Virus record (IMG/VR): IMGVR_UViG_3300042888_002665 | Strand: one strand, 5' to 3' | DNA from: a virus | Length of the DNA: 64,000 nt | Shown here: positions 1-64,000 of the stretch, one piece after another | Layout: every line of letters starts with the position of its first letter | Position numbering within the stretch: the stretch's first letter is position 1 | Translations under genes and position numbers: made by a program | The notes under the pieces: generated by a model | The model's database searches: none | Told to the model about the DNA's origin: nothing | The model's input: the letters and a program-made list of their open reading frames with translations, nothing else

Positions 1-578
1 ATATTTTCTAATAAAACTTCATTAATAACATCATCCATTACTGGATTAGGAATTAAGGTAGATTTTATTTCTGAATTATTTAATAGAGCATGATTGATTA
101 TACCACTATTCATACTCTTTTCCCATTCTGATATATTAACAAATCCTAATTTTAAGTTATTAATTTTAGTATATTCTACCATTTCCCCAATACCATAAAT
201 CCACTGCATATGGCACCAATATATTACTGCTTTGGTGATTTTAGGTAGTTTATGATATTCTTGAAACCATAAACTATTTATTAAAACATCATATTCAGTA
301 AATGACACATTGGTAAATTCAAAATCGGTGTATATTACTCCCCTAACTTTTTTACCTTGATTAAATACTATACCTTTTTCAGCATATGCTTCTTCTAAAG
401 CTGGTTCTAATTTATCTAAAGCTATAACAACATCATGCCCTTGAGATGCTAGATATTCTGCTACTAATATGGAGGAGGTATCAGTACCTGATCCTCCACC
501 ATTTCCATATCTTAATGTATCTCCATCTAAATAATTACTTCTTCTGCTATTCCCTAAAACGGTAAATAATATTCTCAT
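1..578 (-). CDS. GT-B (GT4-like) glycosyltransferase, N-terminal part; runs off the window edge
   Basis: Not in the ORF track. Manual translation from ATG at 578 gives MRILFTVLGNSRRSNYLDGDTLRYGNGGGSGTDTSSILVAEYLASQGHDVVI..., open to position 1. The GG-x-x(T/S)...LAxxGHDV pattern is typical of GT4 N-terminal domains. The start abuts the TAA of the upstream gene. Confidence 0.65.
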   Translation of the reverse strand, partial: MRILFTVLGNSRRSNYLDGDTLRYGNGGGSGTDTSSILVAEYLASQGHDVVIALDKLEPALEEAYAEKGIVFNQGKKVRGVIYTDFEFTNVSFTEYDVLINSLWFQEYHKLPKITKAVIYWCHMQWIYGIGEMVEYTKINNLKLGFVNISEWEKSMNSGIINHALLNNSEIKSTLIPNPVMDDVINEVLLEN

Positions 579-1841
579 TTATATAAGTTTTTCGTAACGT
601 GGACTCCATCCTTGTTCTTCATCAAATAAATACATTACTATTTTAGATGGTTTATCTATAGATTGAATATTAACTGTAAATTGATTATTTTCTAAATTTA
701 CATATTGGGGTTGAGTCTCGATTTGGAAATCATGTCTGTATAACTCAACATCAGATTTAGTTAATACTCCTAAAGTTAAAAATTTAGGTTTTTTAAATTG
801 ACATTTCTTAAAGAAGTCAATATCCCAATTAATAGACACATCATATTTATTAGTTATAAATCCTTCATCCCACGGTAATGAATTAGGTGGTTCATTTACT
901 TTTAATGTATAATCTTGAATTCTTTGTTTCTTAAAATCAATACCAGTAAATAACTCATATTCACGAAGTGTTCTTGCTGTACCTAATCCAAAACCAGTTA
1001 AATCAATACCATTATCTTCTTGATCAAATAATTGACGAGTTTTTCGACGAGCAAAAACATCACGTTCGCCACTAGTTTTATTAGTTTCTGATTTGATTCC
1101 ATGATCATCCCAATGTTTAGGGCGACCTTGGCGAGTATATTCATGCCAGATATAAGGACGATATGGGCTAAAGAAATCATATCCTGAAGTCCAAGCACGT
1201 ACACTCATTGTTGTTTCTTCTGTATAACCACCAAAGTAAATATCTGGATCGTATGGTACTTCTTTAATGAATTTACTATCTACAAAATAGAAATGACCAC
1301 TAATAGTACGAGCTTTAATAACTGTATTGCGTTCTTTCCAGTCTTGAATATACCAAGGCATAGACATCAATAGTTTATCGGAACTAAACTCGTATTGAGA
1401 CATTAATGATGGTAATTTCTGTAAGTTGCAACGACATGTATCAGCAGATGCTACATCGAATGGAGATAAATAAGTTGTAATTATAGGATTATCAGACATT
1501 GTTAATGCCTGTTTATAATCTTCAATCATCATTGTATCCCACCCCATTTCAAATCTATGATGAGAATCTAATTGTAATGTATATGGTTCTCCTTCCCATA
1601 ATTCAGCTACTTTATTACGAGCCCACCCTAATCCTTGACTTTCAGTATAATCAAATATTTGATATCTAACTTGAGGATGATCAGCAAATTCCTCTAGAGA
1701 TTCATCATCATCTTTTTGCCAGCATATTCCAAATATTAAATTCTCAGGACGATGAGCTTGTTTTAAAGCATCTCGCATAGTAGGAACTAATTGAGGATCT
1801 CTATATGATGCTAATTGAACAAATATTTTATCGTTTTGCAT
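579..1841 (-). CDS. GT60 / GlcNAc-transferase-like (GT-A) glycosyltransferase
   Basis: IFVQLASYRDPQL and LQLDSHHRF match the IFVSIASYRD and QIDSHMRF motifs of Skp1-type GlcNAc transferases. Confidence 0.7.
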   Translation of the reverse strand: MQNDKIFVQLASYRDPQLVPTMRDALKQAHRPENLIFGICWQKDDDESLEEFADHPQVRYQIFDYTESQGLGWARNKVAELWEGEPYTLQLDSHHRFEMGWDTMMIEDYKQALTMSDNPIITTYLSPFDVASADTCRCNLQKLPSLMSQYEFSSDKLLMSMPWYIQDWKERNTVIKARTISGHFYFVDSKFIKEVPYDPDIYFGGYTEETTMSVRAWTSGYDFFSPYRPYIWHEYTRQGRPKHWDDHGIKSETNKTSGERDVFARRKTRQLFDQEDNGIDLTGFGLGTARTLREYELFTGIDFKKQRIQDYTLKVNEPPNSLPWDEGFITNKYDVSINWDIDFFKKCQFKKPKFLTLGVLTKSDVELYRHDFQIETQPQYVNLENNQFTVNIQSIDKPSKIVMYLFDEEQGWSPRYEKLI

Positions 1842-2364
1842 TTTTTAATTCGTCTTCTGTAAAGAATTGTTTTAAATTAGGAGCGAAATATGATAGTGAT
1901 TTCTGTACTTTACGATCTTCTGAACGATATACTACAAATTTATCACCACGTTTTTCAAAGTGACATGGACGGCCAGATGCTGCTGTTCTAAATTTAGCAG
2001 TTGCATCAGCTTCTTCCTCTGTAGCACATGATTTAGATAAATTAGATTCCTGTACTTCATTATATGCAGCTAGGAATTTATCTTTTAATCCAAACGCCAT
2101 AATACCAGCTGATAAAACGTACATAATATCACAGAATGCATCTAGTACTTCTACGATGTCACCATCTTCAGCTGCTACTTTATACTCGTCTAATTCCTCT
2201 AAAATAAAGTTATAGATAAAATCACGTTCCATTTTTTCAGGAATGGTAGGTATTTTGTTATTTAGTTTACCGAATAACTTATTGAATGTTTCTACTTCAG
2301 TAATGAAGTGTAATCGATCATTATCGATCATTTTTTTAATAACTCCGTCTTGATAATTTTCCAT
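1828..2364 (-). CDS. MazG-like / all-alpha NTP pyrophosphohydrolase
   Basis: EELDEY...EVLDAFCDIMYV and EVQESNLSK motifs. Start overlaps the folE stop (TAATG). Confidence 0.8.
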   Translation of the reverse strand: MENYQDGVIKKMIDNDRLHFITEVETFNKLFGKLNNKIPTIPEKMERDFIYNFILEELDEYKVAAEDGDIVEVLDAFCDIMYVLSAGIMAFGLKDKFLAAYNEVQESNLSKSCATEEEADATAKFRTAASGRPCHFEKRGDKFVVYRSEDRKVQKSLSYFAPNLKQFFTEDELKNAKR

Positions 2365-3074
2365 TAAATGTATGCTTGTAGGTTAAATTTTAACATTTCT
2401 AATACTTCTTGTTTAGCTGTTTTAGCGTGGTCAGCAAATACACCTGATACTTCTGATGTCATCATACTAGCACCCATATGCTTAACTCCGCGACACGATA
2501 CACAATTGTGAGTTGCATGCATCATTACCATAATACCTTCATTACCTACAATTAATTTATCCATAGCATTATGAATAGCCATAGTTAATTGTTCTTGAAT
2601 AGCACCTCTACGTGAGAAATGCTCAACTACACGATTTAATTTTGATAATCCGATTACCTTTGATTCAGGACCAGGTACATATGCAATATGACATTTACCT
2701 AAAATTGCTTGGTGGTGATGAGAACACATTGATATTACTGGAATATCACGCTCTAATACAATACCATTATAACCATCTGATGGGAATGCTGTAACATCGC
2801 CTAATACTTCGTAACGACCTCTCCATAAATCATTAACGTATGCTTTAGCAACACGTTTTGGAGTGTTTGATGAATTTGGATCGTTTTTCCAATCAACACC
2901 TAATGCGTCTAAGAAATTACCATATGCAACAGTTGCATTATCGATAATAGTTTGTTTTTCTTCTACGGTTAGAGAGCGCTCTTTACCTTCGGTTTTAATG
3001 ATTTCTTGTAAATGGAGTGAGATACCATTTGCATTACCTGAATTGGTAATTTCTAAATTGTCGATTTTACACAT
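2364..3074 (-). CDS. folE: GTP cyclohydrolase I
   Basis: TPKRVAK, SMCSHHHQ, GLSKLNRVV, QEQLT and HNCVSCRGV Zn/active-site motifs. Confidence 0.95.
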   Translation of the reverse strand: MCKIDNLEITNSGNANGISLHLQEIIKTEGKERSLTVEEKQTIIDNATVAYGNFLDALGVDWKNDPNSSNTPKRVAKAYVNDLWRGRYEVLGDVTAFPSDGYNGIVLERDIPVISMCSHHHQAILGKCHIAYVPGPESKVIGLSKLNRVVEHFSRRGAIQEQLTMAIHNAMDKLIVGNEGIMVMMHATHNCVSCRGVKHMGASMMTSEVSGVFADHAKTAKQEVLEMLKFNLQAYI

Positions 3075-3159
3075 AACTTATTGTTTAAATTTATAACTGA
3101 ATTTAATTAGGAAAGACTTGATTGACAAGTCCTTCCATTATTTAATATTTTATTTGATA

Positions 3160-3471
3160 TTATTTAATACCTGCAATCTTGTACCAGCGATATGAAACTT
3201 CATCTAGTTCTTCTGGTTTTTCATGCATATTATCTTCAACTGCATTCATTCCAGAAGTAGCAGCTTTGTCTTCTTTAGAACCAACAATTTCATCGTATTG
3301 TTCCATCTGCATTATATCACCATCAGCACACATTTCGATTAATTTTTCAGCTACATCATGTAACATCATATCATCAGTTGCATCTTCGCGAGCGAATTCT
3401 AGTAAACGTATAAATAATGGAACATCAACTGTGATGACGTCCATTTTGTTTTCTTGTTCTTGATCTTCCAT
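3160..3471 (-). CDS. Hypothetical acidic protein
   Basis: 103 aa ORF with a TATTTATA motif 12 nt upstream. Confidence 0.75.
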   Translation of the reverse strand: MEDQEQENKMDVITVDVPLFIRLLEFAREDATDDMMLHDVAEKLIEMCADGDIMQMEQYDEIVGSKEDKAATSGMNAVEDNMHEKPEELDEVSYRWYKIAGIK

Positions 3472-3510
3472 ATTATTATTTGATATAAATATAGTAAAGA
3501 AATAAAAATA

Positions 3511-4107
3511 TTAAATAAAGTCAAACCAACCTGTTAGTATATATTTAGTTTTAGTATAACTAATTTGCCCCCTGTGTGTATGAGTCCAATCTGGGGGCCA
3601 TATTAGTAATTTACCTACTTCTGCTTTTTCTGTATGTTCTTGATATAGAAATTCTGTTCCACCATCTTCTACATCATTTAGATAGATCATCCAAACTAAT
3701 ACACGAGTACTAGTAGGACCATGTGAACGTTCGCAATGCCATGTATAAAATCCTTCACCAGGTTCGTATTTTTGTAAATTGAATCGAAGTATTGAAAACG
3801 GGGGTAGAACATCAATTGCTTGAAATTGTGCTGCATAATATTCTAATCCTTCCTGCACCGCAGGAAATAGAGTTTTCATTAATGGCTCCCATAATTCGAT
3901 CTCTTTTTCATCCCAACTACTGATTGAATCTGAGGTAAAACTAATATCGGTAGATTTTTTAGTTTCTGTTTTATTATGAGCAGACATCCCATTATCTTGG
4001 GATACAACTCTACCTGGTTTCTTTTGTGAAGATTTTTCAAATGCATCTATAAATTTAGAGCATTCTTCGGGGGTAAGCACATTTCGCTGTGAGTAGATAA
4101 ACTGCAT
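3511..4107 (-). CDS. 2OG-Fe(II) oxygenase (prolyl 4-hydroxylase-like)
   Basis: WHCE...YLNDVEDGGTEF...HTHRG...KYILTGW: HxD/E...H...K/R facial-triad pattern. Confidence 0.88.
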   Translation of the reverse strand: MQFIYSQRNVLTPEECSKFIDAFEKSSQKKPGRVVSQDNGMSAHNKTETKKSTDISFTSDSISSWDEKEIELWEPLMKTLFPAVQEGLEYYAAQFQAIDVLPPFSILRFNLQKYEPGEGFYTWHCERSHGPTSTRVLVWMIYLNDVEDGGTEFLYQEHTEKAEVGKLLIWPPDWTHTHRGQISYTKTKYILTGWFDFI

Positions 4108-4137
4108 ATAACTAATTATAATAAGGAAATAAATTAA

Positions 4138-5655
4138 TTACAAATTTAACTTAGACCCTATAGTAAAGAAGAATGTTGGTTTATCAAATGTAGATGGTAT
4201 ATTTGATTTTATATTAAAGTTAATTCGGAAACGTTTAGATAACGGAATATCGAATGAATTTCCTAACATAACATTAAAATCTTTATTTACTTTCATTATC
4301 GGATCACTTGTAATATAAGATGTCGGAGAATAAAGTAGAAACACTTCAGGTGTAAATTTAATTTTAGTTTTTGTTTCTAATGGTCGCATATAGAATCCAG
4401 TTAGAGATGGGCCATACATTTGATCGCCTGATCCTAAGAATCCAGCAATTAATGATACGTTATAACCTGTAACACCTTTTTTACCTAATAATTTAATATA
4501 AGTATAACCTCCAAATGTTAAATGGTCTGTAAATGTAGTTGCGTATGTTAATGAATAATTTCGAACATGACTGATAGCACCATTTGTAGTATACATTTTA
4601 GTATACTTACCTGTTAATGCTAATTGTTTGAAATTTAAATGAATCATTGAAGTAGCACCCCACGATTCATTTCCCATCAATGATGCTTTTGAAGCTGATA
4701 CACCCAATACTGGGGTAAATGTATTGTCTGCATTTTGCATTAATGCAAAGTCACCTTGTACTACTAATGGATTAGTTGTGTTTACTGTTTTAGCTTTCTT
4801 TTCGTCTTTCTTACTGTCTGATTTCTTCTCTTCTTTTTTGCTTTCACTTTTAGCATCGTCTTTCTTTTCTTCCTTACTTTCGGATTTGGATTCGGATTTG
4901 CTTTCTTCTTTAGATTCCGACTTTGATTCGCTTTTAGATTCAGACTTGGCTTCAGCTTTAGCCTCTGCTTTAGCTTCAGCCTTTGCTTCGGCTTTAGCTC
5001 CTCCCGGAGATCCACCGCCTCCTCCACCACCACCTCCACCTCCACCACCTGTAGCGCCTCCACCACTTGGAGCGGAACTACCCGCTGATGATGCGCTTGA
5101 ACTCGCTGTAGATGATGCACTTGATGACGCACTACTTGATGCCGTAGATGAAGCTGTACTTGATGCTGTACTAGCGGCTGCACCTGCAGCAGTATTAGAT
5201 GCTGTATTTGAAGCTGTACTAGCAGCAGTAGAAGCTGCGGTTGAAGCAGCAGTTGATGCTGCAGTACTTGCTGCTGTTGATGCTGCAGTTTGAGCTGCTG
5301 TTTGAGCAGCAGTCTGGGCGGCTGTCTGTGCTGCAACTTGTGCTGCTGCTTGAGCTACTACTGCTGAAATTGTATTTGAAATTGTTTGAGTTTGGGTTTG
5401 GGCAACTACTTCTTGTGCTTTACACACATATGCTTTCATTTGCTCATTTACCCATAATTGTACCTCTCCTTTAGCTGCTTCTTCATATGAAAATGAACGA
5501 GCAGAACTACGATATACAATCAATACAGAACCCCCGATCGGAACAGTGTATAATACCATTTGTTTCGAACAGGGGTCAAAGTATGCGTTGGTAAGTACTT
5601 GTGCCTTACTTAAAAATGAAACAGTTAAGAGTAAGAATACAAGTACATACTTCAC
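4138..5655 (-). CDS. Secreted low-complexity-stalk protein with a predicted C-terminal beta-barrel
   Basis: Signal peptide MKYVLVFLLLTVSFLSKA|Q. Successive QTAA, STAA, poly-G, AKAE, SKSE and KKEEKK repeat blocks. C-terminal ~215 aa show alternating hydrophobic beta-strands. Confidence 0.7.
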   Translation of the reverse strand: MKYVLVFLLLTVSFLSKAQVLTNAYFDPCSKQMVLYTVPIGGSVLIVYRSSARSFSYEEAAKGEVQLWVNEQMKAYVCKAQEVVAQTQTQTISNTISAVVAQAAAQVAAQTAAQTAAQTAAQTAASTAASTAASTAASTAASTAASTASNTASNTAAGAAASTASSTASSTASSSASSSASSTASSSASSAGSSAPSGGGATGGGGGGGGGGGGGSPGGAKAEAKAEAKAEAKAEAKSESKSESKSESKEESKSESKSESKEEKKDDAKSESKKEEKKSDSKKDEKKAKTVNTTNPLVVQGDFALMQNADNTFTPVLGVSASKASLMGNESWGATSMIHLNFKQLALTGKYTKMYTTNGAISHVRNYSLTYATTFTDHLTFGGYTYIKLLGKKGVTGYNVSLIAGFLGSGDQMYGPSLTGFYMRPLETKTKIKFTPEVFLLYSPTSYITSDPIMKVNKDFNVMLGNSFDIPLSKRFRINFNIKSNIPSTFDKPTFFFTIGSKLNL

Positions 5656-5658
5656 TTA

Positions 5659-6459
5659 TTACGCTCCTATTGCTTTACTAAATCCGTTAGGACAAGTTCT
5701 AGTACATACTAAAGATGCAACAACTGGTGCTACTGCAGCTCCGATTGCAATGCCAACTCCTGCTGGAGTAGCCCACAATGCAGCCGAATCTAAACTATAG
5801 TAAATACAATTTGAACATACATTTTTCAATAATTGTGGATCAACATTTCCACCAACACCAGGTATTGCTAAAAATCCGTCTGCTACTATTGAACCCATTG
5901 CTGTTGCTGCTACTGATTTAGCTGCCATATCTGCTGTATAAAGAACAGGTGTAGCCATTAATGATAATGTAGTTGAAGTTGCTGCTCCAGCTGGTTGAGC
6001 TGGTGTGAATGCTGCAACACATCCCATAGAGATTGCTGCGGTTATTCCAATCGTACAAGCATTTGCATCTGCCCAATTATATGCAGCTACTGCACCTGCT
6101 GCCACTATTTCAACACCCGCAACAATTTGTTGTTCAGCTTGTTTAGATAATTGAACAAATTCGTTTTGAGTTACATCGAATCCTACCTTTGCAAATTCTT
6201 CGGTAGTACTTGCAATAGTACACGCTGCACTTTCTACTCTGTGTGCACTATCGGTAGCAAATGCTACTGAATAGTTGTATGCATCTTCTACACTACCTAT
6301 TGCAGTGTTTATACCACTTCCAATTGGTTGAATTACATTATCATTAATTGCATTTCCTGCATCTACAAATGCATTACCAATTGGCTGAATAACATTATCA
6401 TTAATTGCATTTCCCGCATCTACGAATGCGTTTTCAATTGCTTTTCCGGCTCCGCCCAT
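5659..6459 (-). CDS. Ala/Gly-rich protein with a 19-aa tandem repeat and a hydrophobic, Cys-containing C-terminus
   Basis: NAFVDAGNAINDNVIQPIG occurs twice. Hydrophobic helices and Cys pairs in the C-terminal half. Confidence 0.7.
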   Translation of the reverse strand: MGGAGKAIENAFVDAGNAINDNVIQPIGNAFVDAGNAINDNVIQPIGSGINTAIGSVEDAYNYSVAFATDSAHRVESAACTIASTTEEFAKVGFDVTQNEFVQLSKQAEQQIVAGVEIVAAGAVAAYNWADANACTIGITAAISMGCVAAFTPAQPAGAATSTTLSLMATPVLYTADMAAKSVAATAMGSIVADGFLAIPGVGGNVDPQLLKNVCSNCIYYSLDSAALWATPAGVGIAIGAAVAPVVASLVCTRTCPNGFSKAIGA

Positions 6460-6470
6460 ATTTTTTTAGT

Positions 6471-6779
6471 TTAGTTTATTTCCATTCTCATTAAATATAA
6501 CTCGTTGTTTTCAAACCAATCTTTGAATCCAAACATTTTTGCTAATTTCTTTGCTTTAAGATTACCCTTTAAAGGTGCTCCGTATATTTCATTATATCCT
6601 TCTTTTTTAAAATTATTAAGAATACCATCATAGATATACATCATTCTTTTAAAAAAGGAATGTGACCAAATATTCTCATCAAAAGTTATATGCATTGCAA
6701 TCTTACTTTTATTGAATAGATAATCACATTCTACTAATACATCTTTATCTTCATATAACGTTACTCTTATTGGTAGCAT
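6471..6779 (-). CDS. Small GNAT-fold-like protein (putative)
   Basis: C-terminal NLKAKKLAKMFGF resembles the GNAT N-x-x-A-x-x-x-x-x-x-x-GF motif. Confidence 0.45.
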   Translation of the reverse strand: MLPIRVTLYEDKDVLVECDYLFNKSKIAMHITFDENIWSHSFFKRMMYIYDGILNNFKKEGYNEIYGAPLKGNLKAKKLAKMFGFKDWFENNELYLMRMEIN

Positions 6780-6791
6780 AATTACTTTATA

Positions 6792-7634
6792 TTAAGCAAG
6801 TAATTTGTAATACTCTTTAAAATGTTTGATGCGATCTGGTAGACCAATTGTACCACCATTAACGCGTTTTGTAATTTGAGTAACTACAGCATCGGAAGCA
6901 CCACTATCAGCCATCTTGTGTAATCCGTTTTTAGAGAAAAACCAAGCAGCTGAGAGTAAGGCATATTTCGATGAAACCACATCTGGGTTAGACAAAATGT
7001 CTTCTCCAATGGACTTACCGAATGCTGTATAGTTCTCCTTTCCAGTTAGTTGTATATAACCTCTTCCACGAAACTTATATCCTTCACCTGATGCTTCATT
7101 GCCATTACCCATTCTACCTCCGTAGACACGAGCAGCAATTTTAGCAGGTTTGCGTTCGTATTGAGCAGCTAATGCAGCATTTGGGAAATATTTTTTAAAT
7201 ATTCCCATTAATCCTTTAGCTGAATAATTTAAATTTTCTTGAGTTGCACGGAACCCACCTGATTCGTGTCCGCACTGTGCTAAAAAGTGAGCTAAACGTA
7301 GTGGTGTATTAATACCAAATTTAGCTGCTGTATCGGGAATCATTGCGATTACTGCATCTGGAATATGTCCTTTTAAATTAGATAATTTTAAATTGCCTGA
7401 ATTAGCAATTGGAGCCGCAGGGGCAGCAGGTGCAGTAGCTACTGGAGCAGCACCACCAAACATTTTTGACCAAGTACCAGCACCAACAATACCATCAGCT
7501 GTTAATCCATTAGCTGATTGCCATGCTTTAACAGCGGCGTCTGTTTTAGGTCCAAATTTACCAATGGCTTCTATACCTAATTTTACTTGAAGCTTTTTTA
7601 CATCTTCACCCTCGGATCCTAGCTTTAATAGCAT
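6792..7634 (-). CDS. Endolysin: peptidoglycan-binding domain plus GH19 catalytic domain
   Basis: N-terminal GKFGPKT/ADGIVGAGTW PG-binding repeats. AHFLAQCGHESGGF, ENLNYS, FRGRGYIQLTGKENY and TKRVNGG GH19 motifs. Confidence 0.92.
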   Translation of the reverse strand: MLLKLGSEGEDVKKLQVKLGIEAIGKFGPKTDAAVKAWQSANGLTADGIVGAGTWSKMFGGAAPVATAPAAPAAPIANSGNLKLSNLKGHIPDAVIAMIPDTAAKFGINTPLRLAHFLAQCGHESGGFRATQENLNYSAKGLMGIFKKYFPNAALAAQYERKPAKIAARVYGGRMGNGNEASGEGYKFRGRGYIQLTGKENYTAFGKSIGEDILSNPDVVSSKYALLSAAWFFSKNGLHKMADSGASDAVVTQITKRVNGGTIGLPDRIKHFKEYYKLLA

Positions 7635-7680
7635 CGTTTATTGTTTTTATAGTTAATTATTACAGTTGTACTCTTTGTTC

Positions 7681-8100
7681 TTAGAATTGGATTTTATCCA
7701 ATTTGTAAGTTAAACCTAAGCCTGGTGTAAAGTTGTTTCCAACTAAATTACCAATAACCCAAATTTTAAGTCCTTCAGATTTTAATGGAGCGTATCCTAT
7801 CCACACGTTAGGCTTATTTACATTATCTACAGGTTGAATACCCATACCTAACATTAAGCGCTCACTAGCAAACATACGAATAACACCAAATTTCATAGTT
7901 TTATCAAAACTACCTGTTTTAGTTGATACCATTGGATCAGCATCATACTTAAAACCAGCATAAATACCCCATCCTTTTTTGATATAACCACCTGTTAAAT
8001 ATCCGTCCATACCTTTATTAGTAGCAGAACCGAAAAATTCTTGTGCGTTAGCAGCTACTGCAGACAAACACAAAATTGCAATCAATAATAACTTTTTCAT
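7681..8100 (-). CDS. Small outer-membrane beta-barrel protein
   Basis: Signal peptide ...AANA|QE, amphipathic strands and terminal Phe (GLGLTYKLDKIQF). Confidence 0.6.
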   Translation of the reverse strand: MKKLLLIAILCLSAVAANAQEFFGSATNKGMDGYLTGGYIKKGWGIYAGFKYDADPMVSTKTGSFDKTMKFGVIRMFASERLMLGMGIQPVDNVNKPNVWIGYAPLKSEGLKIWVIGNLVGNNFTPGLGLTYKLDKIQF

Positions 8101-8103
8101 AGT

Positions 8104-8817
8104 TTAATTTTTAAATATATTCTTTTTTATCATACGTGATACTATCCTAGAAGCTGCTGTTTCCAACGCTTTTTTAGTGGTAATTCCGATTGTTGATTGA
8201 TTAAATTTAATCTCATCAAATGAATCAGATAACGCACCTTGTTTTACTGTACTTGCCTCGCCTAAGCCTGAACCAGTGATATACTCAGCAGTCTCAGCGT
8301 TAACGAACTTAACTTGTAGACCCAACCGGGTAGTTTGAGTTTGCTTAACACCATCTTTTAATTTTAATTGCTCGTCTTCAGAAACAGAGAAGTCGTATAC
8401 CTCTACATATACAAAATATTGTGCAAGCTTAATTTTTCCTCTACCATCTAATTTATTTTCTGTAAAACCCGATTGAGACGCCTGGAATTGTTTTACCATT
8501 CTGTTCTTAATCTCGGCTTTATCTTCAGTAAATGTAAATCGATTTGTTTCTTCTAAAAATTCAACTACAATATTTGTTAAACCTAAACCAACACGTTTGT
8601 CTTTAAGTTCAGGATACATTGCAAATATCTCATCTGTAATTCCAATACTTAATAATTGAATTGGGATTTTAGGTCCTTCATAATCAGATACAACATCAAT
8701 TGATTGTTTCTTTTCAAAATCAGCTTGGTATGCTTCTGTCTTTACAGAACCAATAGTTTGTCCAAGCACTGGTAAACATAATAAAGACAGGAATAATACC
8801 AATAAATTATCCTTCAT
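8104..8817 (-). CDS. CsgG/HfaB-like protein
   Basis: Signal peptide. LTNIVVEFLEETNRFTFTEDK...YFVYVEVYDF...RLGLQVKFVNAETAEYI..G.GEA follows the CsgG/TolB-N-like pattern. Confidence 0.65.
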   Translation of the reverse strand: MKDNLLVLFLSLLCLPVLGQTIGSVKTEAYQADFEKKQSIDVVSDYEGPKIPIQLLSIGITDEIFAMYPELKDKRVGLGLTNIVVEFLEETNRFTFTEDKAEIKNRMVKQFQASQSGFTENKLDGRGKIKLAQYFVYVEVYDFSVSEDEQLKLKDGVKQTQTTRLGLQVKFVNAETAEYITGSGLGEASTVKQGALSDSFDEIKFNQSTIGITTKKALETAASRIVSRMIKKNIFKN

Positions 8818-9103
8818 ATTCTTCTTCTTTTTTTTCTGCTTTAGTAGCTTCTGAAATTTGTTTTTTCATTCCTGTAAATTTATCTACTGAAGATAAACCT
8901 AATGAACCGAATGCTAATAATGCTACTGCATTTACTAATGATTCTGCAGGTGCGATATGTGCTTCAGAGAATGAATTTTGATACATTGTAATGCACAATG
9001 TTAATGCAGCTAATAAACCAACAAATCGTTTTGATGATACAGCACCTTTTTCATCAGCTAGTAATGAATTAGCACCTGCCATAAATTTTTTTAATATTTC
9101 CAT
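8807..9103 (-). CDS. Two-TM holin-like membrane protein
   Basis: SSKRFVGLL motif, two hydrophobic segments and a charged C-terminus. Lies near the endolysin. Confidence 0.55.
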   Translation of the reverse strand: MEILKKFMAGANSLLADEKGAVSSKRFVGLLAALTLCITMYQNSFSEAHIAPAESLVNAVALLAFGSLGLSSVDKFTGMKKQISEATKAEKKEEEYEG

Positions 9104-9104
9104 T

Positions 9105-9257
9105 TTACCAAGGTTGTTTTGATATTTTAGCCGCTATTTGGTTTGCTTTATCATTCTGATTGGTAAAATGTAGGTATACAAAATACATCTGAGTGCTAAA
9201 GCCAATTACAATTCCAGCTAAAACTAATTTTGAATAAATTTTATATACCTTTTCCAT
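9105..9257 (-). CDS. Small single-TM protein (50 aa)
   Basis: Below track cutoff: MEKVYKIYSKLVLAGIVIGFSTQMYFVYLHFTNQNDKANQIAAKISKQPW. Fills the gap between flanking genes exactly. Confidence 0.65.
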   Translation of the reverse strand: MEKVYKIYSKLVLAGIVIGFSTQMYFVYLHFTNQNDKANQIAAKISKQPW

Positions 9258-9261
9258 TTTA

Positions 9262-9834
9262 TTATTCTTCTATAGACTCTTCTACGTCCTTTATTTTCCC
9301 ACACTTTAAACATTCTTCATCACCATCACCGTCTGAATCACCCCATACGTGTTCGCATTGGCGATGAGCGAAGTATTCATCAATTTGGCCATCACCATCG
9401 AAATCAATACCATCCATTGTACCATCTCCATCTTCATCAACTTCAATGCCAATTCTAGGTTCTGGTTTAGGTTCTGGAGCCGGTGCAGGAGCAGGTGCGT
9501 CACCTCCTTTAGTATCGGATAATGACACACCATCTTCCTCGTCCATTTTCTGAACTAGCATTTTATCTTTATCTGTATCAGAGAACCAATAATCAATTAT
9601 TTTACTATATGAACCAATGAATGCTCCAAGTAACAACAACATTAATTCTTTCCACTCACCTGCAATTTCAGTGCCTTGAACAATAGCGGCAAATATACCA
9701 CCAATTATTAACATAAATCCACCTAAAACCATAGCGGTAATATACCATCTACGTTTCATCATTGCATTTAATAGTTCCTTAAATCCCGTAGGAGTAGGTT
9801 GTGCCATAGGTTGTTCTTCTTTAAATAACTTCAT
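9262..9834 (-). CDS. Two-TM membrane protein with DxDxDG Ca-binding-like repeats and a CxH...CxxC tail
   Basis: Two TM helices ending KIIDYWFS, followed by DEDGDG, DFDGDG, DSDGDG and CEH...CLKC. Confidence 0.7.
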   Translation of the reverse strand: MKLFKEEQPMAQPTPTGFKELLNAMMKRRWYITAMVLGGFMLIIGGIFAAIVQGTEIAGEWKELMLLLLGAFIGSYSKIIDYWFSDTDKDKMLVQKMDEEDGVSLSDTKGGDAPAPAPAPEPKPEPRIGIEVDEDGDGTMDGIDFDGDGQIDEYFAHRQCEHVWGDSDGDGDEECLKCGKIKDVEESIEE

Positions 9835-9840
9835 TGTTAA

Positions 9841-10140
9841 TTACCATTTAGGAGCTTCTTCTAGCTCTTCTTTAGCTGTTTTAGGTTTTGGTTTAGGAGC
9901 AGGAGCAGGTTTTGTACCACTACCACCACCACCTACAACATTCTTTTGTTGTTGTGTGTTGTTTGTAGTAATATTAATTACTGGTGCTGGAGCTGTTACT
10001 GCTTGTGGTGCTGGTTCATCACCTTCACCTGTAAGAGTTTTTGTTACGTACCCACCAACACCTAATGCTACTGTGCTTGCTAGACCAATAATGATGCTTT
10101 TAAATGATCCTCCTCCTGAGTTTTCTGATTCTTCTGCCAT
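9841..10140 (-). CDS. Single-TM protein with a Pro/Gly-rich tail
   Basis: IIIGLASTVALGVGGYV TM segment; PAPAPKPKPK tail. Confidence 0.7.
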   Translation of the reverse strand: MAEESENSGGGSFKSIIIGLASTVALGVGGYVTKTLTGEGDEPAPQAVTAPAPVINITTNNTQQQKNVVGGGGSGTKPAPAPKPKPKTAKEELEEAPKW

Positions 10141-10147
10141 GTTATTT

Positions 10148-10516
10148 TTAACGTTTAATTACTAATGGTTTTTTAACTGATACCCCATTGATATCAGTTA
10201 ATGTTATATCGTATATTCCATCTTCTAAATCTTTGAAATCGTATATTTTAGTTACAATCTCGCTTTCAGCAGTTAATGGCAATGTTTTTGTAGGTTCAAT
10301 AGCAGCAAATTTATATACTTGTACAGAGTACTTAGCTCCAGTCGTAACCGCGTATTGTACTGTAACTGTACCACCTGTTGATACTACACTAAGTATATCT
10401 GTGGATTTTGCTGTAACTCCTAATTTAATTTCAGGTGTAGATAAAACTTCTATATCACTGCATCCTGCGGTAATAAATATAAGGCCGATTAAAACAATTG
10501 ATAATAAGTTTTTCAT
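10148..10516 (-). CDS. Lipoprotein with an Ig-like / T9SS-sorting-like beta domain
   Basis: Lipobox ITAG|C. C-terminal DLEDGIYDITLTDINGVSVKKPLVIKR. Confidence 0.6.
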   Translation of the reverse strand: MKNLLSIVLIGLIFITAGCSDIEVLSTPEIKLGVTAKSTDILSVVSTGGTVTVQYAVTTGAKYSVQVYKFAAIEPTKTLPLTAESEIVTKIYDFKDLEDGIYDITLTDINGVSVKKPLVIKR

Positions 10517-10518
10517 AT

Positions 10519-12312
10519 TTAAAAGTTGTTATATCCTGTTAATTTTATTGTTTCTGTATTTAAGTTAATTCCCAACTGAGATCCGCTAGTTGATGCAGCA
10601 TCTGTTGCAGAAGTAATTTTAATAAATGAATTAATATCTAATCCGCTTACTAATGTGCTGAATTTCAATTTAAATGGAATCGCAGCACCTTTAATTGGAG
10701 TTTTTAACTTTTGATCAATTGCTCCGAATTTAACTTTACCTGTTGCCGAGTTAGCAAATACATACCACTCGTTAGGTACTTCTGAAGCCATTGATTCGAA
10801 CTTAACTTTGCTTGGATCGTATGCGAATTCAAACTGTAGAGCCGCTACTTCATTTCCGTTTGTATTAACTGCAACTGGTATTTCAATTGAATTTGAAGTT
10901 ACTGTTACGTTTTTAATATTAACATCAATAGCAGGAACAGATTGAGGAGTATTAATAAATCCTATAGTTCTATTCATTATAGCTTTATTAGCAATACTTT
11001 TATTTAATGATACTACTGCATTTGTTTTTATGACACCACCAACAACTACTTGAGATGAATGTGAACGATTTATATCACCAGGAAGTACATATTTTACATT
11101 AATTGTTAATGGTGTTCCTGGGGTAGCTGGAGTAGTGTATTCATAAGCACGCTGTGCATTAGTAGGTAAAGTAGTAAATACGTTAGATGGAGTAGCAGCG
11201 TCAAATTCCGTAGCTTTAAACGTAGGTAAACTCATCCACCCATTAGACCCAACTGTATATCCTTCTGGTAATACGATTAATTGATTTACACCAACTGCTT
11301 GTGCATATAATTTAGTTAAATCACCACCATCAAATCCGTTTGATCTGTTAACATCTACCGCCCAATATCCCATACCAGTTATAATACTAGTATTTTTATA
11401 TGTTCTATCTAGATTTTGAGATACAAATTCTGATTGTGCTGTTGTATAATCAGATACCGATACTGCTGAATTCATTATAGCTGGTAATTGATCCATATTA
11501 GCCATTACCATAATTTGATAAGCGGTATTTGCAGTCAATAATGAATCTACAATATTTACTGTACCATTTGCAGTTACATTAAACATTGGTCCAGTATTAT
11601 CAGCTTTCTTAAATAATACTTTAACGTGAGTTGGATTAATATTTCCATTTAAATCCAATACTGCTTTAACGAATTTCTTAGCGTCTGGGTTTTGTGTAAT
11701 TACTGTAGTTAATGGAATTTCGTTTACCGCAGCGCCTGATGAACCATTTTGGTTAAATGATGCTGCAAAGTTCATTTTAATTGGATCCCATGCATCACCT
11801 ACTGCTGTTGTTTTTAATCTAAAACGCAATTTCAATAAATCACCATAAGTATTATAAGGTAGTGGTGAATTTGATGCCCAGTTTAAATAAACACGAATAA
11901 TTGTTTTAGGACCACCTTGAGTAAAACTGTATCCCGCACTGTTGTAATTTTGATTACCATTAGGGGATGTGTTATTACCATTTCCAGCAAATGAATAACC
12001 TGGATATGTGTAATTATCCATTGTAATACTAGCACCTGTAGGTAATACACCACCATTTCCACCTGTTCCAGTGTGCCCAACACTTACAAAATCAAATGCA
12101 GCGTTATTGAATTCAAAATCGAAATACAATGAACGAGAAGTTGTATTTCCATTACCATTTAATTGGACATTGACGATGAATTCATCACCTTTATCAATTA
12201 CTCCACCAGCAATATCTACCTTAGTAGAGTCATCAGCTAACCTAATTTTTGGTTCTTGCGCAAACGCGGTTAAACTTACTAATGATAATAGTAAGAATAA
12301 TAATTTTTTCAT
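10519..12312 (-). CDS. Secreted cohesin-like / dockerin-like multidomain protein
   Basis: Signal peptide ...TAFA|QE. Cohesin-like beta-sandwich at each end (GDEFIVNVQL...LYFDFEFNNAAFDFVSV; IEIPVAV...VAALQFEFAYDPSKVKFES). Central EF-hand-like DVNRSNGFDGGDL and GDINRS. Confidence 0.6.
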   Translation of the reverse strand: MKKLLFLLLSLVSLTAFAQEPKIRLADDSTKVDIAGGVIDKGDEFIVNVQLNGNGNTTSRSLYFDFEFNNAAFDFVSVGHTGTGGNGGVLPTGASITMDNYTYPGYSFAGNGNNTSPNGNQNYNSAGYSFTQGGPKTIIRVYLNWASNSPLPYNTYGDLLKLRFRLKTTAVGDAWDPIKMNFAASFNQNGSSGAAVNEIPLTTVITQNPDAKKFVKAVLDLNGNINPTHVKVLFKKADNTGPMFNVTANGTVNIVDSLLTANTAYQIMVMANMDQLPAIMNSAVSVSDYTTAQSEFVSQNLDRTYKNTSIITGMGYWAVDVNRSNGFDGGDLTKLYAQAVGVNQLIVLPEGYTVGSNGWMSLPTFKATEFDAATPSNVFTTLPTNAQRAYEYTTPATPGTPLTINVKYVLPGDINRSHSSQVVVGGVIKTNAVVSLNKSIANKAIMNRTIGFINTPQSVPAIDVNIKNVTVTSNSIEIPVAVNTNGNEVAALQFEFAYDPSKVKFESMASEVPNEWYVFANSATGKVKFGAIDQKLKTPIKGAAIPFKLKFSTLVSGLDINSFIKITSATDAASTSGSQLGINLNTETIKLTGYNNF

Positions 12313-12821
12313 ATTTTGTCTAATAATTTAGTAGTTAATGAAACCGATGCTTTCTTCAATGCATTACTTAATGACGTTTGATTAAAACCACCAGCTTCAG
12401 AAATTACTAAAGTAGACATTGATATCTCACTTGATTTTTCTGTTGTTGTTTTTGTTTTGACGACTTTATCGCCCTTTAATAATTTACCCACCATACTAAT
12501 AACGACGGATTGTTTATCTTGATGCATTATACCTATACTTACATTTGATTGTTCAACATCTAAAAATACGATGTCGATTTGTACTGAATAATCAGCAGCT
12601 TCTTTAGTAGGTACTAATGAATAATTTTCGGATAATAGTTCTTCAACTATATTTTTAACACCAAATGCTAAATTGCGGTTTCCTGCTAATTTACCAATTT
12701 GTATTTTATTTTCTACATTATGTAGAAATAACTTAGGAGTTTGCGCTTGGCTAATGAATGATGCCAAAACCAATATTAATATAGCAATTACTTTCTTCAT
12801 AGATAGAACTAGTTCCCCCAT
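12309..12821 (-). CDS. Secreted protein with a CsgG/TolB-N-like alpha-beta fold (putative); likely start at 12800 (MKKVIAIL)
   Basis: Signal peptide ...ISQA|QT. VKNIVEELLSE...ADYSVQIDIV pattern. The track ATG at 12821 lies inside the TATTTATG promoter-like motif. Confidence 0.5.
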   Translation of the reverse strand: MGELVLSMKKVIAILILVLASFISQAQTPKLFLHNVENKIQIGKLAGNRNLAFGVKNIVEELLSENYSLVPTKEAADYSVQIDIVFLDVEQSNVSIGIMHQDKQSVVISMVGKLLKGDKVVKTKTTTEKSSEISMSTLVISEAGGFNQTSLSNALKKASVSLTTKLLDKI

Positions 12822-12953
12822 AAATATAGTATATACTACAAAGCCAAATTTGAATATTATAGGCGTAGTGTGGATTTTTCAACGAACATTATGGCAATTT
12901 GTCGTTTTCGTAGAAGTGTTATATACGTATTATCGAACAAAATATAAAATAAA

Positions 12954-13115
12954 ATGCCATTATTAGCAATCTCATTATTAATTAGTACATTATTTAGCGT
13001 AGTTTTAGTCAAATTTGACAATACTGAGCGGAAATCAAAACAACCCATCTCTAACCGCAGACATACTGGTGGAAGAAACGGGTTGTTAAATATTAATAAA
13101 GAAGTAATAGATTAG
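12954..13115 (+). CDS. Possible small single-TM protein on the opposite strand (53 aa)
   Basis: MPLLAISLLISTLFSVVLVKFDNTERKSKQPISNRRHTGGRNGLLNINKEVID, preceded by the A-rich AATATAAAATAAA, in a gap free of minus-strand genes. Confidence 0.4.
   Translation: MPLLAISLLISTLFSVVLVKFDNTERKSKQPISNRRHTGGRNGLLNINKEVID
13037..13087 (-). terminator. Long hairpin / putative terminator at the end of the tRNA-containing transcript
   Basis: AACAACCCGTTTC pairs with GAGATGGGTTGTT (13 bp, two G-U pairs on the minus strand), followed by TTGATTT. Confidence 0.5.
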
Positions 13116-13129
13116 TAAAAACGTTATAC

Positions 13130-13477
13130 CTATAATGTTATAGGTTCTATTTTAATGCGCTCTAATGAATCTTTTTCAATGATTTGTTTTAGCGCTTTAA
13201 TTTTCTTCTTAGTTTGAGTAAGATCTTTTTTATGTTGGATTAATTTATCATCAGTTTTTTTCTCTTTAAACCAACTAGCGGCAAAATCAGTTTTTTCTGT
13301 TTTATTTGCTTCATCCCATATTTTACGATATTCAAGTGCTTTAATTTCAGCATTGAGTTTCTGCTCCATACCTAATTCAGTACCTAATTTTTGTCTGTAA
13401 AATGTCATGTCTTGACTAGGCATCGGACCTCCAACGGCTAATCCCAGCATTATAAGTAATTCTTTTAAATCTAGCAT
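13130..13477 (-). CDS. Hypothetical protein, N-terminal hydrophobic segment and coiled coil
   Basis: 115 aa ORF; Lys-rich heptads at the C-terminus. Confidence 0.7.
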   Translation of the reverse strand: MLDLKELLIMLGLAVGGPMPSQDMTFYRQKLGTELGMEQKLNAEIKALEYRKIWDEANKTEKTDFAASWFKEKKTDDKLIQHKKDLTQTKKKIKALKQIIEKDSLERIKIEPITL

Positions 13478-13480
13478 AAC

Positions 13481-13612
13481 TTATCCTTTTAGTAATTGTT
13501 TTTTATTATCGTTGCACTCACATCTACATTTAGGGCAATCAAATGCTAATAGAGTACAAATACATCCTAAACCAAATCCAGCCAATGAGGCAATTGCAAT
13601 TGTTGTTATCAT
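13481..13612 (-). CDS. Small TM protein with a Cys-rich tail (43 aa)
   Basis: MITTIAIASLAGFGLGCICTLLAFDCPKCRCECNDNKKQLLKG; below track cutoff. Confidence 0.55.
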   Translation of the reverse strand: MITTIAIASLAGFGLGCICTLLAFDCPKCRCECNDNKKQLLKG

Positions 13613-13627
13613 AATAATAAATATTTG

Positions 13628-13699
13628 TAGCCCCAACGGGAATCGAACCCGTGACTCATCCGTGAAAGGGACGTGACTTAACCGCTTGTCGATAGGGCC
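13628..13699 (-). tRNA. tRNA-Glu(TTC)
   Basis: GGCCCTA acceptor, anticodon arm CGTCC-CTTTCAC-GGATG, T-loop GTTCGATTC. CCA not encoded. Confidence 0.92.
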
Positions 13700-13706
13700 A
13701 TTACTG

Positions 13707-13779
13707 AGCTTCCGGTCGGGGTCGAACCAACGGCCTGCTGATTACAAGTCAGCTGCTCTACCATCTGAGCTACGGAAGC
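13707..13779 (-). tRNA. tRNA-Thr(TGT)
   Basis: GCTTCCG/CGGAAGC acceptor, GCTGA-CTTGTAA-TCAGC, GTTCGACCC. Confidence 0.93.
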
Positions 13780-13783
13780 AATT

Positions 13784-13888
13784 TAGGAAAGTAGAAGATG
13801 GGTGCGTGGACATCTACTTTTATGATTGGCATTTCTAACCGATCGTACCCGCCCTTCCTACAGTTAAAGGATACATCCCAATCAACCT
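13784..13888 (-). ncRNA. Candidate structured RNA (or decayed tRNA) between tRNA-Ser and tRNA-Thr
   Basis: About 44% GC non-coding spacer with helices TGATTGG/CCAATCA and AAAGTAGA/TCTACTTT. Confidence 0.35.
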
Positions 13889-13891
13889 ATG

Positions 13892-13976
13892 AGGAGAGTG
13901 AGGGATTCGAACCCCCGGTCCTGTTACAGACAATAGTTTTCAAGACTACCTCGTTCGACCGCTCTGACAACTCTCC
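13892..13976 (-). tRNA. tRNA-Ser(TGA)
   Basis: GGAGAGT/ACTCTCC acceptor, GTAGT-CTTGAAA-ACTAT, long variable arm, GTTCGAATCC. Confidence 0.93.
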
Positions 13977-14016
13977 TTACATAATAAACATAATCAGGAA
14001 ATCTTTTATTTCCTAG

Positions 14017-14091
14017 AGTTGAGTGCTGGATTCGAACCAGCGATTTTGTCGTTTTGCAAACGAGTGCGTTTGGCCACTCCGCCAACTCAAC
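14017..14091 (-). tRNA. tRNA-Cys(GCA)
   Basis: GTTGAGT/ACTCAAC acceptor, CTCGT-TTGCAAA-ACGAC, GTTCGAATCC, U73 discriminator. Confidence 0.88.
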
Positions 14092-14096
14092 TTATG

Positions 14097-14167
14097 CACG
14101 TCCTAAAGGATTCGAACCTTTATCATCGCTTTTGGAGAGCGGTATGCTACCATTGCACCAAGGACAT
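14097..14167 (-). tRNA. tRNA-Trp(CCA)
   Basis: ATGTCCT/AGGACGT acceptor, CCGCT-CTCCAAA-AGCGA, GTTCGAATCC, G73. Confidence 0.9.
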
Positions 14168-14171
14168 AAAT

Positions 14172-14198
14172 AAAAAACCCCTAACTTGTGATTAGGGG
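14172..14198 (-). terminator. Intrinsic terminator (putative attenuator) 4 nt upstream of tRNA-Trp
   Basis: CCCCTAA-TCACAAG-TTAGGGG followed by TTTTTTATTT. Confidence 0.85.
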
Positions 14199-14227
14199 CC
14201 GATTTAATATATTATACGTTATCTATA

Positions 14228-14290
14228 CTATACCCCTATCCTAGCTGTTTCCTGCCAAGTCGAATTACAATATGTAGATGTTGTTTTCAT
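14228..14290 (-). CDS. Putative attenuation leader peptide MKTTSTYCNSTWQETARIGV
   Basis: ATG AAA ACA ACA TCT ACA TAT TGT AAT TCG ACT TGG CAG GAA ACA GCT AGG ATA GGG GTA TAG. The 3' end carries TAGGGG, complementary to the terminator 5' arm. Confidence 0.7.
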   Translation of the reverse strand: MKTTSTYCNSTWQETARIGV

Positions 14291-14294
14291 TTCG

Positions 14295-14302
14295 TATAAA
14301 TA
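14295..14302 (-). promoter_or_regulatory. Phage promoter-like motif TATTTATA (class A) driving the leader/tRNA operon
   Basis: Same motif recurs upstream of about 16 genes; here 4 nt before the leader ATG. Confidence 0.6.
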
Positions 14303-14310
14303 TATTTACT

Positions 14311-14514
14311 CTAATCTTTCTGTAATTCTTGTTTTAATTTTTCTAGGTATAAAATACCATCCATTAATTCATCTTGGGCGTGATTAATCCAATCAACTTT
14401 CTCTAAATCAGTACGATCTAAATCAGTACCGTATTTTTGGTTTCCCATACGAGCTCTACGCTCAAATTTAGCAATAATACTTGCTACTACTGTGTCTACT
14501 TTAAATTGATCCAT
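14311..14514 (-). CDS. Small MazG-like / all-alpha nucleotide pyrophosphatase-like protein
   Basis: KYGTDLDRTDL...WINHAQDELMDGILYLEKL. Confidence 0.55.
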   Translation of the reverse strand: MDQFKVDTVVASIIAKFERRARMGNQKYGTDLDRTDLEKVDWINHAQDELMDGILYLEKLKQELQKD

Positions 14515-14743
14515 TGTGTCCTATAACTTGTTCTAATGATTTATAATTCATTTCTTCACCATGATAAAATCCTAATTTGATATTATTATTATTGTCTTTA
14601 ATAATTTCACTAAAACCATATCCTTCACATATAATTCTAATACCATAATTTGGTTTTAATTTATTTGCCTCTTCAATAATATCAAAATCCCACGGCATTT
14701 CGGGATCATAACTTTCACACCATTGTTTTGAAAAATCAGCCAT
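14501..14743 (-). CDS. Hypothetical protein
   Basis: 80 aa ORF with AAAAGTTATG start context. Confidence 0.75.
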   Translation of the reverse strand: MADFSKQWCESYDPEMPWDFDIIEEANKLKPNYGIRIICEGYGFSEIIKDNNNNIKLGFYHGEEMNYKSLEQVIGHNGSI

Positions 14744-14758
14744 AACTTTTATTTTTCC

Positions 14759-14790
14759 TAAATGTAATTAAGAAATACTTAAGAAACAAA
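14759..14790 (-). promoter_or_regulatory. Bacteroidota-type promoter-like element (class B)
   Basis: TTTG-N20-TACATTTA, with TTTCTTAAT immediately 5' of the -7-like box. Confidence 0.55.
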
Positions 14791-14793
14791 CTA

Positions 14794-15417
14794 TTATTTA
14801 AATGTAAATCCAGTTAATTTCTCTATTTGTGCTAATGGAACTTCGTTATTTTGAAATCCATCTGATGGGGATAAGTCATTATTAAATAGATATGCATGCC
14901 ATTTACCTGCTACCTGAACTACTTTCCAACATTGTGTAGGAACTGATACTAGACCAATTTTCTTTGCCTCACCAATTGAACCACTCCATACTCTTACTTT
15001 TGAACTAATAGCGGCCCAATTTCTAGTTGCAGTTTCTAATGATTTCCAATCACCAGCATTTAATCTATGTGTTTGTGCTACCATGTTTGAATAATAGAAA
15101 CACTCATCTTGTATTGCTTGTGTTTGGCAAAGATTATCAGCTGCAGGCATTACGTGTCCTCTATCGTATCCACTTTTTACATAATAAACCGCAATATTAG
15201 TTTCATCTACTAATTGTGGATCTGGTTTAAAATTGTCTTTACGTTTTAAAGGTGTTAGACAGCCTACCATTGCTTTTGTTGTTTCCCATTGTACTAATAC
15301 TGGGTATCTTTTTGATTTACTGAAATGTGTTGTATAGTTTGTGTGTTTGATTACTACAATGTCTTGTGCTGTTAAACCAAATGATGCGAGTAATAATAGT
15401 AATAATAATTTTTTCAT
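14794..15417 (-). CDS. Secreted DNA/RNA non-specific (NucA/EndA-type, His-Me finger) endonuclease
   Basis: Signal peptide ...LTA|QD; YDRGHVMPAAD and SNMVAQTHRLNAGDWKSLE. Confidence 0.9.
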   Translation of the reverse strand: MKKLLLLLLLASFGLTAQDIVVIKHTNYTTHFSKSKRYPVLVQWETTKAMVGCLTPLKRKDNFKPDPQLVDETNIAVYYVKSGYDRGHVMPAADNLCQTQAIQDECFYYSNMVAQTHRLNAGDWKSLETATRNWAAISSKVRVWSGSIGEAKKIGLVSVPTQCWKVVQVAGKWHAYLFNNDLSPSDGFQNNEVPLAQIEKLTGFTFK

Positions 15418-15421
15418 AGTT

Positions 15422-16480
15422 TTATTTAAAATAATTTGCCCAGATTTTACGTGTTTTATCTGTATATGATTTTAATAAACATTTATTCATATAAACATTC
15501 ACACGTGGGTAATTATACGTATCACATAAAGTACTAAAGATGTCATTTGTATTGGTTTGGCGTGTTGTAAACCAATGACTAGCCCAAGGTATTTCAGGTG
15601 ATGCTACTAATGGTACACCTTGTGAAATGATATCAGCAGCTACAATATTGAATGTTTCGTTAAATGATACTTGCATTCCAATATCCATTTTAGAGCATAA
15701 TTCTAAAAATTCATCACGTGATGCCCACTTATGAATTACTAATTTATGTCCCTTATTTTCTAATTGTTCAAATAAAGCAACTAAATTATTAAATATAGGT
15801 TCGCCTTTTTGCTCCAATCTGAAGTTGATGTGGAAATTAAGTTTCTTACCAATCTTATCAGCTAATCCAATAGCAGCTATTGCCTGTATTAAATGATTTT
15901 TTAATGGGCGAACAGCACCAAAGCAAGCTATATTGATAGTATCTTTTGATTTATCTAACTTTTTAGATTTATAGTCTTGAGGATAATAATTAGGTAAGAA
16001 TATTACTCGTTGTTTTTGTAATTTTTTATCCCAATCGTTTTTATGTCCCAAATAGAATTGGATATCTTTAGTTGTTTGAGGGGAATTACAAGCTACAACT
16101 ACATTATCATACTTGCTATAATTACCTAACCAATCCATTGCCATTCCTTCATTTGCTAAAAATGGCACTTCACTATGTAAACGAATTACCCATTTAACGT
16201 TTGGATGTAATTTAACTAATACATCAAATTTGGATGGAACTACCCATAGCGCTTCAATAATAACGTATGTTGGTTTGAATTCTGTTACTTCACGATCAAT
16301 ATCGTTGTTATCAGTTACAACCACCATTTTAGATTCAATGTGATCTTTCTTTAGCATCTCATCCATAAAGAGAGCTGAATTGTACAGGCCAGTGCTTAAT
16401 CCTACATGGGAATATTGTTCAGCACCATAATTTTCGTTGCGTTTTAAAATAAAGAGTACTTTATTTTTGTTGGGTTTCAT
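15422..16480 (-). CDS. GT-B glycosyltransferase
   Basis: IACFGAVRPLKN and MQVSFNETFNIVAADIISQGVP (E-x7-D/E) donor-binding pattern. Confidence 0.75.
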   Translation of the reverse strand: MKPNKNKVLFILKRNENYGAEQYSHVGLSTGLYNSALFMDEMLKKDHIESKMVVVTDNNDIDREVTEFKPTYVIIEALWVVPSKFDVLVKLHPNVKWVIRLHSEVPFLANEGMAMDWLGNYSKYDNVVVACNSPQTTKDIQFYLGHKNDWDKKLQKQRVIFLPNYYPQDYKSKKLDKSKDTINIACFGAVRPLKNHLIQAIAAIGLADKIGKKLNFHINFRLEQKGEPIFNNLVALFEQLENKGHKLVIHKWASRDEFLELCSKMDIGMQVSFNETFNIVAADIISQGVPLVASPEIPWASHWFTTRQTNTNDIFSTLCDTYNYPRVNVYMNKCLLKSYTDKTRKIWANYFK

Positions 16481-16555
16481 AAAAGTTTTAGATAGACATT
16501 ATTGTATATATATAAATATCAATTTTATCTTTTATGTAAATTAACTTAATTATTA

Positions 16556-17146
16556 CTACTTTGAATAATGTATATTAGCTAATACAAATTTAGCAAATTT
16601 ACGATGTCCTGATGCTTTCAAATGTATCCCATCACCAGAATCTGAACGATCTATAGTAGTATCTACTGGAATGATATCACATCTCATTAATTGATTGTTT
16701 AATCTTGCTTGTAAATTAGCATATCTTGTTCTAGCACGGAACATTGTTACTTCTGGATATGGTCCGTTTGTAAGTATTTTATGAGGTGAGTATCCTAATA
16801 CAACTACAACTGGAATATCATAGTAGATACATTCATCTACCATATTTTGAATGTTATTTACTACTTTAGATAGGGGCACACTTGAGAAAGCATCATTTGC
16901 TCCACCATAGATTACTACCATCTCATAATCTGAATAAGTTAAAAGTTGATTATGTAGTGTTTTATACATCCAATCTGTACGTTTTCCTACAGACGATAAA
17001 TTTACATACTCACGTCCTAATCCTTTAGCAAATTGATGTTGCCATCCACCTGAATAACATGTTAATGAGTCTCCTATAAACAATATTCGTTTTGGCTTAG
17101 TAAACGAAGGAAACAATAAAGCCAATAATAAAACTAAATACTTCAT
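16556..17146 (-). CDS. SGNH/GDSL hydrolase with signal peptide
   Basis: Blocks IGDSLT, GGAND and DGIH. Confidence 0.88.
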   Translation of the reverse strand: MKYLVLLLALLFPSFTKPKRILFIGDSLTCYSGGWQHQFAKGLGREYVNLSSVGKRTDWMYKTLHNQLLTYSDYEMVVIYGGANDAFSSVPLSKVVNNIQNMVDECIYYDIPVVVVLGYSPHKILTNGPYPEVTMFRARTRYANLQARLNNQLMRCDIIPVDTTIDRSDSGDGIHLKASGHRKFAKFVLANIHYSK

Positions 17147-17148
17147 AA

Positions 17149-17226
17149 CTAATATATTTTTGATGATTTATACAATATGTAAACAAATATGAATATCCCA
17201 ACAACTACTCCTATTTTATATATCAT
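17149..17226 (-). CDS. Possible 25 aa hydrophobic peptide
   Basis: MIYKIGVVVGIFIFVYILYKSSKIY fills the gap between thyA and the SGNH gene. Confidence 0.4.
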   Translation of the reverse strand: MIYKIGVVVGIFIFVYILYKSSKIY

Positions 17227-17228
17227 AA

Positions 17229-18263
17229 TTAATTCGATAATGGTGCTTTAATTCCTGAATGTGATTCGTATCCGATTAATTCGAAGCAGTCTGGGCGATA
17301 TGATAATATTTTGTCGCTGAATGTTTTTGGCCCTAATCGTTCTTTAACTAACTCATGTTGGTACCAATTACGTTCAGTAATGTTTACTTTTGGTAATGAA
17401 AATGGTTTACGTAATATTTGCATTTTAGCTTGCTCGATATGGTTTGAATATAAATGAACATCACCTAAATTACCGATTAATTCATCAGGTACCATATTTA
17501 CTTCTTTAGCTAATATTTCAAGTAATAAGGCGTATGAAGCAATATTAAATGGTAATCCTAAAAATGTATCTACTGAACGTTGATTCCACATCAATGAAAG
17601 ATATTTACCTTCTCTAACATAACATTGAAATCCATAATGACATGGTGGTAATGTCATTTGGTCTAATTCTGCTACATTCCAAGCAGATACCATTAATCGT
17701 CTGCTATCTGGATTAGTTCTAAGTGAATAAACTAATTGTAGTATTTGATCATACCACAATGAACCTTTTTCATTACCATTCATATCCATCCAACCTTGCC
17801 ATTGTCTCCATTGCTTACCATAGATTGGTCCTAAATCACCCCATTTCTTTGCAAACTCATTATCGGTTTTTATTTTGTTGATAAACTCCTCTTGTATAAA
17901 ATTACATGCTTCATATTTTGAAGGAGATTTATATTCATTAGAACTAAATGTACCATCACCTGGTATGGCTTTACTCCATTCGGTATAATACCTTTTATAG
18001 CAATCACCATCCCAAATGTGGCAATCATAATCTAATAGGAATTTGATGTTAGTATCCCCACGCAAAAACCATAACAATTCAGTTACGATTGATTTCCACG
18101 CCATCTTTTTAGTAGTTAGTAATGGAAATCCATCAGACATTTTATGGCGAATCTGTCTACCAAATACTGATATAGTACCAGTACCAGTTCTATCAGATTT
18201 TTCTACACCGTTATCTAAAATGTCTTGTAATAATGCTTGATAATGTTTGTCTATGTTATTCAT
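17229..18263 (-). CDS. thyA: Thymidylate synthase
   Basis: DRTGTGT, GDLGPIYGKQWR, PDSRRLMVSAWN, LPPCH, QRSVDTFLGLPFNIASY and HLYSNH. Confidence 0.97.
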   Translation of the reverse strand: MNNIDKHYQALLQDILDNGVEKSDRTGTGTISVFGRQIRHKMSDGFPLLTTKKMAWKSIVTELLWFLRGDTNIKFLLDYDCHIWDGDCYKRYYTEWSKAIPGDGTFSSNEYKSPSKYEACNFIQEEFINKIKTDNEFAKKWGDLGPIYGKQWRQWQGWMDMNGNEKGSLWYDQILQLVYSLRTNPDSRRLMVSAWNVAELDQMTLPPCHYGFQCYVREGKYLSLMWNQRSVDTFLGLPFNIASYALLLEILAKEVNMVPDELIGNLGDVHLYSNHIEQAKMQILRKPFSLPKVNITERNWYQHELVKERLGPKTFSDKILSYRPDCFELIGYESHSGIKAPLSN

Positions 18264-18880
18264 TAGTGAATTTTTGGGAATAAAACTGTGTCCATGAAAT
18301 ATTTAGCGCATTCTTCACCTAATTTAGCTTTTAATACATTATATGTACGCTCATTTTTAGATTGTTGTTCGCAATAATAATTTTGTGCTTCAACTACTAA
18401 TTTAGGATCAGCAAATAAACCTACTGTTTCAGTATACGACTCAAATAAATCAGTTGCTTCGTTACATAATCGAACCATTTCTTCAGTACCTGGTCTGATT
18501 GCTACAGCATGTTCAGAAAATATATTATTAGCCCATTCAGGTAATGGGTATGGTGTTTTAAACTCGTAATTAATAAATTTATCAGGTGAATAAGTAACTG
18601 GAGATAAATCTATGAATGCAGCTAGTGGTTTTTCATTAGTGCATATAATATCAAATCCAAATATTGGATCTGCAAAATTCAACTGTGGAAATGCTGTAAA
18701 ATGTAATACTTCTAATGCTCTATCACTATAGCGTTCAATATGAGCAATACGAAATGAATCAGAAACATATCGGGTATTTTCCCACCCGAAATCTTCTGTT
18801 TCGATTTCAAATCCATTATCTTCAATCAGAATATTTTCTAAAATATTAGCTGTTTGATCCAGTATTATTTTGTAATTCAT
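18263..18880 (-). CDS. Ferredoxin-dependent bilin reductase (PcyA/PcyX/PebS family)
   Basis: FRIAHIE...LEVLHFTAFP...PIFGFDII...AFIDLSPV...LPEWANNIFS...YCEQQSKNERTYNVL. Directly downstream of and overlapping a heme oxygenase. Confidence 0.82.
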   Translation of the reverse strand: MNYKIILDQTANILENILIEDNGFEIETEDFGWENTRYVSDSFRIAHIERYSDRALEVLHFTAFPQLNFADPIFGFDIICTNEKPLAAFIDLSPVTYSPDKFINYEFKTPYPLPEWANNIFSEHAVAIRPGTEEMVRLCNEATDLFESYTETVGLFADPKLVVEAQNYYCEQQSKNERTYNVLKAKLGEECAKYFMDTVLFPKIH

Positions 18881-19367
18881 TTAAGATAGTAATGATATAT
18901 TCAAATCCTTTATTTACTTCGTCTGCCCATTCATCTTGTTGGACTGCTCTAATAGCACCAATAGCTTCTTGCATATCTTCAAAATCATACATTCTACCTA
19001 AACCTGGTGTTTGGTCTTTCATCATTTGCCCACCATAAGCTAATGCTAAATAATGTAAATAAACGTGAGGTAGACGTTCTTCCTTAGTTAAAGTAGATAA
19101 ATAATGAGAATATGCTGTTGTAATTGGAAGAATATTCATTATATCCATTACTGATTTTAATTCAAGTATATCTTCCTTTATTTTATCTGTACGAGTTAAT
19201 GATGGGTGAGGTAATTCCTCTGATTCAATAGCATCAAATATAGATAATTGCTGATATAAGTATTTTACATATTCGTCTGTAGATAATTCACCACGAAACA
19301 TTCGTTGGTTGAATTCCATTTTTTCTGCTTTACTGTGTAGTTCAGCTGTTGATTCTCTTAATCCCAT
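18846..19367 (-). CDS. ho1: Heme oxygenase
   Basis: LRESTAELHSKAE (axial His) and HVYLHYLALAYGGQMM distal helix. Confidence 0.87.
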   Translation of the reverse strand: MGLRESTAELHSKAEKMEFNQRMFRGELSTDEYVKYLYQQLSIFDAIESEELPHPSLTRTDKIKEDILELKSVMDIMNILPITTAYSHYLSTLTKEERLPHVYLHYLALAYGGQMMKDQTPGLGRMYDFEDMQEAIGAIRAVQQDEWADEVNKGFEYIITILNELQNNTGSNS

Positions 19368-19369
19368 TT

Positions 19370-19747
19370 TTATAATTTTAAATTTTTAATATTTTCTCTT
19401 TCAAGTTCATGTGAGTATCTTTCTCTCATTCCAACTATTCTATGGAAATCTTTATATGCTGTTGGGTGGTAATCTTTTAAATAAGATAACCCCAATTCAT
19501 ATTCAAATAAAACATCTTCATATCGATGTTCTCTAGAATCAAATCCATCTTCTAACATTTTAATATCGGATTGTAAATTACCAATTACATTCTGTAATGA
19601 ATCAGCTTTACATTCTGTAGTTATTAGTTCTGGAGGTGTATCAGTTGGTTTAATTAATGTCCAAAAAATAAATTGGAACAATATTGCTCCTAAAATAAAT
19701 GCTAGTAGTGCTTTCATATTATCTCCAAACTTGTGCGTATCTTCCAT
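19370..19747 (-). CDS. Single-TM coiled-coil protein
   Basis: LLAFILGAILFQFIFW followed by heptad repeats. Confidence 0.7.
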   Translation of the reverse strand: MEDTHKFGDNMKALLAFILGAILFQFIFWTLIKPTDTPPELITTECKADSLQNVIGNLQSDIKMLEDGFDSREHRYEDVLFEYELGLSYLKDYHPTAYKDFHRIVGMRERYSHELERENIKNLKL

Positions 19748-20006
19748 GTCTATATACTGTTTTTTGTTTTTTTACTCGTTGTGGTTTTAATGATCGTGTT
19801 ACTCGATTATCATCTTCAGGCGGCATCCGCCTATAATCTTCTTTAGTATCGAATGAATATCGGATATCACTGTCAGTAAGCCAAGTTTCATATGAGTGTG
19901 TGTTATCGACAGGAAAATCGATTATAACGTAGTATCTCTCGTGTTCTACACGTAGTATACTACCAACACCTAAATCTGTAACTATGCGTTGTTCTACTTC
20001 GTACAT
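19719..20006 (-). CDS. Hypothetical protein
   Basis: 95 aa ORF in an operon-like array. Confidence 0.65.
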   Translation of the reverse strand: MYEVEQRIVTDLGVGSILRVEHERYYVIIDFPVDNTHSYETWLTDSDIRYSFDTKEDYRRMPPEDDNRVTRSLKPQRVKKQKTVYRHGRYAQVWR

Positions 20007-20009
20007 TGC

Positions 20010-20234
20010 TTATGAAAGTAATTGGTCTAAATCGATATTATATTCATTCATCATTTGAATGAATTTCTCTCTATATTCATATGCTCCTTCATTACCACCA
20101 TGTTTGTATTCTGATCGTAAATACTGGTCATATTTCCACATCATCAATACTAAATCCAATGACATGACAGCTCTTAAATGAGCTTGTTTATCTTCTGGAT
20201 CGTTTAAATCGTATGTTAGTGTTGCTGTTGCCAT
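20010..20234 (-). CDS. Hypothetical protein
   Basis: 74 aa; AAAAGTTATG start and a class B motif upstream. Confidence 0.75.
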   Translation of the reverse strand: MATATLTYDLNDPEDKQAHLRAVMSLDLVLMMWKYDQYLRSEYKHGGNEGAYEYREKFIQMMNEYNIDLDQLLS

Positions 20235-20275
20235 AACTTTTATTTTATACTTAAATATAATCAGGAAAGGTCGAA

Positions 20276-20413
20276 TTAACGACCTTGTCCACGATATCTT
20301 TTCTCGTAATTTTTTGATTGCTTTGCAAATGAGGATTTATTCTTTGCATGACGACCGATACTCTTTTTTTTAATCTCAATCTTACGGGATTCCGTTGCTT
20401 TTGCTTTTGCCAT
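20276..20413 (-). CDS. Small basic protein (45 aa)
   Basis: MAKAKATESRKIEIKKKSIGRHAKNKSSFAKQSKNYEKRYRGQGR; TATTTATA motif 23 nt upstream; below track cutoff. Confidence 0.7.
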   Translation of the reverse strand: MAKAKATESRKIEIKKKSIGRHAKNKSSFAKQSKNYEKRYRGQGR

Positions 20414-20446
20414 TATATAACAAGTTAAGGGTTTAGTATAAATATA

Positions 20447-21220
20447 CTAAACTTCCCTCTTGTCACCGTATGCAATGATATGATCTCGTCCTGAAAAATT
20501 ATATGAATGTGCTGTACAATAATCCAATACTATTGGATACATCTTAATTAATTCTTCACGAGTATCGCCAGCAGGCATAATCCATGTTTTATGTTTTGGT
20601 ATATTAAAACGTTTTCTGAATGCCTCAATTTCATGCATCAATTCATCTGTACCGTCCCATACTGGTTTGAAATGGTAATTCTTATGGTATGCTAATAATT
20701 GACGAATTGCATCATATTTTTCTCTATACTTATTATGTTGATCAATCATTTTCTGATCTACAATTTTACCTTGTGGTGTTTCAACACCAATTACTGGAAT
20801 TGAATTAGAGAATTTAGGTGATAATGAAATAACATCAATACGATGATCAGTAATTAGTGGATGTGATCCTTCGGTTTCAATAGTTACAATACCTTTTTTA
20901 TCATGTAATGCTTTAAATAAATTAATTATTTCATTACACATTTCCGGGTGCATTGTAGGTGATCCACCAGTTAACATCAAATGATTAATATCCCAATTGT
21001 CAGAAAAGAATTTCTTAATATCATCTAATGTATATTTACCCTTTTCTGGATGAATTGATGTATACCATGAATCACACCACCCACCTTCACCAAAGTAACA
21101 CCTATGAGTACATCCTGTAGTACGTACAATGATGTGTGGTTTACCAGCTAGTGAACCTTCAGTTTGAACGCAACGATATACTTCAATTATCGGTTGATTT
21201 TTAGTATAATCTAGTGCCAT
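20447..21220 (-). CDS. queE: 7-carboxy-7-deazaguanine synthase (radical SAM)
   Basis: VQTEGSLAGKP, RTTGCTHRC...WCDS, LTGGSP, TIETEG and SLSPK. Confidence 0.9.
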   Translation of the reverse strand: MALDYTKNQPIIEVYRCVQTEGSLAGKPHIIVRTTGCTHRCYFGEGGWCDSWYTSIHPEKGKYTLDDIKKFFSDNWDINHLMLTGGSPTMHPEMCNEIINLFKALHDKKGIVTIETEGSHPLITDHRIDVISLSPKFSNSIPVIGVETPQGKIVDQKMIDQHNKYREKYDAIRQLLAYHKNYHFKPVWDGTDELMHEIEAFRKRFNIPKHKTWIMPAGDTREELIKMYPIVLDYCTAHSYNFSGRDHIIAYGDKREV

Positions 21221-21434
21221 CTTGTTTTTCTTTTAATTTTAAACGTTTAGCTAATTTTTTATCTACAACTGCTTCTGCATTAATATTTACCTCAACGGTT
21301 TTCTTATTTGCATCGCGTACTTTAGTTTTCCATTCGGCTTTAGGAGCAAATGTCCATCCATGTACTTTTACTTTTAGATCAGCATCTACATCTGATACTC
21401 TACGGATTTCATCTCCTTTTTTGATACACTTCAT
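21201..21434 (-). CDS. Hypothetical basic protein
   Basis: 77 aa ORF overlapping the queE start. Confidence 0.7.
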   Translation of the reverse strand: MKCIKKGDEIRRVSDVDADLKVKVHGWTFAPKAEWKTKVRDANKKTVEVNINAEAVVDKKLAKRLKLKEKQDGTRLY

Positions 21435-21571
21435 ATTTTGAATTTTAATTTAATTAATTGTTGAATATAAGTAAGAAACTGTACATCACCAGCGAGTACA
21501 GATAAAATGTTAGGATGTGCATCGCCGCACGATCCTAACAAATGACTAATAATGTGTCTAATTTCTTCCAT
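21431..21571 (-). CDS. Small hypothetical protein (46 aa)
   Basis: MEEIRHIISHLLGSCGDAHPNILSVLAGDVQFLTYIQQLIKLKFKI; start overlaps the queC stop and stop overlaps the next start. Confidence 0.6.
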   Translation of the reverse strand: MEEIRHIISHLLGSCGDAHPNILSVLAGDVQFLTYIQQLIKLKFKI

Positions 21572-22425
21572 TATTGCTGATATTCTGCTAATACTTGTTC
21601 TACTGCTGCTTTAGCAACTTCCCAACTAACTGGACCTGTTTCATCTTCATATTGAACTGGATCTTTACGTCCTAAACGAATAAACGCTTCAATACGCTCA
21701 ACTGATGCCGCTGATTTGTAATCGCTATTTCCTGATGGATAAGGTTTGTATGATGTATTAGTACGTTTATATACTTCATCAAAATCTAAACCTAATTTCT
21801 CACAACATGCTAATCCGTCTTCCAAAATAGTAAATTTATTACCTTCTAAATACGGAGTATAGTGATATACTAATTCAGAATCCCAGTTACCAATTTTAAA
21901 TGCTTCCATATCAGCATCACGGAATTCCTGACGACAATCAGGGTAAATAGCGTGATCACCAGCGTGAATACCCATTGCAATTGCTACTTCTTGTTTATCG
22001 CCTTTAGTTGCAACTGATAATGCTGCTGCTTGGATTAATGAAGCGAAAATCTTATTACGATTAGGTACAACAGTTTCTTTCATGTTGTCTTGCTCGTAAT
22101 GTCCTTCTGGTACATCGTTTCCACCTGTAACTAATGCTGAATGAAGTAAATTTTGCAATCCATCTAATTTAATGATTTGATGTTTTACTTTAGGATATGC
22201 TTCTTCAAATCCACCAATTACTTGATCAGTATGAGTAACACGCATTGGAGCCGTATTAATATACTCAACTAACGATGCTGCACGTTCTAATTCAACACGG
22301 TGTTTTTGCCCATAATCAAATCCTAATGCTGTAACTTCATAGCCATTAGCTAATAAGTGAAGTAATAATGTTGAGGAATCCATTCCTCCGGATAATGATA
22401 AAACTGCTTTTTTTGTACTAGACAT
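21571..22425 (-). CDS. queC: 7-cyano-7-deazaguanine (preQ0) synthase
   Basis: SLSGGMDS PP-loop, FDYGQKH, VPNRN and HAGDHAIYPDCR. Confidence 0.93.
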   Translation of the reverse strand: MSSTKKAVLSLSGGMDSSTLLLHLLANGYEVTALGFDYGQKHRVELERAASLVEYINTAPMRVTHTDQVIGGFEEAYPKVKHQIIKLDGLQNLLHSALVTGGNDVPEGHYEQDNMKETVVPNRNKIFASLIQAAALSVATKGDKQEVAIAMGIHAGDHAIYPDCRQEFRDADMEAFKIGNWDSELVYHYTPYLEGNKFTILEDGLACCEKLGLDFDEVYKRTNTSYKPYPSGNSDYKSAASVERIEAFIRLGRKDPVQYEDETGPVSWEVAKAAVEQVLAEYQQ

Positions 22426-22445
22426 AAAATTTATAATATATAGTT

Positions 22446-22487
22446 GGAACGTATTAATTTATTGATCGATTAGTTCCGATAACCGAT
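22446..22487 (-). promoter_or_regulatory. H-type RNA pseudoknot in the queC 5' leader
   Basis: P1 ATCGGTTA/TAATCGAT; loop GGAAC pairs with downstream GTTCC across a 14-nt A-rich linker. Confidence 0.6.
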
Positions 22488-22492
22488 TATAT

Positions 22493-22509
22493 TAAATATA
22501 ATTAAGAAA
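22493..22509 (-). promoter_or_regulatory. Class B promoter-like motif upstream of queC
   Basis: TTTCTTAATTATATTTA. Confidence 0.55.
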
Positions 22510-22989
22510 TTAAATAGGCATGTATTCCTCTTCGTATGAAGCTGAATTACGGCCATTTTCAAATACTTCTACTTTAGCTACTCTAACTCTGTAATGTGTT
22601 TCGTCTTGAACAAATTCATTAATCTTTTTGAACAGATACTCAGCAAAACGTTCAGCACCTACATAAGGTAAAATACGTAATTGAATAATACCATCTTCAC
22701 CCATTTGCTTGAATTGCTCTAAATATGGATCATCGTCTGAGATGATTGTAGTATGATCTAATAAATAGTCAAACCATTGTTTTGGGTTCATACCATCGAT
22801 ATTTCCATTGGCACGTTTCATACCACCGAAATCCCATACCCAATTGCGTTCGTCTAAATCTCCTTCAAAATCTACTTTAAAGGATATAGCGTATCCATGT
22901 AAGAACCTACAGTGGGTTCCTTCTGCTCTCCATTGACGAAATACAGTGGAGAATCCATCAAATAATTTTGATGATTTGAATGTAATCAT
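22510..22989 (-). CDS. queD: 6-carboxy-5,6,7,8-tetrahydropterin synthase
   Basis: HCRFLHGY, LDHTT, AERFAEY and EVFENGRNSASY. Confidence 0.9.
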   Translation of the reverse strand: MITFKSSKLFDGFSTVFRQWRAEGTHCRFLHGYAISFKVDFEGDLDERNWVWDFGGMKRANGNIDGMNPKQWFDYLLDHTTIISDDDPYLEQFKQMGEDGIIQLRILPYVGAERFAEYLFKKINEFVQDETHYRVRVAKVEVFENGRNSASYEEEYMPI

Positions 22990-23780
22990 GATAAAAGTGT
23001 TCTAAAATGTTTGACGTTATATAATACATCAGAAATCTGCTGATCCGATAATTTCTGATCAAAGTATGTTTCTAACTTTTCTTTTGGTTTATCTAACAAT
23101 ACTTCAGATGGATATCTACCGTGTTTTAAACCGTAAATAACTGGATTAGATGTATCGATTGTTTTGATAAATGAATATTCTTTGCCTTTGTAGCTAGAGA
23201 ATTCATTAGGTAATGTAGCACCTAATAAATGATGGTGAATTGTTTTATTAAATCCATTTAATGATGGTAACATATTAACAAATTTAATACGTCCCGTCAT
23301 TAAACTTAATAATTCATTTTGATGTTTATATAATTCCTTAAAATAAACCCCAGCATGATTTAATGCAATGTGTGTATAACCTAATTCAACGAATTTACTG
23401 TATGTAAGCATTGCATCAGATACCGTTTTTGCTTGTACTACTGCCATTAAATTAGTAGTAGATGGAATTTTATCTATATAATAATCAATCCATTTTTTAG
23501 CGTTTTTAACAGTTGTTTGAGGGTTATTCCATGCATCAGGAACGATGAATATACTTGGCTTAATATCATTGATTTTCTCGAGTAAATCTTCGATTGTATG
23601 CGATACTCCTTCAAATAAACCATTGTCCATAATGATTAAATCACCACGTTCAGATGCACTTTTAAAGAATTGATAGTACTGTTTATTTTCTAATAAATGA
23701 GGTAAACAATAATGATAGTCATTAAACTTTAACGACTCATCTAATAGATCTAATGGTACTTCGTGTGAAATAAGGGCCAT
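22986..23780 (-). CDS. TGT-fold, DpdA-like DNA deazaguanine transglycosylase (putative)
   Basis: IIMDNGLFE, IVPDAW, MAVVQ, HLLG and TIDTS echo TGT/DpdA barrel motifs (DSGGF, PD, HxLG, DSS). Overlaps the queD start. Confidence 0.6.
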   Translation of the reverse strand: MALISHEVPLDLLDESLKFNDYHYCLPHLLENKQYYQFFKSASERGDLIIMDNGLFEGVSHTIEDLLEKINDIKPSIFIVPDAWNNPQTTVKNAKKWIDYYIDKIPSTTNLMAVVQAKTVSDAMLTYSKFVELGYTHIALNHAGVYFKELYKHQNELLSLMTGRIKFVNMLPSLNGFNKTIHHHLLGATLPNEFSSYKGKEYSFIKTIDTSNPVIYGLKHGRYPSEVLLDKPKEKLETYFDQKLSDQQISDVLYNVKHFRTLLS

Positions 23781-23782
23781 AA

Positions 23783-24277
23783 CTATTTATTATAATTTTT
23801 TAAGTATTCATAGAATTCTAAAGTAGTACCATCGAATTCTCCTGCTAATTCATTAATTAAATCTATACGAGACAATTTATCGGGCCCCAAATGTCTGAAG
23901 TCTCCTGCTAACTCGCCTACTAATTCTGACCATATTTTTGGTTCTTCCTTATCGAATGCGTTCATTAATTTATGGTAACGATCGTATTGTTGTTTTTCGA
24001 TTACTTCTTTACGATTTGACCAGGCTTCATGAGATGGGTACTTAGAACGTTCGGTTTTTAATCGATCGTCTAATAACCACAACTCATAAAATGCTTGATG
24101 TCTGTAATCAGATATTTCAAAATCTCCGTTTTTAATTCGTGTTTCCAGTGGAGTATATTTATGCATTGTTTGACGCATTTTAAAACGTCTCCAATAATAA
24201 AATACATTAAAATTTGCTGGTTGGAATTTCGATTCCACCATCTTCTGGATGTTCTTCGGGTAACGGGATGTTTGCAT
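23783..24277 (-). CDS. Hypothetical protein
   Basis: 164 aa ORF in the operon. Confidence 0.7.
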   Translation of the reverse strand: MQTSRYPKNIQKMVESKFQPANFNVFYYWRRFKMRQTMHKYTPLETRIKNGDFEISDYRHQAFYELWLLDDRLKTERSKYPSHEAWSNRKEVIEKQQYDRYHKLMNAFDKEEPKIWSELVGELAGDFRHLGPDKLSRIDLINELAGEFDGTTLEFYEYLKNYNK

Positions 24278-24413
24278 TATCTAATGTGTTTAAAACCTTA
24301 TCAGCGAGGCCATTTACAAATTCAAATCGCTGTTCTTCAGGAATTTGATTGATGTCTATAACATCAATTTCTTCCTTCAGTTTTGTTAATTCTTTTAATA
24401 AGTCGTCTAACAT
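24207..24413 (-). CDS. Hypothetical acidic protein
   Basis: 68 aa; overlaps the next ORF by about 70 nt, so one of the two starts may be mis-set. Confidence 0.55.
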   Translation of the reverse strand: MLDDLLKELTKLKEEIDVIDINQIPEEQRFEFVNGLADKVLNTLDNANIPLPEEHPEDGGIEIPTSKF

Positions 24414-24433
24414 AATAAATTTAATTGAGAAAA

Positions 24434-26158
24434 TTATCCTTCACACGCAATACAAGACGCTGTACGATCTAAATTATCACCACGTAAAACAGATTCTGTA
24501 CGTAAGTAATATAATGTTTTAATACCAGCTTTATGGGCTTCTTTATGTACTTCTGACATCCAACGTGGTGTATCGTTTGGATCAAAACATAAATTTAATG
24601 ATACTGTTTGATCAACATACTGTTGACGAATACCAGCTTGGCGTACAATTTCTAATTGATTAATTTCTTTAAATGTACGGAATACTTCTTTTTCTTCGTC
24701 TGATAGAATGTGTTCTTGTACTCCATAAACTGAACCTTGATCTTTAGCGATTTGATCCCATACTGAAGTGATATTAAATCCTTTAGATTCGAGTAATTGC
24801 TCTAGTATTGGATTCTTTTTAATAAATACGCCTTTAGCAGTTTTTAAATTATAAATATTTGCTGGTAATGGCTCAATTGATGGAGAAACACCACCTGAAA
24901 TGTGTGCATTCGATACTGTAGGAGCAATTGCCATTCTATGTGAATGTCTTACGCCTGTACCTTTACACCATTCTGGCTCGCCATATTCTACAGCCATATC
25001 TTTAGATGCTTTTAATGATTCGGCATCAATGAATGAGAATATTTCACGTGTATAAGCGTTTGCTTGAATTCCAACAAATGGAACACCTTTTGCTTGTAGG
25101 AATGTATGCCATCCTAAAGCGCCAATACCAATTGCTCTACCTTTCATTGCTGAACGTACTGTATTTTCCATAAAACGGATATTTTTAGCACGATCAATAA
25201 ATTCTTGTAACACACCTTCTAAGAACCAAGTCGCTAATTCAGGAACAGACATACCATTATCAAAACGATAATCTTTCCATTCATCATAACGAGCTAAATT
25301 CAATGATGATAAACAACAAATGAATGAATGTAATGGATCTGTATATAATACAATTTCAGAACAGATATTAGTCATTGTAACTTCTAAGTTCAATTTCTTA
25401 TATCCTTCAGGATTAGCTTTATTTACATTATCTTTAAACATAATGTATGGCTCGCCTGTTTCTAAACGTGTACGTAAAATTTCACCCCAAATCTTTAATG
25501 AATGTGGATCGCGATCTTCTACTTTCTGCATAAATACATCATCAACAACTACACAATGGTGTGTGTTTAGACATTGACGATTAACATCACCTTTTGGACG
25601 GCGCATCATTAAAAATTCCTCAATGTCTGGATGATTAATATCCAAATTAAATGAAGCTGCTCCACGACGAACTGATCCTTGATTTGTAGCTAGTATCGTT
25701 GAATCATAAATTTTAGCCCAAGGTATAATACCTTCACTTACACCATTACCTGTAATTCTAGCACCACGTCCACGAATACGAGATAGCGACATACCAACAC
25801 CACCACCTTGAGATGATAATCTCATTAGTTCGGAATTGGCTGATGCAATTCCTTCTACAGAATCATCAACATCAATTCCATAACATGAGATAGGCAATCC
25901 ACGTTCAGTACCCATATTTGAAAGTACTGGTGATGCTAAGCATAACCAATTCTTCACCATGGCCTCATAGAAGAATGGTTGAAGATCTTTACGACGTAAC
26001 CTACGAGCAGCAGATTTAGACACACGTTTAAAACCATCGAATACGCTTTCATCTGATAATAAGTATCCCTTAGAGATCATACTTAATGCGATATCATCCA
26101 TCCATTCGGGATAATCTTTTCCTACAACCCATTTGCGGGTATCAACTGTTATGCTCAT
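24434..26158 (-). CDS. nrdA: Ribonucleotide reductase class Ia alpha subunit (no ATP cone)
   Basis: LPISCY, GGGVG, RRGAA, TNICSEI, CCLSSLN, AIAPTVS, TLYYLR and C-terminal CIACEG. Confidence 0.96.
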   Translation of the reverse strand: MSITVDTRKWVVGKDYPEWMDDIALSMISKGYLLSDESVFDGFKRVSKSAARRLRRKDLQPFFYEAMVKNWLCLASPVLSNMGTERGLPISCYGIDVDDSVEGIASANSELMRLSSQGGGVGMSLSRIRGRGARITGNGVSEGIIPWAKIYDSTILATNQGSVRRGAASFNLDINHPDIEEFLMMRRPKGDVNRQCLNTHHCVVVDDVFMQKVEDRDPHSLKIWGEILRTRLETGEPYIMFKDNVNKANPEGYKKLNLEVTMTNICSEIVLYTDPLHSFICCLSSLNLARYDEWKDYRFDNGMSVPELATWFLEGVLQEFIDRAKNIRFMENTVRSAMKGRAIGIGALGWHTFLQAKGVPFVGIQANAYTREIFSFIDAESLKASKDMAVEYGEPEWCKGTGVRHSHRMAIAPTVSNAHISGGVSPSIEPLPANIYNLKTAKGVFIKKNPILEQLLESKGFNITSVWDQIAKDQGSVYGVQEHILSDEEKEVFRTFKEINQLEIVRQAGIRQQYVDQTVSLNLCFDPNDTPRWMSEVHKEAHKAGIKTLYYLRTESVLRGDNLDRTASCIACEG

Positions 26159-26174
26159 TTTTTATTATTTTATA

Positions 26175-27122
26175 TTATAAATCTGACCAATCCGCTACCG
26201 ACTTCGAATAAGACGAAGGTCGTTGCGCAAAGAAATCTTGTTGTTCTACTCCTGATGTAATTTGACCAAACCAAGCGATCTCGTCTAATAATTTTTCATT
26301 CACATCATATAATGGTTTATAACCTAATTCAATCATTTTTTCATTGGCTCTAGCGCGAATGAAATTCTTTAATTGCTCCTTAGTTAAATTTTCTAAGTCG
26401 CCCATTTCAAATACTTTATTGATAAATGCAAATTCTAATTCTACTGAAATAGCGCATGCTGTTTTAATACGTTCCTGCAAATCGATTGTATTTAACTCAG
26501 GGCGTTCTTTTAATAATTGAGTAAATAACCAACATCCAGCTTTTGAATGTAATGATTCATCTCTAACACTCCACGCAACGATTTGTCCCATTCCTTTCAT
26601 CAGATTTCTCATTTGAAATGACATTAGGATAGCAAACGATGAAAATAAATTAACACCTTCAGTAAATGCTGAGAATATAGCTAATGATTGTGCTATTTCA
26701 TCCATTGTACCTGATTTTACTTGTTGTAGTCGCTCAATTTTATTACGAGCTTCTTCATCGTCCATGAATGCAGCAAAATCATCTAAACCTAATGATTCGT
26801 TTAGTAATGAATACGCTTCGGCATGAATTGATTCAAATGAACCAAATGTAACAGCCATTGATTGAATTTCTGGTTTTGGAAACCAATGCGATACATTAGA
26901 TGACCAATAATCCTCAACGTGTGTTTCAGTCTGAGCAAATGATTTTAATATTTGTCCGATTAGATTTTTTTCTGATTCGGTTAATTTTAATTTAAAGTCA
27001 TTAACGTCGGACGCTAATGTAACTTCTTCGGGTAACCAATGCACACGTTGCTGTTGTTTTAAAAATTCATGTGCTTGGTCGTATTCAAACGGCTTGTAAA
27101 ATAAGCGCTTATCTGTGATCAT
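26175..27122 (-). CDS. nrdB: Ribonucleotide reductase class Ia beta subunit
   Basis: HWLPEEV, ESIHAEAY, EGVNLFSSF and RDESLH di-iron motifs. Confidence 0.96.
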   Translation of the reverse strand: MITDKRLFYKPFEYDQAHEFLKQQQRVHWLPEEVTLASDVNDFKLKLTESEKNLIGQILKSFAQTETHVEDYWSSNVSHWFPKPEIQSMAVTFGSFESIHAEAYSLLNESLGLDDFAAFMDDEEARNKIERLQQVKSGTMDEIAQSLAIFSAFTEGVNLFSSFAILMSFQMRNLMKGMGQIVAWSVRDESLHSKAGCWLFTQLLKERPELNTIDLQERIKTACAISVELEFAFINKVFEMGDLENLTKEQLKNFIRARANEKMIELGYKPLYDVNEKLLDEIAWFGQITSGVEQQDFFAQRPSSYSKSVADWSDL

Positions 27123-27123
27123 A

Positions 27124-27384
27124 TTATTTAAACGAGTTAATAGTTGAGGTTAATGCTGCTTGTGTAGTTCCGCCTACAATACGTTTTACTTCCTGTCCAT
27201 TTTTTTCAATAACGATAGTAGGAACACCTCGTACTTTGTATTGTATAGCTAATGCAGAATCTGCGTCAACATCAACATCTTGGAATGAAACTCCATCGAC
27301 TGTTGATTTAACTTGTTCAAATATTGGTGCCAGCACTTTACATGGTCCACACCATGATGCTGAAAATTTGGTAACTTTTATCAT
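27124..27384 (-). CDS. trxA: Thioredoxin
   Basis: WCGPCK. Confidence 0.95.
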   Translation of the reverse strand: MIKVTKFSASWCGPCKVLAPIFEQVKSTVDGVSFQDVDVDADSALAIQYKVRGVPTIVIEKNGQEVKRIVGGTTQAALTSTINSFK

Positions 27385-27441
27385 AAATTTTATTTTAATT
27401 TTTTAAGGTGCAGATATAAATACAATATATACTAACGATAA

Positions 27442-28830
27442 TTAAGAAGGAGTCGCAAGTTCAAAAAACTTCTTTCGTAGATAATCTTTATCATCGTGGT
27501 CGAAGTCTTGTTTAGTTCTTTGTGGAGATTGTTGTGGAGAATCCGACTCTTCATCTTCGACATATTCTCCAGTAATGCGAGTTATACCTGTAGACCCTTC
27601 AAAATCACAATTAAAAGTAATACCATCTGTACCATAACGATTTTTAATAATATGCCAACGAGAAGTGTTATCTACTTTATCTTTTCGTAAACGTGATGTA
27701 GAAATAATAATATCACCAATCATGATTTTGTCATATGATCCAGCAGCTTTATCACCCTCTACTACTTTATCAGCAGCACCTGAACGATTTACTTGTGATG
27801 GTGATACAATCGGAATACCTAATTCCTTAGCTAATCCTTTAGCATCAGTATAGATATCATCTAAATCATCTTTACGTTCATTTCTAGCGCGTTGACGATT
27901 TTTTAATAAATCTAAATAATCAATAAAGATAACATCGGGTCTAAAATTATGTTGGTTCCATAATTGGTCCAAATGGCGCTCAATATCATCTAATGATGCA
28001 CGTTTTGGTGGATATTCCTTAATAATTAATTTACCTGCTAATCCTTTAGTAGCATCTTCGATTTTAACTCGATGTAATGGTAATTGATCAACTGGAATTC
28101 CTAATAGATTAGCATCAAAACGTTGTCCGACATATCCTTCACCTAATTCTAATGTGTAATATACTACTTTACCACCTAATTTAGCAGCTTCTAACGCCAT
28201 CGAAATTGCAGCCCATGATTTACCAGAACCAGGCCCGCCAAAGAATATAATTAAATCACCTTTACCATAACCACCTTGCGTAATTGAATTAATCTGTGGC
28301 CAAGGTGTTGGAATAACACGTCTATCGTCTGGTCTATAACGTGCTTCTACATCTAATTCATAATCGTGTCCTGTATTTTTTTCTTGTGATGTAACGATTG
28401 CTTTAGAAATTAATGAGCGAATTGATTCGTAATCACCATCATTTAATAAATCAACAGATGTCATAATTGCTTTCTTCATCTGTTGGTTTTGACAGAATTT
28501 TAGAAATTCCTGCTCGATGTATTCTTTATCGTGTGCTTGATCAGCCATTTTATAGGCTTCCTTTAATTCCTCAACAACAGCAATCTTTAATACATCATTA
28601 TCTTCTTTTTTTACTTCGATCTGAAGTGCCTCCATCGTAGGAGTAGTATGGAATTCGTCGAAGTATTTATTTAATTTAGTTACAATCCACTTTCTGGCTG
28701 TATTTTCAAAATACTCATCTGTAACTGAATCTGATACATCTACTAGAAATTTTCTATCCGTTAATAACAAACCTAATACTTTGGTTTGAAACGAATTCCC
28801 GTACTTATCTAAACTATCTAGTGCTGTCAT
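27442..28830 (-). CDS. Replicative DnaB / T4 gp41-like helicase
   Basis: GGPGSGKS Walker A, IFIDYLDLL Walker B, SQVNR and KNRYG. Confidence 0.92.
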   Translation of the reverse strand: MTALDSLDKYGNSFQTKVLGLLLTDRKFLVDVSDSVTDEYFENTARKWIVTKLNKYFDEFHTTPTMEALQIEVKKEDNDVLKIAVVEELKEAYKMADQAHDKEYIEQEFLKFCQNQQMKKAIMTSVDLLNDGDYESIRSLISKAIVTSQEKNTGHDYELDVEARYRPDDRRVIPTPWPQINSITQGGYGKGDLIIFFGGPGSGKSWAAISMALEAAKLGGKVVYYTLELGEGYVGQRFDANLLGIPVDQLPLHRVKIEDATKGLAGKLIIKEYPPKRASLDDIERHLDQLWNQHNFRPDVIFIDYLDLLKNRQRARNERKDDLDDIYTDAKGLAKELGIPIVSPSQVNRSGAADKVVEGDKAAGSYDKIMIGDIIISTSRLRKDKVDNTSRWHIIKNRYGTDGITFNCDFEGSTGITRITGEYVEDEESDSPQQSPQRTKQDFDHDDKDYLRKKFFELATPS

Positions 28831-28852
28831 TTATAACCTTTATTTATAACTT

Positions 28853-29884
28853 TTATTGCTTCCAATCTAATGAGGAAAAATTCTCTATCAACCATCCTTG
28901 CCAATTTACACGCTCATTTAATTGATCATCCTCCGTCATTTCAACGAAATTTCCTATGTTCAGTGATGGTGGTGCATTTTCAACTGCATCATCAACAATG
29001 CGCTTATCCTCGTCGTCTATGTTCGGATCTTTTAATGACATTAATTGATAATTAATACCTAATTGGCGCTCAAATTGAATGATTTTAGTATATAATTGAT
29101 TTTTATCTTCATTTTCTTTTGCTTTATGTAACATGTATTCTAAATCAATAGGAATAGAATCCATTAATTCAGGATATAACTTAAATACTTTTTTAGGACC
29201 TAATCCCTGTATTCCAGGAACGTTATCGCCAGAATCCCCTAATAACATTTTGTAGTTGATAAAGTTATTTGGATGTACAAAATATTCTTCTAGTACATCA
29301 TCAGCTCGGTATGTTTTCTTCTTAGTTGGCGAATATATTTCTGTTTTATCTGATACCAATTGTAGAAAATCCTTATCAGCAGACATAATCGTTACTTTAT
29401 CTGTTTCTGGATCTGCTTCAAATTTTTTAACTAAATATCCCATCACATCATCGGCTTCAATTTTAGGAATACAAATCATCGATACTGGTAATTGAGTGCA
29501 GTATTCAATTAATCGTCCCATTTGATTAGCCATTGATTCGCTTTCTTCTTTTTTATCGCCAAATACTTTCCAATTAGTTACTTTTAAATTAGTGCGATTT
29601 GCTTTATAATCAGAATATAGATATTTTTTATTAGTGGAATTGCCTTGCCCATCAAATACTAAAATAACCCTAGTCGGTTGGTATAGCTTAATAGCATAAC
29701 CAACCGATTTAAGGAAGCCAACAAGACCACCTACATGGTGGCCGTTGGGGTTTAAGTGCTGAATAATAGCAAATGAGCGTAGGAATGTATTCATTGAATC
29801 TACAACAAGTACTCTAGCATTTTTTGAATTATTCTTATCTGCGCTTAATTCAGAAAATAATTTATTCAGGAATTCTTTATCCAT
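28853..29884 (-). CDS. 5'-3' exonuclease / RNase H (T4 rnh / PolA N-terminal-like)
   Basis: VDSMN, VFDG, YKANR, EADD, SADKDFLQL and GDSGDNVPGIQGLGPK. Confidence 0.92.
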   Translation of the reverse strand: MDKEFLNKLFSELSADKNNSKNARVLVVDSMNTFLRSFAIIQHLNPNGHHVGGLVGFLKSVGYAIKLYQPTRVILVFDGQGNSTNKKYLYSDYKANRTNLKVTNWKVFGDKKEESESMANQMGRLIEYCTQLPVSMICIPKIEADDVMGYLVKKFEADPETDKVTIMSADKDFLQLVSDKTEIYSPTKKKTYRADDVLEEYFVHPNNFINYKMLLGDSGDNVPGIQGLGPKKVFKLYPELMDSIPIDLEYMLHKAKENEDKNQLYTKIIQFERQLGINYQLMSLKDPNIDDEDKRIVDDAVENAPPSLNIGNFVEMTEDDQLNERVNWQGWLIENFSSLDWKQ

Positions 29885-30005
29885 TGTCTTGTTGTTCTAT
29901 TATTGACATAATTTCTCTAGTTAAAGAACCTGCGGTTTTAGTGCCATCAAGACTCCAACGTATAATAGCAGCTTCTATAACACTATATAATTCATCTTTA
30001 TTCAT
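29877..30005 (-). CDS. Small hypothetical protein (42 aa)
   Basis: MNKDELYSVIEAAIIRWSLDGTKTAGSLTREIMSIIEQQDNG; overlaps both neighbours by 8 nt. Confidence 0.6.
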   Translation of the reverse strand: MNKDELYSVIEAAIIRWSLDGTKTAGSLTREIMSIIEQQDNG

Positions 30006-31104
30006 TATCTAGTTCATCATCAATAGCAATTGTTGGAGCGATGTTTTTACCTTCATCCCATTCACTGCTATCTTCAGTAATTTGTAGATCATCCACATCT
30101 GTTAGTCCGTTGAACCACTCACGTGCATGTTCTTTCTTGTATTTAGCAATCGCATTTGGTGTATCGCTAATAAAACCATGTGGAGTAACAATAATAGTAG
30201 AAGCAGTTGCTACACCACAATCAGCGTGGATCTTATCAATCGCTATTTTAGTACGTTTAGCAAATTCTACTGATTTACCGTCTTTAACTGCTTTGATCTT
30301 AGACGTACCTGAATTAGTTACGTTACCATAAGTAATAACAACAGCAGCATCCCAATACATTGTATCTCCACCTTTATTAGTACGTTTAGGTTGTGCCATC
30401 GGCATCATAGCCGGCTGAACACCTGTCTTATTAATAACGAAGAATGTATTCGTGTATGGGTATTTTTCCTTACGCGATAATGGAAATTGCTGATTGATAA
30501 AGTTACCAAATTGAGTAGCCATCGCACCTGCATTCCACATTGGATTGTTCTTGCCTTGATCTACACTCATTTGACATGGAAGTGATCCAACTGAATCCCA
30601 TAGAAATAATAAATCGTATGGTAAACGTCCTTTTGCTTGCTCGTTTAAAATATCTGAAATAAATGCGGCCACATCTTCAATACAACCGATAGAGCCTCTA
30701 TCAATGTAAAGAAAAAAACCATCATAATCAATTACTTCACCTGTATCTTCATCTGGAATAGCGGTTAATTCTAATCCCATTTTTTGTGCATGAGAAAAAT
30801 CCCATTTCATTTCCGAAATAATAAATACAGGCAATATGCCCATTTTCTGAGCAGTAACAGCAGTTTCAATAAGTAAAGTTGTTTTACCTGTATCAGAACC
30901 TCCACGCGCAATCGTAATTTGTCCCATTGGCACACCAGGAATAGAAAGTGCGTCTTTTACTGCTGGAGTAAATGGGATCCATTTTTGTTCTTTAAATTTA
31001 GTAGTCTGATCTAAGTATTTAGATTTCTTAAATGCAGATAAGTTAAATTTAGACTTGTCACCCAAAATATGGGTGACAGTCTCGGATGGTGATTTTTTAG
31101 CCAT
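29998..31104 (-). CDS. uvsX: RecA/UvsX-like recombinase
   Basis: GGSDTGKTT, LWDSVGSL and KGGDT. Confidence 0.88.
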   Translation of the reverse strand: MAKKSPSETVTHILGDKSKFNLSAFKKSKYLDQTTKFKEQKWIPFTPAVKDALSIPGVPMGQITIARGGSDTGKTTLLIETAVTAQKMGILPVFIISEMKWDFSHAQKMGLELTAIPDEDTGEVIDYDGFFLYIDRGSIGCIEDVAAFISDILNEQAKGRLPYDLLFLWDSVGSLPCQMSVDQGKNNPMWNAGAMATQFGNFINQQFPLSRKEKYPYTNTFFVINKTGVQPAMMPMAQPKRTNKGGDTMYWDAAVVITYGNVTNSGTSKIKAVKDGKSVEFAKRTKIAIDKIHADCGVATASTIIVTPHGFISDTPNAIAKYKKEHAREWFNGLTDVDDLQITEDSSEWDEGKNIAPTIAIDDELDNE

Positions 31105-31949
31105 TATTGAAATAATTCGTCGAATTTATCTGATGAGTTTGTGTTCAAAGAAAACGCTGATTTTTCTTGTTCTGTTACTTGATTATCATTAACCCAATCT
31201 GATTGTACTGAGGGTAATGGGTCTGCAGGTGTTGGAGCAGGAGCAGCAGGTGCTGCTTGTTCTTCTTCAGCTTCTGGATTTAACCATTTAGCTAATAATT
31301 CCTTAATATCATTGTATTCGCGTTTGCGATTAATAGTCATGATATCAGGTTGTTCTTCTAGCCACTTATTAATCTGATTAATATCTTCCGAAATTGGTGA
31401 CGCTTTTGGACGAGGACGTAATGTACAGCTAACTACCTTACGACCAGCAACTTCTGCTGCTACTGCATCGATTTTAAAATCAAATCCTTCTTGGATATCA
31501 GTAAAATCACCATAATCCTCATCTGCCGCAAATCCTAGCAATGATTTGTATACTTCCTTACCGAATTCCCATAAACGAACTCCTAAATGTTCTTCGCCAC
31601 GAACAACAACAGGAACAAATACACGCATTTTTGGATCTAACTTCTTAGCTAATGCCCAGTTGTCGCGATCTTTTGATTGACGTAATTTTGCTGCAAATTC
31701 CATAATTGGATCTGCTTCTCCAAAGTTGTTTAGAGCTAAAACCGGACCTTTAGCGAATCCATAATGGAAATATACTTCCTTAAATGGGTTTTGCTTATTT
31801 GATTTTGCGGGTACGATGCGGATCGTATAATTGCCTACCTGAGGCTTCCAGAACACTTTCGTGTAGTCGATTTTTTCGTAAGTCTTACCACCACTGTTTT
31901 TGGGTGCGTTAAGGTTACCTAATTTTTGCTTTAATAAAGCTAAATCCAT
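31104..31949 (-). CDS. T4 gp32-like ssDNA-binding protein
   Basis: FWKPQVG..IRIVP, EVYFHY, VRLWEFGKEVY, GDFTDIQEGFDF and acidic tail SDKFDELFQ. Confidence 0.85.
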   Translation of the reverse strand: MDLALLKQKLGNLNAPKNSGGKTYEKIDYTKVFWKPQVGNYTIRIVPAKSNKQNPFKEVYFHYGFAKGPVLALNNFGEADPIMEFAAKLRQSKDRDNWALAKKLDPKMRVFVPVVVRGEEHLGVRLWEFGKEVYKSLLGFAADEDYGDFTDIQEGFDFKIDAVAAEVAGRKVVSCTLRPRPKASPISEDINQINKWLEEQPDIMTINRKREYNDIKELLAKWLNPEAEEEQAAPAAPAPTPADPLPSVQSDWVNDNQVTEQEKSAFSLNTNSSDKFDELFQ

Positions 31950-32003
31950 AATATAACTATTTAAGTTTTAAAAATTGTACTCGGTAATGGTAATTGAGAA
32001 ATC

Positions 32004-32438
32004 CTACAGATTAATTATCTTGTGGATTTTTGTTTGAATGATATTTAAATCATTATTTTGAATTAACAAGATTGAATTTTTATAATCCAACCACGTAATG
32101 CGATAATTGGTATCTAATATACCACTGTTCAAAGACTTGATTAATGCGTTTAATGCATTTATTGTATATAACGTATTTGACTCTTTTTTACGATGTAGCA
32201 ATATTGTGTTAGGTAACACTGATTGTTGCTCCATATTGAATGTATCTATATTATAAGTACAGACATATTCTTCAGTCGACAGCGATTCCAACACAAATAT
32301 TTTAGAATATAAAATAGTATATTTAGTCGTTAAAGTATTTAGAGTATTATCTAATTCTTCAGGAGCCGTGAATGTGCAGAATAGCTTATTAGCCATTAAA
32401 AATGTATTGTTAAATAAATCGTAACTTAAGTCTAACAT
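32004..32438 (-). CDS. Conserved-looking hypothetical protein; likely start at 32396 (MANKLFCTF)
   Basis: The track ATG lies within a TATTTATG motif; the downstream ATG has a normal context. Confidence 0.7.
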   Translation of the reverse strand: MLDLSYDLFNNTFLMANKLFCTFTAPEELDNTLNTLTTKYTILYSKIFVLESLSTEEYVCTYNIDTFNMEQQSVLPNTILLHRKKESNTLYTINALNALIKSLNSGILDTNYRITWLDYKNSILLIQNNDLNIIQTKIHKIINL

Positions 32439-32449
32439 AAATATATGAT

Positions 32450-33745
32450 TTATTCTATTTCTGCGTAGTTGTGTCCAGACTTCGTGGAGTAATTAAACTT
32501 CAGTAGCGAAGTTATGCTATCTAATAAATTTTCCGACGAATCATAATCCAATAATATAGAATCGTATGTGTATAATATAATTTTTGTTTTCTTATCTTTA
32601 AGTAAATTAACAACAGCTGAAAACTGCACTACATTAAATACGGTTTCTGTATTTTGGACAATATAATTAAGTAATTTTTGTGGTGTTGGGTTTTCAATCA
32701 TTTCTTTAGTGAAACGTTTACCGAATTGTGTACCAATTCCAATCAGTTCTTCATTCCATAATTTATTTGTATAACGATTTACATCAGAAAAGAATGGTTT
32801 ATCTTGGAAGTCCTTTCTAACGCCACCATATAATTGTTGAAATACTAATTCCTTAATTGTTTCAGGTGTTGATCCGGGGAATTGAAGCGATAATTGTTCG
32901 TATATGTTTCCTGTAAATTCATATCCCGCTAATTTAGCGATAATAGTTGGGTGATATGCTTTAAAATCTATTTCAACTAACGTATCGTTTTCTGGAATAA
33001 ATGCAGCACGTTCACCATTTGTTTTATTTAATGCCGCAAAATTAACACCATTAAATGCATTTGATGGTCTTCCAGTTAATGTATATAAATTATATTGTGT
33101 GTATATTTTACCTTTAGATACTGAAAATTTAGGGTTGGGTAATGTTTTAAAATGCTCAATGAATGGTTCCTTTGATAATTTAATACCTTGCTTTTCAATA
33201 TTGTAAAATAATGGAGCAATGTAGTGATTCAAGAATGCATATGGCTCTAAATCTTCACTAATTTTATTTATTGTTTGCTCAATATGATCATATATATTTT
33301 CATATTTTTCATAATGTTTTGCTATAGGAATTAGTGTTGATGGTGCTTCAGTATAGTATTTGCGTTTGAAATCCGTTTCAACTTTTGATTCGTATTGCTC
33401 AATATTAATTTCTTGATAGTGTTGATATGAGTTAATCAGTTGCACATCAATTAATTGAGGACTCAACGTGGGGAAATGGTGTAACACCGCTTTCTTATCT
33501 AATGTATATAGATTATTGACTTTAGATAGTTTGTCGAGTATATCGGTGATTGATAACGATAGTGATTCGGAATGGTTTACACATAAAATGTACCCTTTAT
33601 GTCCTTTAATCCATCTAACATAAATTAGGCTGATGTTTTGTAAAGCAGGATGATAGTTTTCATTCGTTGCAATAATATGAATGAATGTATCTTCACCAAT
33701 ATGTAACTGATCTAATTGATCTTGTTTTTCAATAATATAAAACAT
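32450..33745 (-). CDS. Family A DNA polymerase, short and divergent
   Basis: TLTGRPSN, motif A VEIDFKAYHP, motif B KELVFQQLYGG and motif C YTYDSILLD. Confidence 0.8.
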   Translation of the reverse strand: MFYIIEKQDQLDQLHIGEDTFIHIIATNENYHPALQNISLIYVRWIKGHKGYILCVNHSESLSLSITDILDKLSKVNNLYTLDKKAVLHHFPTLSPQLIDVQLINSYQHYQEINIEQYESKVETDFKRKYYTEAPSTLIPIAKHYEKYENIYDHIEQTINKISEDLEPYAFLNHYIAPLFYNIEKQGIKLSKEPFIEHFKTLPNPKFSVSKGKIYTQYNLYTLTGRPSNAFNGVNFAALNKTNGERAAFIPENDTLVEIDFKAYHPTIIAKLAGYEFTGNIYEQLSLQFPGSTPETIKELVFQQLYGGVRKDFQDKPFFSDVNRYTNKLWNEELIGIGTQFGKRFTKEMIENPTPQKLLNYIVQNTETVFNVVQFSAVVNLLKDKKTKIILYTYDSILLDYDSSENLLDSITSLLKFNYSTKSGHNYAEIE

Positions 33746-33779
33746 AGCATAACCTTTTACTTAAATGTAGTTAAGAATT

Positions 33780-34286
33780 CTATATAAATTCCAAAATTCC
33801 AGGAAGTTCTCTTTCTATTCTGTTTAATTCTTCTTCTGGAGAATATGGAGGATTCCAAAATATTGAAGTAGTTAAATACAGTGGGTTTGGTTGGGCGTTT
33901 CTATATGTTGTTATATCAACCTCAATTATTGGAGCATCAATTTTATTTTTTTGTTTAATAAAATAACGTTGAGATGGTTCAGTATTTCTACTATATGCAT
34001 ATTTAATTCGAATAATTGGGAAATTATCTTGTTTAATTAAATTCATTATGTTTGGATTATTACGAAGATATACTGGGTCAACGTTACTGATATCATATGC
34101 TGCTTGGTGTAAATTTGATGTATATGGGATCAAAGCTAATGCTGTGGGATTATATTTAGCTCCAATATAATTTTTACCAGCATTTGAGTGATAATATCCA
34201 ACATAGTTTTCATATGTTGCTTCTATTAAAAACTCATCACCTCTAGTATATAAATCTTCTAATAGTCTATTTTTAGGAGGTCTCAT
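33780..34286 (-). CDS. Hypothetical protein (baseplate region)
   Basis: 168 aa; start overlaps the stop of the hub gene. Confidence 0.7.
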   Translation of the reverse strand: MRPPKNRLLEDLYTRGDEFLIEATYENYVGYYHSNAGKNYIGAKYNPTALALIPYTSNLHQAAYDISNVDPVYLRNNPNIMNLIKQDNFPIIRIKYAYSRNTEPSQRYFIKQKNKIDAPIIEVDITTYRNAQPNPLYLTTSIFWNPPYSPEEELNRIERELPGILEFI

Positions 34287-37200
34287 TATTGTCCGTTAAC
34301 AATTTTAGTTACTGTTGGATTTTGTGAATATGATGTTACTTTAGCATATTGTGTATCATATGGTGGTTTATTTAGATTACGTACTATAGCACCGGCAGTA
34401 ACATTAGTTACTAATATGTTAGCTTGTTCTTGAGTACAATTATTAGGATCAATTTTTAATTTTTTAGCCATTGCAGGTATATTATTTTTTAAATACTGTG
34501 CATTAATTTTAGCAGCTACTGCTGGGTCGTTAGCTAAATCCGGATTATTAACTAAATCTACACCTATTTGTTTACCTATTTTTTCGTATGCTGCTCTTCC
34601 AGTTAATTGATTAAATCCTCTTCCTCTATATCTCCACCCATCTCCAGATTGTGTGTTTCCTAAACCTAATTTAGCTTTTTTATCTGCTGCTGGTCCATAT
34701 ATTAAATCAGCAAATGCTACTGGACCTTGTGCTTTTACTGCGGATAGTTGCTCTGGAGTTAGGTGAGAAACACGACTTGGGAAAGTTGCATAAATTTTAG
34801 CATTATCAGTAAAACACCACCCCCTTATATCTTCACTTTGAGGTGCTCCTCCTGATTCTTTCATTATAACTGATAAAGAAGCAATTTGGACAGTTTTTGT
34901 AAATCCACCTAAGCTATCTTTAACGGATGTTAAATTAGCGGCAACTTGTTTAGAAGTTATAGGGGCTGTTTTAGCTACTCTAGTTACTGTTACTACTTGA
35001 TTAGTTGTTGGATCATAAATATAAGCTGTTTCTAATGTTATATTAATACTTAAATCAGCTTTGCTTTTATTTAAAGTATCTGCTACACTATCTGGAATCG
35101 ATGGGTTACCATCAATTACTGTTTTCCATTGGTTATCTGTGCCTATAGTGTGTTTAATATTAGTAACTATATATTGTAAATCAATTCCACTTTCATCACC
35201 CTTATATGATGATGGGGTAAATGTTTTATCAATATTAAATATATTTCCAATAATAATTCCACCAATTCCATCAAATGTTAATGATACTTTTGTTGGAAGG
35301 ATTGATTTATATTTGTTATTTGATTTATAGTTATTAGTTAAGAAACTAATAATATCATTCAGTGAAGTTTTAAAACTATCCATTTCTTCTCCTTTTAACT
35401 TCTCATCAGTCATACCATTTATAGCCTGAAAGAAACCAACAAGTTTCCCTAAACTTTCAGCAAATCCTGCGGCTTGATTGTCTAAAGTTTGATTAGATGA
35501 TATTGGAGAATCCTTTTTAGATATCATTCTATCTCTAATACCTGTATTAAAAGCAACCATTGAACTATTTTCTAATCCTAATTTACCAGCATCAGACTGA
35601 GCTGAAATAGCAATTATAGTTGATTGGTCTGAAAATATTTGGGATTCAAATTGGATATCTCTGAGAATAGATTTTGTTCCACTTACTTCAAAGGTAAATG
35701 GTTTAGGAGGTGCACCTACATTCGTGTAATTTAAATCAACTATATAAGCGGTCTGTCCATCTATTATTACTTCAAAATTATTAACATTGCCCGTTGAATT
35801 TTGAACAGATGATAATATATTTTTTATATATGGGATTAATGCAATTCCTTGCTTTTCTGCGGGATCTTGAGATTTTAATGTTTCGCTAGATGCTAACTCA
35901 TATAGCATTCTTAAGTTAAGGTATATATTTGAATGAATACCATAACTTTTACCAAAGAGTACATTATAAAATGGTTGACTTAAACTATTACAAAAAGCTA
36001 AATATCCAACTGATGGATTTGATGCTAATTCAATAGCTTTGTTAGCTGGTTCTATTTTTTTAGCTGCCTCTTGTGTTTTTTCTATTGCTTGTTGTTTATA
36101 TGATTTTTCCTCTTTATTTACAATACTTTGTAGTTCGGATGCTTTCCCTAAATGGCTTAATGAAGTATATATTTCACTACCAGATAAACCATTAGTAATA
36201 AAAGCACCATCTAAAGTATCATTATCTAAAAATTTATATAAATTTGATTCTTTAGAACCATTAATAATAGCAAGGTTAATTTTTTCTAAGTCTTGTTTGT
36301 TTTGAATTTTTTTAAGTTCAGCAATAATATTTTTATCTTGGCTTCCTTTACCTGTTGTATTTTTTAAAGTAATTAATTTTTTAGCAATTTCTTCTGGAGA
36401 GGTTCCTGGAGATACTGGATTTGTTTTTTTAGGCTGGTCTTTTTCTTTCGGAGGGACTTCAACATGAACTACCGCTTGACCATCAGCAGTATATGTGGTG
36501 GTATCTTTAAATTTAATACCTGCAATGTTAGTTGAAAATGCTGGGTTTTTAATAACGCACACTCTTGGATCTACTGAAATTTGTAGAGGGTGAACTAAAC
36601 AATTTAATGGGAATCTGCCTTTACCTAATTCTATTCTATCATTTACTGATAGTTTAATTAGAGCTTTATTATCTCCTGATGGGTTTTCCAATAAGATAAA
36701 ATTATTTAATAACCCCACCAAAGATTCTAAAGTAATATAAACATCTTTTCCCGGATCAAATAAACTACCTTTAACAGAGGTAGCATTTGGGTCTTCTGCT
36801 GAAGTAGCATCTGATGATACTTCTGTTAATGGGGGAATTTGTTCACTTGTAATAGCAACGGCAAAGTCAATAGCTCCCTTCTTTTTACCATAATCATATA
36901 TTATTTGGCTAGAACCTGATCCATTAGGGAATTTTGTAGTATCTCCAGATTGAGATTTACACAAAGCATAAGTTTCAAATAATATTCCAGTTAATACATT
37001 TTTTGAATATTCCTGAGATATATTTTGAATATCAGCATATGGAATATTAGATAATAATGTTTTAGTAGTTTGATTAGAGTTTTTTAATACTGGGCCTCCG
37101 GAAAAATTGATTTTATATGATTCTAATATTTCACCAGTAGATATAATTTCTGTAGTGCAATCGTACCCTCCATCAGCTCTATATTTCCATCCATAATTCA

Positions 37201-37855
37201 TTACATATCCGAACATAGCATCATAATTGCCATTACTTTCTAATGAATATTTACGTAATTCACCTAAATATACTTGAAGATCTATATCTTTTCTATTAAA
37301 AAATGTCGGGTCTTCTTTTTTAGCACTTATTAGTCTACCAGAATTATCAAGATATGGACTCCATCCCCACTCAAGTAATACAGTGTATCCAGGACGCATA
37401 TATAATTGCTCAAGAATATCGAGTTGTTTAATATCCCAACACTGGAATGTAACTGTTGCTTGTCTTAGTGAACCGTATGCTCCTTTATTTTGAATAGAAA
37501 TATTAGTAATACCAGGCATTGGGCGGATACCTAATACATTGTTTTCGTTTTTTTTAGTTGATGCATTATAGGTTTGGTGACTATATGCTGAAGTATCATA
37601 TGATCCTAATCCGGATTTTTGACCTCCAGATGAATTTAAAACACCACCGGTCAATACATTATTTTGAGCTAATCCAACTACTTTTTTAGAATTACTTCCT
37701 ACTATATCCACGCTAGAACGTAATTGTACCCATGCTGTTTTTGAATTTAAATATACCAAATCAGCTGGTGATCGATTTTCTTTACCAATAAGATTTTGGC
37801 GTGCTGTTAACTGTCCAGCAACTTCAGGAGCAAAAGGTTCTTTAAATATTGACAT
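34286..37855 (-). CDS. Baseplate hub-like protein with a C-terminal GH19 lysozyme-like domain
   Basis: 1189 aa in the tail operon; C-terminal IMKESGG...YRGRGFNQLTGRAAY...NPDL. Confidence 0.7.
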   Translation of the reverse strand: MSIFKEPFAPEVAGQLTARQNLIGKENRSPADLVYLNSKTAWVQLRSSVDIVGSNSKKVVGLAQNNVLTGGVLNSSGGQKSGLGSYDTSAYSHQTYNASTKKNENNVLGIRPMPGITNISIQNKGAYGSLRQATVTFQCWDIKQLDILEQLYMRPGYTVLLEWGWSPYLDNSGRLISAKKEDPTFFNRKDIDLQVYLGELRKYSLESNGNYDAMFGYVMNYGWKYRADGGYDCTTEIISTGEILESYKINFSGGPVLKNSNQTTKTLLSNIPYADIQNISQEYSKNVLTGILFETYALCKSQSGDTTKFPNGSGSSQIIYDYGKKKGAIDFAVAITSEQIPPLTEVSSDATSAEDPNATSVKGSLFDPGKDVYITLESLVGLLNNFILLENPSGDNKALIKLSVNDRIELGKGRFPLNCLVHPLQISVDPRVCVIKNPAFSTNIAGIKFKDTTTYTADGQAVVHVEVPPKEKDQPKKTNPVSPGTSPEEIAKKLITLKNTTGKGSQDKNIIAELKKIQNKQDLEKINLAIINGSKESNLYKFLDNDTLDGAFITNGLSGSEIYTSLSHLGKASELQSIVNKEEKSYKQQAIEKTQEAAKKIEPANKAIELASNPSVGYLAFCNSLSQPFYNVLFGKSYGIHSNIYLNLRMLYELASSETLKSQDPAEKQGIALIPYIKNILSSVQNSTGNVNNFEVIIDGQTAYIVDLNYTNVGAPPKPFTFEVSGTKSILRDIQFESQIFSDQSTIIAISAQSDAGKLGLENSSMVAFNTGIRDRMISKKDSPISSNQTLDNQAAGFAESLGKLVGFFQAINGMTDEKLKGEEMDSFKTSLNDIISFLTNNYKSNNKYKSILPTKVSLTFDGIGGIIIGNIFNIDKTFTPSSYKGDESGIDLQYIVTNIKHTIGTDNQWKTVIDGNPSIPDSVADTLNKSKADLSINITLETAYIYDPTTNQVVTVTRVAKTAPITSKQVAANLTSVKDSLGGFTKTVQIASLSVIMKESGGAPQSEDIRGWCFTDNAKIYATFPSRVSHLTPEQLSAVKAQGPVAFADLIYGPAADKKAKLGLGNTQSGDGWRYRGRGFNQLTGRAAYEKIGKQIGVDLVNNPDLANDPAVAAKINAQYLKNNIPAMAKKLKIDPNNCTQEQANILVTNVTAGAIVRNLNKPPYDTQYAKVTSYSQNPTVTKIVNGQ

Positions 37856-37860
37856 AACAA

Positions 37861-38157
37861 TTAATTATTGGTACTATTAAATAATTCTAATACACTATTT
37901 ACATTTACTGGTATTCTTAGTTGAGTTCCAGGTATAGGAAACATAGAACCCTTAGTTATATTATTATTTGCTACCGATATTATCCACCATAATTCAGCAT
38001 CGTTGTAGTAATCGTATGCTATTAAATCTAAACGATCCCCTATAGTAGTGATTACATAAACATCCGTTTCTAAAAATGGGACATTTGGGTATATTTTACC
38101 CTTGTAATATCGTTTTCCAGATGACGTAAGTTTTAATGTATTTTTATCGTATCTCAT
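37861..38157 (-). CDS. LysM / tail-X-like baseplate protein
   Basis: GDRLDLIAYDYYNDAELWWIISVANN...PGTQLRIP. Confidence 0.8.
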   Translation of the reverse strand: MRYDKNTLKLTSSGKRYYKGKIYPNVPFLETDVYVITTIGDRLDLIAYDYYNDAELWWIISVANNNITKGSMFPIPGTQLRIPVNVNSVLELFNSTNN

Positions 38158-40337
38158 AATCTTATCCCTTTAAGTAGATCAAATGTAGGTGCAGCAATTG
38201 GGTAAGGTCCAAGTTTTGGTGATTCTTTAGCAATTGAATTAGGATTTGCTAAACTAATAGGTTGATTAAGTAAATTATTTTGTCTTATTGATAATCTATC
38301 TGATAACCCTGTTGGTATTTGTTGAATTGCTTTAGATTTTATATCGTTTACTTTACCAAATATATTAATTGGAGGTCCAAATTGGGTATTATTTGATTCT
38401 CTTGTTACTGTAGTGAAGAATGTATTTGCTGCTAAATCTTTATTACTATTAGCTCCTGTATTATTTAATGTTTCTTCATCAGAAATAAAGTAATTAGCTG
38501 CATTTTCAATATCTTTATAGAAAAATCCACCTTCTCTTCTATATGTTGGTAAATCATTATGTATAACAGTGAAGTTAACTGAGACATTTATATTGTGTGC
38601 TAATTGATCATCTAAATCCCAACTAGATTCATTAGGTATATCATATGATAAACTATTAATTATTCCTGTTTCTCCTTTTAAATAATTTCCTAAATATAAT
38701 TTAGTTAAAATCCCACCTAAACGACTTTCATTATATGATCCGGCTAATGATGATTCTAAAGCACCTAATGCTCTATGCCTTTCACGCAATTCTACAGGAT
38801 TAGTACATGGAATTTGTAAACCGAATGATACACTACGTTTAAATTTATTAAATACATAAAAACTTTCTGATCTACCTACATAACTAACATCATTCCAACT
38901 AGCATCAGATGATACTTTAAATCCATTAATATATGCTGGGAATATTATTCGGTGGAGGTTTTGAGCAGTAAATGGATTAATTAGCTGAAAAACAACAGAC
39001 ATATTTTTTCCATCATTTCGTTCATATGAGTTTAATTTTCCAAATTTATTAAAATAACGAAAATTATCATCACTCCGTTTTAAACCTTGAGTTTCAGCTT
39101 TTTTGATTGGAAAACCATGAGTTTTATAGGTATATTTGGTTTCACCAACTCCTACTTTAACATTAGCACCTCCGTAATATGATATAGTAGCATCAGTAAC
39201 ATCACTATTTTTATTTATAATATCTTCTAGTTGTTTAACTCCTTTATTGTTAATAGCAATATTATAAACTGAGTTTTTAATTTCTTTTACAGGTGCAAAT
39301 CCGGTAAATGGAAGATCAGTATCTTTTTTATCTGTAGTAGATGCTTTAACTGCACTTCTATATAGGTTAGTCACACCTGAATCAGCTTTAACTAAATCTC
39401 TAACTTCAGGAGGATAAATCTTTGTAAAAGCTAAATCGTTTAATTTCTTTAATTTATCAGTATCATTAGTAACAGATGATCTTCTGATAGTAGTAGAACC
39501 AATACCAAATCTTGAATTAGGACCCCCACTATATTGATCAATAATCATATCGACTGGAGGAGTAGAAACGTTGCTAATTTTATTTACAACATTTGATATT
39601 TGGTTAATAAGTGGACTACCACCAAAAAATCCAGCTATACCAGTAGCGGTTCCTAAAAATGATGATATACGAGATAATGAGCTTCCTACTCTATCTTGTA
39701 GTTCTGTTTTTTTAGCTTGATTTGAGCCTAATCTTCCTAATCTTAATTTACTATATAATTTAGTTAATCGGTTATCTTTTTCACTATTATTAGCATTAAC
39801 AATACTTTCATATTTTTGATCATCACTCATTACTGGTGAAAAACCATGTCTAACAATGTGTTGACCTAATGCATTAACTGGAATTTGAGCTAATGTATTA
39901 ACACCTAAATTATAAGTACGGGTAGGACCTCCAGTAGCATTATTTATCCTAGTACCTATATTTTGTACAAAAGATGAAATTTTACCAAATAATCCTGGGG
40001 GTGTAACTATTGTATTGCCTAATCCTTGTCTGGCTTCTAGTCTAGGATTAGATAACTGTAATGCAACTTGCTTAGTTAAAAATAAAGGACCTACAGGCAA
40101 ATCGGTAAAGAACTTTCCAATACGAATAGTATCAGTTATACCAGCATTTGTAGAACCTATAGCACCCCCACGTATAAACTTATCATCAAATTTAGAAAGG
40201 CGGAATTGATTAAAAGCTCTATCTACTGTGTTTATATCGGTTACAATATATGGTTTTGTAGAATCGCCTTTAGTTCCTTTTTCTCCAAACTTTAATGATT
40301 TAAGTTTAGTGTCTTTTAACTTTGCAAATAAAGACAT
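38154..40337 (-). CDS. Baseplate / tube-initiator-like protein
   Basis: C-terminal IFPAYINGF..SSDASWNDVSYVGRSE.FY.F..FKRSVSF tube-fold pattern; position after the tape measure gene. Confidence 0.6.
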   Translation of the reverse strand: MSLFAKLKDTKLKSLKFGEKGTKGDSTKPYIVTDINTVDRAFNQFRLSKFDDKFIRGGAIGSTNAGITDTIRIGKFFTDLPVGPLFLTKQVALQLSNPRLEARQGLGNTIVTPPGLFGKISSFVQNIGTRINNATGGPTRTYNLGVNTLAQIPVNALGQHIVRHGFSPVMSDDQKYESIVNANNSEKDNRLTKLYSKLRLGRLGSNQAKKTELQDRVGSSLSRISSFLGTATGIAGFFGGSPLINQISNVVNKISNVSTPPVDMIIDQYSGGPNSRFGIGSTTIRRSSVTNDTDKLKKLNDLAFTKIYPPEVRDLVKADSGVTNLYRSAVKASTTDKKDTDLPFTGFAPVKEIKNSVYNIAINNKGVKQLEDIINKNSDVTDATISYYGGANVKVGVGETKYTYKTHGFPIKKAETQGLKRSDDNFRYFNKFGKLNSYERNDGKNMSVVFQLINPFTAQNLHRIIFPAYINGFKVSSDASWNDVSYVGRSESFYVFNKFKRSVSFGLQIPCTNPVELRERHRALGALESSLAGSYNESRLGGILTKLYLGNYLKGETGIINSLSYDIPNESSWDLDDQLAHNINVSVNFTVIHNDLPTYRREGGFFYKDIENAANYFISDEETLNNTGANSNKDLAANTFFTTVTRESNNTQFGPPINIFGKVNDIKSKAIQQIPTGLSDRLSIRQNNLLNQPISLANPNSIAKESPKLGPYPIAAPTFDLLKGIRL

Positions 40338-40342
40338 GCTTA

Positions 40343-40567
40343 TTATTTAAAAATTTGGTCAGAATATTTTTTTCCTGTTCCTGATTTGTATTTTGATTTG
40401 TTAGCATTATCTGCTTCATCTAAAAGTGATGGGTTTCTTGTAATTTTTGGATCCCCAATTGTAGATGATTGATTATGTAATGTTGAAAGTTTATCTTCAG
40501 CATTGAATTTTGGTTTAGCTCCTTGAAAGCCTAAACGCATTTTTGGTAAGAAATCTAATAATCCCAT
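40343..40567 (-). CDS. Hypothetical protein
   Basis: 74 aa; TATTTATA motif 19 nt upstream. Confidence 0.7.
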   Translation of the reverse strand: MGLLDFLPKMRLGFQGAKPKFNAEDKLSTLHNQSSTIGDPKITRNPSLLDEADNANKSKYKSGTGKKYSDQIFK

Positions 40568-40600
40568 TTTATTATTGTTGTTTTAGTATAAATATTAAAA

Positions 40601-42967
40601 TTAAGCAGATCTATATGATTTTTGAATTAATCCGGTTCCTACTGATTTAGAATCTAAATGAACATCCCATGATTTATTCTTTAAATCAGTAACAGCTGCT
40701 GTTACTTGATTAATTGCGGCAATCATTGGAGATAAATCTATAGATTGATTATTATTTATGCGTGGGGATGTATCTAATCTATCACCTGATTTGTTTTGGG
40801 TAATATTTGGAGATACTGCTAGTTTATCACCAGCCGCGGTAATTGCTGTTTCTCCATATTTATTTGTTATTTGGAATGGACCTCCTGAAGTTGCTACACC
40901 ATCTCCTACAGATTGAGATTTAGCATCTGAATTAGCAGATTTCATAGCTCCATATACAGTAGCAATTCCAGCGGCAATTGCTAATGCCATTACTCCAAAT
41001 GAAAGAGCAGTAGCTAATGTTGAAGCTGCAATAGCAGATCCTGTTAAGCTGACAAACATGCTTGCTAATCCTAATAACATCTTACCTAATGAAATGCCAG
41101 CTATAAGAGTCATAGTTCCATAAACAAGTCCAGTATGTTTAGATAAATAACCCATAGCATCTACTAGTCCCTTAAAAGGACCATCTAGTAAATTAGCAAG
41201 TGTTGTTTTTAAATTATTAAAAGTAGCATCTAATTTTTCGGCCGCTGATTGTTGTTGAAGATTTACTACTAAAGAATCAGATTCAGATAAACCTCTTTCT
41301 CTAGCTATTTGTAATTGTTCCGCTGCTGATTTACCAGATATATCTCCTAACTTGTTAAATGTTTCTTGTTGGGTTAACATCTCTGCTAATTCTTCTCTAC
41401 TCATTCCAAACGCTTGTGCTAATGATCTTTGACCAATAACATTCATTTTTTCAAAATCAGCTAAAGAACCTACTTGATCTGCTATTTCTTTAGTTAAGGT
41501 AACTTGATCCCCTGTTAAAGCAGCATAGCGGGCTTTTTCTAAATTAATTTGTTTTCCTGTTACTAATTCTGCTTTTAATTCGTTTTCAATAGATGATTGA
41601 AAGTCAAGTAAAGATTCGCCAACTTTATCTACTGCTTCTAAATTTGTACCTAATGCTTTTGCTTGGGCCACAGCCTTAGCTAATGCTTCTGGATTTTGTT
41701 GGAATTTACTTGTTATACCAGCACTAAGTTTTCCTATTTCTTGGAATACTTGTTTAGCATTTATTTGAACTCCTGTAGATTTTTGAGCAGCTATTATACC
41801 AGCAGAAATTGATTTGTTGGTGTCTTTTAAAGTTTTATTATTTAAAACACCAAATCTGTATATTTGAGTTGCTTCTTCTACTGATAACCCCATTGTTTGG
41901 GTCATCTTAGTAAATTCATTAACAGTACCTTGACTTAAAGTAACAGAAAGTCCTAATTGACTATTAACATCAGTTAAACTTTTAGCAATTTGTTCAGAAG
42001 AATAAACATTTTGATTTAGACCGTCATTAAATACAGATTGAGATTGTACAGCCTCAATTGTAAAATTTTTAACTTGATCTCTTGAAAGTCCTAAATTTCG
42101 AGCGGTCCCAACAATAGCAGTATCAAAACTTTTAAAAGCTTCAAACGCCATTTTGATATAACCTGTTAATTCACTAAATCCTTTTTTAGCTAAACCTAAC
42201 CCAACAGCAAATCTTGCTACTGGGTCTTCCATAGCTTCTTTGAATCCTGCTTTAGCAATCCTAAATAGATCTCCCAATCCAACTTTACCATCATTAGCAG
42301 TTTTTCTAAGTTCACTATTTATATTATCTAAAATTACACTACTAATTCCAAACTTTTGTAATTCCTTAGAAATAAGTTTAAATGCATTTCCTGTTAATCC
42401 TAAATTATTATTAATTCTTTTTTCATTATCTATTATTTTATCAAACTCCTCATTGATTTGATTTAAATAATTTACTTGAACCTCAAATCCTTCCTTTATT
42501 TCTTTTTGCTGATCTTCTAAAAGTTTACGTTGTTTAGCTGTAAGATCATTCTGTTGTAGTGCCTCTTTAATATTATCTTGTTTAGTTCTAAGTGACTCTA
42601 CTTCTATCTCAGCTTTCTTTTGTAAATCAGATAATTCTTTAACAGTTAATATATTAGTACCATCGACATGTTGTTGAACTTTAGCTGTTATACTACTTAA
42701 TTTGTTATATGATGCATTAATAGAATTAATTAATTTTCCTGCAGAATTAAAATCAGATAATGTATTTTTTAATATTGAGGATATAGATCCAAATGCATTT
42801 CTAATATCATATATATCACTTGATAATATTCTTATTGCTCTTGAAATACCTTCAATATCATCGGGCATTTGCTCTAATGCTCTGCCCCCTAATGATCTTA
42901 ATTCATCATTAAGTTGTTGAAATTGTTGTCTAAGATTATTAATTTCTTCTGGGGTAATTTCAGCCAT
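40601..42967 (-). CDS. Tape measure protein
   Basis: 788 aa, helical and Ala/Leu/Gln-rich with a hydrophobic segment near the C-terminus; directly downstream of the tail chaperones. Confidence 0.82.
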   Translation of the reverse strand: MAEITPEEINNLRQQFQQLNDELRSLGGRALEQMPDDIEGISRAIRILSSDIYDIRNAFGSISSILKNTLSDFNSAGKLINSINASYNKLSSITAKVQQHVDGTNILTVKELSDLQKKAEIEVESLRTKQDNIKEALQQNDLTAKQRKLLEDQQKEIKEGFEVQVNYLNQINEEFDKIIDNEKRINNNLGLTGNAFKLISKELQKFGISSVILDNINSELRKTANDGKVGLGDLFRIAKAGFKEAMEDPVARFAVGLGLAKKGFSELTGYIKMAFEAFKSFDTAIVGTARNLGLSRDQVKNFTIEAVQSQSVFNDGLNQNVYSSEQIAKSLTDVNSQLGLSVTLSQGTVNEFTKMTQTMGLSVEEATQIYRFGVLNNKTLKDTNKSISAGIIAAQKSTGVQINAKQVFQEIGKLSAGITSKFQQNPEALAKAVAQAKALGTNLEAVDKVGESLLDFQSSIENELKAELVTGKQINLEKARYAALTGDQVTLTKEIADQVGSLADFEKMNVIGQRSLAQAFGMSREELAEMLTQQETFNKLGDISGKSAAEQLQIARERGLSESDSLVVNLQQQSAAEKLDATFNNLKTTLANLLDGPFKGLVDAMGYLSKHTGLVYGTMTLIAGISLGKMLLGLASMFVSLTGSAIAASTLATALSFGVMALAIAAGIATVYGAMKSANSDAKSQSVGDGVATSGGPFQITNKYGETAITAAGDKLAVSPNITQNKSGDRLDTSPRINNNQSIDLSPMIAAINQVTAAVTDLKNKSWDVHLDSKSVGTGLIQKSYRSA

Positions 42968-42996
42968 ATTATAATTTAATTATATAATATAAATAT

Positions 42997-43020
42997 AAAA
43001 AGCACCTATTTTTTAGGTGC
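42997..43020 (-). terminator. Intrinsic terminator
   Basis: GCACCTA-AAAAA-TAGGTGC-TTTTT. Confidence 0.7.
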
Positions 43021-43294
43021 CTTATATGAATATGTTGGGTTTGAAGATTTTGGTTGAATATTAGGTCTAGCTATATCCTTAGGATTTGTTTTATTATTTA
43101 ATTGTTGTTGTTGTTTTTCAGCTTCTTCATTTTGCTTATCAAAATGTTCTTTTATTTTATTAAATGTGAATTTACGAAGCCAAATAGGCATATTATAAAT
43201 TGTATGCCAATCATATCCTCCACCACCATGAAATACAATTTCATGAATGGTTGAAAATAAAATTACTCTATACTCCTGCGTCAGGCCAAAAAAA
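43006..43294 (-). CDS. Frameshift extension (GT-like) of the tail assembly chaperone
   Basis: The frame of 43006..43191 stays open upstream without an ATG (FFGLTQEYRVILFSTIHEIVFHGGGGYDWHTIYN-MPIW...) back to a T7 run at 43288-43294 and an in-frame TAA just before it. Confidence 0.7.
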
Positions 43295-44032
43295 GTTTAG
43301 GCCAATCTGCACCGTTACACCCTCCTGTGTGTACCCGTCTTTTTCAACATCGACTTTTAAGTCAATATCTGGCATTATTTGGTTGTAATAATCGCGTAAT
43401 GATCGTGAATCTTGCGCAGTAAGATATTTGTCAACGAACTCACGGATATCTTTAGTATCGCGTGAACCCTCAACAGATGTTATCATAAATTTTAAACGAG
43501 TAGTTAATTCAAATGAATCATTAGGGTATAATTTCTTTAATCCTTTTAATTCTTGTTCAATTTTCTTTTCATCACTGCCATCTAACAATTTAAAAGTAAT
43601 TGAATTTTTTGATTGAGGCAATTCATAAGTAAATTCATTCTTACCTGGTGTAAGTAATGATTCGTTTATTTCTTTTTCTTTTAATGTAGTTAAATCAACA
43701 AGATACTCATCAAATTCACTTTTATTTTTATTAAAAAATCTAATAGGGTAATCTTTACCATATCCCAAAATACGAGCGGCTATTAGAATTGCATTTTTAT
43801 CTCCTATTAATAAATCATTAAAATTAATAGGGGTAACTATTAATGCTTCGAGTAATTTATCAATTGCAGTTCCATTTTCGATATAGTTTCTATTAGTTAA
43901 AATATCTTCATGCTTTGCAGACATATATGACATTTCAACTTCACCCGAAGATAATGGATTATCTTTTGAATATAATAAACCTTTTGAAGGTAGGGTGATT
44001 ATTTCTGTTGGTAATTTAAATTTTGATTCCAT
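43268..44032 (-). CDS. Tail assembly chaperone / T4 gp26-like protein
   Basis: ITLPSKGLLY, MSAKHEDILT, GDKNAILIAARILGYG and C-terminal NFFWPD; between tube and tape measure. Confidence 0.75.
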   Translation of the reverse strand: MESKFKLPTEIITLPSKGLLYSKDNPLSSGEVEMSYMSAKHEDILTNRNYIENGTAIDKLLEALIVTPINFNDLLIGDKNAILIAARILGYGKDYPIRFFNKNKSEFDEYLVDLTTLKEKEINESLLTPGKNEFTYELPQSKNSITFKLLDGSDEKKIEQELKGLKKLYPNDSFELTTRLKFMITSVEGSRDTKDIREFVDKYLTAQDSRSLRDYYNQIMPDIDLKVDVEKDGYTQEGVTVQIGLNFFWPDAGV

Positions 44033-44053
44033 ATAACAATTTTATTGTGCGTA

Positions 44054-44061
44054 TATAAATA
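44054..44061 (-). promoter_or_regulatory. Class A promoter-like motif TATTTATA
   Basis: 21 nt upstream of the chaperone ATG, immediately after a terminator. Confidence 0.55.
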
Positions 44062-44067
44062 TATAAA

Positions 44068-44104
44068 ACAAAAAACCCCTCGACAAAATGTCAAGAGGTT
44101 TTTA
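44068..44104 (-). terminator. Intrinsic terminator after the tail tube gene
   Basis: CCTCTTGAC-ATTTT-GTCGAG hairpin flanked by an A-run and a T-run. Confidence 0.75.
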
Positions 44105-44123
44105 AATATTCACAATCTAATTT

Positions 44124-44612
44124 TTAGTAATTCAATACGCAGTAATCCATAGCGATTGTTAAGGAGATAGAAGTAGCAGTTTCTCCAGACGCCCAATCAT
44201 ATTCGCCAAAATTAGCAGTTTTGCAATAAGCACCTTTAATTACCCATTCAGATACCACATCACCAACTGGTCCTAACACGTTTAATACAACGTCTTTCTT
44301 GTAGAAATCTGAGTAACCGTCACGTCCCGTTACTGATTCATGAGCTAAACGAGCCCATTCCATTACTGCTTGTGCACCTGATGGAGCGATTGGATCGTAA
44401 AGTTCTAAAGTCATATCTTGCCATCTAACCTTACCTTTAATTTTACGGTAAGTGTTAATATGATCTAATATGATTTCTCCAGCTTCGAATGAAGGTGACG
44501 ATGCTTTTTTAATTAAATAAGCTGGAATCCCGTCTATGTACATTATGAAACGATTTTGAACTTTTGGTTCAAAAGCGGTGAACATAATTTCTGATGAATC
44601 TAATACTGCCAT
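44124..44612 (-). CDS. Tail tube protein (T4 gp19-like)
   Basis: FEPKVQNRF, WQDMTLELYDPI, VMEW, DFYKKD and EWVIKGAY. Confidence 0.88.
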   Translation of the reverse strand: MAVLDSSEIMFTAFEPKVQNRFIMYIDGIPAYLIKKASSPSFEAGEIILDHINTYRKIKGKVRWQDMTLELYDPIAPSGAQAVMEWARLAHESVTGRDGYSDFYKKDVVLNVLGPVGDVVSEWVIKGAYCKTANFGEYDWASGETATSISLTIAMDYCVLNY

Positions 44613-44630
44613 TTTTTATATCTTGTTTAT

Positions 44631-44638
44631 TATAAATA
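44631..44638 (-). promoter_or_regulatory. Class A promoter-like motif upstream of the tail tube gene
   Basis: TATTTATA 18 nt before the ATG. Confidence 0.55.
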
Positions 44639-44658
44639 TCAATTATTTAAATTTTTTA

Positions 44659-46413
44659 TTATGCTGGGAAAGCAGCTCCAGTTGGTTGAAGTGTGAAATC
44701 CAAGATAATAAATTCAGCAGTTTTAGTAGGTTGAACATAAATCTGACCAACTAATTGATTACGATCAATTATGTCTGCTGTATTGTTTGTATCGTCCATT
44801 ATTACTTTGTAAGCGTATAATCCTTGTTTTGAAACGATTTGTTCCATGTATGGATTAACGATTGATAAGAAACGATTACGTGTTACTGTTGTATTTTGTT
44901 CAAATACTAATTGACGAGAAACTGAAGAAACAAAACGTTTCAAGTTAATCAACAAACGACGAACATTTACGCGATCTAATGATGTAGCGCGTTTTTGGAA
45001 TGTTTTCTGTCCAAATGCTACAACACCTTCACCTGGGAATGTTGCTAATGGGTTAACATTTGCAGCATATAAATCATCGCGATCAGTTGCTGATAATTTA
45101 CGTTCAGCTCTAATTACAGATCCGATACCACCACGATTTAAACCTGCTGGAGCGAACCATTCAGCACCTACTGAATCATTGAATGCATATACACCTGCCA
45201 TCACTACTGATGGTGGGCACCATACTGGACGACCTAAGTTAGCGCTTTGAACTTGAACCCATGGCCAATATCCAGCACCGTAATTTGAAGTTGAACCAGC
45301 AGCTGCTGATATTGCATTTGCTTTAGTATCTCCATAAGCAACTAAATCTTGGATAGCGAATGCATCACCACGATCTTCTACTGTTGTAATTGCACCAGCA
45401 TCAGAAACGGCAGCATTAGCTCCTAAGAACATACCTGGAGTTAATAATAAGTTAAAATCGTATTCGTCTTTATTTGTAAGTAATGATAATGCAGTAACGT
45501 ATTCTGTATCAACAAATCCTTGTGCGTTTGTTGCTGTTGAATCGATTGCATCAAAGAACTTAGCATTTGTACGGTTAGTTGCAGCAACTCCACCAGCAAA
45601 TGAACCTCCGAATGAACCAGATCCTGTAGCAGGCAATGATCCTGAGAAAGTAGCAGCTTTAAATACTCCGTCGTTATCGAATGAATCTACATGTAATGTT
45701 GTAATCCCAGCAATACGAACATATTCAGAACCACCAGCAAATGAACCAGTTAATTGAACATATGCTCCATCACCAGTATTAGCAACATAAACTGGTTTTT
45801 CATCTCCAATTACACGAGAGATAAAATTAGCTTGTTGTGGATCTAGTGATAAGTTAGACCAAGTTTCTAAAATGTTTTTATTTGTTGTGTTATCATCTCC
45901 TCTACGAATTACTAATGTAAATGTACCTTTAGTAAGATCGGTATTTGTTACTTCCCAACGAATGTTGTTTGAAGAACCAGAAGCTAAAGCACCTGCGGCT
46001 GATATTGAACCTGTACTATTTGCTTCAGCACCATAATCCTTAACTTCTAAAGTGAATGAAGCAGAAGCTGCAGCAGATACTGTAGAGCCAGATACGTTAA
46101 CATATGCTTGTGCGTATGTATTATATGCTGAACCGGAGATGATACGAGTTACTAATAGTGAAGTACCTCCACCTGAGAAATATTCTCTAGCAGCTAATGA
46201 AGTGAAGTATTCGTAATATTGGCTACCTGATTTTAATTGTTCGCCAAAATTTGAAACATATTCTGAGTATGAAGTAACTACTGTAGGAACTAATGGACGG
46301 CCTTTAACCGTTGGTCCAACGATTGCGGCTCCAGTAGTAACAGGTCCTCTAGTAACTAATGATTTATCACTTTCGCGAACAAAAACATTAGGTGATATAA
46401 TTTTTTCTGCCAT
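44659..46413 (-). CDS. Tail sheath protein (T4 gp18-like)
   Basis: SPNVFVRESD, YWPWV, PPSVVMAG, WFAPAG.NRG, NVRRLLI, EQNTTVTR and PTKTAEFIILDF. Confidence 0.93.
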   Translation of the reverse strand: MAEKIISPNVFVRESDKSLVTRGPVTTGAAIVGPTVKGRPLVPTVVTSYSEYVSNFGEQLKSGSQYYEYFTSLAAREYFSGGGTSLLVTRIISGSAYNTYAQAYVNVSGSTVSAAASASFTLEVKDYGAEANSTGSISAAGALASGSSNNIRWEVTNTDLTKGTFTLVIRRGDDNTTNKNILETWSNLSLDPQQANFISRVIGDEKPVYVANTGDGAYVQLTGSFAGGSEYVRIAGITTLHVDSFDNDGVFKAATFSGSLPATGSGSFGGSFAGGVAATNRTNAKFFDAIDSTATNAQGFVDTEYVTALSLLTNKDEYDFNLLLTPGMFLGANAAVSDAGAITTVEDRGDAFAIQDLVAYGDTKANAISAAAGSTSNYGAGYWPWVQVQSANLGRPVWCPPSVVMAGVYAFNDSVGAEWFAPAGLNRGGIGSVIRAERKLSATDRDDLYAANVNPLATFPGEGVVAFGQKTFQKRATSLDRVNVRRLLINLKRFVSSVSRQLVFEQNTTVTRNRFLSIVNPYMEQIVSKQGLYAYKVIMDDTNNTADIIDRNQLVGQIYVQPTKTAEFIILDFTLQPTGAAFPA

Positions 46414-46484
46414 CTTAATTTAATGATTATAATTTGGGTATTTCTACAATAAATATATAGCAGACATTATAAAACGAAGGTAAA

Positions 46485-46751
46485 CTAAGAAAGTTCGCCT
46501 GTTTCTAAGTCTATTATCTGCTCTGGGTACGCATTTTTTAATCTATCGATTAATTCTGTTTCTTTTAATTGGATTTTCTCAAAACTAGATACAAAACTAT
46601 TAAATTCTTCTGTAATTTTTCTAAGTTGTTTTTGAGCTAATTCACGTTGTATTGATAACTCACCAATTTGAAACGTAATTATATTAAAATCTTGCTGGAG
46701 TTGTTTTACTTCTGCTAATTCTTCTTCGGTTATTTTTGTTGCTTTTACCAT
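46485..46751 (-). CDS. Coiled-coil hypothetical protein
   Basis: Heptad repeats across most of the 88 aa. Confidence 0.7.
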   Translation of the reverse strand: MVKATKITEEELAEVKQLQQDFNIITFQIGELSIQRELAQKQLRKITEEFNSFVSSFEKIQLKETELIDRLKNAYPEQIIDLETGELS

Positions 46752-46760
46752 AACTTTATT

Positions 46761-46988
46761 TTATACGGGCCATTTATTTTCAGGACATGATTTTTCTACT
46801 GGTGAATATATTTTACCTTTTAATGGGCATCCACATTGTCCGCAGTAATAAAAATCACCTATATCATTATATTTTTTAAAAGGACATTCATTGCATACAG
46901 CAATACGTTGATCTGCTCTTTGTTGTTGTTCTTCTGATGGATTAAGAGCAGTAATCCATGATTTAGTAATTTCTAAAAATTTATTCAT
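46761..46988 (-). CDS. Small Zn-finger protein
   Basis: CNECP...CGQCGCP...CPENKW. Confidence 0.75.
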   Translation of the reverse strand: MNKFLEITKSWITALNPSEEQQQRADQRIAVCNECPFKKYNDIGDFYYCGQCGCPLKGKIYSPVEKSCPENKWPV

Positions 46989-47026
46989 TGCAACTTATTT
47001 TATCGTATATAAATATATAAGAGAAA

Positions 47027-48424
47027 TTAAACAATACAAGTAGTTCCTTGATTCATTGTAGAAGAATACATAATTTGGGCACATACACTTCCACCATCAT
47101 AAACAAAATAAGTATACTGAGTAATACCATTGCAATCAACAAAATCAATGTATATATCATATCCATTATTGTTATACCATGTATAACATGTTGGTGTTGG
47201 TGTATGTGTTGGTGTAGGTGTTGGAGTTGGAGTTGGTGTTGGTGGGATATAACCACATGCTGGGGAATTATATTGATATGGAACTTCGTATGTTCCACAA
47301 TTACCATCGGCATATATATAAATTAACGTAAAATCCTCACAACGTTGACCCACTTGTTGTCCCTCAAATGGACAAGGTGTGTTGGTTGGATTTGGTGTTG
47401 ATGTTGGTGTATTTGTTGGAATTGGAGTAGGGGTTGGTGTTGCTGTTGGTGGTGTACAGCTTGTACTAATTAATCCACTTAAGAAAGTATATCCAATAGG
47501 ATCTGAAGTATCATCATACGTTTGTTGTAATTCTAAATAATATCTTGTACCTGGATTGAAACTATCTATAAAATAATATCCAGTACCTGCTGGTTGGTTT
47601 TTAGTATATCCAGTACCTATTGGAGATAAATTACAATTATTATCTACTGAATAAATGGTGAATATTCTGTAAGTAAATATTTGTAATGTAGGAGTAGGTG
47701 TTAGTGTTGGAGTTGGTGTAGGTGTTAGTGTTGGAGCTACAAAACAACTTACACTTATGTTTGATGCAAACGTTCCACTACATGATTCATTATTACGTTC
47801 AGCCATTTGAACTCGATATGTTCCATCATCAACACCAGTAAATGTAAATTGAACTAATGCCGCCGGATTACCACCACGGTCTCCATTCTGCCACGCTGTT
47901 GTAGTACCTCCGGAAAATGATGTTAAACGTACTTGGAAAAGACTACAAAGAATAGATCGGACAAATATAGTAACACGCCCATTCAGTCCAGATACATCAT
48001 CACATGATACAGTGATGGTATTACTAAGTTGGAATCCGTCAACACACACACATGTAGGACAAGATGATATAGAATTAACAACCCCTGCAGGATTTACATA
48101 ATAAACTGTAGAACTAGCTCCTCCGGTTCCATACCACCCAGCAGCAGCTAATGTAGCTCTTCCACTATCAGTCCAAACATAATCTCCTACATCTAAAGAA
48201 TCACAATCAACCCAATATAAACTTGATGCACTTCCGTTTCCTCCACATAATGCAGCTTGAGACTCAGTATTATATTTTATACCAGTTAATGAAAATACAT
48301 TCCAAGGAAATATAATAGTTTCACCAACAAACATACGTGTTACATTACTTGAACCTAATTTTACTTGATTACAAGAATCTATGTTTATTGTTCCTAATAA
48401 AGTTTTCCCTGCTGTTAAAGCCAT
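47027..48424 (-). CDS. Cys-rich virion/fibre-associated protein with three Pro-Thr tracts
   Basis: (PT)n blocks separating Cys-paired beta modules. Confidence 0.7.
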   Translation of the reverse strand: MALTAGKTLLGTINIDSCNQVKLGSSNVTRMFVGETIIFPWNVFSLTGIKYNTESQAALCGGNGSASSLYWVDCDSLDVGDYVWTDSGRATLAAAGWYGTGGASSTVYYVNPAGVVNSISSCPTCVCVDGFQLSNTITVSCDDVSGLNGRVTIFVRSILCSLFQVRLTSFSGGTTTAWQNGDRGGNPAALVQFTFTGVDDGTYRVQMAERNNESCSGTFASNISVSCFVAPTLTPTPTPTLTPTPTLQIFTYRIFTIYSVDNNCNLSPIGTGYTKNQPAGTGYYFIDSFNPGTRYYLELQQTYDDTSDPIGYTFLSGLISTSCTPPTATPTPTPIPTNTPTSTPNPTNTPCPFEGQQVGQRCEDFTLIYIYADGNCGTYEVPYQYNSPACGYIPPTPTPTPTPTPTHTPTPTCYTWYNNNGYDIYIDFVDCNGITQYTYFVYDGGSVCAQIMYSSTMNQGTTCIV

Positions 48425-48426
48425 TA

Positions 48427-49923
48427 TTAAATTATAATATATAACGTATTTGCATCTTTTGAAAGTATATCATTATACTGAGTTTGATTTAAAGTTACTA
48501 TCTTAGTTACTTTTGATGTTCCATAAACATCTGCTGTATTAGTAATGAAATCATCAGTTGATGGTGTAGTACCAGTAGTACCTTGAGCACCAGTCGTACC
48601 TTGAGTACCCGTTGTGCCTTGAGCACCGTTTGTACCAGCAGTACCTTGAGCACCATTTGCACCCGCGGTACCTTGAGCACCGTTTGTACCATTTGTGCCG
48701 TTTGTACCATTTGTGCCGTTTGTACCATTTGTACCAGCAGAACCTTGAGCGCCATTATTACCTGCTGTACCTTGAGCACCTACTGCACCTTGAGCGCCAG
48801 TAGTACCTTGTAAACTTAAATTGGATCTATATTTTAAATTACCATCATTATTTAATACTACTATGTTTGTTTCTGTAGTGCCTATTGGTATAGGTTCTAT
48901 TCTAGATGCTGTATAAGCATATGAGCTGCTTACAACATTAGATGCACTTATAGCCCAACTAGCAGTACCATTAAATGAGCCTGTAAATGAACCAGTATAT
49001 GAAGAACCAGTAAATGCTAATGATGTTAATGAATGTGATATAAATACACTACCGGTAAATTGGTGTGTATCATCTTGTGTATTTCCAAATACATGGCTAC
49101 CATCAGCATATGATTCAGTAACGTAAATTATCGAGGATGATATTATTATTTGACGTGCAGTTATATCGCCAGTAACTGTCCAACTTCCAGATACAGAACC
49201 TGATCCAAGAATATTTACACTACCTGATAAGTGAGTACTACCACTAACATGTAAAGTACCAGATACAAATGAACTTCCACTTACACGGCTACTTCCACTT
49301 ACATCTAATGAGCCAGTTATTAATTGACTTCCAGTAATTCTAGCACTACCGGTTAAAAATGTACTACCACTTACATTTAAACTACCAGATAAATGTTGGC
49401 TACCTGTAATTATTAAACTACCTGTTAAAAATTGACTGCCCGTTACAAATAAACTACCAGTTATAAATTCTGATCCTGATATATTTGATGATCCTGTTAT
49501 TGATTGGCTACCTGTTATTCTAGATGATCCACTAATGATCTGAGAACCAGATATATTTGAACTTCCGGTTACGTTAACACTACCACTTACTCTAACATTT
49601 CCTTGAATATATGGATCGCCAATTATAGAAATTGTAGATGAAACAACAAATATTTCATTAACTAATTTAACATCATTCTGACTAACATAATATAAAATAT
49701 TAGGAGCATTTTGAGGAACTGTAAATGTTATTGTTCCACTAGAAGCACCATTATTAGTTACTCCATTCGAGTATACTCCTCCAGTACCTGCAACTGGTGA
49801 TGCTTTTATCCAAAAAGGATGGCCAGGAGTATTTACATTAAAAGTATATGTAACTCCTTTAACTAATACTAATGGTGGATTTAATCCATTAGACGAACCT
49901 TTAAATGAATATTTTACTGCCAT
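48427..49923 (-). CDS. Tail-fibre-like protein: cupredoxin-like N-terminus, GS repeats, collagen-like tail
   Basis: [14 protein letters not shown], about 25 (I/V)xGSxx repeats and GAQGTT / GTN Gly-X-Y repeats. Confidence 0.75.
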
Positions 49924-49929
49924 TTTATA

Positions 49930-50874
49930 TTAGGTACAAAGTGGGAAAGAAGCAAATGATGTTGAATAAGAATAATTTCCAGTATACGTAGTTATTACTG
50001 ATCCATTAAGTGCTTTTAAAGATAAAACAAGCTGAGTTGGTTCTGCTGTTGGAGATGGTATAGATAATAACATCGATACTTTAGTTAAATCAAATCCATC
50101 TATTATAGTTGCATTAATTCCTCCATAATTCTTTCTTAATTCAACATATGCTCCTGCAGGGGCATTATTTACAGAAACTCTAAATTTAACCCCACATGCG
50201 TTTCCATCATTACAATTATTTGTTCTACAAAGTGGTTGTCCAACAGTAATTGATGGAGCTAGTGTAGGTGTTGGAGAAGGTGTTCTAGTAGGGGTAGCTG
50301 TAGGTGTAGGGGTAAGTGTTCCGGTGGTTGTTAAAGTTGGAGTAACACTAACAGTTGGTGTTGGGGTTGGAGTTACAGTAGGAGTTGGGGTTGGTGTTGT
50401 TGCTATTTCAACTAATGTTATATCAAATGTAGTGTTTAGTGAAGATGTAATTAACATACTTCCACTAAATATATTGTGACCTTTAAATGTATTCGAACCT
50501 GTTATAGCATATGAACTTGGAGATATACCACCATTAACTGAATTTAGTGGGGAATTTTCACCAAATACTGTATTATCGATAAATGATTGTATTCCTGATA
50601 ATTCATTAATGTTAATTTCTTGTGGATCTACATCAAATACTACATCTGAAGTTCCATCATATATAGCAGGTTTTAAACCATATCCGGCTTCTAACTTAGT
50701 AAATGTAGCGTTTTCTTGTGCTTTTAGTGTTACTATTGATTCTACTCCACCAGCACTTTTCTTTAAGAAAAGTCTACCATCATATGTATTTAATGCTAAT
50801 TCCCCTAACTGTAATTGATCTATGGTAGGGACGCGGCCTGGTATGGCGCTACGTTTTGATTTAATGCTAGGCAT
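49930..50874 (-). CDS. Tail-fibre-like protein with an Mtd-N-like anchor and a Pro-Thr linker
   Basis: KRSAIPGRVPT..L.LGELALNTYDGRLFLK; long TPTPT tract. Confidence 0.7.
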   Translation of the reverse strand: MPSIKSKRSAIPGRVPTIDQLQLGELALNTYDGRLFLKKSAGGVESIVTLKAQENATFTKLEAGYGLKPAIYDGTSDVVFDVDPQEININELSGIQSFIDNTVFGENSPLNSVNGGISPSSYAITGSNTFKGHNIFSGSMLITSSLNTTFDITLVEIATTPTPTPTVTPTPTPTVSVTPTLTTTGTLTPTPTATPTRTPSPTPTLAPSITVGQPLCRTNNCNDGNACGVKFRVSVNNAPAGAYVELRKNYGGINATIIDGFDLTKVSMLLSIPSPTAEPTQLVLSLKALNGSVITTYTGNYSYSTSFASFPLCT

Positions 50875-50936
50875 CTGCTATGGTCAAGTAGTATATACTA
50901 AAAAATGAATCCTATATAGGTCCACCATAAATATAG

Positions 50937-50969
50937 TAAAAAAAAGTCTGCATTATTAGTACAGACTTT
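50937..50969 (-). terminator. Intrinsic terminator
   Basis: AAAGTCTGTA-CTAATAA-TGCAGACTTT followed by a T-run. Confidence 0.7.
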
Positions 50970-50988
50970 ACTTTTTAAAACCAATTTA

Positions 50989-51468
50989 TTATTTTACTTC
51001 TTCAACTGATGGTTCTTCAATTAGATGTTTAAATACTAGAACATAATTATCTTTAGTTTCAATTTTATCTAAATTAGACAATTGAATTTGAGGTAATTTA
51101 ATGTCTTTTTCTTGATTTAACAACTCACCATATTCATCATTGAAAGCAATGTATGCTGGATTAATGTCTTTTGCAGGTTCGCCTTTATCGTCTAATTCTC
51201 CGGTTTCAATAACCATTGAAATACCTACATTACCGTTTTCATCTTCAGTACCGTGCTTTTTGATTAACTCATCGCGTAATGAATCGATTACTTTCTTTTC
51301 TGCAGCTAATGATTCTACTAATGTATTTAAATAATACTTAGTTACTACTGGTAGTTTTTGATTTAATAATCCTTCGATGATTTTCTCACCTGTTTGGTTA
51401 TTTGTAGCGCCTGCTAATTCAGCTTCTAAATTTAATAATTCAAATAATTTTAACGATTGATTTTTCAT
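50989..51468 (-). CDS. Hypothetical acidic helical protein
   Basis: 159 aa; TATTTATA motif 20 nt upstream. Confidence 0.75.
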   Translation of the reverse strand: MKNQSLKLFELLNLEAELAGATNNQTGEKIIEGLLNQKLPVVTKYYLNTLVESLAAEKKVIDSLRDELIKKHGTEDENGNVGISMVIETGELDDKGEPAKDINPAYIAFNDEYGELLNQEKDIKLPQIQLSNLDKIETKDNYVLVFKHLIEEPSVEEVK

Positions 51469-51480
51469 TTTGTAACTTTG

Positions 51481-52716
51481 TTATTTGTTATAAATATAAT
51501 TTTCTGATTTTTTTGTAGTATTTGTTACTGATTTAATGGTATTTAAGACATCTTTATCTACCAAATCTGGGTGTACCCACCAATCTTCAAATGGTGAATC
51601 ATCATCTGGAGATATATTATCTACAGCTAATTCATATCCTTTAGATTCTAGGTATCTTCTTGATTTATCACGATATGATTTAGTTTCATCACAATAATAA
51701 TCATGTTCATATGTTATTACTGCAAATCTATATTCTTCAAATGGAATTTGTAATAAGGTTTTAAATGTGTTATAAGATGGTTCACAATCTAACTGTAAGT
51801 AATCCCAATCATTTCCCCAATTTGTATCGCTTAATATTGTATCATAATTAGCAATCGTAGCATCTTGTAATAAACAAAAATTATTCCTTGTACCATTAAA
51901 TTTATTTACTAAATTACTATCAATTTCTAATGATATGCCTTTCCAATTAAAATCTTTTTCTAAAATATAAGTATTAGAATTATCAATGGGGTCATTTGCC
52001 CCAATTTCTAAATATTTTCCATTTGTTTTTCCATCTAATGCCATTAATACAAACATGTCTTGAAAAACTTGTGATTGGTTATTTTTTATTTTTTCAACTC
52101 CTTTAAATTTAAATCTTAAATTATCTAATTGAGTATAGTCATAATATGATGGTTTTATCCAATCTTCTGATCCCACTAAAAAAATAAGATTTCTTTTTAC
52201 AGAATCTATATAATCATAAGATATAACTTCATTATGATGTAATTCTAAAAATAAATTTAAAGATTCATCCATACTTCCTAACCACCACGAACATACAGCT
52301 TTTTCAAATTTAAAACCCCATCGACCTGGGTATTCAACATCAATTAATATTTCTGGTTCATCTGTTGCTAATTGTTCACCTATAGTAGATATAGTATAAC
52401 TTTCTTGCCAATCTTTATTTCGTTCATATAAACGAGAAAGTAAAAAATATGCTTCAGGACGTTTTGGTGAATGTGATATAGCATGCAGATATAATCCTTT
52501 AACTGAGAATATGCGATTATTTTGTTTTTCTAAACATAATCCAATTCTAAGTAATGATAAATAAATTAAATCACTATCTAATTCAGTTACTCTTAAATAA
52601 TAAGTTAAAGCTGATGCTGTTTGATTTTGATCATAATATGAATTAGCTAAATTAAATATAGCTTTATCATTGTATGGATCTTTTATAAATTCAGTTAATG
52701 TATATTGGATATTCAT
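51481..52716 (-). CDS. TPR repeat plus FkbM-like SAM methyltransferase
   Basis: N-terminal TPR-like helices (PEAYFLLSRLY). SQVFQD..V...GKYLEIGANDP..NSNT..LEK...WKGIS and DYLQLDCE. Confidence 0.72.
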   Translation of the reverse strand: MNIQYTLTEFIKDPYNDKAIFNLANSYYDQNQTASALTYYLRVTELDSDLIYLSLLRIGLCLEKQNNRIFSVKGLYLHAISHSPKRPEAYFLLSRLYERNKDWQESYTISTIGEQLATDEPEILIDVEYPGRWGFKFEKAVCSWWLGSMDESLNLFLELHHNEVISYDYIDSVKRNLIFLVGSEDWIKPSYYDYTQLDNLRFKFKGVEKIKNNQSQVFQDMFVLMALDGKTNGKYLEIGANDPIDNSNTYILEKDFNWKGISLEIDSNLVNKFNGTRNNFCLLQDATIANYDTILSDTNWGNDWDYLQLDCEPSYNTFKTLLQIPFEEYRFAVITYEHDYYCDETKSYRDKSRRYLESKGYELAVDNISPDDDSPFEDWWVHPDLVDKDVLNTIKSVTNTTKKSENYIYNK

Positions 52717-53684
52717 ATTCCTGCTAATGTTTTAAAATAATTTAAAGGCATGTTTAATAAATAAGCGGCATTATCTCCATACCCAAATGAAATTAACACA
52801 TTATCATCTTTTATAGCCAACCCACAACAAAATTCAATATAACCAGTCATAAAATCAAACTCATCACTTATATTTACTACATTCCAATCTTTATCCCACG
52901 TTACTATTCTATGTCGGTAAGTTGCTTCTTTATTGTTATTTTTATTTTTCCATAAATCTGCTTCATGTGTTATTGCTACTCGATAATCACCAATAGTTAT
53001 AACTTGACTTCCACCTCGTATATCGCGTTTAGTAGAATATGGCTTACCTAAAAATATCTGATTGCATGTTTTATTAATTGGATCTACCTTAACAATTTCT
53101 GTTGGATTAGTCCATTTAACAAAATAATATGGCATATCTAAAATTGGCATCCAATTTTTTTCACAATATGAATCATTATTAAATGGAGCAGGAATTCTAA
53201 ATCGACTTATTTCTGTTACTTTATTATCTAAAATTTTTATTTCTGATAATTCCATTCGGCCTTCACCGTTTGTTTTAGTATCTCGTCTTACACCACAGAT
53301 ATATAATTTATTATCCCATCTAACTAAACGAGCATCTTCTAAACCAACGAATTCCCACACTGGTGATATGTCGTATCTTGATGTATCTATTCTATCAAAT
53401 GAATCTATTGATAAATTATCATCTAATGAACAAAAATGATTAGTTGTTCTTAATGTTATATCATTTTCTGGGTTTAGATAGGCTAATGGGCCGTACCGGT
53501 TTTCAAATTTACCTCTAGTATGATATAATGTATACTGGACATGACGTAAATTCAAAATTAACTTCCCATCATCGTTAAAAATTGATGGGTTTAATAATCC
53601 AGTTCCATTTGTTTCGGAGGATGGTATGATTAGTGGGATAATACTACCTCCATTAGCTATAACCTGTTTTGCTAAATTTTTCAA
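52713..53684 (-). CDS. Five-bladed beta-propeller glycosidase-like protein (GH130/GH43-like)
   Basis: NPSI, GLEDARL, CEKNWMP, RGGSQ, IEFCCGL and ISFGYGD. Confidence 0.65.
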   Translation of the reverse strand: MKNLAKQVIANGGSIIPLIIPSSETNGTGLLNPSIFNDDGKLILNLRHVQYTLYHTRGKFENRYGPLAYLNPENDITLRTTNHFCSLDDNLSIDSFDRIDTSRYDISPVWEFVGLEDARLVRWDNKLYICGVRRDTKTNGEGRMELSEIKILDNKVTEISRFRIPAPFNNDSYCEKNWMPILDMPYYFVKWTNPTEIVKVDPINKTCNQIFLGKPYSTKRDIRGGSQVITIGDYRVAITHEADLWKNKNNNKEATYRHRIVTWDKDWNVVNISDEFDFMTGYIEFCCGLAIKDDNVLISFGYGDNAAYLLNMPLNYFKTLAGI

Positions 53685-54013
53685 ATTAAATGTCTAATAA
53701 TAATTGTTAATGAAATACAAATCCATATTGTATTAAATAAAATTAATGTTGGTAATGATTTTCTCATTGATGCCCAAATTAATGCTGATGATGTTGCTAA
53801 TGTTAAAAAATGCATATACCATAATTCAATACCAAATATTAATCCCGGTATAATAATAACAGCTTTAGCCATCCAAGCAGCCGCTTCAATAATATTATAA
53901 TCAGTCCAGTATTCTTTAGACAGGTACATTTTATATCTATCAGTAATTTTACTTAATCCAATGATTAAATATAATAAAGACAGATAAGCAATATAAATAG
54001 TAGGATAAATCAT
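53681..54013 (-). CDS. Small multi-pass membrane protein
   Basis: Four hydrophobic segments in 110 aa. Confidence 0.7.
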   Translation of the reverse strand: MIYPTIYIAYLSLLYLIIGLSKITDRYKMYLSKEYWTDYNIIEAAAWMAKAVIIIPGLIFGIELWYMHFLTLATSSALIWASMRKSLPTLILFNTIWICISLTIIIRHLI

Positions 54014-54612
54014 ATAGTATAATTAAAGTTTATAACAATTCTTCTGTAAGTATCTGATTGGACTGAACTTGCATGGTAATACTTTCCATCAAATGTAATC
54101 ATTTTATTTGCTTCGCAATCGACTGATTTCTGGATGGTTAGTTTATTATTTAATATTTTGCTTAAATATTCTACAGGTGGAAATCCAAATCTCGGATTGT
54201 ATTTTTCATTATATAATACAGTTGGGGCATTTGTTGTATTCATGTATATTATACCTGCTTTATGTGTTTCATCTGCATCCACATGAGGAGGATTTGTGTG
54301 GATGTTTGGCTGGCATGTGCACATATTTATTTTAATACGAATTATTTCTTTTGGTTTTTCACCCATTCGTTCTAATCCATCTAATATAATTTTATTTAGT
54401 GGTTTATATAATTCAGATCTAACATCTTTATCTAATAATACTAAATGAGCAAAACTAAAATCAGGTGAATATTTGTTAGTTAAATTAATTAAATCATTTT
54501 GTTCAGATGATGAATATGTACCTGAAAGATACCAAGGAACTATTGCAGAGAATAATTCTGTTTGTAGTTTTTTAAAAGTTACATCATCAATAACGTTTTT
54601 TAATTCTTTCAT
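54010..54612 (-). CDS. 2OG-Fe(II) oxygenase
   Basis: PHVD...HASS...RRIVINFN. Confidence 0.82.
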   Translation of the reverse strand: MKELKNVIDDVTFKKLQTELFSAIVPWYLSGTYSSSEQNDLINLTNKYSPDFSFAHLVLLDKDVRSELYKPLNKIILDGLERMGEKPKEIIRIKINMCTCQPNIHTNPPHVDADETHKAGIIYMNTTNAPTVLYNEKYNPRFGFPPVEYLSKILNNKLTIQKSVDCEANKMITFDGKYYHASSVQSDTYRRIVINFNYTI

Positions 54613-55217
54613 ATGCCAAAAACAATATTAACAACAACTCGTCTATCGGTTTTACGTGGTGGAGATGATGCATGTAACTGAGTAGCATCAAATATAAATG
54701 CACTATTTGCTTTTGGTGTTACTCTAGTTTCAACAGTTAAATCATCTATATTATCTTCAAAATCCAAATGCTCTAAATAATTTTCCTTAAATAAATAAGT
54801 ATCACCATCAGAATCATTTAAATAATATATCATTGTGAATGTATTTGGTATTGGATGATCAGGGTGGGGTCCATGAAATGTATTGTCAGGATAATCTTTT
54901 TCCTGCATTAACATATTTGCTTTAGTTCGATATACTGTTTTTGGTTTTAATCCATGTTCTTCTAAAGCATAATACATTGGCTCAATCACATCATAAAATT
55001 TTTTTTGTTCATCACCAACAAAAAATGAATGATTGAACTGTACTGATTCCTGAGTATGTTTACCAAATAATGGTTGAGTTAATGTAGCATAAGAATAATA
55101 CCAATCAAAATCTCCACTCATTATTAATGCGTATAAGTAGGTATAATAGTCTTTAGGTAAAAAATTATCAATAATTATCATTGCCGTTCTCTTAAATACA
55201 AGAAATAACTGATGCAA
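54609..55217 (-). CDS. 2OG-Fe(II) oxygenase; likely start at MIIIDNFL
   Basis: PHPD...YYLNDSDGDT...HASS...RRVVVNI. Confidence 0.82.
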   Translation of the reverse strand: MHQLFLVFKRTAMIIIDNFLPKDYYTYLYALIMSGDFDWYYSYATLTQPLFGKHTQESVQFNHSFFVGDEQKKFYDVIEPMYYALEEHGLKPKTVYRTKANMLMQEKDYPDNTFHGPHPDHPIPNTFTMIYYLNDSDGDTYLFKENYLEHLDFEDNIDDLTVETRVTPKANSAFIFDATQLHASSPPRKTDRRVVVNIVFGI

Positions 55218-55801
55218 TATCTCCCATATCCACTAAATGGTTCGTTATCACCCATCATTTCAATTGATGATACGCTATGCAATAAATGAGATGGAAATAT
55301 AACTAAACGATTATTTTTATATTCTACATCAACTCCAATTTCTGGTAATGTTAAATCACCACCTTTAAATTGTTTTGGTTCTTTATTTACCCAATATAAA
55401 AATGTTAATATAGCATTATCTCGATGTAGTTTATAATAATCTTTATTCTCATAGTAACTTACAAAACATCTGTTATTTAAATGATCAGATACACTATAAT
55501 AACAAAATTCATTATTCATTTCATCCATTATTTGAATAAATTCATCGTTATATATTTTACCGAATGAATTAAAAATATCTGAATATTGAGGGCTGTTAAA
55601 TAACTGCATTAATGGTGCCACCATATTTTGTTTTAGTGGTTTTCCATTTTGAATAGCTGAGCCAGAATGAGGATCAGCTGGTGGGAACATTCTATTTGGT
55701 GATGTTAAATAGTCTAACTCACGCCAAATTAATTTTAGTTCTTCTTCATTAAAGAAATCATCAACAACTAAATGTGTTTTTAAAGTACTTGTAACTTTCA
55801 T
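55178..55801 (-). CDS. 2OG-Fe(II) oxygenase (P4H-like)
   Basis: LHRD...FKGGDL...FPSHLLHSV...GRYCIS. Confidence 0.85.
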   Translation of the reverse strand: MKVTSTLKTHLVVDDFFNEEELKLIWRELDYLTSPNRMFPPADPHSGSAIQNGKPLKQNMVAPLMQLFNSPQYSDIFNSFGKIYNDEFIQIMDEMNNEFCYYSVSDHLNNRCFVSYYENKDYYKLHRDNAILTFLYWVNKEPKQFKGGDLTLPEIGVDVEYKNNRLVIFPSHLLHSVSSIEMMGDNEPFSGYGRYCISYFLYLRERQ

Positions 55802-55805
55802 ATAA

Positions 55806-56393
55806 TTAAATGAATGGATGTCCGCCTACCCACAGCACTAATGTTTTTCTAGTACCTTTAGTTACTGGTGTGACTCTATGTAAAAGATAACTAGGAAATA
55901 ATAAAACTGTACCTTTTGTTTTAGATAATGTAACTGGATTTGGGCCCGCCATTATTTGGAAATCACCACCTTCATAATCATCAGGATCGGATAATTGAAC
56001 TGTTATACTAACTTTTCGGTGATTTGATCGTCCATGTCCTAAATCTAAATGCCAATCATAATGATTTCCTGTATCGTAGTATTTTGTATATTGGATATCA
56101 TCTAGAATAGAATGCAAGCTAAAATTCCATTTATCTCTATTAGCTAGCATTATTAATTTAGCTATTCTATCATATAGCCATTTACTATCATCATCATGTT
56201 TTATCCAATGTATTTCAGAATTTCGAACTTCATCTTTAATATCTGAACCACCTATTTGAGCTTTTTCTGGAGGATATAATTTTGATAAATTATTTACCCA
56301 CATTATTTCCTCGTCAGTAAATTCTTCGGGGAATATATGATAATCAACTTGATTTATTCCCTCATTTAGGGGAAAAATAGGAGCAATTTCCAT
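55806..56393 (-). CDS. PKHD-type 2OG-Fe(II) hydroxylase
   Basis: WHLD...RKVSITVQLSDPDDYEGGD...FPSYLLHRVTPVTKGTRKTLVLW. Confidence 0.9.
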   Translation of the reverse strand: MEIAPIFPLNEGINQVDYHIFPEEFTDEEIMWVNNLSKLYPPEKAQIGGSDIKDEVRNSEIHWIKHDDDSKWLYDRIAKLIMLANRDKWNFSLHSILDDIQYTKYYDTGNHYDWHLDLGHGRSNHRKVSITVQLSDPDDYEGGDFQIMAGPNPVTLSKTKGTVLLFPSYLLHRVTPVTKGTRKTLVLWVGGHPFI

Positions 56394-56411
56394 AACTATT
56401 TATATAACTTT

Positions 56412-56954
56412 TTAAAATTCAAATGAAAAACCAAACGATAGATTAATACGGAATTTATCGTCTTTGACTTTTTCTGATTCGTGTCTAACTAAACCAGCAT
56501 CACATCTCCATATCATTCGTTCTTCAAATTCAATAATATCACCATCATAAATTGGTCTACCACCTTTACCAGGCTGAGATATGATTAGATTATATCTTAC
56601 TGTATAGTGATCAGCATCTAAATTATCATCATAGTGTGGTTCAACGTATGAGCCTTTACCTACAATTCCAACCCAATCATAATTGACTGGTGCTGGAATT
56701 GGATTTATTATTTTTTCTAATTCTAATAATCGATTCCTTACTTTATGAAATATTTCGGGTTTGTCATCTTCTGGTTTTAATACTAGCAGATGACGCATTA
56801 ATTTATTATCTAATTGGTCGGCTTCATTATTTACAGGAGATGCTAACCCCATTTTATCTTTTATAGATAATGCCCATTGTTCTAATTCAACACGTTCTTT
56901 TTCAGAGATAAAATCTCTATAGCCGTATGTTGTGTCAAATTGTACTCTTTCCAT
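56412..56954 (-). CDS. 2OG-Fe(II) oxygenase-like protein
   Basis: PHYD...GGRP...RHES...RINLSFG. Confidence 0.75.
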   Translation of the reverse strand: MERVQFDTTYGYRDFISEKERVELEQWALSIKDKMGLASPVNNEADQLDNKLMRHLLVLKPEDDKPEIFHKVRNRLLELEKIINPIPAPVNYDWVGIVGKGSYVEPHYDDNLDADHYTVRYNLIISQPGKGGRPIYDGDIIEFEERMIWRCDAGLVRHESEKVKDDKFRINLSFGFSFEF

Positions 56955-56959
56955 ATTAA

Positions 56960-58576
56960 TTAAACTTTAATATATTTGATAAATTCTGCATGGTCTATTA
57001 ATGTTTTAACATTTAAATGCATATTCAATAAGTAATTTCTTATCTGTGAATTTGATGAATCTCTCCTAGCGTCACTATAAATTGAATTAATAGTTTTAAA
57101 AGCAACATGAGCATCAAATAAACCAACTCCATATGCTACCGGATAAAAACTAGCATTACTGTATGCTTGGTTTATATCATATATAAAATCTTTATCTAAC
57201 ATTGCTTTTTTGCAATTATCAATCAATTTCTGAATGTTTTCTGTTGGTTTATTTTTTTGTTTAAATTCTTTCCAAAAATCACTATCATCACGTGTTGTGT
57301 AGTAATGTAAGTAAATGAAATCCTTAGTATCATCCTGGAATCTATTCATTTTAGCATTGTATCGATCAATATAGAATTGATTTTTTTCAATTGCACCTAA
57401 ATTATTAGCTAGATATTGTTTTAAAGCAGTAGTACTTGTCCAAAGTGATGTTGCTTCTAATGGTTCAACAAATCCAGATGATAATCCAACGGCAATACAA
57501 TTCTTTACCCAACTTTCTTTATATCTGCCTGGATCGAATTTAAATGTATTTCCGAATTCAACATCATCACCATACATTTCACGAATTTCGGCTTTAGCTT
57601 GTTCATCATCAATATAATCTGAATCGAATACATATCCACATCCATATCTTGTTTGAACTGGGATTTGCCACATCCAACCGTATTTTAATGCTTTTGCTTC
57701 TGTATATGGAGGGATTTCATCTTCATTAATTAATAAGAAGAACGGTAATGCGCGTTTCATTGGTAAATGATCTGAATATGATATCCACTCTGTATTGAAG
57801 TGTTTACCAATAATCTCACGTGCAAATCCAGTACAATCGAATACAAAATTACATGTTAATTTATCGCCACGTTCTGTTAGAATTGATGTAATAAATCCAT
57901 CATCATCTGATTCTATACCTGCTATTTTAGAATCAATATATTTGATTCCACGGTACATTGATGTTTTCTTTAGAAATTTAGCTAATAATCTAGCATCAAA
58001 ATGTAATCCATAATTAGATAATTCATTAAAATGATATAATGGATCTTCGCCTTTTGAATTTATTGATAAATTTGGAGAGAAATTAACTAAATTTCTTAAT
58101 GATGATTGTGCACTAAACATAACATCATCTAATGATTCTCCTTTAGCTATTTGCTCAAGAGCTAAAGTTGATATTCCATTATCATCTATATCAAGTGCTT
58201 TAAATAAATTTAAATCGTAGTTTTCCCAAAATCCATGGAAATATGATGTATCATCACCTTTCCAATCGGTAAATTTAATACCGTTTTTGAAAGTACCATT
58301 TGCGTGTTTGATTATTTCATTAACAGATATACCTACTTTATTTAAAAAACTAACAAAGTGAGGTGTTGTACCTTCTCCAGCACCTAAAATGCCAATTTCT
58401 TCACTAGCAATAACTGTTATATTTGCCCATGGGTAATAGGCTTTCATATGCAATGCTGTCATCCAACCTGCAGTACCTCCTCCAACTACAACAAAACTAA
58501 ATTTCTTTTGTTCGGAATCTTGTTTGTATCCACTAATGTTAGGTCCGATTGGGCCAATTGATTCTTTATTTTCCAT
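56960..58576 (-). CDS. Flavin-dependent tryptophan-halogenase-like protein
   Basis: VGGGTAGW, GAGEGTTP, ATFK-like GTFKNGIKF, WMWQIP (WxWxIP) and FVEPLEATS. Confidence 0.9.
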   Translation of the reverse strand: MENKESIGPIGPNISGYKQDSEQKKFSFVVVGGGTAGWMTALHMKAYYPWANITVIASEEIGILGAGEGTTPHFVSFLNKVGISVNEIIKHANGTFKNGIKFTDWKGDDTSYFHGFWENYDLNLFKALDIDDNGISTLALEQIAKGESLDDVMFSAQSSLRNLVNFSPNLSINSKGEDPLYHFNELSNYGLHFDARLLAKFLKKTSMYRGIKYIDSKIAGIESDDDGFITSILTERGDKLTCNFVFDCTGFAREIIGKHFNTEWISYSDHLPMKRALPFFLLINEDEIPPYTEAKALKYGWMWQIPVQTRYGCGYVFDSDYIDDEQAKAEIREMYGDDVEFGNTFKFDPGRYKESWVKNCIAVGLSSGFVEPLEATSLWTSTTALKQYLANNLGAIEKNQFYIDRYNAKMNRFQDDTKDFIYLHYYTTRDDSDFWKEFKQKNKPTENIQKLIDNCKKAMLDKDFIYDINQAYSNASFYPVAYGVGLFDAHVAFKTINSIYSDARRDSSNSQIRNYLLNMHLNVKTLIDHAEFIKYIKV

Positions 58577-58598
58577 AACTTAATTTATAATATATTTT

Positions 58599-59060
58599 TT
58601 ATATAACCATTCTTGGATCAAATGGGGCATTATTAATGTCACTTGGTATTTCAATAAATTCCCAAGATACTTGCTCTTCATTCCAAATATAGGCATGTGT
58701 TTCGTGTGTATATCCTTCAGGTAAATCTGGGTAAGAAATTGGAGGTCCCCAAGTATAATTTTCTTTATTTAAAATAAATGATGGGTGTCCTAACGGTTGG
58801 GGTGGATAAAATGCATCACCTTCAGGATCGTAATGTCCTCCAATCACAGCATGGTTCATTCTTATTGATATACCATTATCAGGTTCTCCATTTTCATCAT
58901 AATGAATTCCTGCTCTTGTATTAAATGAGGTTTGTTTCCAAGTACCTCCTAAATTTAAATCTACTGCTAAATATTCTTGTCCACGATGTTCTTGTGAATC
59001 AGGAACTTTTAAAATATTGACAACAATATTATTTTCATTTATTTCTGCAAAAGTAGCCAT
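58599..59060 (-). CDS. Fibre-associated small protein
   Basis: FAEINENNIV, WKQTSFN, R.N.A.IG..YD...DAFYPPQP; follows a Gly-rich fibre gene. Confidence 0.65.
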   Translation of the reverse strand: MATFAEINENNIVVNILKVPDSQEHRGQEYLAVDLNLGGTWKQTSFNTRAGIHYDENGEPDNGISIRMNHAVIGGHYDPEGDAFYPPQPLGHPSFILNKENYTWGPPISYPDLPEGYTHETHAYIWNEEQVSWEFIEIPSDINNAPFDPRMVI

Positions 59061-59066
59061 AATAAA

Positions 59067-60110
59067 TTATCGTTGGTATGTTGTAAAATTAACTGAACTT
59101 CTTATTTCATGGTATATATATCCACCACTTGCCCATGCATTACCTGCTGAGAATTTTTGTGGTGATGGGTATCTTAATCTGATAACTCCTCCACCTCCAC
59201 CAGCTCCTGGTCCCCAAGGTGATGCAATGTTATTCCATGATCCCCACTGAAGTGCTTGGCCTCCGCCTCCGCCACCACCACCGTAGTCTCCACCATTAGC
59301 ATTATGATCTCCACCACCACCTGATCCACCATACGAATCAGTAAATGAACGAAGTGAACTATTTTCTTGCCAATTACCTCCACCACCACCAGCACTAAAA
59401 TTTAAACTAAAATCTCCATTATAAACGCTAGGACCACCGTATGTTCTATTAGCATTTGATGGACTATCCCACGTTGAATTATGCCCGGGTTCACTGTGTC
59501 CACTAAATCCTACCCAACCACCAGTAGCACCTGCTCCACCTCCACCAGATCCACGATAGTGATCTCCTGGGTAGCCTGGATAGCCTTGCCCACTAACACC
59601 TGATCCAACTCCTGTTATCCCACATCCTTGGCCTGTACTTCCACCTCCCGATCCACCTGGTCGTCCTCCTGCTTTATCAGTACATTGATCATTTACTCCG
59701 GTACCACTTCTTCCAGCTCCTCCACCACCACCCGAAACGCTATATCCAAAAATTGAAGCCCCACCACCATCACCACCTGCACCTCTTCCCCATAAATCAG
59801 CACCTCCACCTCCACCACCAACAGTAGCGTTATAGTTAGTTCCTCTACGGATTGTTACGTTAGTAGTACCAAGGTATCCACCTCCACCACCTCCACCACC
59901 ACCGTAGAATCCGCCTCCACCACCACCAGCAGACATAGCAAATTGAACATCATAAATGTCAAAATAACCATAGAATTCACTCATGGATTGATTAGGTGCG
60001 TAGTCTCCGGCTGTATTAGCTAATGAAGTTAGTGAATATGAACTATCTCTATTAATTAATTCTGCACGAATTTGGGCTATTGTGATTGCACCTGAACTCT
60101 GTAATACCAT
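59067..60110 (-). CDS. Glycine-rich tail fibre / adhesin
   Basis: MVLQSSGAIT N-terminus; repeated GGGGG and SGGG..G motifs (polyglycine-II type). Confidence 0.75.
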   Translation of the reverse strand: MVLQSSGAITIAQIRAELINRDSSYSLTSLANTAGDYAPNQSMSEFYGYFDIYDVQFAMSAGGGGGGFYGGGGGGGGGYLGTTNVTIRRGTNYNATVGGGGGGADLWGRGAGGDGGGASIFGYSVSGGGGGAGRSGTGVNDQCTDKAGGRPGGSGGGSTGQGCGITGVGSGVSGQGYPGYPGDHYRGSGGGGAGATGGWVGFSGHSEPGHNSTWDSPSNANRTYGGPSVYNGDFSLNFSAGGGGGNWQENSSLRSFTDSYGGSGGGGDHNANGGDYGGGGGGGGQALQWGSWNNIASPWGPGAGGGGGVIRLRYPSPQKFSAGNAWASGGYIYHEIRSSVNFTTYQR

Positions 60111-60146
60111 AATACTATATAATAACTAATAATGATAATTAAGAAA

Positions 60147-61406
60147 CTATTTATTTTCTAATATAGATATTCTATTTTTTAATTCTTCGATTTGAGTTTG
60201 TTGTTCTTTCATACCTTCTATAAGTAATGGAACAATTTTTTCATAATGAACAGTTAAATAATCCTTTCCAGATTTACTACTATCCCCCTTAAGAGGATCT
60301 CTATCGAATGGAGCATATGCTACAGCTTCAGGACATACTGCTTGAATTTCTTGAGCAAGAACCCCGACATCATATTCGTTAGGATAGAAACCCCACTTAT
60401 TACATTCGATTAGATCCCAATCATAATTTACACCATTTATCTTTAATATTTTATCTAAAGCATCGGGTATATTTTTGATGTTTTTCTTTAATCTTTTATC
60501 TGAAGAGTATGCTGTAACGTTACCTGTGTTTAATTGGTTACCCGAACCATCCCAATATACTCTCCATGTTGAGTTATTATAGTAGAATCCAGATGCACCT
60601 GAGTTCATCATTAACGTACCGGATACACCTGAAAATGATATACCTGCGTAGCTATTTGTTGTACCTGATACACCGATTGATCCATATGAGCCGTAGTCAA
60701 CACCATTTGGTGAAATTCTACCACTAGGACCTGTAGCTCCTGTAGTACCTTGGGCACCAGCCCCACCATTAGTTCCAGTAGTGCCTTGAGCACCTGTTGT
60801 TCCTTGTCTGCCTTGTATGCCTTGAGCTCCTGTTGCGCCTTGAGATCCTGCTGCTCCTTGGGCACCAGTAGCACCTTGTGCTCCATCAACCCCAATAGTA
60901 CCGTTTGTACCAGTAGTTCCTTGTGTACCTTGAGCACCGTTTGAACCATTAGTACCCTGAGTACCAGTAGTACCTTGTAAACTTAAATTTGAACGGAATC
61001 TAATATTACCCGATGTATCAGCAACTAATATATTAGTTTCGGTTGTACCTACCGATACACTAGGAATAGCTAATGATCCAGTTATTGAAACTGAACCAGT
61101 AAATTCGTGTGTATTTGTTAAATCTGATCCATTACGAGTAGATCCAGTAACAAAATCGATTGATGATGTTATTGTCTGCGCTACAATTGTCTGCGCAGTT
61201 AATGTACCTCTTACCGTAAAGTTATCAGCGGATGATGCAGTAGAAGCAAATGATGAACTTAAAGACGTTAGCGACGATGTTTGATTTGCTAATACAACTT
61301 CAATTCCATTTAATGAAATACCGGATCCGGTTATTGATAATGAACCAGAAATCACAACGTTATTTTTCGCAATTATACCATTGCGCGATACAAATTCATT
61401 TGCCAT
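60147..61406 (-). CDS. Collagen-like tail fibre with C-terminal intramolecular chaperone (peptidase S74)
   Basis: GAQGTT repeats; [17 protein letters not shown] and [16 protein letters not shown]. Confidence 0.88.
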
Positions 61407-61412
61407 ATTATT

Positions 61413-61436
61413 ACTTTAGTTCACTGTCCCTAAAGT
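61413..61436 (-). promoter_or_regulatory. 5' leader hairpin of the fibre gene
   Basis: ACTTTAG-GGACAGTGAA-CTAAAGT, between the promoter motif (61445-61452) and the ATG (61406). Confidence 0.5.
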
Positions 61437-61458
61437 GGGTCGTTTATAAATATTATAC

Positions 61459-61626
61459 TTAGGCGACTCTGTATGTTCTGCCTTCAGTATCGGATGAAGT
61501 TAATTCATCGGCTTTAGCTTGTGCTTCAGCTTCTGTTTCGAATGTGAAGATTGGATCTTCGGGTGTTAATTGTTGAACCCAAATTGAATCGTTACCTGGA
61601 ATAAATTGTTTTTGTATTGTATACAT
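61459..61626 (-). CDS. Small hypothetical protein (55 aa)
   Basis: MYTIQKQFIPGNDSIWVQQLTPEDPIFTFETEAEAQAKADELTSSDTEGRTYRVA; below track cutoff. Confidence 0.7.
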   Translation of the reverse strand: MYTIQKQFIPGNDSIWVQQLTPEDPIFTFETEAEAQAKADELTSSDTEGRTYRVA

Positions 61627-61630
61627 GTTA

Positions 61631-61897
61631 TTATAAATTTTCTACTGTTGAATTATCTGTTTTATATTTAGCTGTTTGAATCCATCCATTCGAATACGCA
61701 GCAGCTACTATTTCTTCTCTAGATCCAGGTATTGTTTGGTTAGCTTCTAGAAATTTGTCTACGGCTAATTTAACGATGTCTTCAATTGCTAATCTAGCTC
61801 TTTCTTTAAATGCGCTTTCCACCCATTCTTGTGGATCGTAAGCAACATATTCCATTGCTGCTTTTTCTGTGTCTGTTAATGTTATTGTATATTCCAT
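61631..61897 (-). CDS. Hypothetical fibre-associated protein
   Basis: YTITLTDTEKAAMEYVAYDPQEWV...ERARLAI; follows a fibre gene. Confidence 0.7.
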   Translation of the reverse strand: MEYTITLTDTEKAAMEYVAYDPQEWVESAFKERARLAIEDIVKLAVDKFLEANQTIPGSREEIVAAAYSNGWIQTAKYKTDNSTVENL

Positions 61898-61908
61898 ATT
61901 TTATTTTT

Positions 61909-63576
61909 TTATCCTATTAAAGTTCCACAAAAATATCCTAAGTTTTCACCGTAATACCAATCAGAAGAGGAAGTTCCAGCTACGTGTATCCAAGCAGTTA
62001 CGTAATCATTTGCTGATAAGCTTAAGATAGCTTTTACTGAAATTTGAGCATGTCCATTATTTCCTACACCAAAATTAATATATCCCATTCCTCTAGCATT
62101 TATATTAGCTCCATTAAGACCTATTGATATTTCTCCAGCATTTACTGCAGTGCCTTGTCTCCACAATGCACTAAAAATAAATTCATAAACACCAGCTATT
62201 GGAGCTGTAAATCTACCATTGGATGTATTATAATGACTACCTCTATTTACTCTAGTTGAATTAAATCCGGTAAAAGCACCTGTAGTTGCTGTACCAGCAC
62301 CAGCAGTATAATAAGCATAAAATGCTGGTTGGTATGGTAATGTAATATATCCATCTTTTGTAATTCTTACCCTTTCCGTTGAAGTTGTACCATTCGTACT
62401 TGTATTGAATCTAAATTGAGGTCCTGAAAAAGCAGTATCAATAGCTGTAAAATTAGCTATACCACTTTCATAATTCATAACAATATATTGTCCAGCTTGT
62501 TCACTTCTTGTAAGTTTTATTCCACTTGTTAGTTCACTTGATGAATTGCCAATAATATGAATTTGAGCACTTGGAGAAGTCGTTCCTATACCAACATTAC
62601 CATCACCACTTATTCTAACCACTTCACCAATAGTTGATGCATTCCAACAAGATATTGCTGCATATCCTTTACCATTACCTTGCAATCCACCCCCAAATCT
62701 TGCCCATCCATATTGATTTGTATTATTTATAATAGTTAATGAAGGTGTATCACTATTTCCGGTTGCTTGAATTTTAATACCATCACTTCCAGATATATGG
62801 AGTCTTACATCAGGTAAAGTAGTTCCAATACCTACGTTGCCAGCAGAGGTAATAGTTAATGCCGTACCAAAACCTGATACATCTAATAATATTGAGGAAG
62901 ATGGAGCATACCACCCACCAGCATAAACAGAAGTATCTCTTCTATTAATGCTATATCCAGCACTTGCTCCTGTTGTTACAATACCTCCATTTACTGTGTG
63001 TGATCCACTCATCAACACCGAACCAGTAAACTGATGTGTATTTCCAGCAATTGATCCATTTCTAGTACTACCAGTAACAAATTCCACGGATGATGTTACC
63101 GTCTGTACTACTAACGTTTGAGCGGTAATAGTACCATTTGATGTAATTGAACCTGATATGGATTGATTACCATTAAATTGATTTGAGCCAGTTGACGCGT
63201 ATGATCCCGTTACTGACTGTAAATTATTTACACTCGATGTAGACGCGAATGATCCCGTTACAGATTCAATCGTATTTAATCGCGTAGTAGCGCTTGATGT
63301 GAATGTATTAATTGATGAACTATATGCATCAAATGATGATGTTGAAGTGTATGAGCCAGTTTTGGACTGTAGTTCATTTACACTTGATGTAGACGCATAC
63401 GAGCCAGTTTTGGACTGTAGTTCATTTACACTTGATGTGGTAGCAAATGATCCGGTTTTAATAACTACCGCATCAACTGATGCTGTAGTAGCAAAACTAG
63501 ACACATTAGTGATTCCGGATACATCGGTATTATTGAATTGGACTGAACCTGTAATTTCGGCGCTATGTATTAACAT
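61909..63576 (-). CDS. Tail fibre with C-terminal C1q-like domain
   Basis: TGS repeats and GNVGIGTT repeats; PAFYA...YNTSNGRFTAPIAGVYEF...LSANDYV...YFCGTLIG. Confidence 0.82.
   Translation of the reverse strand: MLIHSAEITGSVQFNNTDVSGITNVSSFATTASVDAVVIKTGSFATTSSVNELQSKTGSYASTSSVNELQSKTGSYTSTSSFDAYSSSINTFTSSATTRLNTIESVTGSFASTSSVNNLQSVTGSYASTGSNQFNGNQSISGSITSNGTITAQTLVVQTVTSSVEFVTGSTRNGSIAGNTHQFTGSVLMSGSHTVNGGIVTTGASAGYSINRRDTSVYAGGWYAPSSSILLDVSGFGTALTITSAGNVGIGTTLPDVRLHISGSDGIKIQATGNSDTPSLTIINNTNQYGWARFGGGLQGNGKGYAAISCWNASTIGEVVRISGDGNVGIGTTSPSAQIHIIGNSSSELTSGIKLTRSEQAGQYIVMNYESGIANFTAIDTAFSGPQFRFNTSTNGTTSTERVRITKDGYITLPYQPAFYAYYTAGAGTATTGAFTGFNSTRVNRGSHYNTSNGRFTAPIAGVYEFIFSALWRQGTAVNAGEISIGLNGANINARGMGYINFGVGNNGHAQISVKAILSLSANDYVTAWIHVAGTSSSDWYYGENLGYFCGTLIG
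63353..63438. repeat. 48-nt-period direct repeat inside a fibre gene
   Basis: 38 identical nt at 63353-63390 and 63401-63438, encoding TSSVNELQSKTGS. Confidence 0.85.
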
Positions 63577-64000
63577 TTATTGTATATTATTACGTTGTAG
63601 TATTTCTTTTAATGTATCGTTTTCTGCTGATAGTTCTTGGATTGCTTTAACTAGAACTGGTATTAATGCTCCTGGTCCTACTGTTTTATAAGTAATTTCA
63701 TCATTATCGTCTTTCCACTCACTTACTGCATCTGGGAATATTTCTTCTACTTCTTGTGCAATAAATCCAAGTTGGTTTTTCTTACCTTGGTTAAATTCGT
63801 CTTTAAAGTCAAATCTAACTGGTCTTAATGCTGTTATTACATCTAAACCTTGTTCACTATTTGTAATGTTTTCTTTTGTACGAATATCTGATATAGATTG
63901 AACTGAGGTATTAGTTGCATAAATAACACCCTCTGTAAATCTGACCTGTTGTGTTAATATTCCTGGTTGTTTTTTATAAAATCTAAAGTCAGCTCCATAT
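63577..64000 (-). CDS. C-terminus of a tail fibre with a peptidase S74 chaperone (partial)
   Basis: Manual translation: ...SDIRTKENI...LRPVRFDF...GFIAQEVEEIFP...LIPVLVKAIQEL; open to the window edge. Confidence 0.85.
   Translation of the reverse strand, partial: YGADFRFYKKQPGILTQQVRFTEGVIYATNTSVQSISDIRTKENITNSEQGLDVITALRPVRFDFKDEFNQGKKNQLGFIAQEVEEIFPDAVSEWKDDNDEITYKTVGPGALIPVLVKAIQELSAENDTLKEILQRNNIQ

Follow-up and report, generated by a model that had tools for sequence, protein, structure and literature searches.

The closest described systems are the leader-peptide attenuators of amino-acid operons (trpL, hisL, pheL, leuL, and the enterobacterial thrL and ilvL), in which a short translated leader, rich in codons that report on the end product, is followed by an intrinsic terminator before the first structural gene; a segment in or near the 3′ end of the ORF competes for the 5′ arm of the terminator, and the position of the ribosome decides between the two pairings. 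The locus that we describe here, found in a 64,000-nt stretch of viral DNA (the window), has the same arrangement in front of a tRNA array, with a leader that we predict to be translated. Like the thr and ilv leaders, which sense several amino acids together, the putative sensor is multivalent. However, the regulated genes are tRNAs and not biosynthetic enzymes, and therefore the sensed molecule would be the direct product. The leaders of amino-acid operons carry a run of one or two kinds of codons, whereas the leader here resembles a roster, with one to four codons for each tRNA, covering 5-23 tRNA species and up to 20 amino acids. In addition, no 1:2 anti-antiterminator or pause hairpin was detected here, this being a feature of trp-type attenuators and not of all attenuators; and the module is phage-borne, in a host that is probably a Flavobacterium-like bacterium without Shine-Dalgarno use, and matches no Rfam leader family.

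T-box riboswitches also link the status of tRNAs to read-through of an intrinsic terminator via an antiterminator, but they bind uncharged tRNA directly (through the specifier codon and the T-box bulge), do not depend on translation, and regulate synthetase and amino-acid genes; the module here gave no T-box match, a translated ORF is proposed, and many tRNAs could be reported on together. In the proline-codon leaders mgtL and mgtP of Salmonella mgtA and mgtCBR, the decoding speed of a short ORF selects the downstream RNA structure. Those leaders respond to one amino acid or condition and act on protein genes, partly via Rho, whereas the module here combines many codon kinds, a tRNA array and an intrinsic terminator.

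We found one further phage with the same layout (a mini-ORF made of the amino acids of the tRNAs that follow, a near-copy of a terminator arm inside it, a terminator, and an array). In Caulobacter phage phiCbK, a 32-codon ORF (MSKTYRQFVRQIQVVRNIRAGRSRMADEGFRD) stands before Phe, Val, Ile, Ile, Val, Gln, and Gln tRNAs and contains a near-copy of the 3′ arm of the following terminator. This cassette lies at JX100813 51341-51630 and has no sequence relation to the window family. phiCbK is G+C-rich, has an alphaproteobacterial host, and carries several cassettes per genome, whereas the window family has one cassette per array, and its leader goes down from 43 to 20 codons with decreasing array size. 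A full-text literature search found no attenuator, leader peptide or regulatory element described for tRNA genes or phage tRNA arrays. The module bears on how phages control the tRNAs they carry and on why close relatives have very different sets.

Anatomy of the module before the tRNA array

The initial annotation had placed, on the minus strand, a promoter-like motif, a 20-codon ORF, a terminator, and a tRNA-Trp gene 4 nt further on, and every coordinate proved correct (Table 1). ARAGORN and Rfam agreed on the five downstream tRNAs (Trp, Cys, Ser, Thr, and Glu), and our recount likewise gave 10 of codons 3-15 as decoded by these five. The promoter-like motif, TATTTATA (14302-14295, minus strand), is separated from the leader ATG by a 4-nt gap, CGAA; the upstream gene ends in a TAG at 14313-14311. 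The leader codons are ATG AAA ACA ACA TCT ACA TAT TGT AAT TCG ACT TGG CAG GAA ACA GCT AGG ATA GGG GTA TAG. The terminator (GGCCCCTAAT/cacaa/GTTAGGGGTT, 14200-14176) has a 10-bp stem and runs into a T6 run at 14177-14172.

Table 1. Features of the leader module and the tRNA array, in window positions.
Feature	Position	Strand	Evidence
67-aa phage gene, PHROG families of unknown function	14311..14514	-	ORF list and PHROG matches
A/T-rich kept segment (..ATATATTTATACGAA), likely promoter -7-like box and translation-initiation region	14291..14310	-	Conservation
Leader ORF, 20 codons and TAG, predicted product MKTTSTYCNSTWQETARIGV	14228..14290	-	ORF list; open frame in about 20 variants
Putative sensor codons 3-15 (T T S T Y C N S T W Q E T)	14246..14284	-	Codon/anticodon matching
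Region 2 (GAUAGGGGU, read as GATAGGGGT), predicted antiterminator 5′ strand, among the final codons of the ORF and 3 nt ahead of its stop codon	14232..14240	-	Fold and duplex energy
Stop codon and spacer with small inner hairpin	14201..14231	-	Fold of pre-terminator RNA
Terminator 5′ arm (GGCCCCUAAU), common to the antiterminator and terminator helices	14191..14200	-	Folds, terminator scan
Terminator 3′ arm (GUUAGGGGUU) and U6 run	14172..14185	-	Terminator scan
tRNA-Trp (CCA), begins at 14167, 4 nt past the U run	14096..14167	-	ARAGORN and Rfam
tRNA-Cys (GCA)	14016..14091	-	ARAGORN and Rfam
tRNA-Ser (UGA)	13891..13976	-	ARAGORN and Rfam
tRNA-Thr (UGU)	13706..13779	-	ARAGORN and Rfam
tRNA-Glu (UUC), last gene of the array	13627..13699	-	ARAGORN and Rfam

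The layout in the window exceeds chance. Random in-frame 20-codon windows drawn from the long ORFs of this phage cover all five tRNAs in 0.3-0.8% of cases and hold at least 10 cognate codons in 0.5%. A CCCC...GGGG hairpin occurs once in the 64 kb (this terminator), against 0.04 expected, and the probability of TAGGGG falling by chance inside a 31-nt window is about 0.003. In an Rfam cmscan of positions 13000-15000 (E up to 1), the only matches were the five tRNAs and, overlying them on the opposite strand, chance matches to plastid UTRs; no leader family (His_leader, Trp_leader, Thr_leader, Leu_leader, and others), T-box (RF00230) or riboswitch was found in this interval. We also considered as a structured RNA the conserved 111-nt intergenic stretch between tRNA-Ser and tRNA-Thr, and rejected it (fold z of +0.4 against shuffles, and no Rfam match).

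The segment 5′ of the ATG is near-invariant in nine distinct short-leader loci, and the stop-codon-proximal bases vary there; this conservation suggests that the segment may act as a promoter. The window shows no enrichment of sites resembling CATATATTTATA (31 against 48.8 expected), and a scan for the sigma-70 consensus was uninformative (24 against 29 expected). There is no space for a promoter of the tRNAs' own, because only 4 nt separate the U run from tRNA-Trp, and 4-15 nt separate it from the first tRNA in most lineages; the spacer holds a TATAAT-like word, which was rejected for this role, since its transcripts would begin upstream of the terminator hairpin. The leaders of all lineages have an A at position -3, which in Flavobacterium johnsoniae is a positive determinant of initiation (PMC6847099) and would suit Shine-Dalgarno-independent initiation in Flavobacteriia.

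Conservation of the module in related contigs

In scans of viral and metagenome contigs, a short ORF and terminator before a tRNA array turned up in about 20 distinct versions, which bears out the expectation that the pair would be conserved in relatives. Three independent routes led to them: the neighboring protein (the 67-aa upstream gene was the anchor that retrieved the syntenic relatives L001-L008), the terminator on its own, and the upstream motif on its own. Freshwater samples were the source of L001-L008 and L201-L313. Among cultured phages the nearest relative is Flavobacterium phage immuto, whose tail sheath is 49% identical and in which we recognized no leader before the tRNAs, and a DNA search of the phage collection found no close cultured relative carrying the module. 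In the alignment of nine short-leader versions the flanks are near-invariant, and the middle of the ORF is hypervariable yet never closed; all indels in the ORF are multiples of three, and the spacer is near-identical across the short-leader group. The terminator helices measure 9-12 bp in all lineages, and the first tRNA begins 4-15 nt after the U run in most of them. In L008 and L116, gaps of several hundred bases inside the long arrays were considered as sites of second leaders, a candidate that we rejected because these gaps hold ordinary protein genes; the shortest gap examined there (about 190 nt) has no ORF and no leader.

The conserved ends of the short leaders (MK at the N-terminus, RIGV or RIGE at the C-terminus) might be taken as the sign of a functional micropeptide, to which the terminator would be unrelated. 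We find this hardly credible: the middle varies freely with in-frame indels, the long and short versions have almost no peptide sequence in common, and the conserved C-terminal codons overlap an RNA element whose GGGG changes frame between lineages.

The module could also be a plain leaky terminator of the upstream operon, with an untranslated or incidental ORF whose match to the tRNAs comes from common descent and chance. Genes are commonly followed by a terminator, and the module is dispensable, because it is absent from L004 and L007, where the tRNAs come straight after the upstream gene. An incidental ORF is at odds with a frame that is open through the hypervariable middle in all of the roughly 20 variants, including three deeply diverged leaders of 40-49 codons, where stop codons are expected to make up about 8% of random codons in such A/T-rich sequence (an estimate from base composition). 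The comparison of L116 with L218 further shows that the module moves as a unit into differing contexts and takes about 40 nt of its upstream sequence along.

Leader codons and the tRNA set

Leader size goes with array size: leaders of 20-21 codons accompany 5-9 tRNAs, and those of 40-49 codons accompany 17-24. Among the short leaders, that of the window samples 5/5 of its tRNAs (P 0.003-0.008), that of L002 7/7 (P 0.0002-0.001), and that of L298 8/8 (P below 0.0005); L214 samples eight of nine, including AGC for Ser(GCU), ATT for Ile, and AAT for Asn. The long leader of L008 samples all 23 anticodon classes of its array, the two boxes each of Ser, Leu, and Arg among them (P 0.0008). All 20 amino acids occur in the long leaders of four lineages (L008, L261, L116, and L302; P 0.0075-0.025 each) and 19 in that of a fifth, and this all-20 property was seen again in lineages recovered after its first sighting. 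Single-copy Trp, Cys, and His codons are retained in all long leaders. His, Pro, Ile, AGC-Ser, Asn, and Gln codons are mostly confined to leaders whose arrays have those tRNAs. When leaders and arrays were paired by permutation, the match of leaders to their own arrays was equalled or beaten in only 2/120, 4/5040, and 3/100000 pairings, P values that overstate independence, since the loci share ancestry. Thus leader codons covary with the tRNA set among these related loci, as the initial annotation had predicted for relatives, in leader size and amino-acid content as well as in the permutations.

The composition of the leader is kept while its sequence turns over; for example, the sole Ile codon occupies position 25 in L008 and 21 in L201. 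In addition, the rare NNG codons of four-fold boxes make up 14/49 of the sensor codons, as compared with 6.2% in phage genes (p 1e-6).

The match is imperfect in places. Glu codons are absent from the leaders of L001, L005, L214, and L331 despite tRNA-Glu in their arrays, and the match in L005 is poor (4/5, P about 0.2). In the window, the proposed agreement between leader and array stands in that all five tRNAs are sampled, and fails for TAT and CAG, which have no matching tRNAs; the leader agrees more closely with the L002 array (Jaccard 0.64) than with that of the window (0.45). Alignment with L001 and L002 shows that the window array has lost tRNA-Tyr and tRNA-Gln while TAT and CAG are still in its leader: in both relatives tRNA-Gln follows tRNA-Glu, and the same gene is cleanly deleted in the window. 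The two codons are relics of the lost tRNAs.

These results return us to the plain leaky terminator. The kinship of the loci inflates the statistics, and the imperfect matches of L005 and the window would fit it. Against it stand the recurrence of the all-20 property in later-found lineages, the retained single-copy codons, the enrichment of rare NNG codons, and a UAGGGG copy of the terminator arm that is kept in differing frames. Altogether we consider an incidental ORF before a plain terminator very unlikely.

Alternative helices and the proposed switch

In RNA of the window that lacks the terminator 3′ arm, the minimum-free-energy fold pairs region 2 with CCCCUA, and the small hairpin of the spacer sits inside the resulting antiterminator helix. 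This duplex is predicted at -13.4 kcal/mol (shuffles, -8.1 +/- 2.9), and the terminator hairpin at -13.2 kcal/mol. Folds and shuffle tests thus uphold the complementarity that had been noted between GA-TAGGGG-T and the terminator 5′ arm. The same alternative recurs in relatives: in nine of ten lineages the minimum-free-energy fold before the 3′ arm pairs (U)AGGGG with CCCCUA, and the 2:3 duplex outscores 94-100% of shuffles in every lineage. The predicted energies of the two helices, whose comparison had been suggested, are similar across lineages (antiterminators -11 to -20 kcal/mol, terminators -13 to -18 kcal/mol). A (U)AGGGG near the ORF end can pair with the terminator 5′ arm in every lineage, many of the loci having been retrieved with patterns that demand CCCCTAA and AGGGG. 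The antiterminator helix is 6-11 bp long, with a lineage-specific extension that follows the flanks of each terminator. The GGGG lies in differing reading frames across lineages, and therefore the constraint acts on the RNA. The compensatory change that had been expected is seen in part: pairs next to the core have changed in ways that keep them paired (G-C, G-U, and A-U at the stem base), whereas GGGG:CCCC itself is invariant, so that strict double compensatory changes do not occur in the helix cores. A trp-type 1:2-like helix drawn from single-sequence folds was rejected, since pairing of the 5′ part of the ORF with region 2 was no better than shuffles in any lineage (z -1.5 to +1.7); therefore an untranslated leader would default to read-through.

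Computationally, we thus find a start-bearing short ORF, codon enrichment, an intervening terminator and a competing antiterminator, without a 1:2 or pause hairpin. We regard it as likely that the module is a ribosome-mediated (leader-peptide) transcription attenuator that gates the phage tRNA array; the conservation of the module, the covariation of leader and array, and the alternative pairings all favor this interpretation, which the initial annotation had put forward. Because the leader codons change with the tRNA set in relatives, the tRNAs are probably made only when those codons decode slowly. Transcription would enter the short ORF, whose codons sample the tRNAs encoded downstream, and near the ORF 3′ end (U)AGGGG (region 2) would present a complement to CCCCUA, the 5′ arm of a terminator that ends 4 nt before the first tRNA. 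With fast decoding, the ribosome would cover region 2 and the small hairpin behind it while the polymerase makes the terminator; the 5′ arm would then pair with the 3′ arm, and transcription would halt before the tRNAs. A ribosome waiting at any sampled codon, with the tRNA scarce, uncharged or damaged, would leave region 2 free to capture the 5′ arm as antiterminator, and the polymerase would read into the array. RNase P would then free the tRNAs from the read-through transcript, and the outcome would be a negative feedback that holds the supply of exactly the phage-encoded tRNAs.

A translated ORF that reports on tRNAs might instead act by another mechanism or with the opposite sign, for example if stalling led to Rho-dependent polarity, if the ribosome affected the stability or processing of the RNA, or if the translation of something else were controlled. 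The sign that we propose comes from the pairing geometry, and 1:2 pairing did not exceed chance. In L008, L116, and L331 the stop codon lies 20-33 nt past the GGGG, so that simple stop-codon masking fails there and masking of region 2 would depend on timing or on melting of the inner hairpin. Nevertheless, what is conserved is an intrinsic terminator, an upstream copy of its 3′ arm, and a distance of 4-15 nt to the first tRNA; and cutting tRNA synthesis when tRNAs are short would be a positive feedback towards collapse. We therefore hold another mechanism or the opposite sign to be quite unlikely.

In the attenuator that we favor, slow decoding in general would be the trigger. Hosts have defences that target tRNAs, and phage tRNAs can counter them. 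The same attenuator might thus serve counter-defence, sensing the cleavage or depletion of host tRNAs by anticodon nucleases and inducing replacement tRNAs only then. The architecture would answer any slow decoding, tRNA cleavage included, and the short leaders focus on few tRNAs (Thr, Ser, Cys, Trp, Tyr, Gln, and Glu). On the other hand, long leaders in which every one of the 20 amino acids and 23 anticodon classes is represented fit general homeostasis of tRNA supply better, nothing in the window ties the array to a defence system, and the trigger is not readable from sequence; counter-defence as the purpose seems unlikely to us.

More broadly, we think it reasonably probable that phages regulate tRNA arrays by roster leaders that evolve with the array, a solution reached separately in this Flavobacterium-like phage family and in phiCbK, and that this would be the first known transcriptional control that senses tRNA supply to set tRNA synthesis. 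A roster leader, in this joint reading, would be a translated mini-gene with at least one codon per tRNA behind a switchable terminator, so that array transcription is fed back from the decoding speed of exactly those codons. Its length would follow the array, with 43-49 codons and all 20 amino acids for 17-24 tRNAs, and 20 codons for 5-9 tRNAs. If true, transcription of the array would be set directly by how fast the matching codons are decoded, and leader-peptide attenuation would extend from amino-acid metabolism to the translation apparatus. The cultured model phage phiCbK, on Caulobacter, appears to have an analogous element. The short module (promoter region, ORF, and two helices) would offer a natural and portable means of sensing how well chosen tRNAs are supplied. 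Each leader would also be a compact record, readable from sequence, of the tRNAs that the phage treats as limiting; leaders could then be used to annotate arrays, to date recent tRNA losses (as in the window), and to predict codon bottlenecks of the host.

Anatomy of the module and its phage

All of the elements that the initial annotation had described (an upstream motif, a 20-codon ORF, a terminator and an array of five tRNAs) are present, directly downstream of a 67-aa gene, at the positions listed in the table.

Features of the leader module and other loci in the window
Feature	Position	Strand	Remarks
Stop codon (TAG) of the 67-aa gene	14313-14311	minus	
Upstream motif, TATTTATA	14302-14295	minus	CGAA next, before the ATG
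Leader ORF, ATG AAA ACA ACA TCT ACA TAT TGT AAT TCG ACT TGG CAG GAA ACA GCT AGG ATA GGG GTA TAG	14290-14228	minus	
Terminator hairpin, GGCCCCTAAT-cacaa-GTTAGGGGTT	14200-14176	minus	T6 reaching 14172
tRNA-Trp, then Cys, Ser, Thr, Glu	start 14167, array end 13627	minus	
Stretch between tRNA-Ser and tRNA-Thr	13780-13890	minus	111 nt
ORF directly 3′ of the array	13481-13636	minus	51 aa
ORF matching the PHROG family annotated tryptophan halogenase	56960-58576	minus	538 aa; E 1e-109

As the null for leader codon content we used in-frame windows from those ORFs of the window phage that are 150 aa or longer, and the genes of this phage served as the null model for every lineage. Codons for all five tRNAs are found in 0.3-0.8% of random in-frame 20-codon windows, and at least 10 cognate codons in 0.5%. 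The CCCC...GGGG hairpin occurs once in 64 kb (0.04 expected), and the probability of a chance TAGGGG in a 31-nt window is about 0.003.

The 111-nt stretch is conserved nearly base for base in L001 and L002 (contigs of relatives, as are the other L handles up to L331), and the matching slot holds tRNA-Ser(GCU) in L214; neither ARAGORN nor Rfam finds a tRNA in it, it folds no better than shuffles (z +0.4), and its possible identities are a decayed tRNA and a spacer used in processing. The 51-aa ORF has a hydrophobic N-terminal half, a Cys-rich tail (CPKCRCEC) and no match in PHROG; its DNA is partly conserved at the same position in L001.

The window has a G+C content of 30-37%, with all genes examined on the minus strand, and encodes tail sheath, baseplate and fibre proteins, a ribonucleotide reductase and a DnaB-like helicase, so the phage is a myovirus. 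The closest cultured phage is Flavobacterium phage immuto, whose tail sheath is 49% identical, which makes a Flavobacterium-like host likely. Flavobacterium johnsoniae ignores Shine-Dalgarno sequences, and there an A at -3 with an A-rich, weakly structured start is the initiation signal (PMC6847099); all leaders have this A at -3 and such a start.

Conservation of the module and codon content of its leaders

With the 67-aa protein as query we recovered the syntenic contigs L001-L008, which have tRNA arrays at the same place. Leader and terminator are present in L001, L002, L003, L005 and L006, with tRNA-Tyr beginning 4 nt later; in L004 and L007 a tRNA comes directly after the upstream gene. 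Because the whole module is absent from these two close relatives, the promoter-leader-terminator unit behaves as a dispensable cassette, gained or lost as a whole. In both, no more than about 10 nt separate the first tRNA from the stop of the gene before it (L004:4182-4400, L007:4173-4280).

Further loci came from pattern scans (terminator alone; terminator plus AGGGG; upstream motif alone), which brought the total to 19 distinct versions of the ORF and, besides these, the L328/L329/L331 group; many loci were ascertained by patterns that fix the helix cores, and several arrays run to contig edges. A short ORF and terminator are thus conserved upstream of the relatives' arrays, as the initial annotation had anticipated. 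The module is preceded by about 40 nt of conserved sequence in settings that differ, behind two tRNA-Gly genes in L218 and behind unrelated sequence in L116, which suggests that the module may have its own promoter. The two genes, tRNA-Gly(UCC), lie upstream of the leader and outside the gated array (L218:1908-2056; also L193:528-676). The slot directly after the terminator is an empty 104-nt gap in L218 and holds tRNA-Asn in L116.

Comparing the nine distinct short versions shows almost no variation in the 20 nt upstream, the ATG AAA, the final codons (AGG/TGG ATA GGG G), the spacer or the terminator; codons 3-16 are hypervariable, with an indel that is a multiple of three, and never acquire a stop. 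That the leader encodes a functional micropeptide is extremely improbable, given that the peptide sequence is not conserved.

The leader shared by L002, L003 and L006 (MKNTSTYCTSTWQETARIGE) samples all seven tRNAs of its array (Tyr Trp Cys Ser Thr Glu Gln; P 0.0002-0.001), and that of L298 (MKNNSTHSYQTPWCIYTRIGV) eight of eight (Tyr Pro Trp Cys His Ser Thr Gln; P below 0.0005); the L001 leader, of the same type as L298, samples eight of nine, missing Glu. The L214 leader (MKTTSTYYSSNWCICTRIGV; array Tyr Ile Trp Cys Ser(UGA) Ser(GCU) Thr Glu Asn) also samples eight of nine; it has AGC, ATT and AAT, and every sensor codon (those in the middle of the ORF) has a tRNA except the fixed AAA and AGG. 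The His codon CAT is found in the leaders of L001 and L298, where tRNA-His is present, and is replaced by TAT in L005 and L259, both lacking this tRNA. In the L008 group, with a 43-codon leader and 23-24 tRNAs, the L008 leader has a cognate codon for 23 of 23 anticodon classes under family-box wobble, including both Ser, Leu and Arg boxes (P 0.0008).

The own-array match was equalled or beaten in 2 of 120 permutations when the five complete short arrays were used, 4 of 5040 with seven representatives and 3 of 100000 with ten, figures that are not true probabilities because the loci are related. Leader codon content therefore co-varies with the tRNA set, as had been predicted, own arrays fitting better than nearly all permuted pairings. 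All 20 amino acids are found in the leaders of L008, the later-found L116, L218, L273 and L313 (43 codons), L261 (40) and L302 (49), and 19, without Glu, in the L328/L331 group (47 codons); the probability of all 20 in a random window of matching length is 0.0075-0.025. Leaders with all 20 make it less likely that the attenuator is specifically a defence sensor of tRNA damage, a special case that we consider unlikely.

The tRNA most often missing from leaders is Glu. Two diverged lineages have, inside their long arrays and immediately preceding tRNA-Glu, a conserved gene of about 152 aa (GCDSQN...GAHVL...DLNPDP; L008:6198-6656, L116:4577-5032).

At position 25, where the L008 leader has its sole Ile codon, L201 has ATG, and an ATT has been gained there at position 21; leader composition persists while the sequence turns over. 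The window leader is of the L002 type, and the window array, which agrees with L001 at both deletion junctions, has clean deletions relative to L001 and L002 of tRNA-Tyr with the spacer behind it and of tRNA-Gln. TAT and CAG are retained in the leader, which is a closer fit to the L002 array (Jaccard 0.64) than to its own (0.45), so that it lags behind array decay; the lag is stronger in L005.

Across five representative leaders, 14 of the 49 sensor codons (5 of 10 in L008, 5 of 11 in L116, 4 of 8 in L261) are of the rare NNG kind in four-fold boxes (TCG, CCG, GCG, ACG and similar), compared with 6.2% in the window phage's genes (p 1e-6). These codons are read by the U34 tRNAs that the phages encode, and their decoding is likely slow.

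Alternative RNA pairings and proposed mechanism

The claim that an antiterminator competes with the terminator is upheld by computed folds. In 9 of 10 lineages, the minimum-free-energy fold of RNA ending before the terminator 3′ arm pairs (U)AGGGG near the ORF end (region 2; 14240-14232 in the window) with CCCCUA of the 5′ arm, enclosing a small inner hairpin. The energies of these folds (3′ part, -11 to -20 kcal/mol) are comparable to those of the terminators (-13 to -18), and once the 3′ arm is present the terminator wins in the computed folds. In every lineage the duplex of region 2 with the 5′ arm is better than 94-100% of shuffles (-13.4 vs -8.1 +/- 2.9 in the window, -15.6 vs -5.4 in L116, -17.9 vs -4.1 in L302). 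The conserved copy of the terminator arm, the frame kept open despite hypervariability, the recurrence of all 20 amino acids and the NNG bias all argue against a plain terminator with an incidental ORF, which is very improbable.

Antiterminator helices are 6-11 bp long and terminators 9-12 bp. The antiterminator is extended in directions that differ by lineage, copying the flanks of its own terminator (CUUUU:AAAAG in L302, AGUU:AACU in L116, CAGUU:AACUG in L313); the terminator foot pair is G-C, G-U or A-U, and an A to G change in the 5′ arm of L328/L331 retains a G-U pair with both partners. The anticipated compensatory changes are thus seen only in part, as compatible variation in flank pairs and extensions; in the core no strict compensatory change could be scored across the lineages compared, because GGGG:CCCC is invariant. 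The reading frame splits GGGG into GGG-G in the window and L116, but into GG-GG in L008, L261 and L302, and the constraint is therefore on RNA, not peptide. A trp-like helix between the 5′ part of the ORF and region 2 was not supported by the shuffle comparison. The terminator loop of L313:1290-1379 (TAATC) is inverted relative to L116:3039-3129 (GATTA), with both arms kept, and the inversion adds one antiterminator pair.

From the anatomy, conservation, covariation and alternative pairings we infer leader translation, the sign of the switch and its trigger as follows. With fast decoding, the ribosome would have reached region 2 and the inner hairpin by the time the polymerase is making the terminator; with region 2 covered, the terminator would form and keep the tRNAs off. 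If the ribosome waited at any upstream sampled codon, region 2 would be free to pair with the 5′ arm and transcription would continue into the array, giving negative feedback on tRNA supply. Since a ribosome covers about 10-12 nt of mRNA beyond the A site, the effective stall codons in the window would be roughly 2-12. In L008, L116 and L331, where the stop codon comes 20-33 nt after GGGG, the end of the ORF extends through the inner hairpin, and the ribosome's effect would depend on melting this hairpin and on timing rather than on its occupying region 2 at the stop. A switch of opposite sign, or one acting through Rho, is decidedly unlikely.

Known attenuators and Caulobacter phage phiCbK

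The proposed way of working is that of multivalent leader-peptide attenuators (thr, ilv). Unlike these, the module is found in phage, regulates tRNAs themselves, samples as many as all 20 amino acids, each through one or a few codons, has no detectable helix between the 5′ part of the ORF and region 2, and likely works in a host whose initiation is independent of Shine-Dalgarno sequences. It has no match among the Rfam families, and a full-text literature search found no attenuator or leader peptide for tRNA genes.

A cursory look at phiCbK (JX100813; pieces L333 and L334) found a 32-codon ORF (MSKTYRQFVRQIQVVRNIRAGRSRMADEGFRD) containing CGGGCGGGCC, a near-copy of the 3′ arm of an annotated terminator downstream; ORF and terminator precede tRNA-Phe, Val, Ile, Ile, Val, Gln, Gln. 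Two more annotated terminators stand just before tRNA blocks, each after a small ORF (L334:1081-1166 and L334:2540-2769; JX100813 48081-48166 and 49540-49769). One of these, gp083 (45 aa), which has many Ser, Leu, Pro and Lys residues and some Ala and Thr as well, stands before a block of Pro, Pro, Lys, Lys, Leu x3 and Ser x2, and a 20-aa ORF with Glu and Asp precedes tRNAs Glu and Asp; these matches look looser than that of the 32-codon ORF cassette. ARAGORN also predicts a permuted tmRNA gene (tag peptide VAANDNDVVAFASAREAIAA) at L333:3253-3692 (JX100813 103253-103692), a stretch with no annotated feature in the record.

The 32-codon ORF cassette suggests that the leader design may be used convergently in the window's family and in phiCbK, and this phage is a cultured, tractable model for it.

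Follow-up and report, generated by a model that had tools for sequence, protein, structure and literature searches.

What, if anything, does the untranslated RNA ahead of a phage queC gene do? The question is raised by the 84-nt spacer between queD and queC in a viral DNA of 64,000 nucleotides (the whole stretch analysed here, referred to as the window), in which a sequence-only reading had placed a compact H-type pseudoknot and proposed a new cis-regulatory RNA tuning preQ0 supply for DNA modification. The window appears to derive from a large phage of Flavobacterium type, and the only cultured phages with DNA-level matches to it were the Immutovirus phages of Flavobacterium sp. LMO8. The pseudoknot is situated within a 7-deazaguanine DNA-modification cluster encoding DpdA, QueD, QueC, QueE and FolE:

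2388–3065: folE, 20 kb from DpdA and queD
20447–21220, minus strand: queE
21201–21571, minus strand: two small ORFs (77 and 46 aa) between queC and queE, no Pfam match
21571–22425, minus strand: queC (284 aa; PF06508, E = 6.7e-37)
between queC and queD, minus strand: 84-nt spacer containing the pseudoknot
22510–22989, minus strand: queD (159 aa; PF01242)
22986–23780, minus strand: DpdA homologue, directly upstream of queD, 34% identity to DpdA of phage immuto_2-6A
24434–26158, minus strand: ribonucleotide reductase, with a 164-aa ORF next in order

Homologues of QueF and of the formyltransferase DpdN were not found within the 64-kb window, so the modified base of this phage may be dPreQ0-like, unless the corresponding genes lie elsewhere in the genome. 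The Pfam match of the window QueC extends over residues 6–249 against 207 profile positions, implying insertions, and QueC in relatives is 262–317 aa long; bacterial QueC is roughly 220–230 aa.

On the minus strand, positions 22446–22487 can be drawn as a 42-nt H-type pseudoknot of two helices, with each element at the coordinates originally given for it. The model supported here has a P1 of 6–7 bp, an L1 of 2–3 nt, a P2 of 5 bp, one invariant unpaired U and a 14-nt L3:

22481–22487, minus strand: P1 5' strand, AUCGGUU (7 nt; columns 2–8 of alignment A2, described below, pairing with columns 20–26)
22478–22480, minus strand: L1, AUC, which includes A22480 (the sequence-only reading drew L1 as UC, with A22480 in an eighth P1 pair that is unsupported)
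22473–22477, minus strand: P2 5' strand, GGAAC, inside the P1 loop
22472, minus strand: single unpaired U separating P2 from the P1 3' strand, invariant in 48/48 leaders
22465–22471, minus strand: P1 3' strand, AAUCGAU, its pairs including G22483·U22469
22451–22464, minus strand: L3, CAAUAAAUUAAUAC, 14 nt and A-rich, its last five bases AAUAC (22455–22451) invariant in 48/48 leaders
22446–22450, minus strand: P2 3' strand, GUUCC
22426–22445, minus strand: A/U-rich spacer of 20 nt between P2 and the queC ATG, no Shine–Dalgarno sequence

The UC of L1, P2 as GGAAC/GUUCC, the 14-nt A-rich L3 and the ATG 20 nt beyond P2 were all found where they had been placed. P1 had been drawn as AUCGGUUA (22487–22480) / UAAUCGAU (22472–22465), with 8 bp; both strands are present in the sequence, but the eighth pair, A22480–U22472, has to be given up. 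Its U is invariant, its partner may be A, C, U or G, and no double changes occur (column 9–19 of A2: AU 31, GU 6, unpaired 11 of 48). The outermost pair, A22487–U22465, is formed in just 28 of 48 homologues, and the inner six P1 pairs are well supported by the same 48 leaders. The single sequence alone is weak evidence for the knot; the nested minimum free energy of the spacer was no better than that of shuffles (z = −0.05), and when the 84-nt spacer was shuffled 20,000 times, a comparable knot (at least 7 bp plus at least 5 bp) arose in 609 cases (3%).

Homologous leaders were collected from viral contigs by a QueC-anchored search, which gave 80 loci with QueC identities of 68–98%, chosen by protein and not by RNA. 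The knot motif was carried by 45 of the 58 distinct 75-nt leaders from this first search, and alignment A2 comprised 48 distinct leaders. P2 played no part in selecting the sequences, and its covariation is therefore unbiased. Across A2 the proposed pairs form in 93.9% of cells, against 26–46% when the 3' partners are slid by 1–3 columns, and the covariation score is 0.445, compared with 0.06–0.11 for the slid controls. Changes on both sides were seen in all five P2 pairs and in three of the seven P1 pairs, with P2 pairing (columns 14–18 with 41–45) in 94.2% of cells. P1 column 3–25, for example, is occupied by UA 30 times, CG 9, AU 6, UG 2 and GC once, and P1 column 6–22 by GU 39 times, CG 8 and GC once. 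G·U pairs, in P1 at column 6–22 in 39/48 leaders and additionally in P2, exist only on the queC-sense strand, and the structure is therefore an RNA on that strand. The sequence-only reading had suggested checking whether the leader pairings are kept in related phages, and they are: the H-type pseudoknot is conserved and covarying in A2. It is real, and well over a hundred sequences from related phages preserve it by compensatory base changes. The invariant bases are grouped at the P1/P2 junction (the top U–A pairs of P1, the unpaired U and AAUAC). Covarying stems, invariant junction bases and a tie to the genes of one metabolic pathway are what would generally be looked for in a riboswitch, and this conserved, structured leader has all three, its association being with queC only.

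The same architecture is found with other P1 sequences, namely CGCUU/AAGCG, CGUUU/AAACG, AGGUU/AACCU and AGGAU/AUCCU, and also in a shorter form. When the search was repeated with QueC of the cultured phage immuto_2-6A as anchor, 70 distinct leaders were obtained. Of these, 36 carry a form of ~34 nt with a 5-bp P1, a 2-nt L1, a GCC/GGC P2 and UAU as L2, its L3 closing with AAUAC-CU; the same form is present in immuto_2-6A, in the 76-nt spacer ahead of queC. Together with three leaders from the first search, these 36 made up alignment A3 (39 short-type leaders), in which 99.5% of P1 cells are paired and three P1 positions show compensatory change. P2 of the short form is nearly invariant (GCC/GGC, with one ACC/GGU swap), so covariation tests it poorly there; rarer relatives, inspected by eye, swap P2 to GUUCC/GGAAC, ACUCC/GGAGU or GCUAC/GUAGC. 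The unpaired U equivalent to U22472 is invariant in 39/39 short-type leaders, and L3 ends in AAUAC in 38 of the 39 and in AACAC in one. Common to both forms are thus a U–A pair closing P1, the invariant unpaired U 5' of the P1 3' strand and AAUAC, three features that in an H-type knot all fall at the P1/P2 junction. The length of L3 tracks that of P1 (14–16 nt with 6–7 bp, 8–11 nt with 5 bp), which is consistent with a loop that follows the groove of P1. A covariance model, R1, gave no match when run on the short form, and the apparent kinship of the two forms rests on architecture, invariant bases and the shared gene, not on model score.

Run on the window with filters off, R1 gave a single match at 61 bits, with the runner-up at 16 bits, and no further copies of the knot in the 64 kb. 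Across the 80 queC-anchored viral loci (485 kb) there were 55 matches, all on the sense strand and all directly before queC bar one. At the exception, L060, a 245-aa ORF with an HNH-like motif (GWHIDHIKPV...NLQPLWW; L060:2229–2966) and no Pfam match is inserted between knot and queC, and looks like a homing-endonuclease insertion. A DNA pattern made from P1 and L3 bases only matched 63 viral contigs, in 52 of which a QueC homologue starts ~25 nt downstream; most of the other 11 are truncated at a contig end. Both approaches put queC next, and the tie of the knot to this gene, claimed from the window, holds in the relatives. Upstream genes vary among relatives while queC is constant downstream, and the element precedes queC across QueC proteins of 63–98% identity as well as a far more distant QueC-like gene. 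Between about a quarter and a third of the related queC genes are without it.

The distant QueC-like gene belongs to a more GC-rich phage (L100/L144), in which the element is followed, 21 nt on, by the start codon of a 43-aa basic ORF. This ORF is Lys/Gly-rich (L100:2762–2893, also in L144) and is followed by a GC-rich hairpin (GGGAGGGTGG...CCACCCTCTC), after which come the divergent QueC-like gene (PF06508, 39 bits) and a 317-aa ORF without Pfam match; a SpoVS-family gene lies just upstream.

No real copy was found when 185,579 bacterial and archaeal species genomes were scanned with an exact pattern of the long-type consensus only. The seven matches returned were put down to chance, none having P2 by eye. 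R1 gave 19–30 bits for four of them (L145, L146, L147 and L149) and nothing for the other three; the two 30-bit matches are identical in sequence, and the one inspected, L145, is antisense inside a coding gene. By this exact long-type pattern for bacteria and the viral searches above, the element has been found so far only in phages.

In the window the queD stop codon is 22 nt ahead of P1, and queD is the upstream neighbour only there; the window is without small upstream ORFs, queD abutting the spacer directly. The sequence-only reading had set the knot at the 5' end of the queC transcript, directly after a promoter-like box (22509–22493). A sigma-70 scan found no promoter there. A possible Bacteroidota-type −7 box, TATATTTA, at 22500–22493 would put the transcription start at P1, and it is conserved only in close relatives sharing the queD–queC junction. 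The 5'-end placement does not carry over to many relatives, in which the stop codons of upstream ORFs, drawn from at least two unrelated families, fall within the element or past it, 0 to 58 nt after the P1 start; the element therefore appears usually to lie inside a polycistronic RNA. The ORFs stopping in or just past the knot are 66–99 aa long (L070:2741–2983, L014:2755–2967, L010:2339–2542 and L046:2730–2942, among others). One family ends in ...YPETFLK.YF and the other in ...IQKDLNSKEDKK, and the conserved RNA bases are doubly read as a variable C-terminal tail, e.g. ...GSRANRSIK.

Three other roles were rejected. An intrinsic terminator or attenuator was set aside since there is no U-tract and no terminator-like site after the element, and a stimulator of frameshifting or readthrough of the upstream gene because upstream genes and stop positions differ among relatives. 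A TGT/DpdA substrate mimic was discarded on inspection by eye, the loop having no conserved UGU.

preQ1-I pseudoknot riboswitches are the classical regulators of bacterial queC operons, and known RNA families were compared accordingly. An Rfam 15 scan of the window leader (2 kb around it and a 101-nt stretch) and of three variant leaders (L027, L037 and L035) returned chance-level matches only, with no other riboswitch or ribozyme family matched in the same sequences. The preQ1-I, -II and -III models, RF00522 included, gave no match at E up to 10 on 98–101-nt stretches of four variants. Full-text literature searches returned no paper on a phage queC riboswitch, on a riboswitch for preQ0 or on a preQ1 class beyond the known three; a 2024 review divides the preQ1 riboswitches into three classes with five motifs (PMC11625349). 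The comparison set for class I was types I–III, e.g. B. subtilis queC, T. tengcongensis, C. antarcticum and E. coli (PMC11625349).

Like preQ1-I (RF00522), the window element is a compact H-type pseudoknot formed by pairing of the P1 loop with the 3' tail, P1 and P2 covarying in this crossing arrangement, with an A-rich L3 along P1. It is likewise immediately upstream of queC (preQ1-I precedes queC or other queuosine-precursor genes) and has its conserved bases at the P1/P2 junction. Class I members have UC (type I) or AC (types II and III) ahead of the P1 3' strand, and the C reads preQ1 (PMC11625349). Here that specificity cytosine is an invariant U, in 48/48 long and 39/39 short leaders, and L2 of the window is this single U, whereas L2 of preQ1-I is a stretch ending in the specificity C. 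Unlike preQ1-I, the window element has a P1 of 6–7 bp and not 5, a freely covarying P2 of 5 bp, and a 14-nt L3 ending in the invariant AAUAC. The P2 3' strand is not placed at a Shine–Dalgarno sequence or terminator: P2 ends 20 nt before the AUG in the window and 18–22 nt before it in relatives, with no Shine–Dalgarno sequence in or near it in the window and no terminator after it. The element has, moreover, been seen only in phage contigs, and its gene context is DNA modification and not tRNA queuosine. The earlier statement that it is not a canonical preQ1-I, -II or -III member is borne out by the Rfam result and the U at the class I specificity position. It is probably a phage-only riboswitch candidate, preQ1-I-like yet distinct, that matches no catalogued RNA family.

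Further from class I, the leader of T4 gene 32 offers a phage parallel: there too a pseudoknot in the mRNA leader is separated from the start codon by an unstructured stretch rich in A and U. The T4 operator nucleates the cooperative binding of a single-strand-binding protein, the product of gene 32 itself, whereas the product of queC is a biosynthetic enzyme, with no binding protein known or indicated. As in the uncoupled preQ1-I knot of C. antarcticum (PMC10018353), the knot lies upstream of the initiation region without sequestering a Shine–Dalgarno sequence, and the corresponding steric attenuation may operate here; that case, however, involved engineered spacers of ≤10 nt in a host that uses the Shine–Dalgarno sequence, whereas the spacer here is a natural one of ~20 nt in a host type blind to it. 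The preQ1-II (RF01054) and preQ1-III (RF02680) riboswitches are also pseudoknotted and sense a 7-deazaguanine, as the phage RNA may do, but they are HLout folds of ~80–100 nt with four or five helices, against two helices in 42 nt here. These folds, with their extra helices, lie ahead of queT transporter genes in Bacillota (PMC11625349).

The reading we prefer, and to which we give somewhat better than an even chance, is that the knot acts in cis on queC as a riboswitch for a 7-deazaguanine through steric control of translation. The original proposal of a cis-regulatory RNA for preQ0 supply stands in its structural part, a conserved and queC-tied RNA without an Rfam family; the part concerning regulation and ligand is taken up here in conditional form. 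The invariant junction bases (the U–A pairs, the unpaired U and AAUAC) would make up a putative small-molecule pocket, whose ligand would be a 7-deazaguanine of the phage pathway, most probably preQ0, with CDG, ADG or preQ1 as possible alternatives. In immuto_2-6A, which encodes QueF and DpdN, all guanine is replaced by fdPreQ1 (PMC10516641). The element occurs in genomes with QueF (G003 and G008, both 100% complete, and G007, 94% complete) and in CheckV-100% genomes without a QueF match (G001, G004 and G006). Carriers both with and without QueF point to a metabolite that they share upstream of preQ1, that is, preQ0 (the QueC product), ADG or CDG; preQ1 could come from host QueF in the carriers that lack the gene. 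Since U and not C occupies the specificity position, class I recognition is not simply transferable to the element. Near-complete relatives of 154–183 kb differ in QueF (G001, G004, G006 and G010 versus G003, G007 and G008; these records stand behind leaders L073, L042, L198, L019, L038, L209 and L160), and the final 7-deazaguanine base probably differs among them. Variant type and QueF presence showed no clean correlation in the genomes of the relatives.

With regard to control of queC, P2 ends 18–22 nt before the AUG in 46/48 homologues. When 27 leaders were folded by partition function, no base pairing that joins the knot to the start region proved to be conserved, and the predicted accessibility of the start region was ~0.5–0.7 with or without the knot locked, so no classical expression platform is visible. 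Bacteroidota ribosomes ignore the Shine–Dalgarno sequence; what tunes initiation in these hosts is the structure of the leader, together with a few adenines upstream (PMC6847099). Repression of translation by a preQ1-I knot survives a shift of up to 10 nt away from the ribosome-binding site (PMC11625349, PMC10018353). From this type of host and the constant knot–AUG distance of ~20 nt we infer steric hindrance, which, given that there is neither a terminator nor a conserved knot–start pairing, would be the simplest model. The folded, ligand-bound knot would abut the 30S platform and hinder 30S loading or re-initiation, and by shortening the unstructured A/U-rich landing region it would turn queC translation down. 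In the many relatives in which upstream translation runs into or through the knot, it would unfold the knot repeatedly, and control may there act on re-initiation.

Proteins could use such a leader as well. T4 gene 32, T4 regA and E. coli rpsO/S15 are protein-binding leader operators, and phages commonly use leader structures in this way, so QueC or another phage or host protein might bind the knot and repress or activate queC translation. An operator was also the second option named in the sequence-only reading. We consider it unlikely. The specificity of the element for one gene would agree with it, and the absence of a visible alternative-pairing platform would suit entrapment or a steric mechanism; QueC, however, is a PP-loop ATPase for which we know of no RNA-binding activity, and the element is kept across its wide range of QueC proteins, including the distant QueC-like gene. 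Its invariant bases form a compact junction cluster and not an extended surface, and no partner gene travels with it at the loci inspected, where flanking genes vary. Less probable again is a constitutive structural element without effector, which would set a termination–reinitiation rate or protect or mark the queC segment of the mRNA for processing. The fixed distance to the AUG, the upstream ORFs ending around the knot and the lack of a switchable alternative fold are all in its favour, yet such an element should precede other genes too and is found only before queC in the window and the 485 kb, and strictly conserved unpaired bases at the junction exceed the needs of a roadblock. Both explanations are disfavoured because of the single-gene specificity and the compact invariant junction.

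To a divergent but true preQ1-I riboswitch, binding preQ1 in the class I manner, we assign only a slim chance, below that of either explanation above. The fold type and the downstream gene are the same, and the short variant has class I dimensions (5-bp P1, 2-nt L1, 3–4-bp P2, ~34 nt; PMC11625349). Against this stand the failure of RF00522 to match any of four variants at E up to 10, the invariant U in place of the class I C before the P1 3' strand (PMC11625349), a P2 without Shine–Dalgarno sequence and the finding that some complete phage genomes carry the element but no QueF. This explanation is disfavoured because the model score, the specificity base and the placement of P2 all depart from class I membership.

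Taking up again the 7-deazaguanine riboswitch as the preferred reading, a more far-reaching version, which we hold tentatively and at somewhat short of an even chance, is that the knot represents a fourth class of 7-deazaguanine riboswitch, exclusive to phages. As such, it would be a sensor of preQ0 or another pre-preQ1 compound with a pocket rebuilt from the U and the cytosine of AAUAC, would control translation by bulk only in Bacteroidota blind to the Shine–Dalgarno sequence, and would meter a guanine-replacing precursor. At 34–42 nt, with many natural variants and a cultured pair in which it is present (immuto_2-6A and Flavobacterium sp. LMO8), the RNA is ready for work at the bench. Binding of a 7-deazaguanine would make it a new riboswitch class, with phages as the only carriers found so far. 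Regulation goes unmentioned in the main paper on the 7-deazaguanine pathways of phages (PMC10516641), and the knot would then be the first regulatory element described for phage 7-deazaguanine DNA hypermodification. It would also show riboswitch control of translation where ribosomes ignore the Shine–Dalgarno sequence, and would mean that the phage meters the very precursor that replaces guanine in its DNA.
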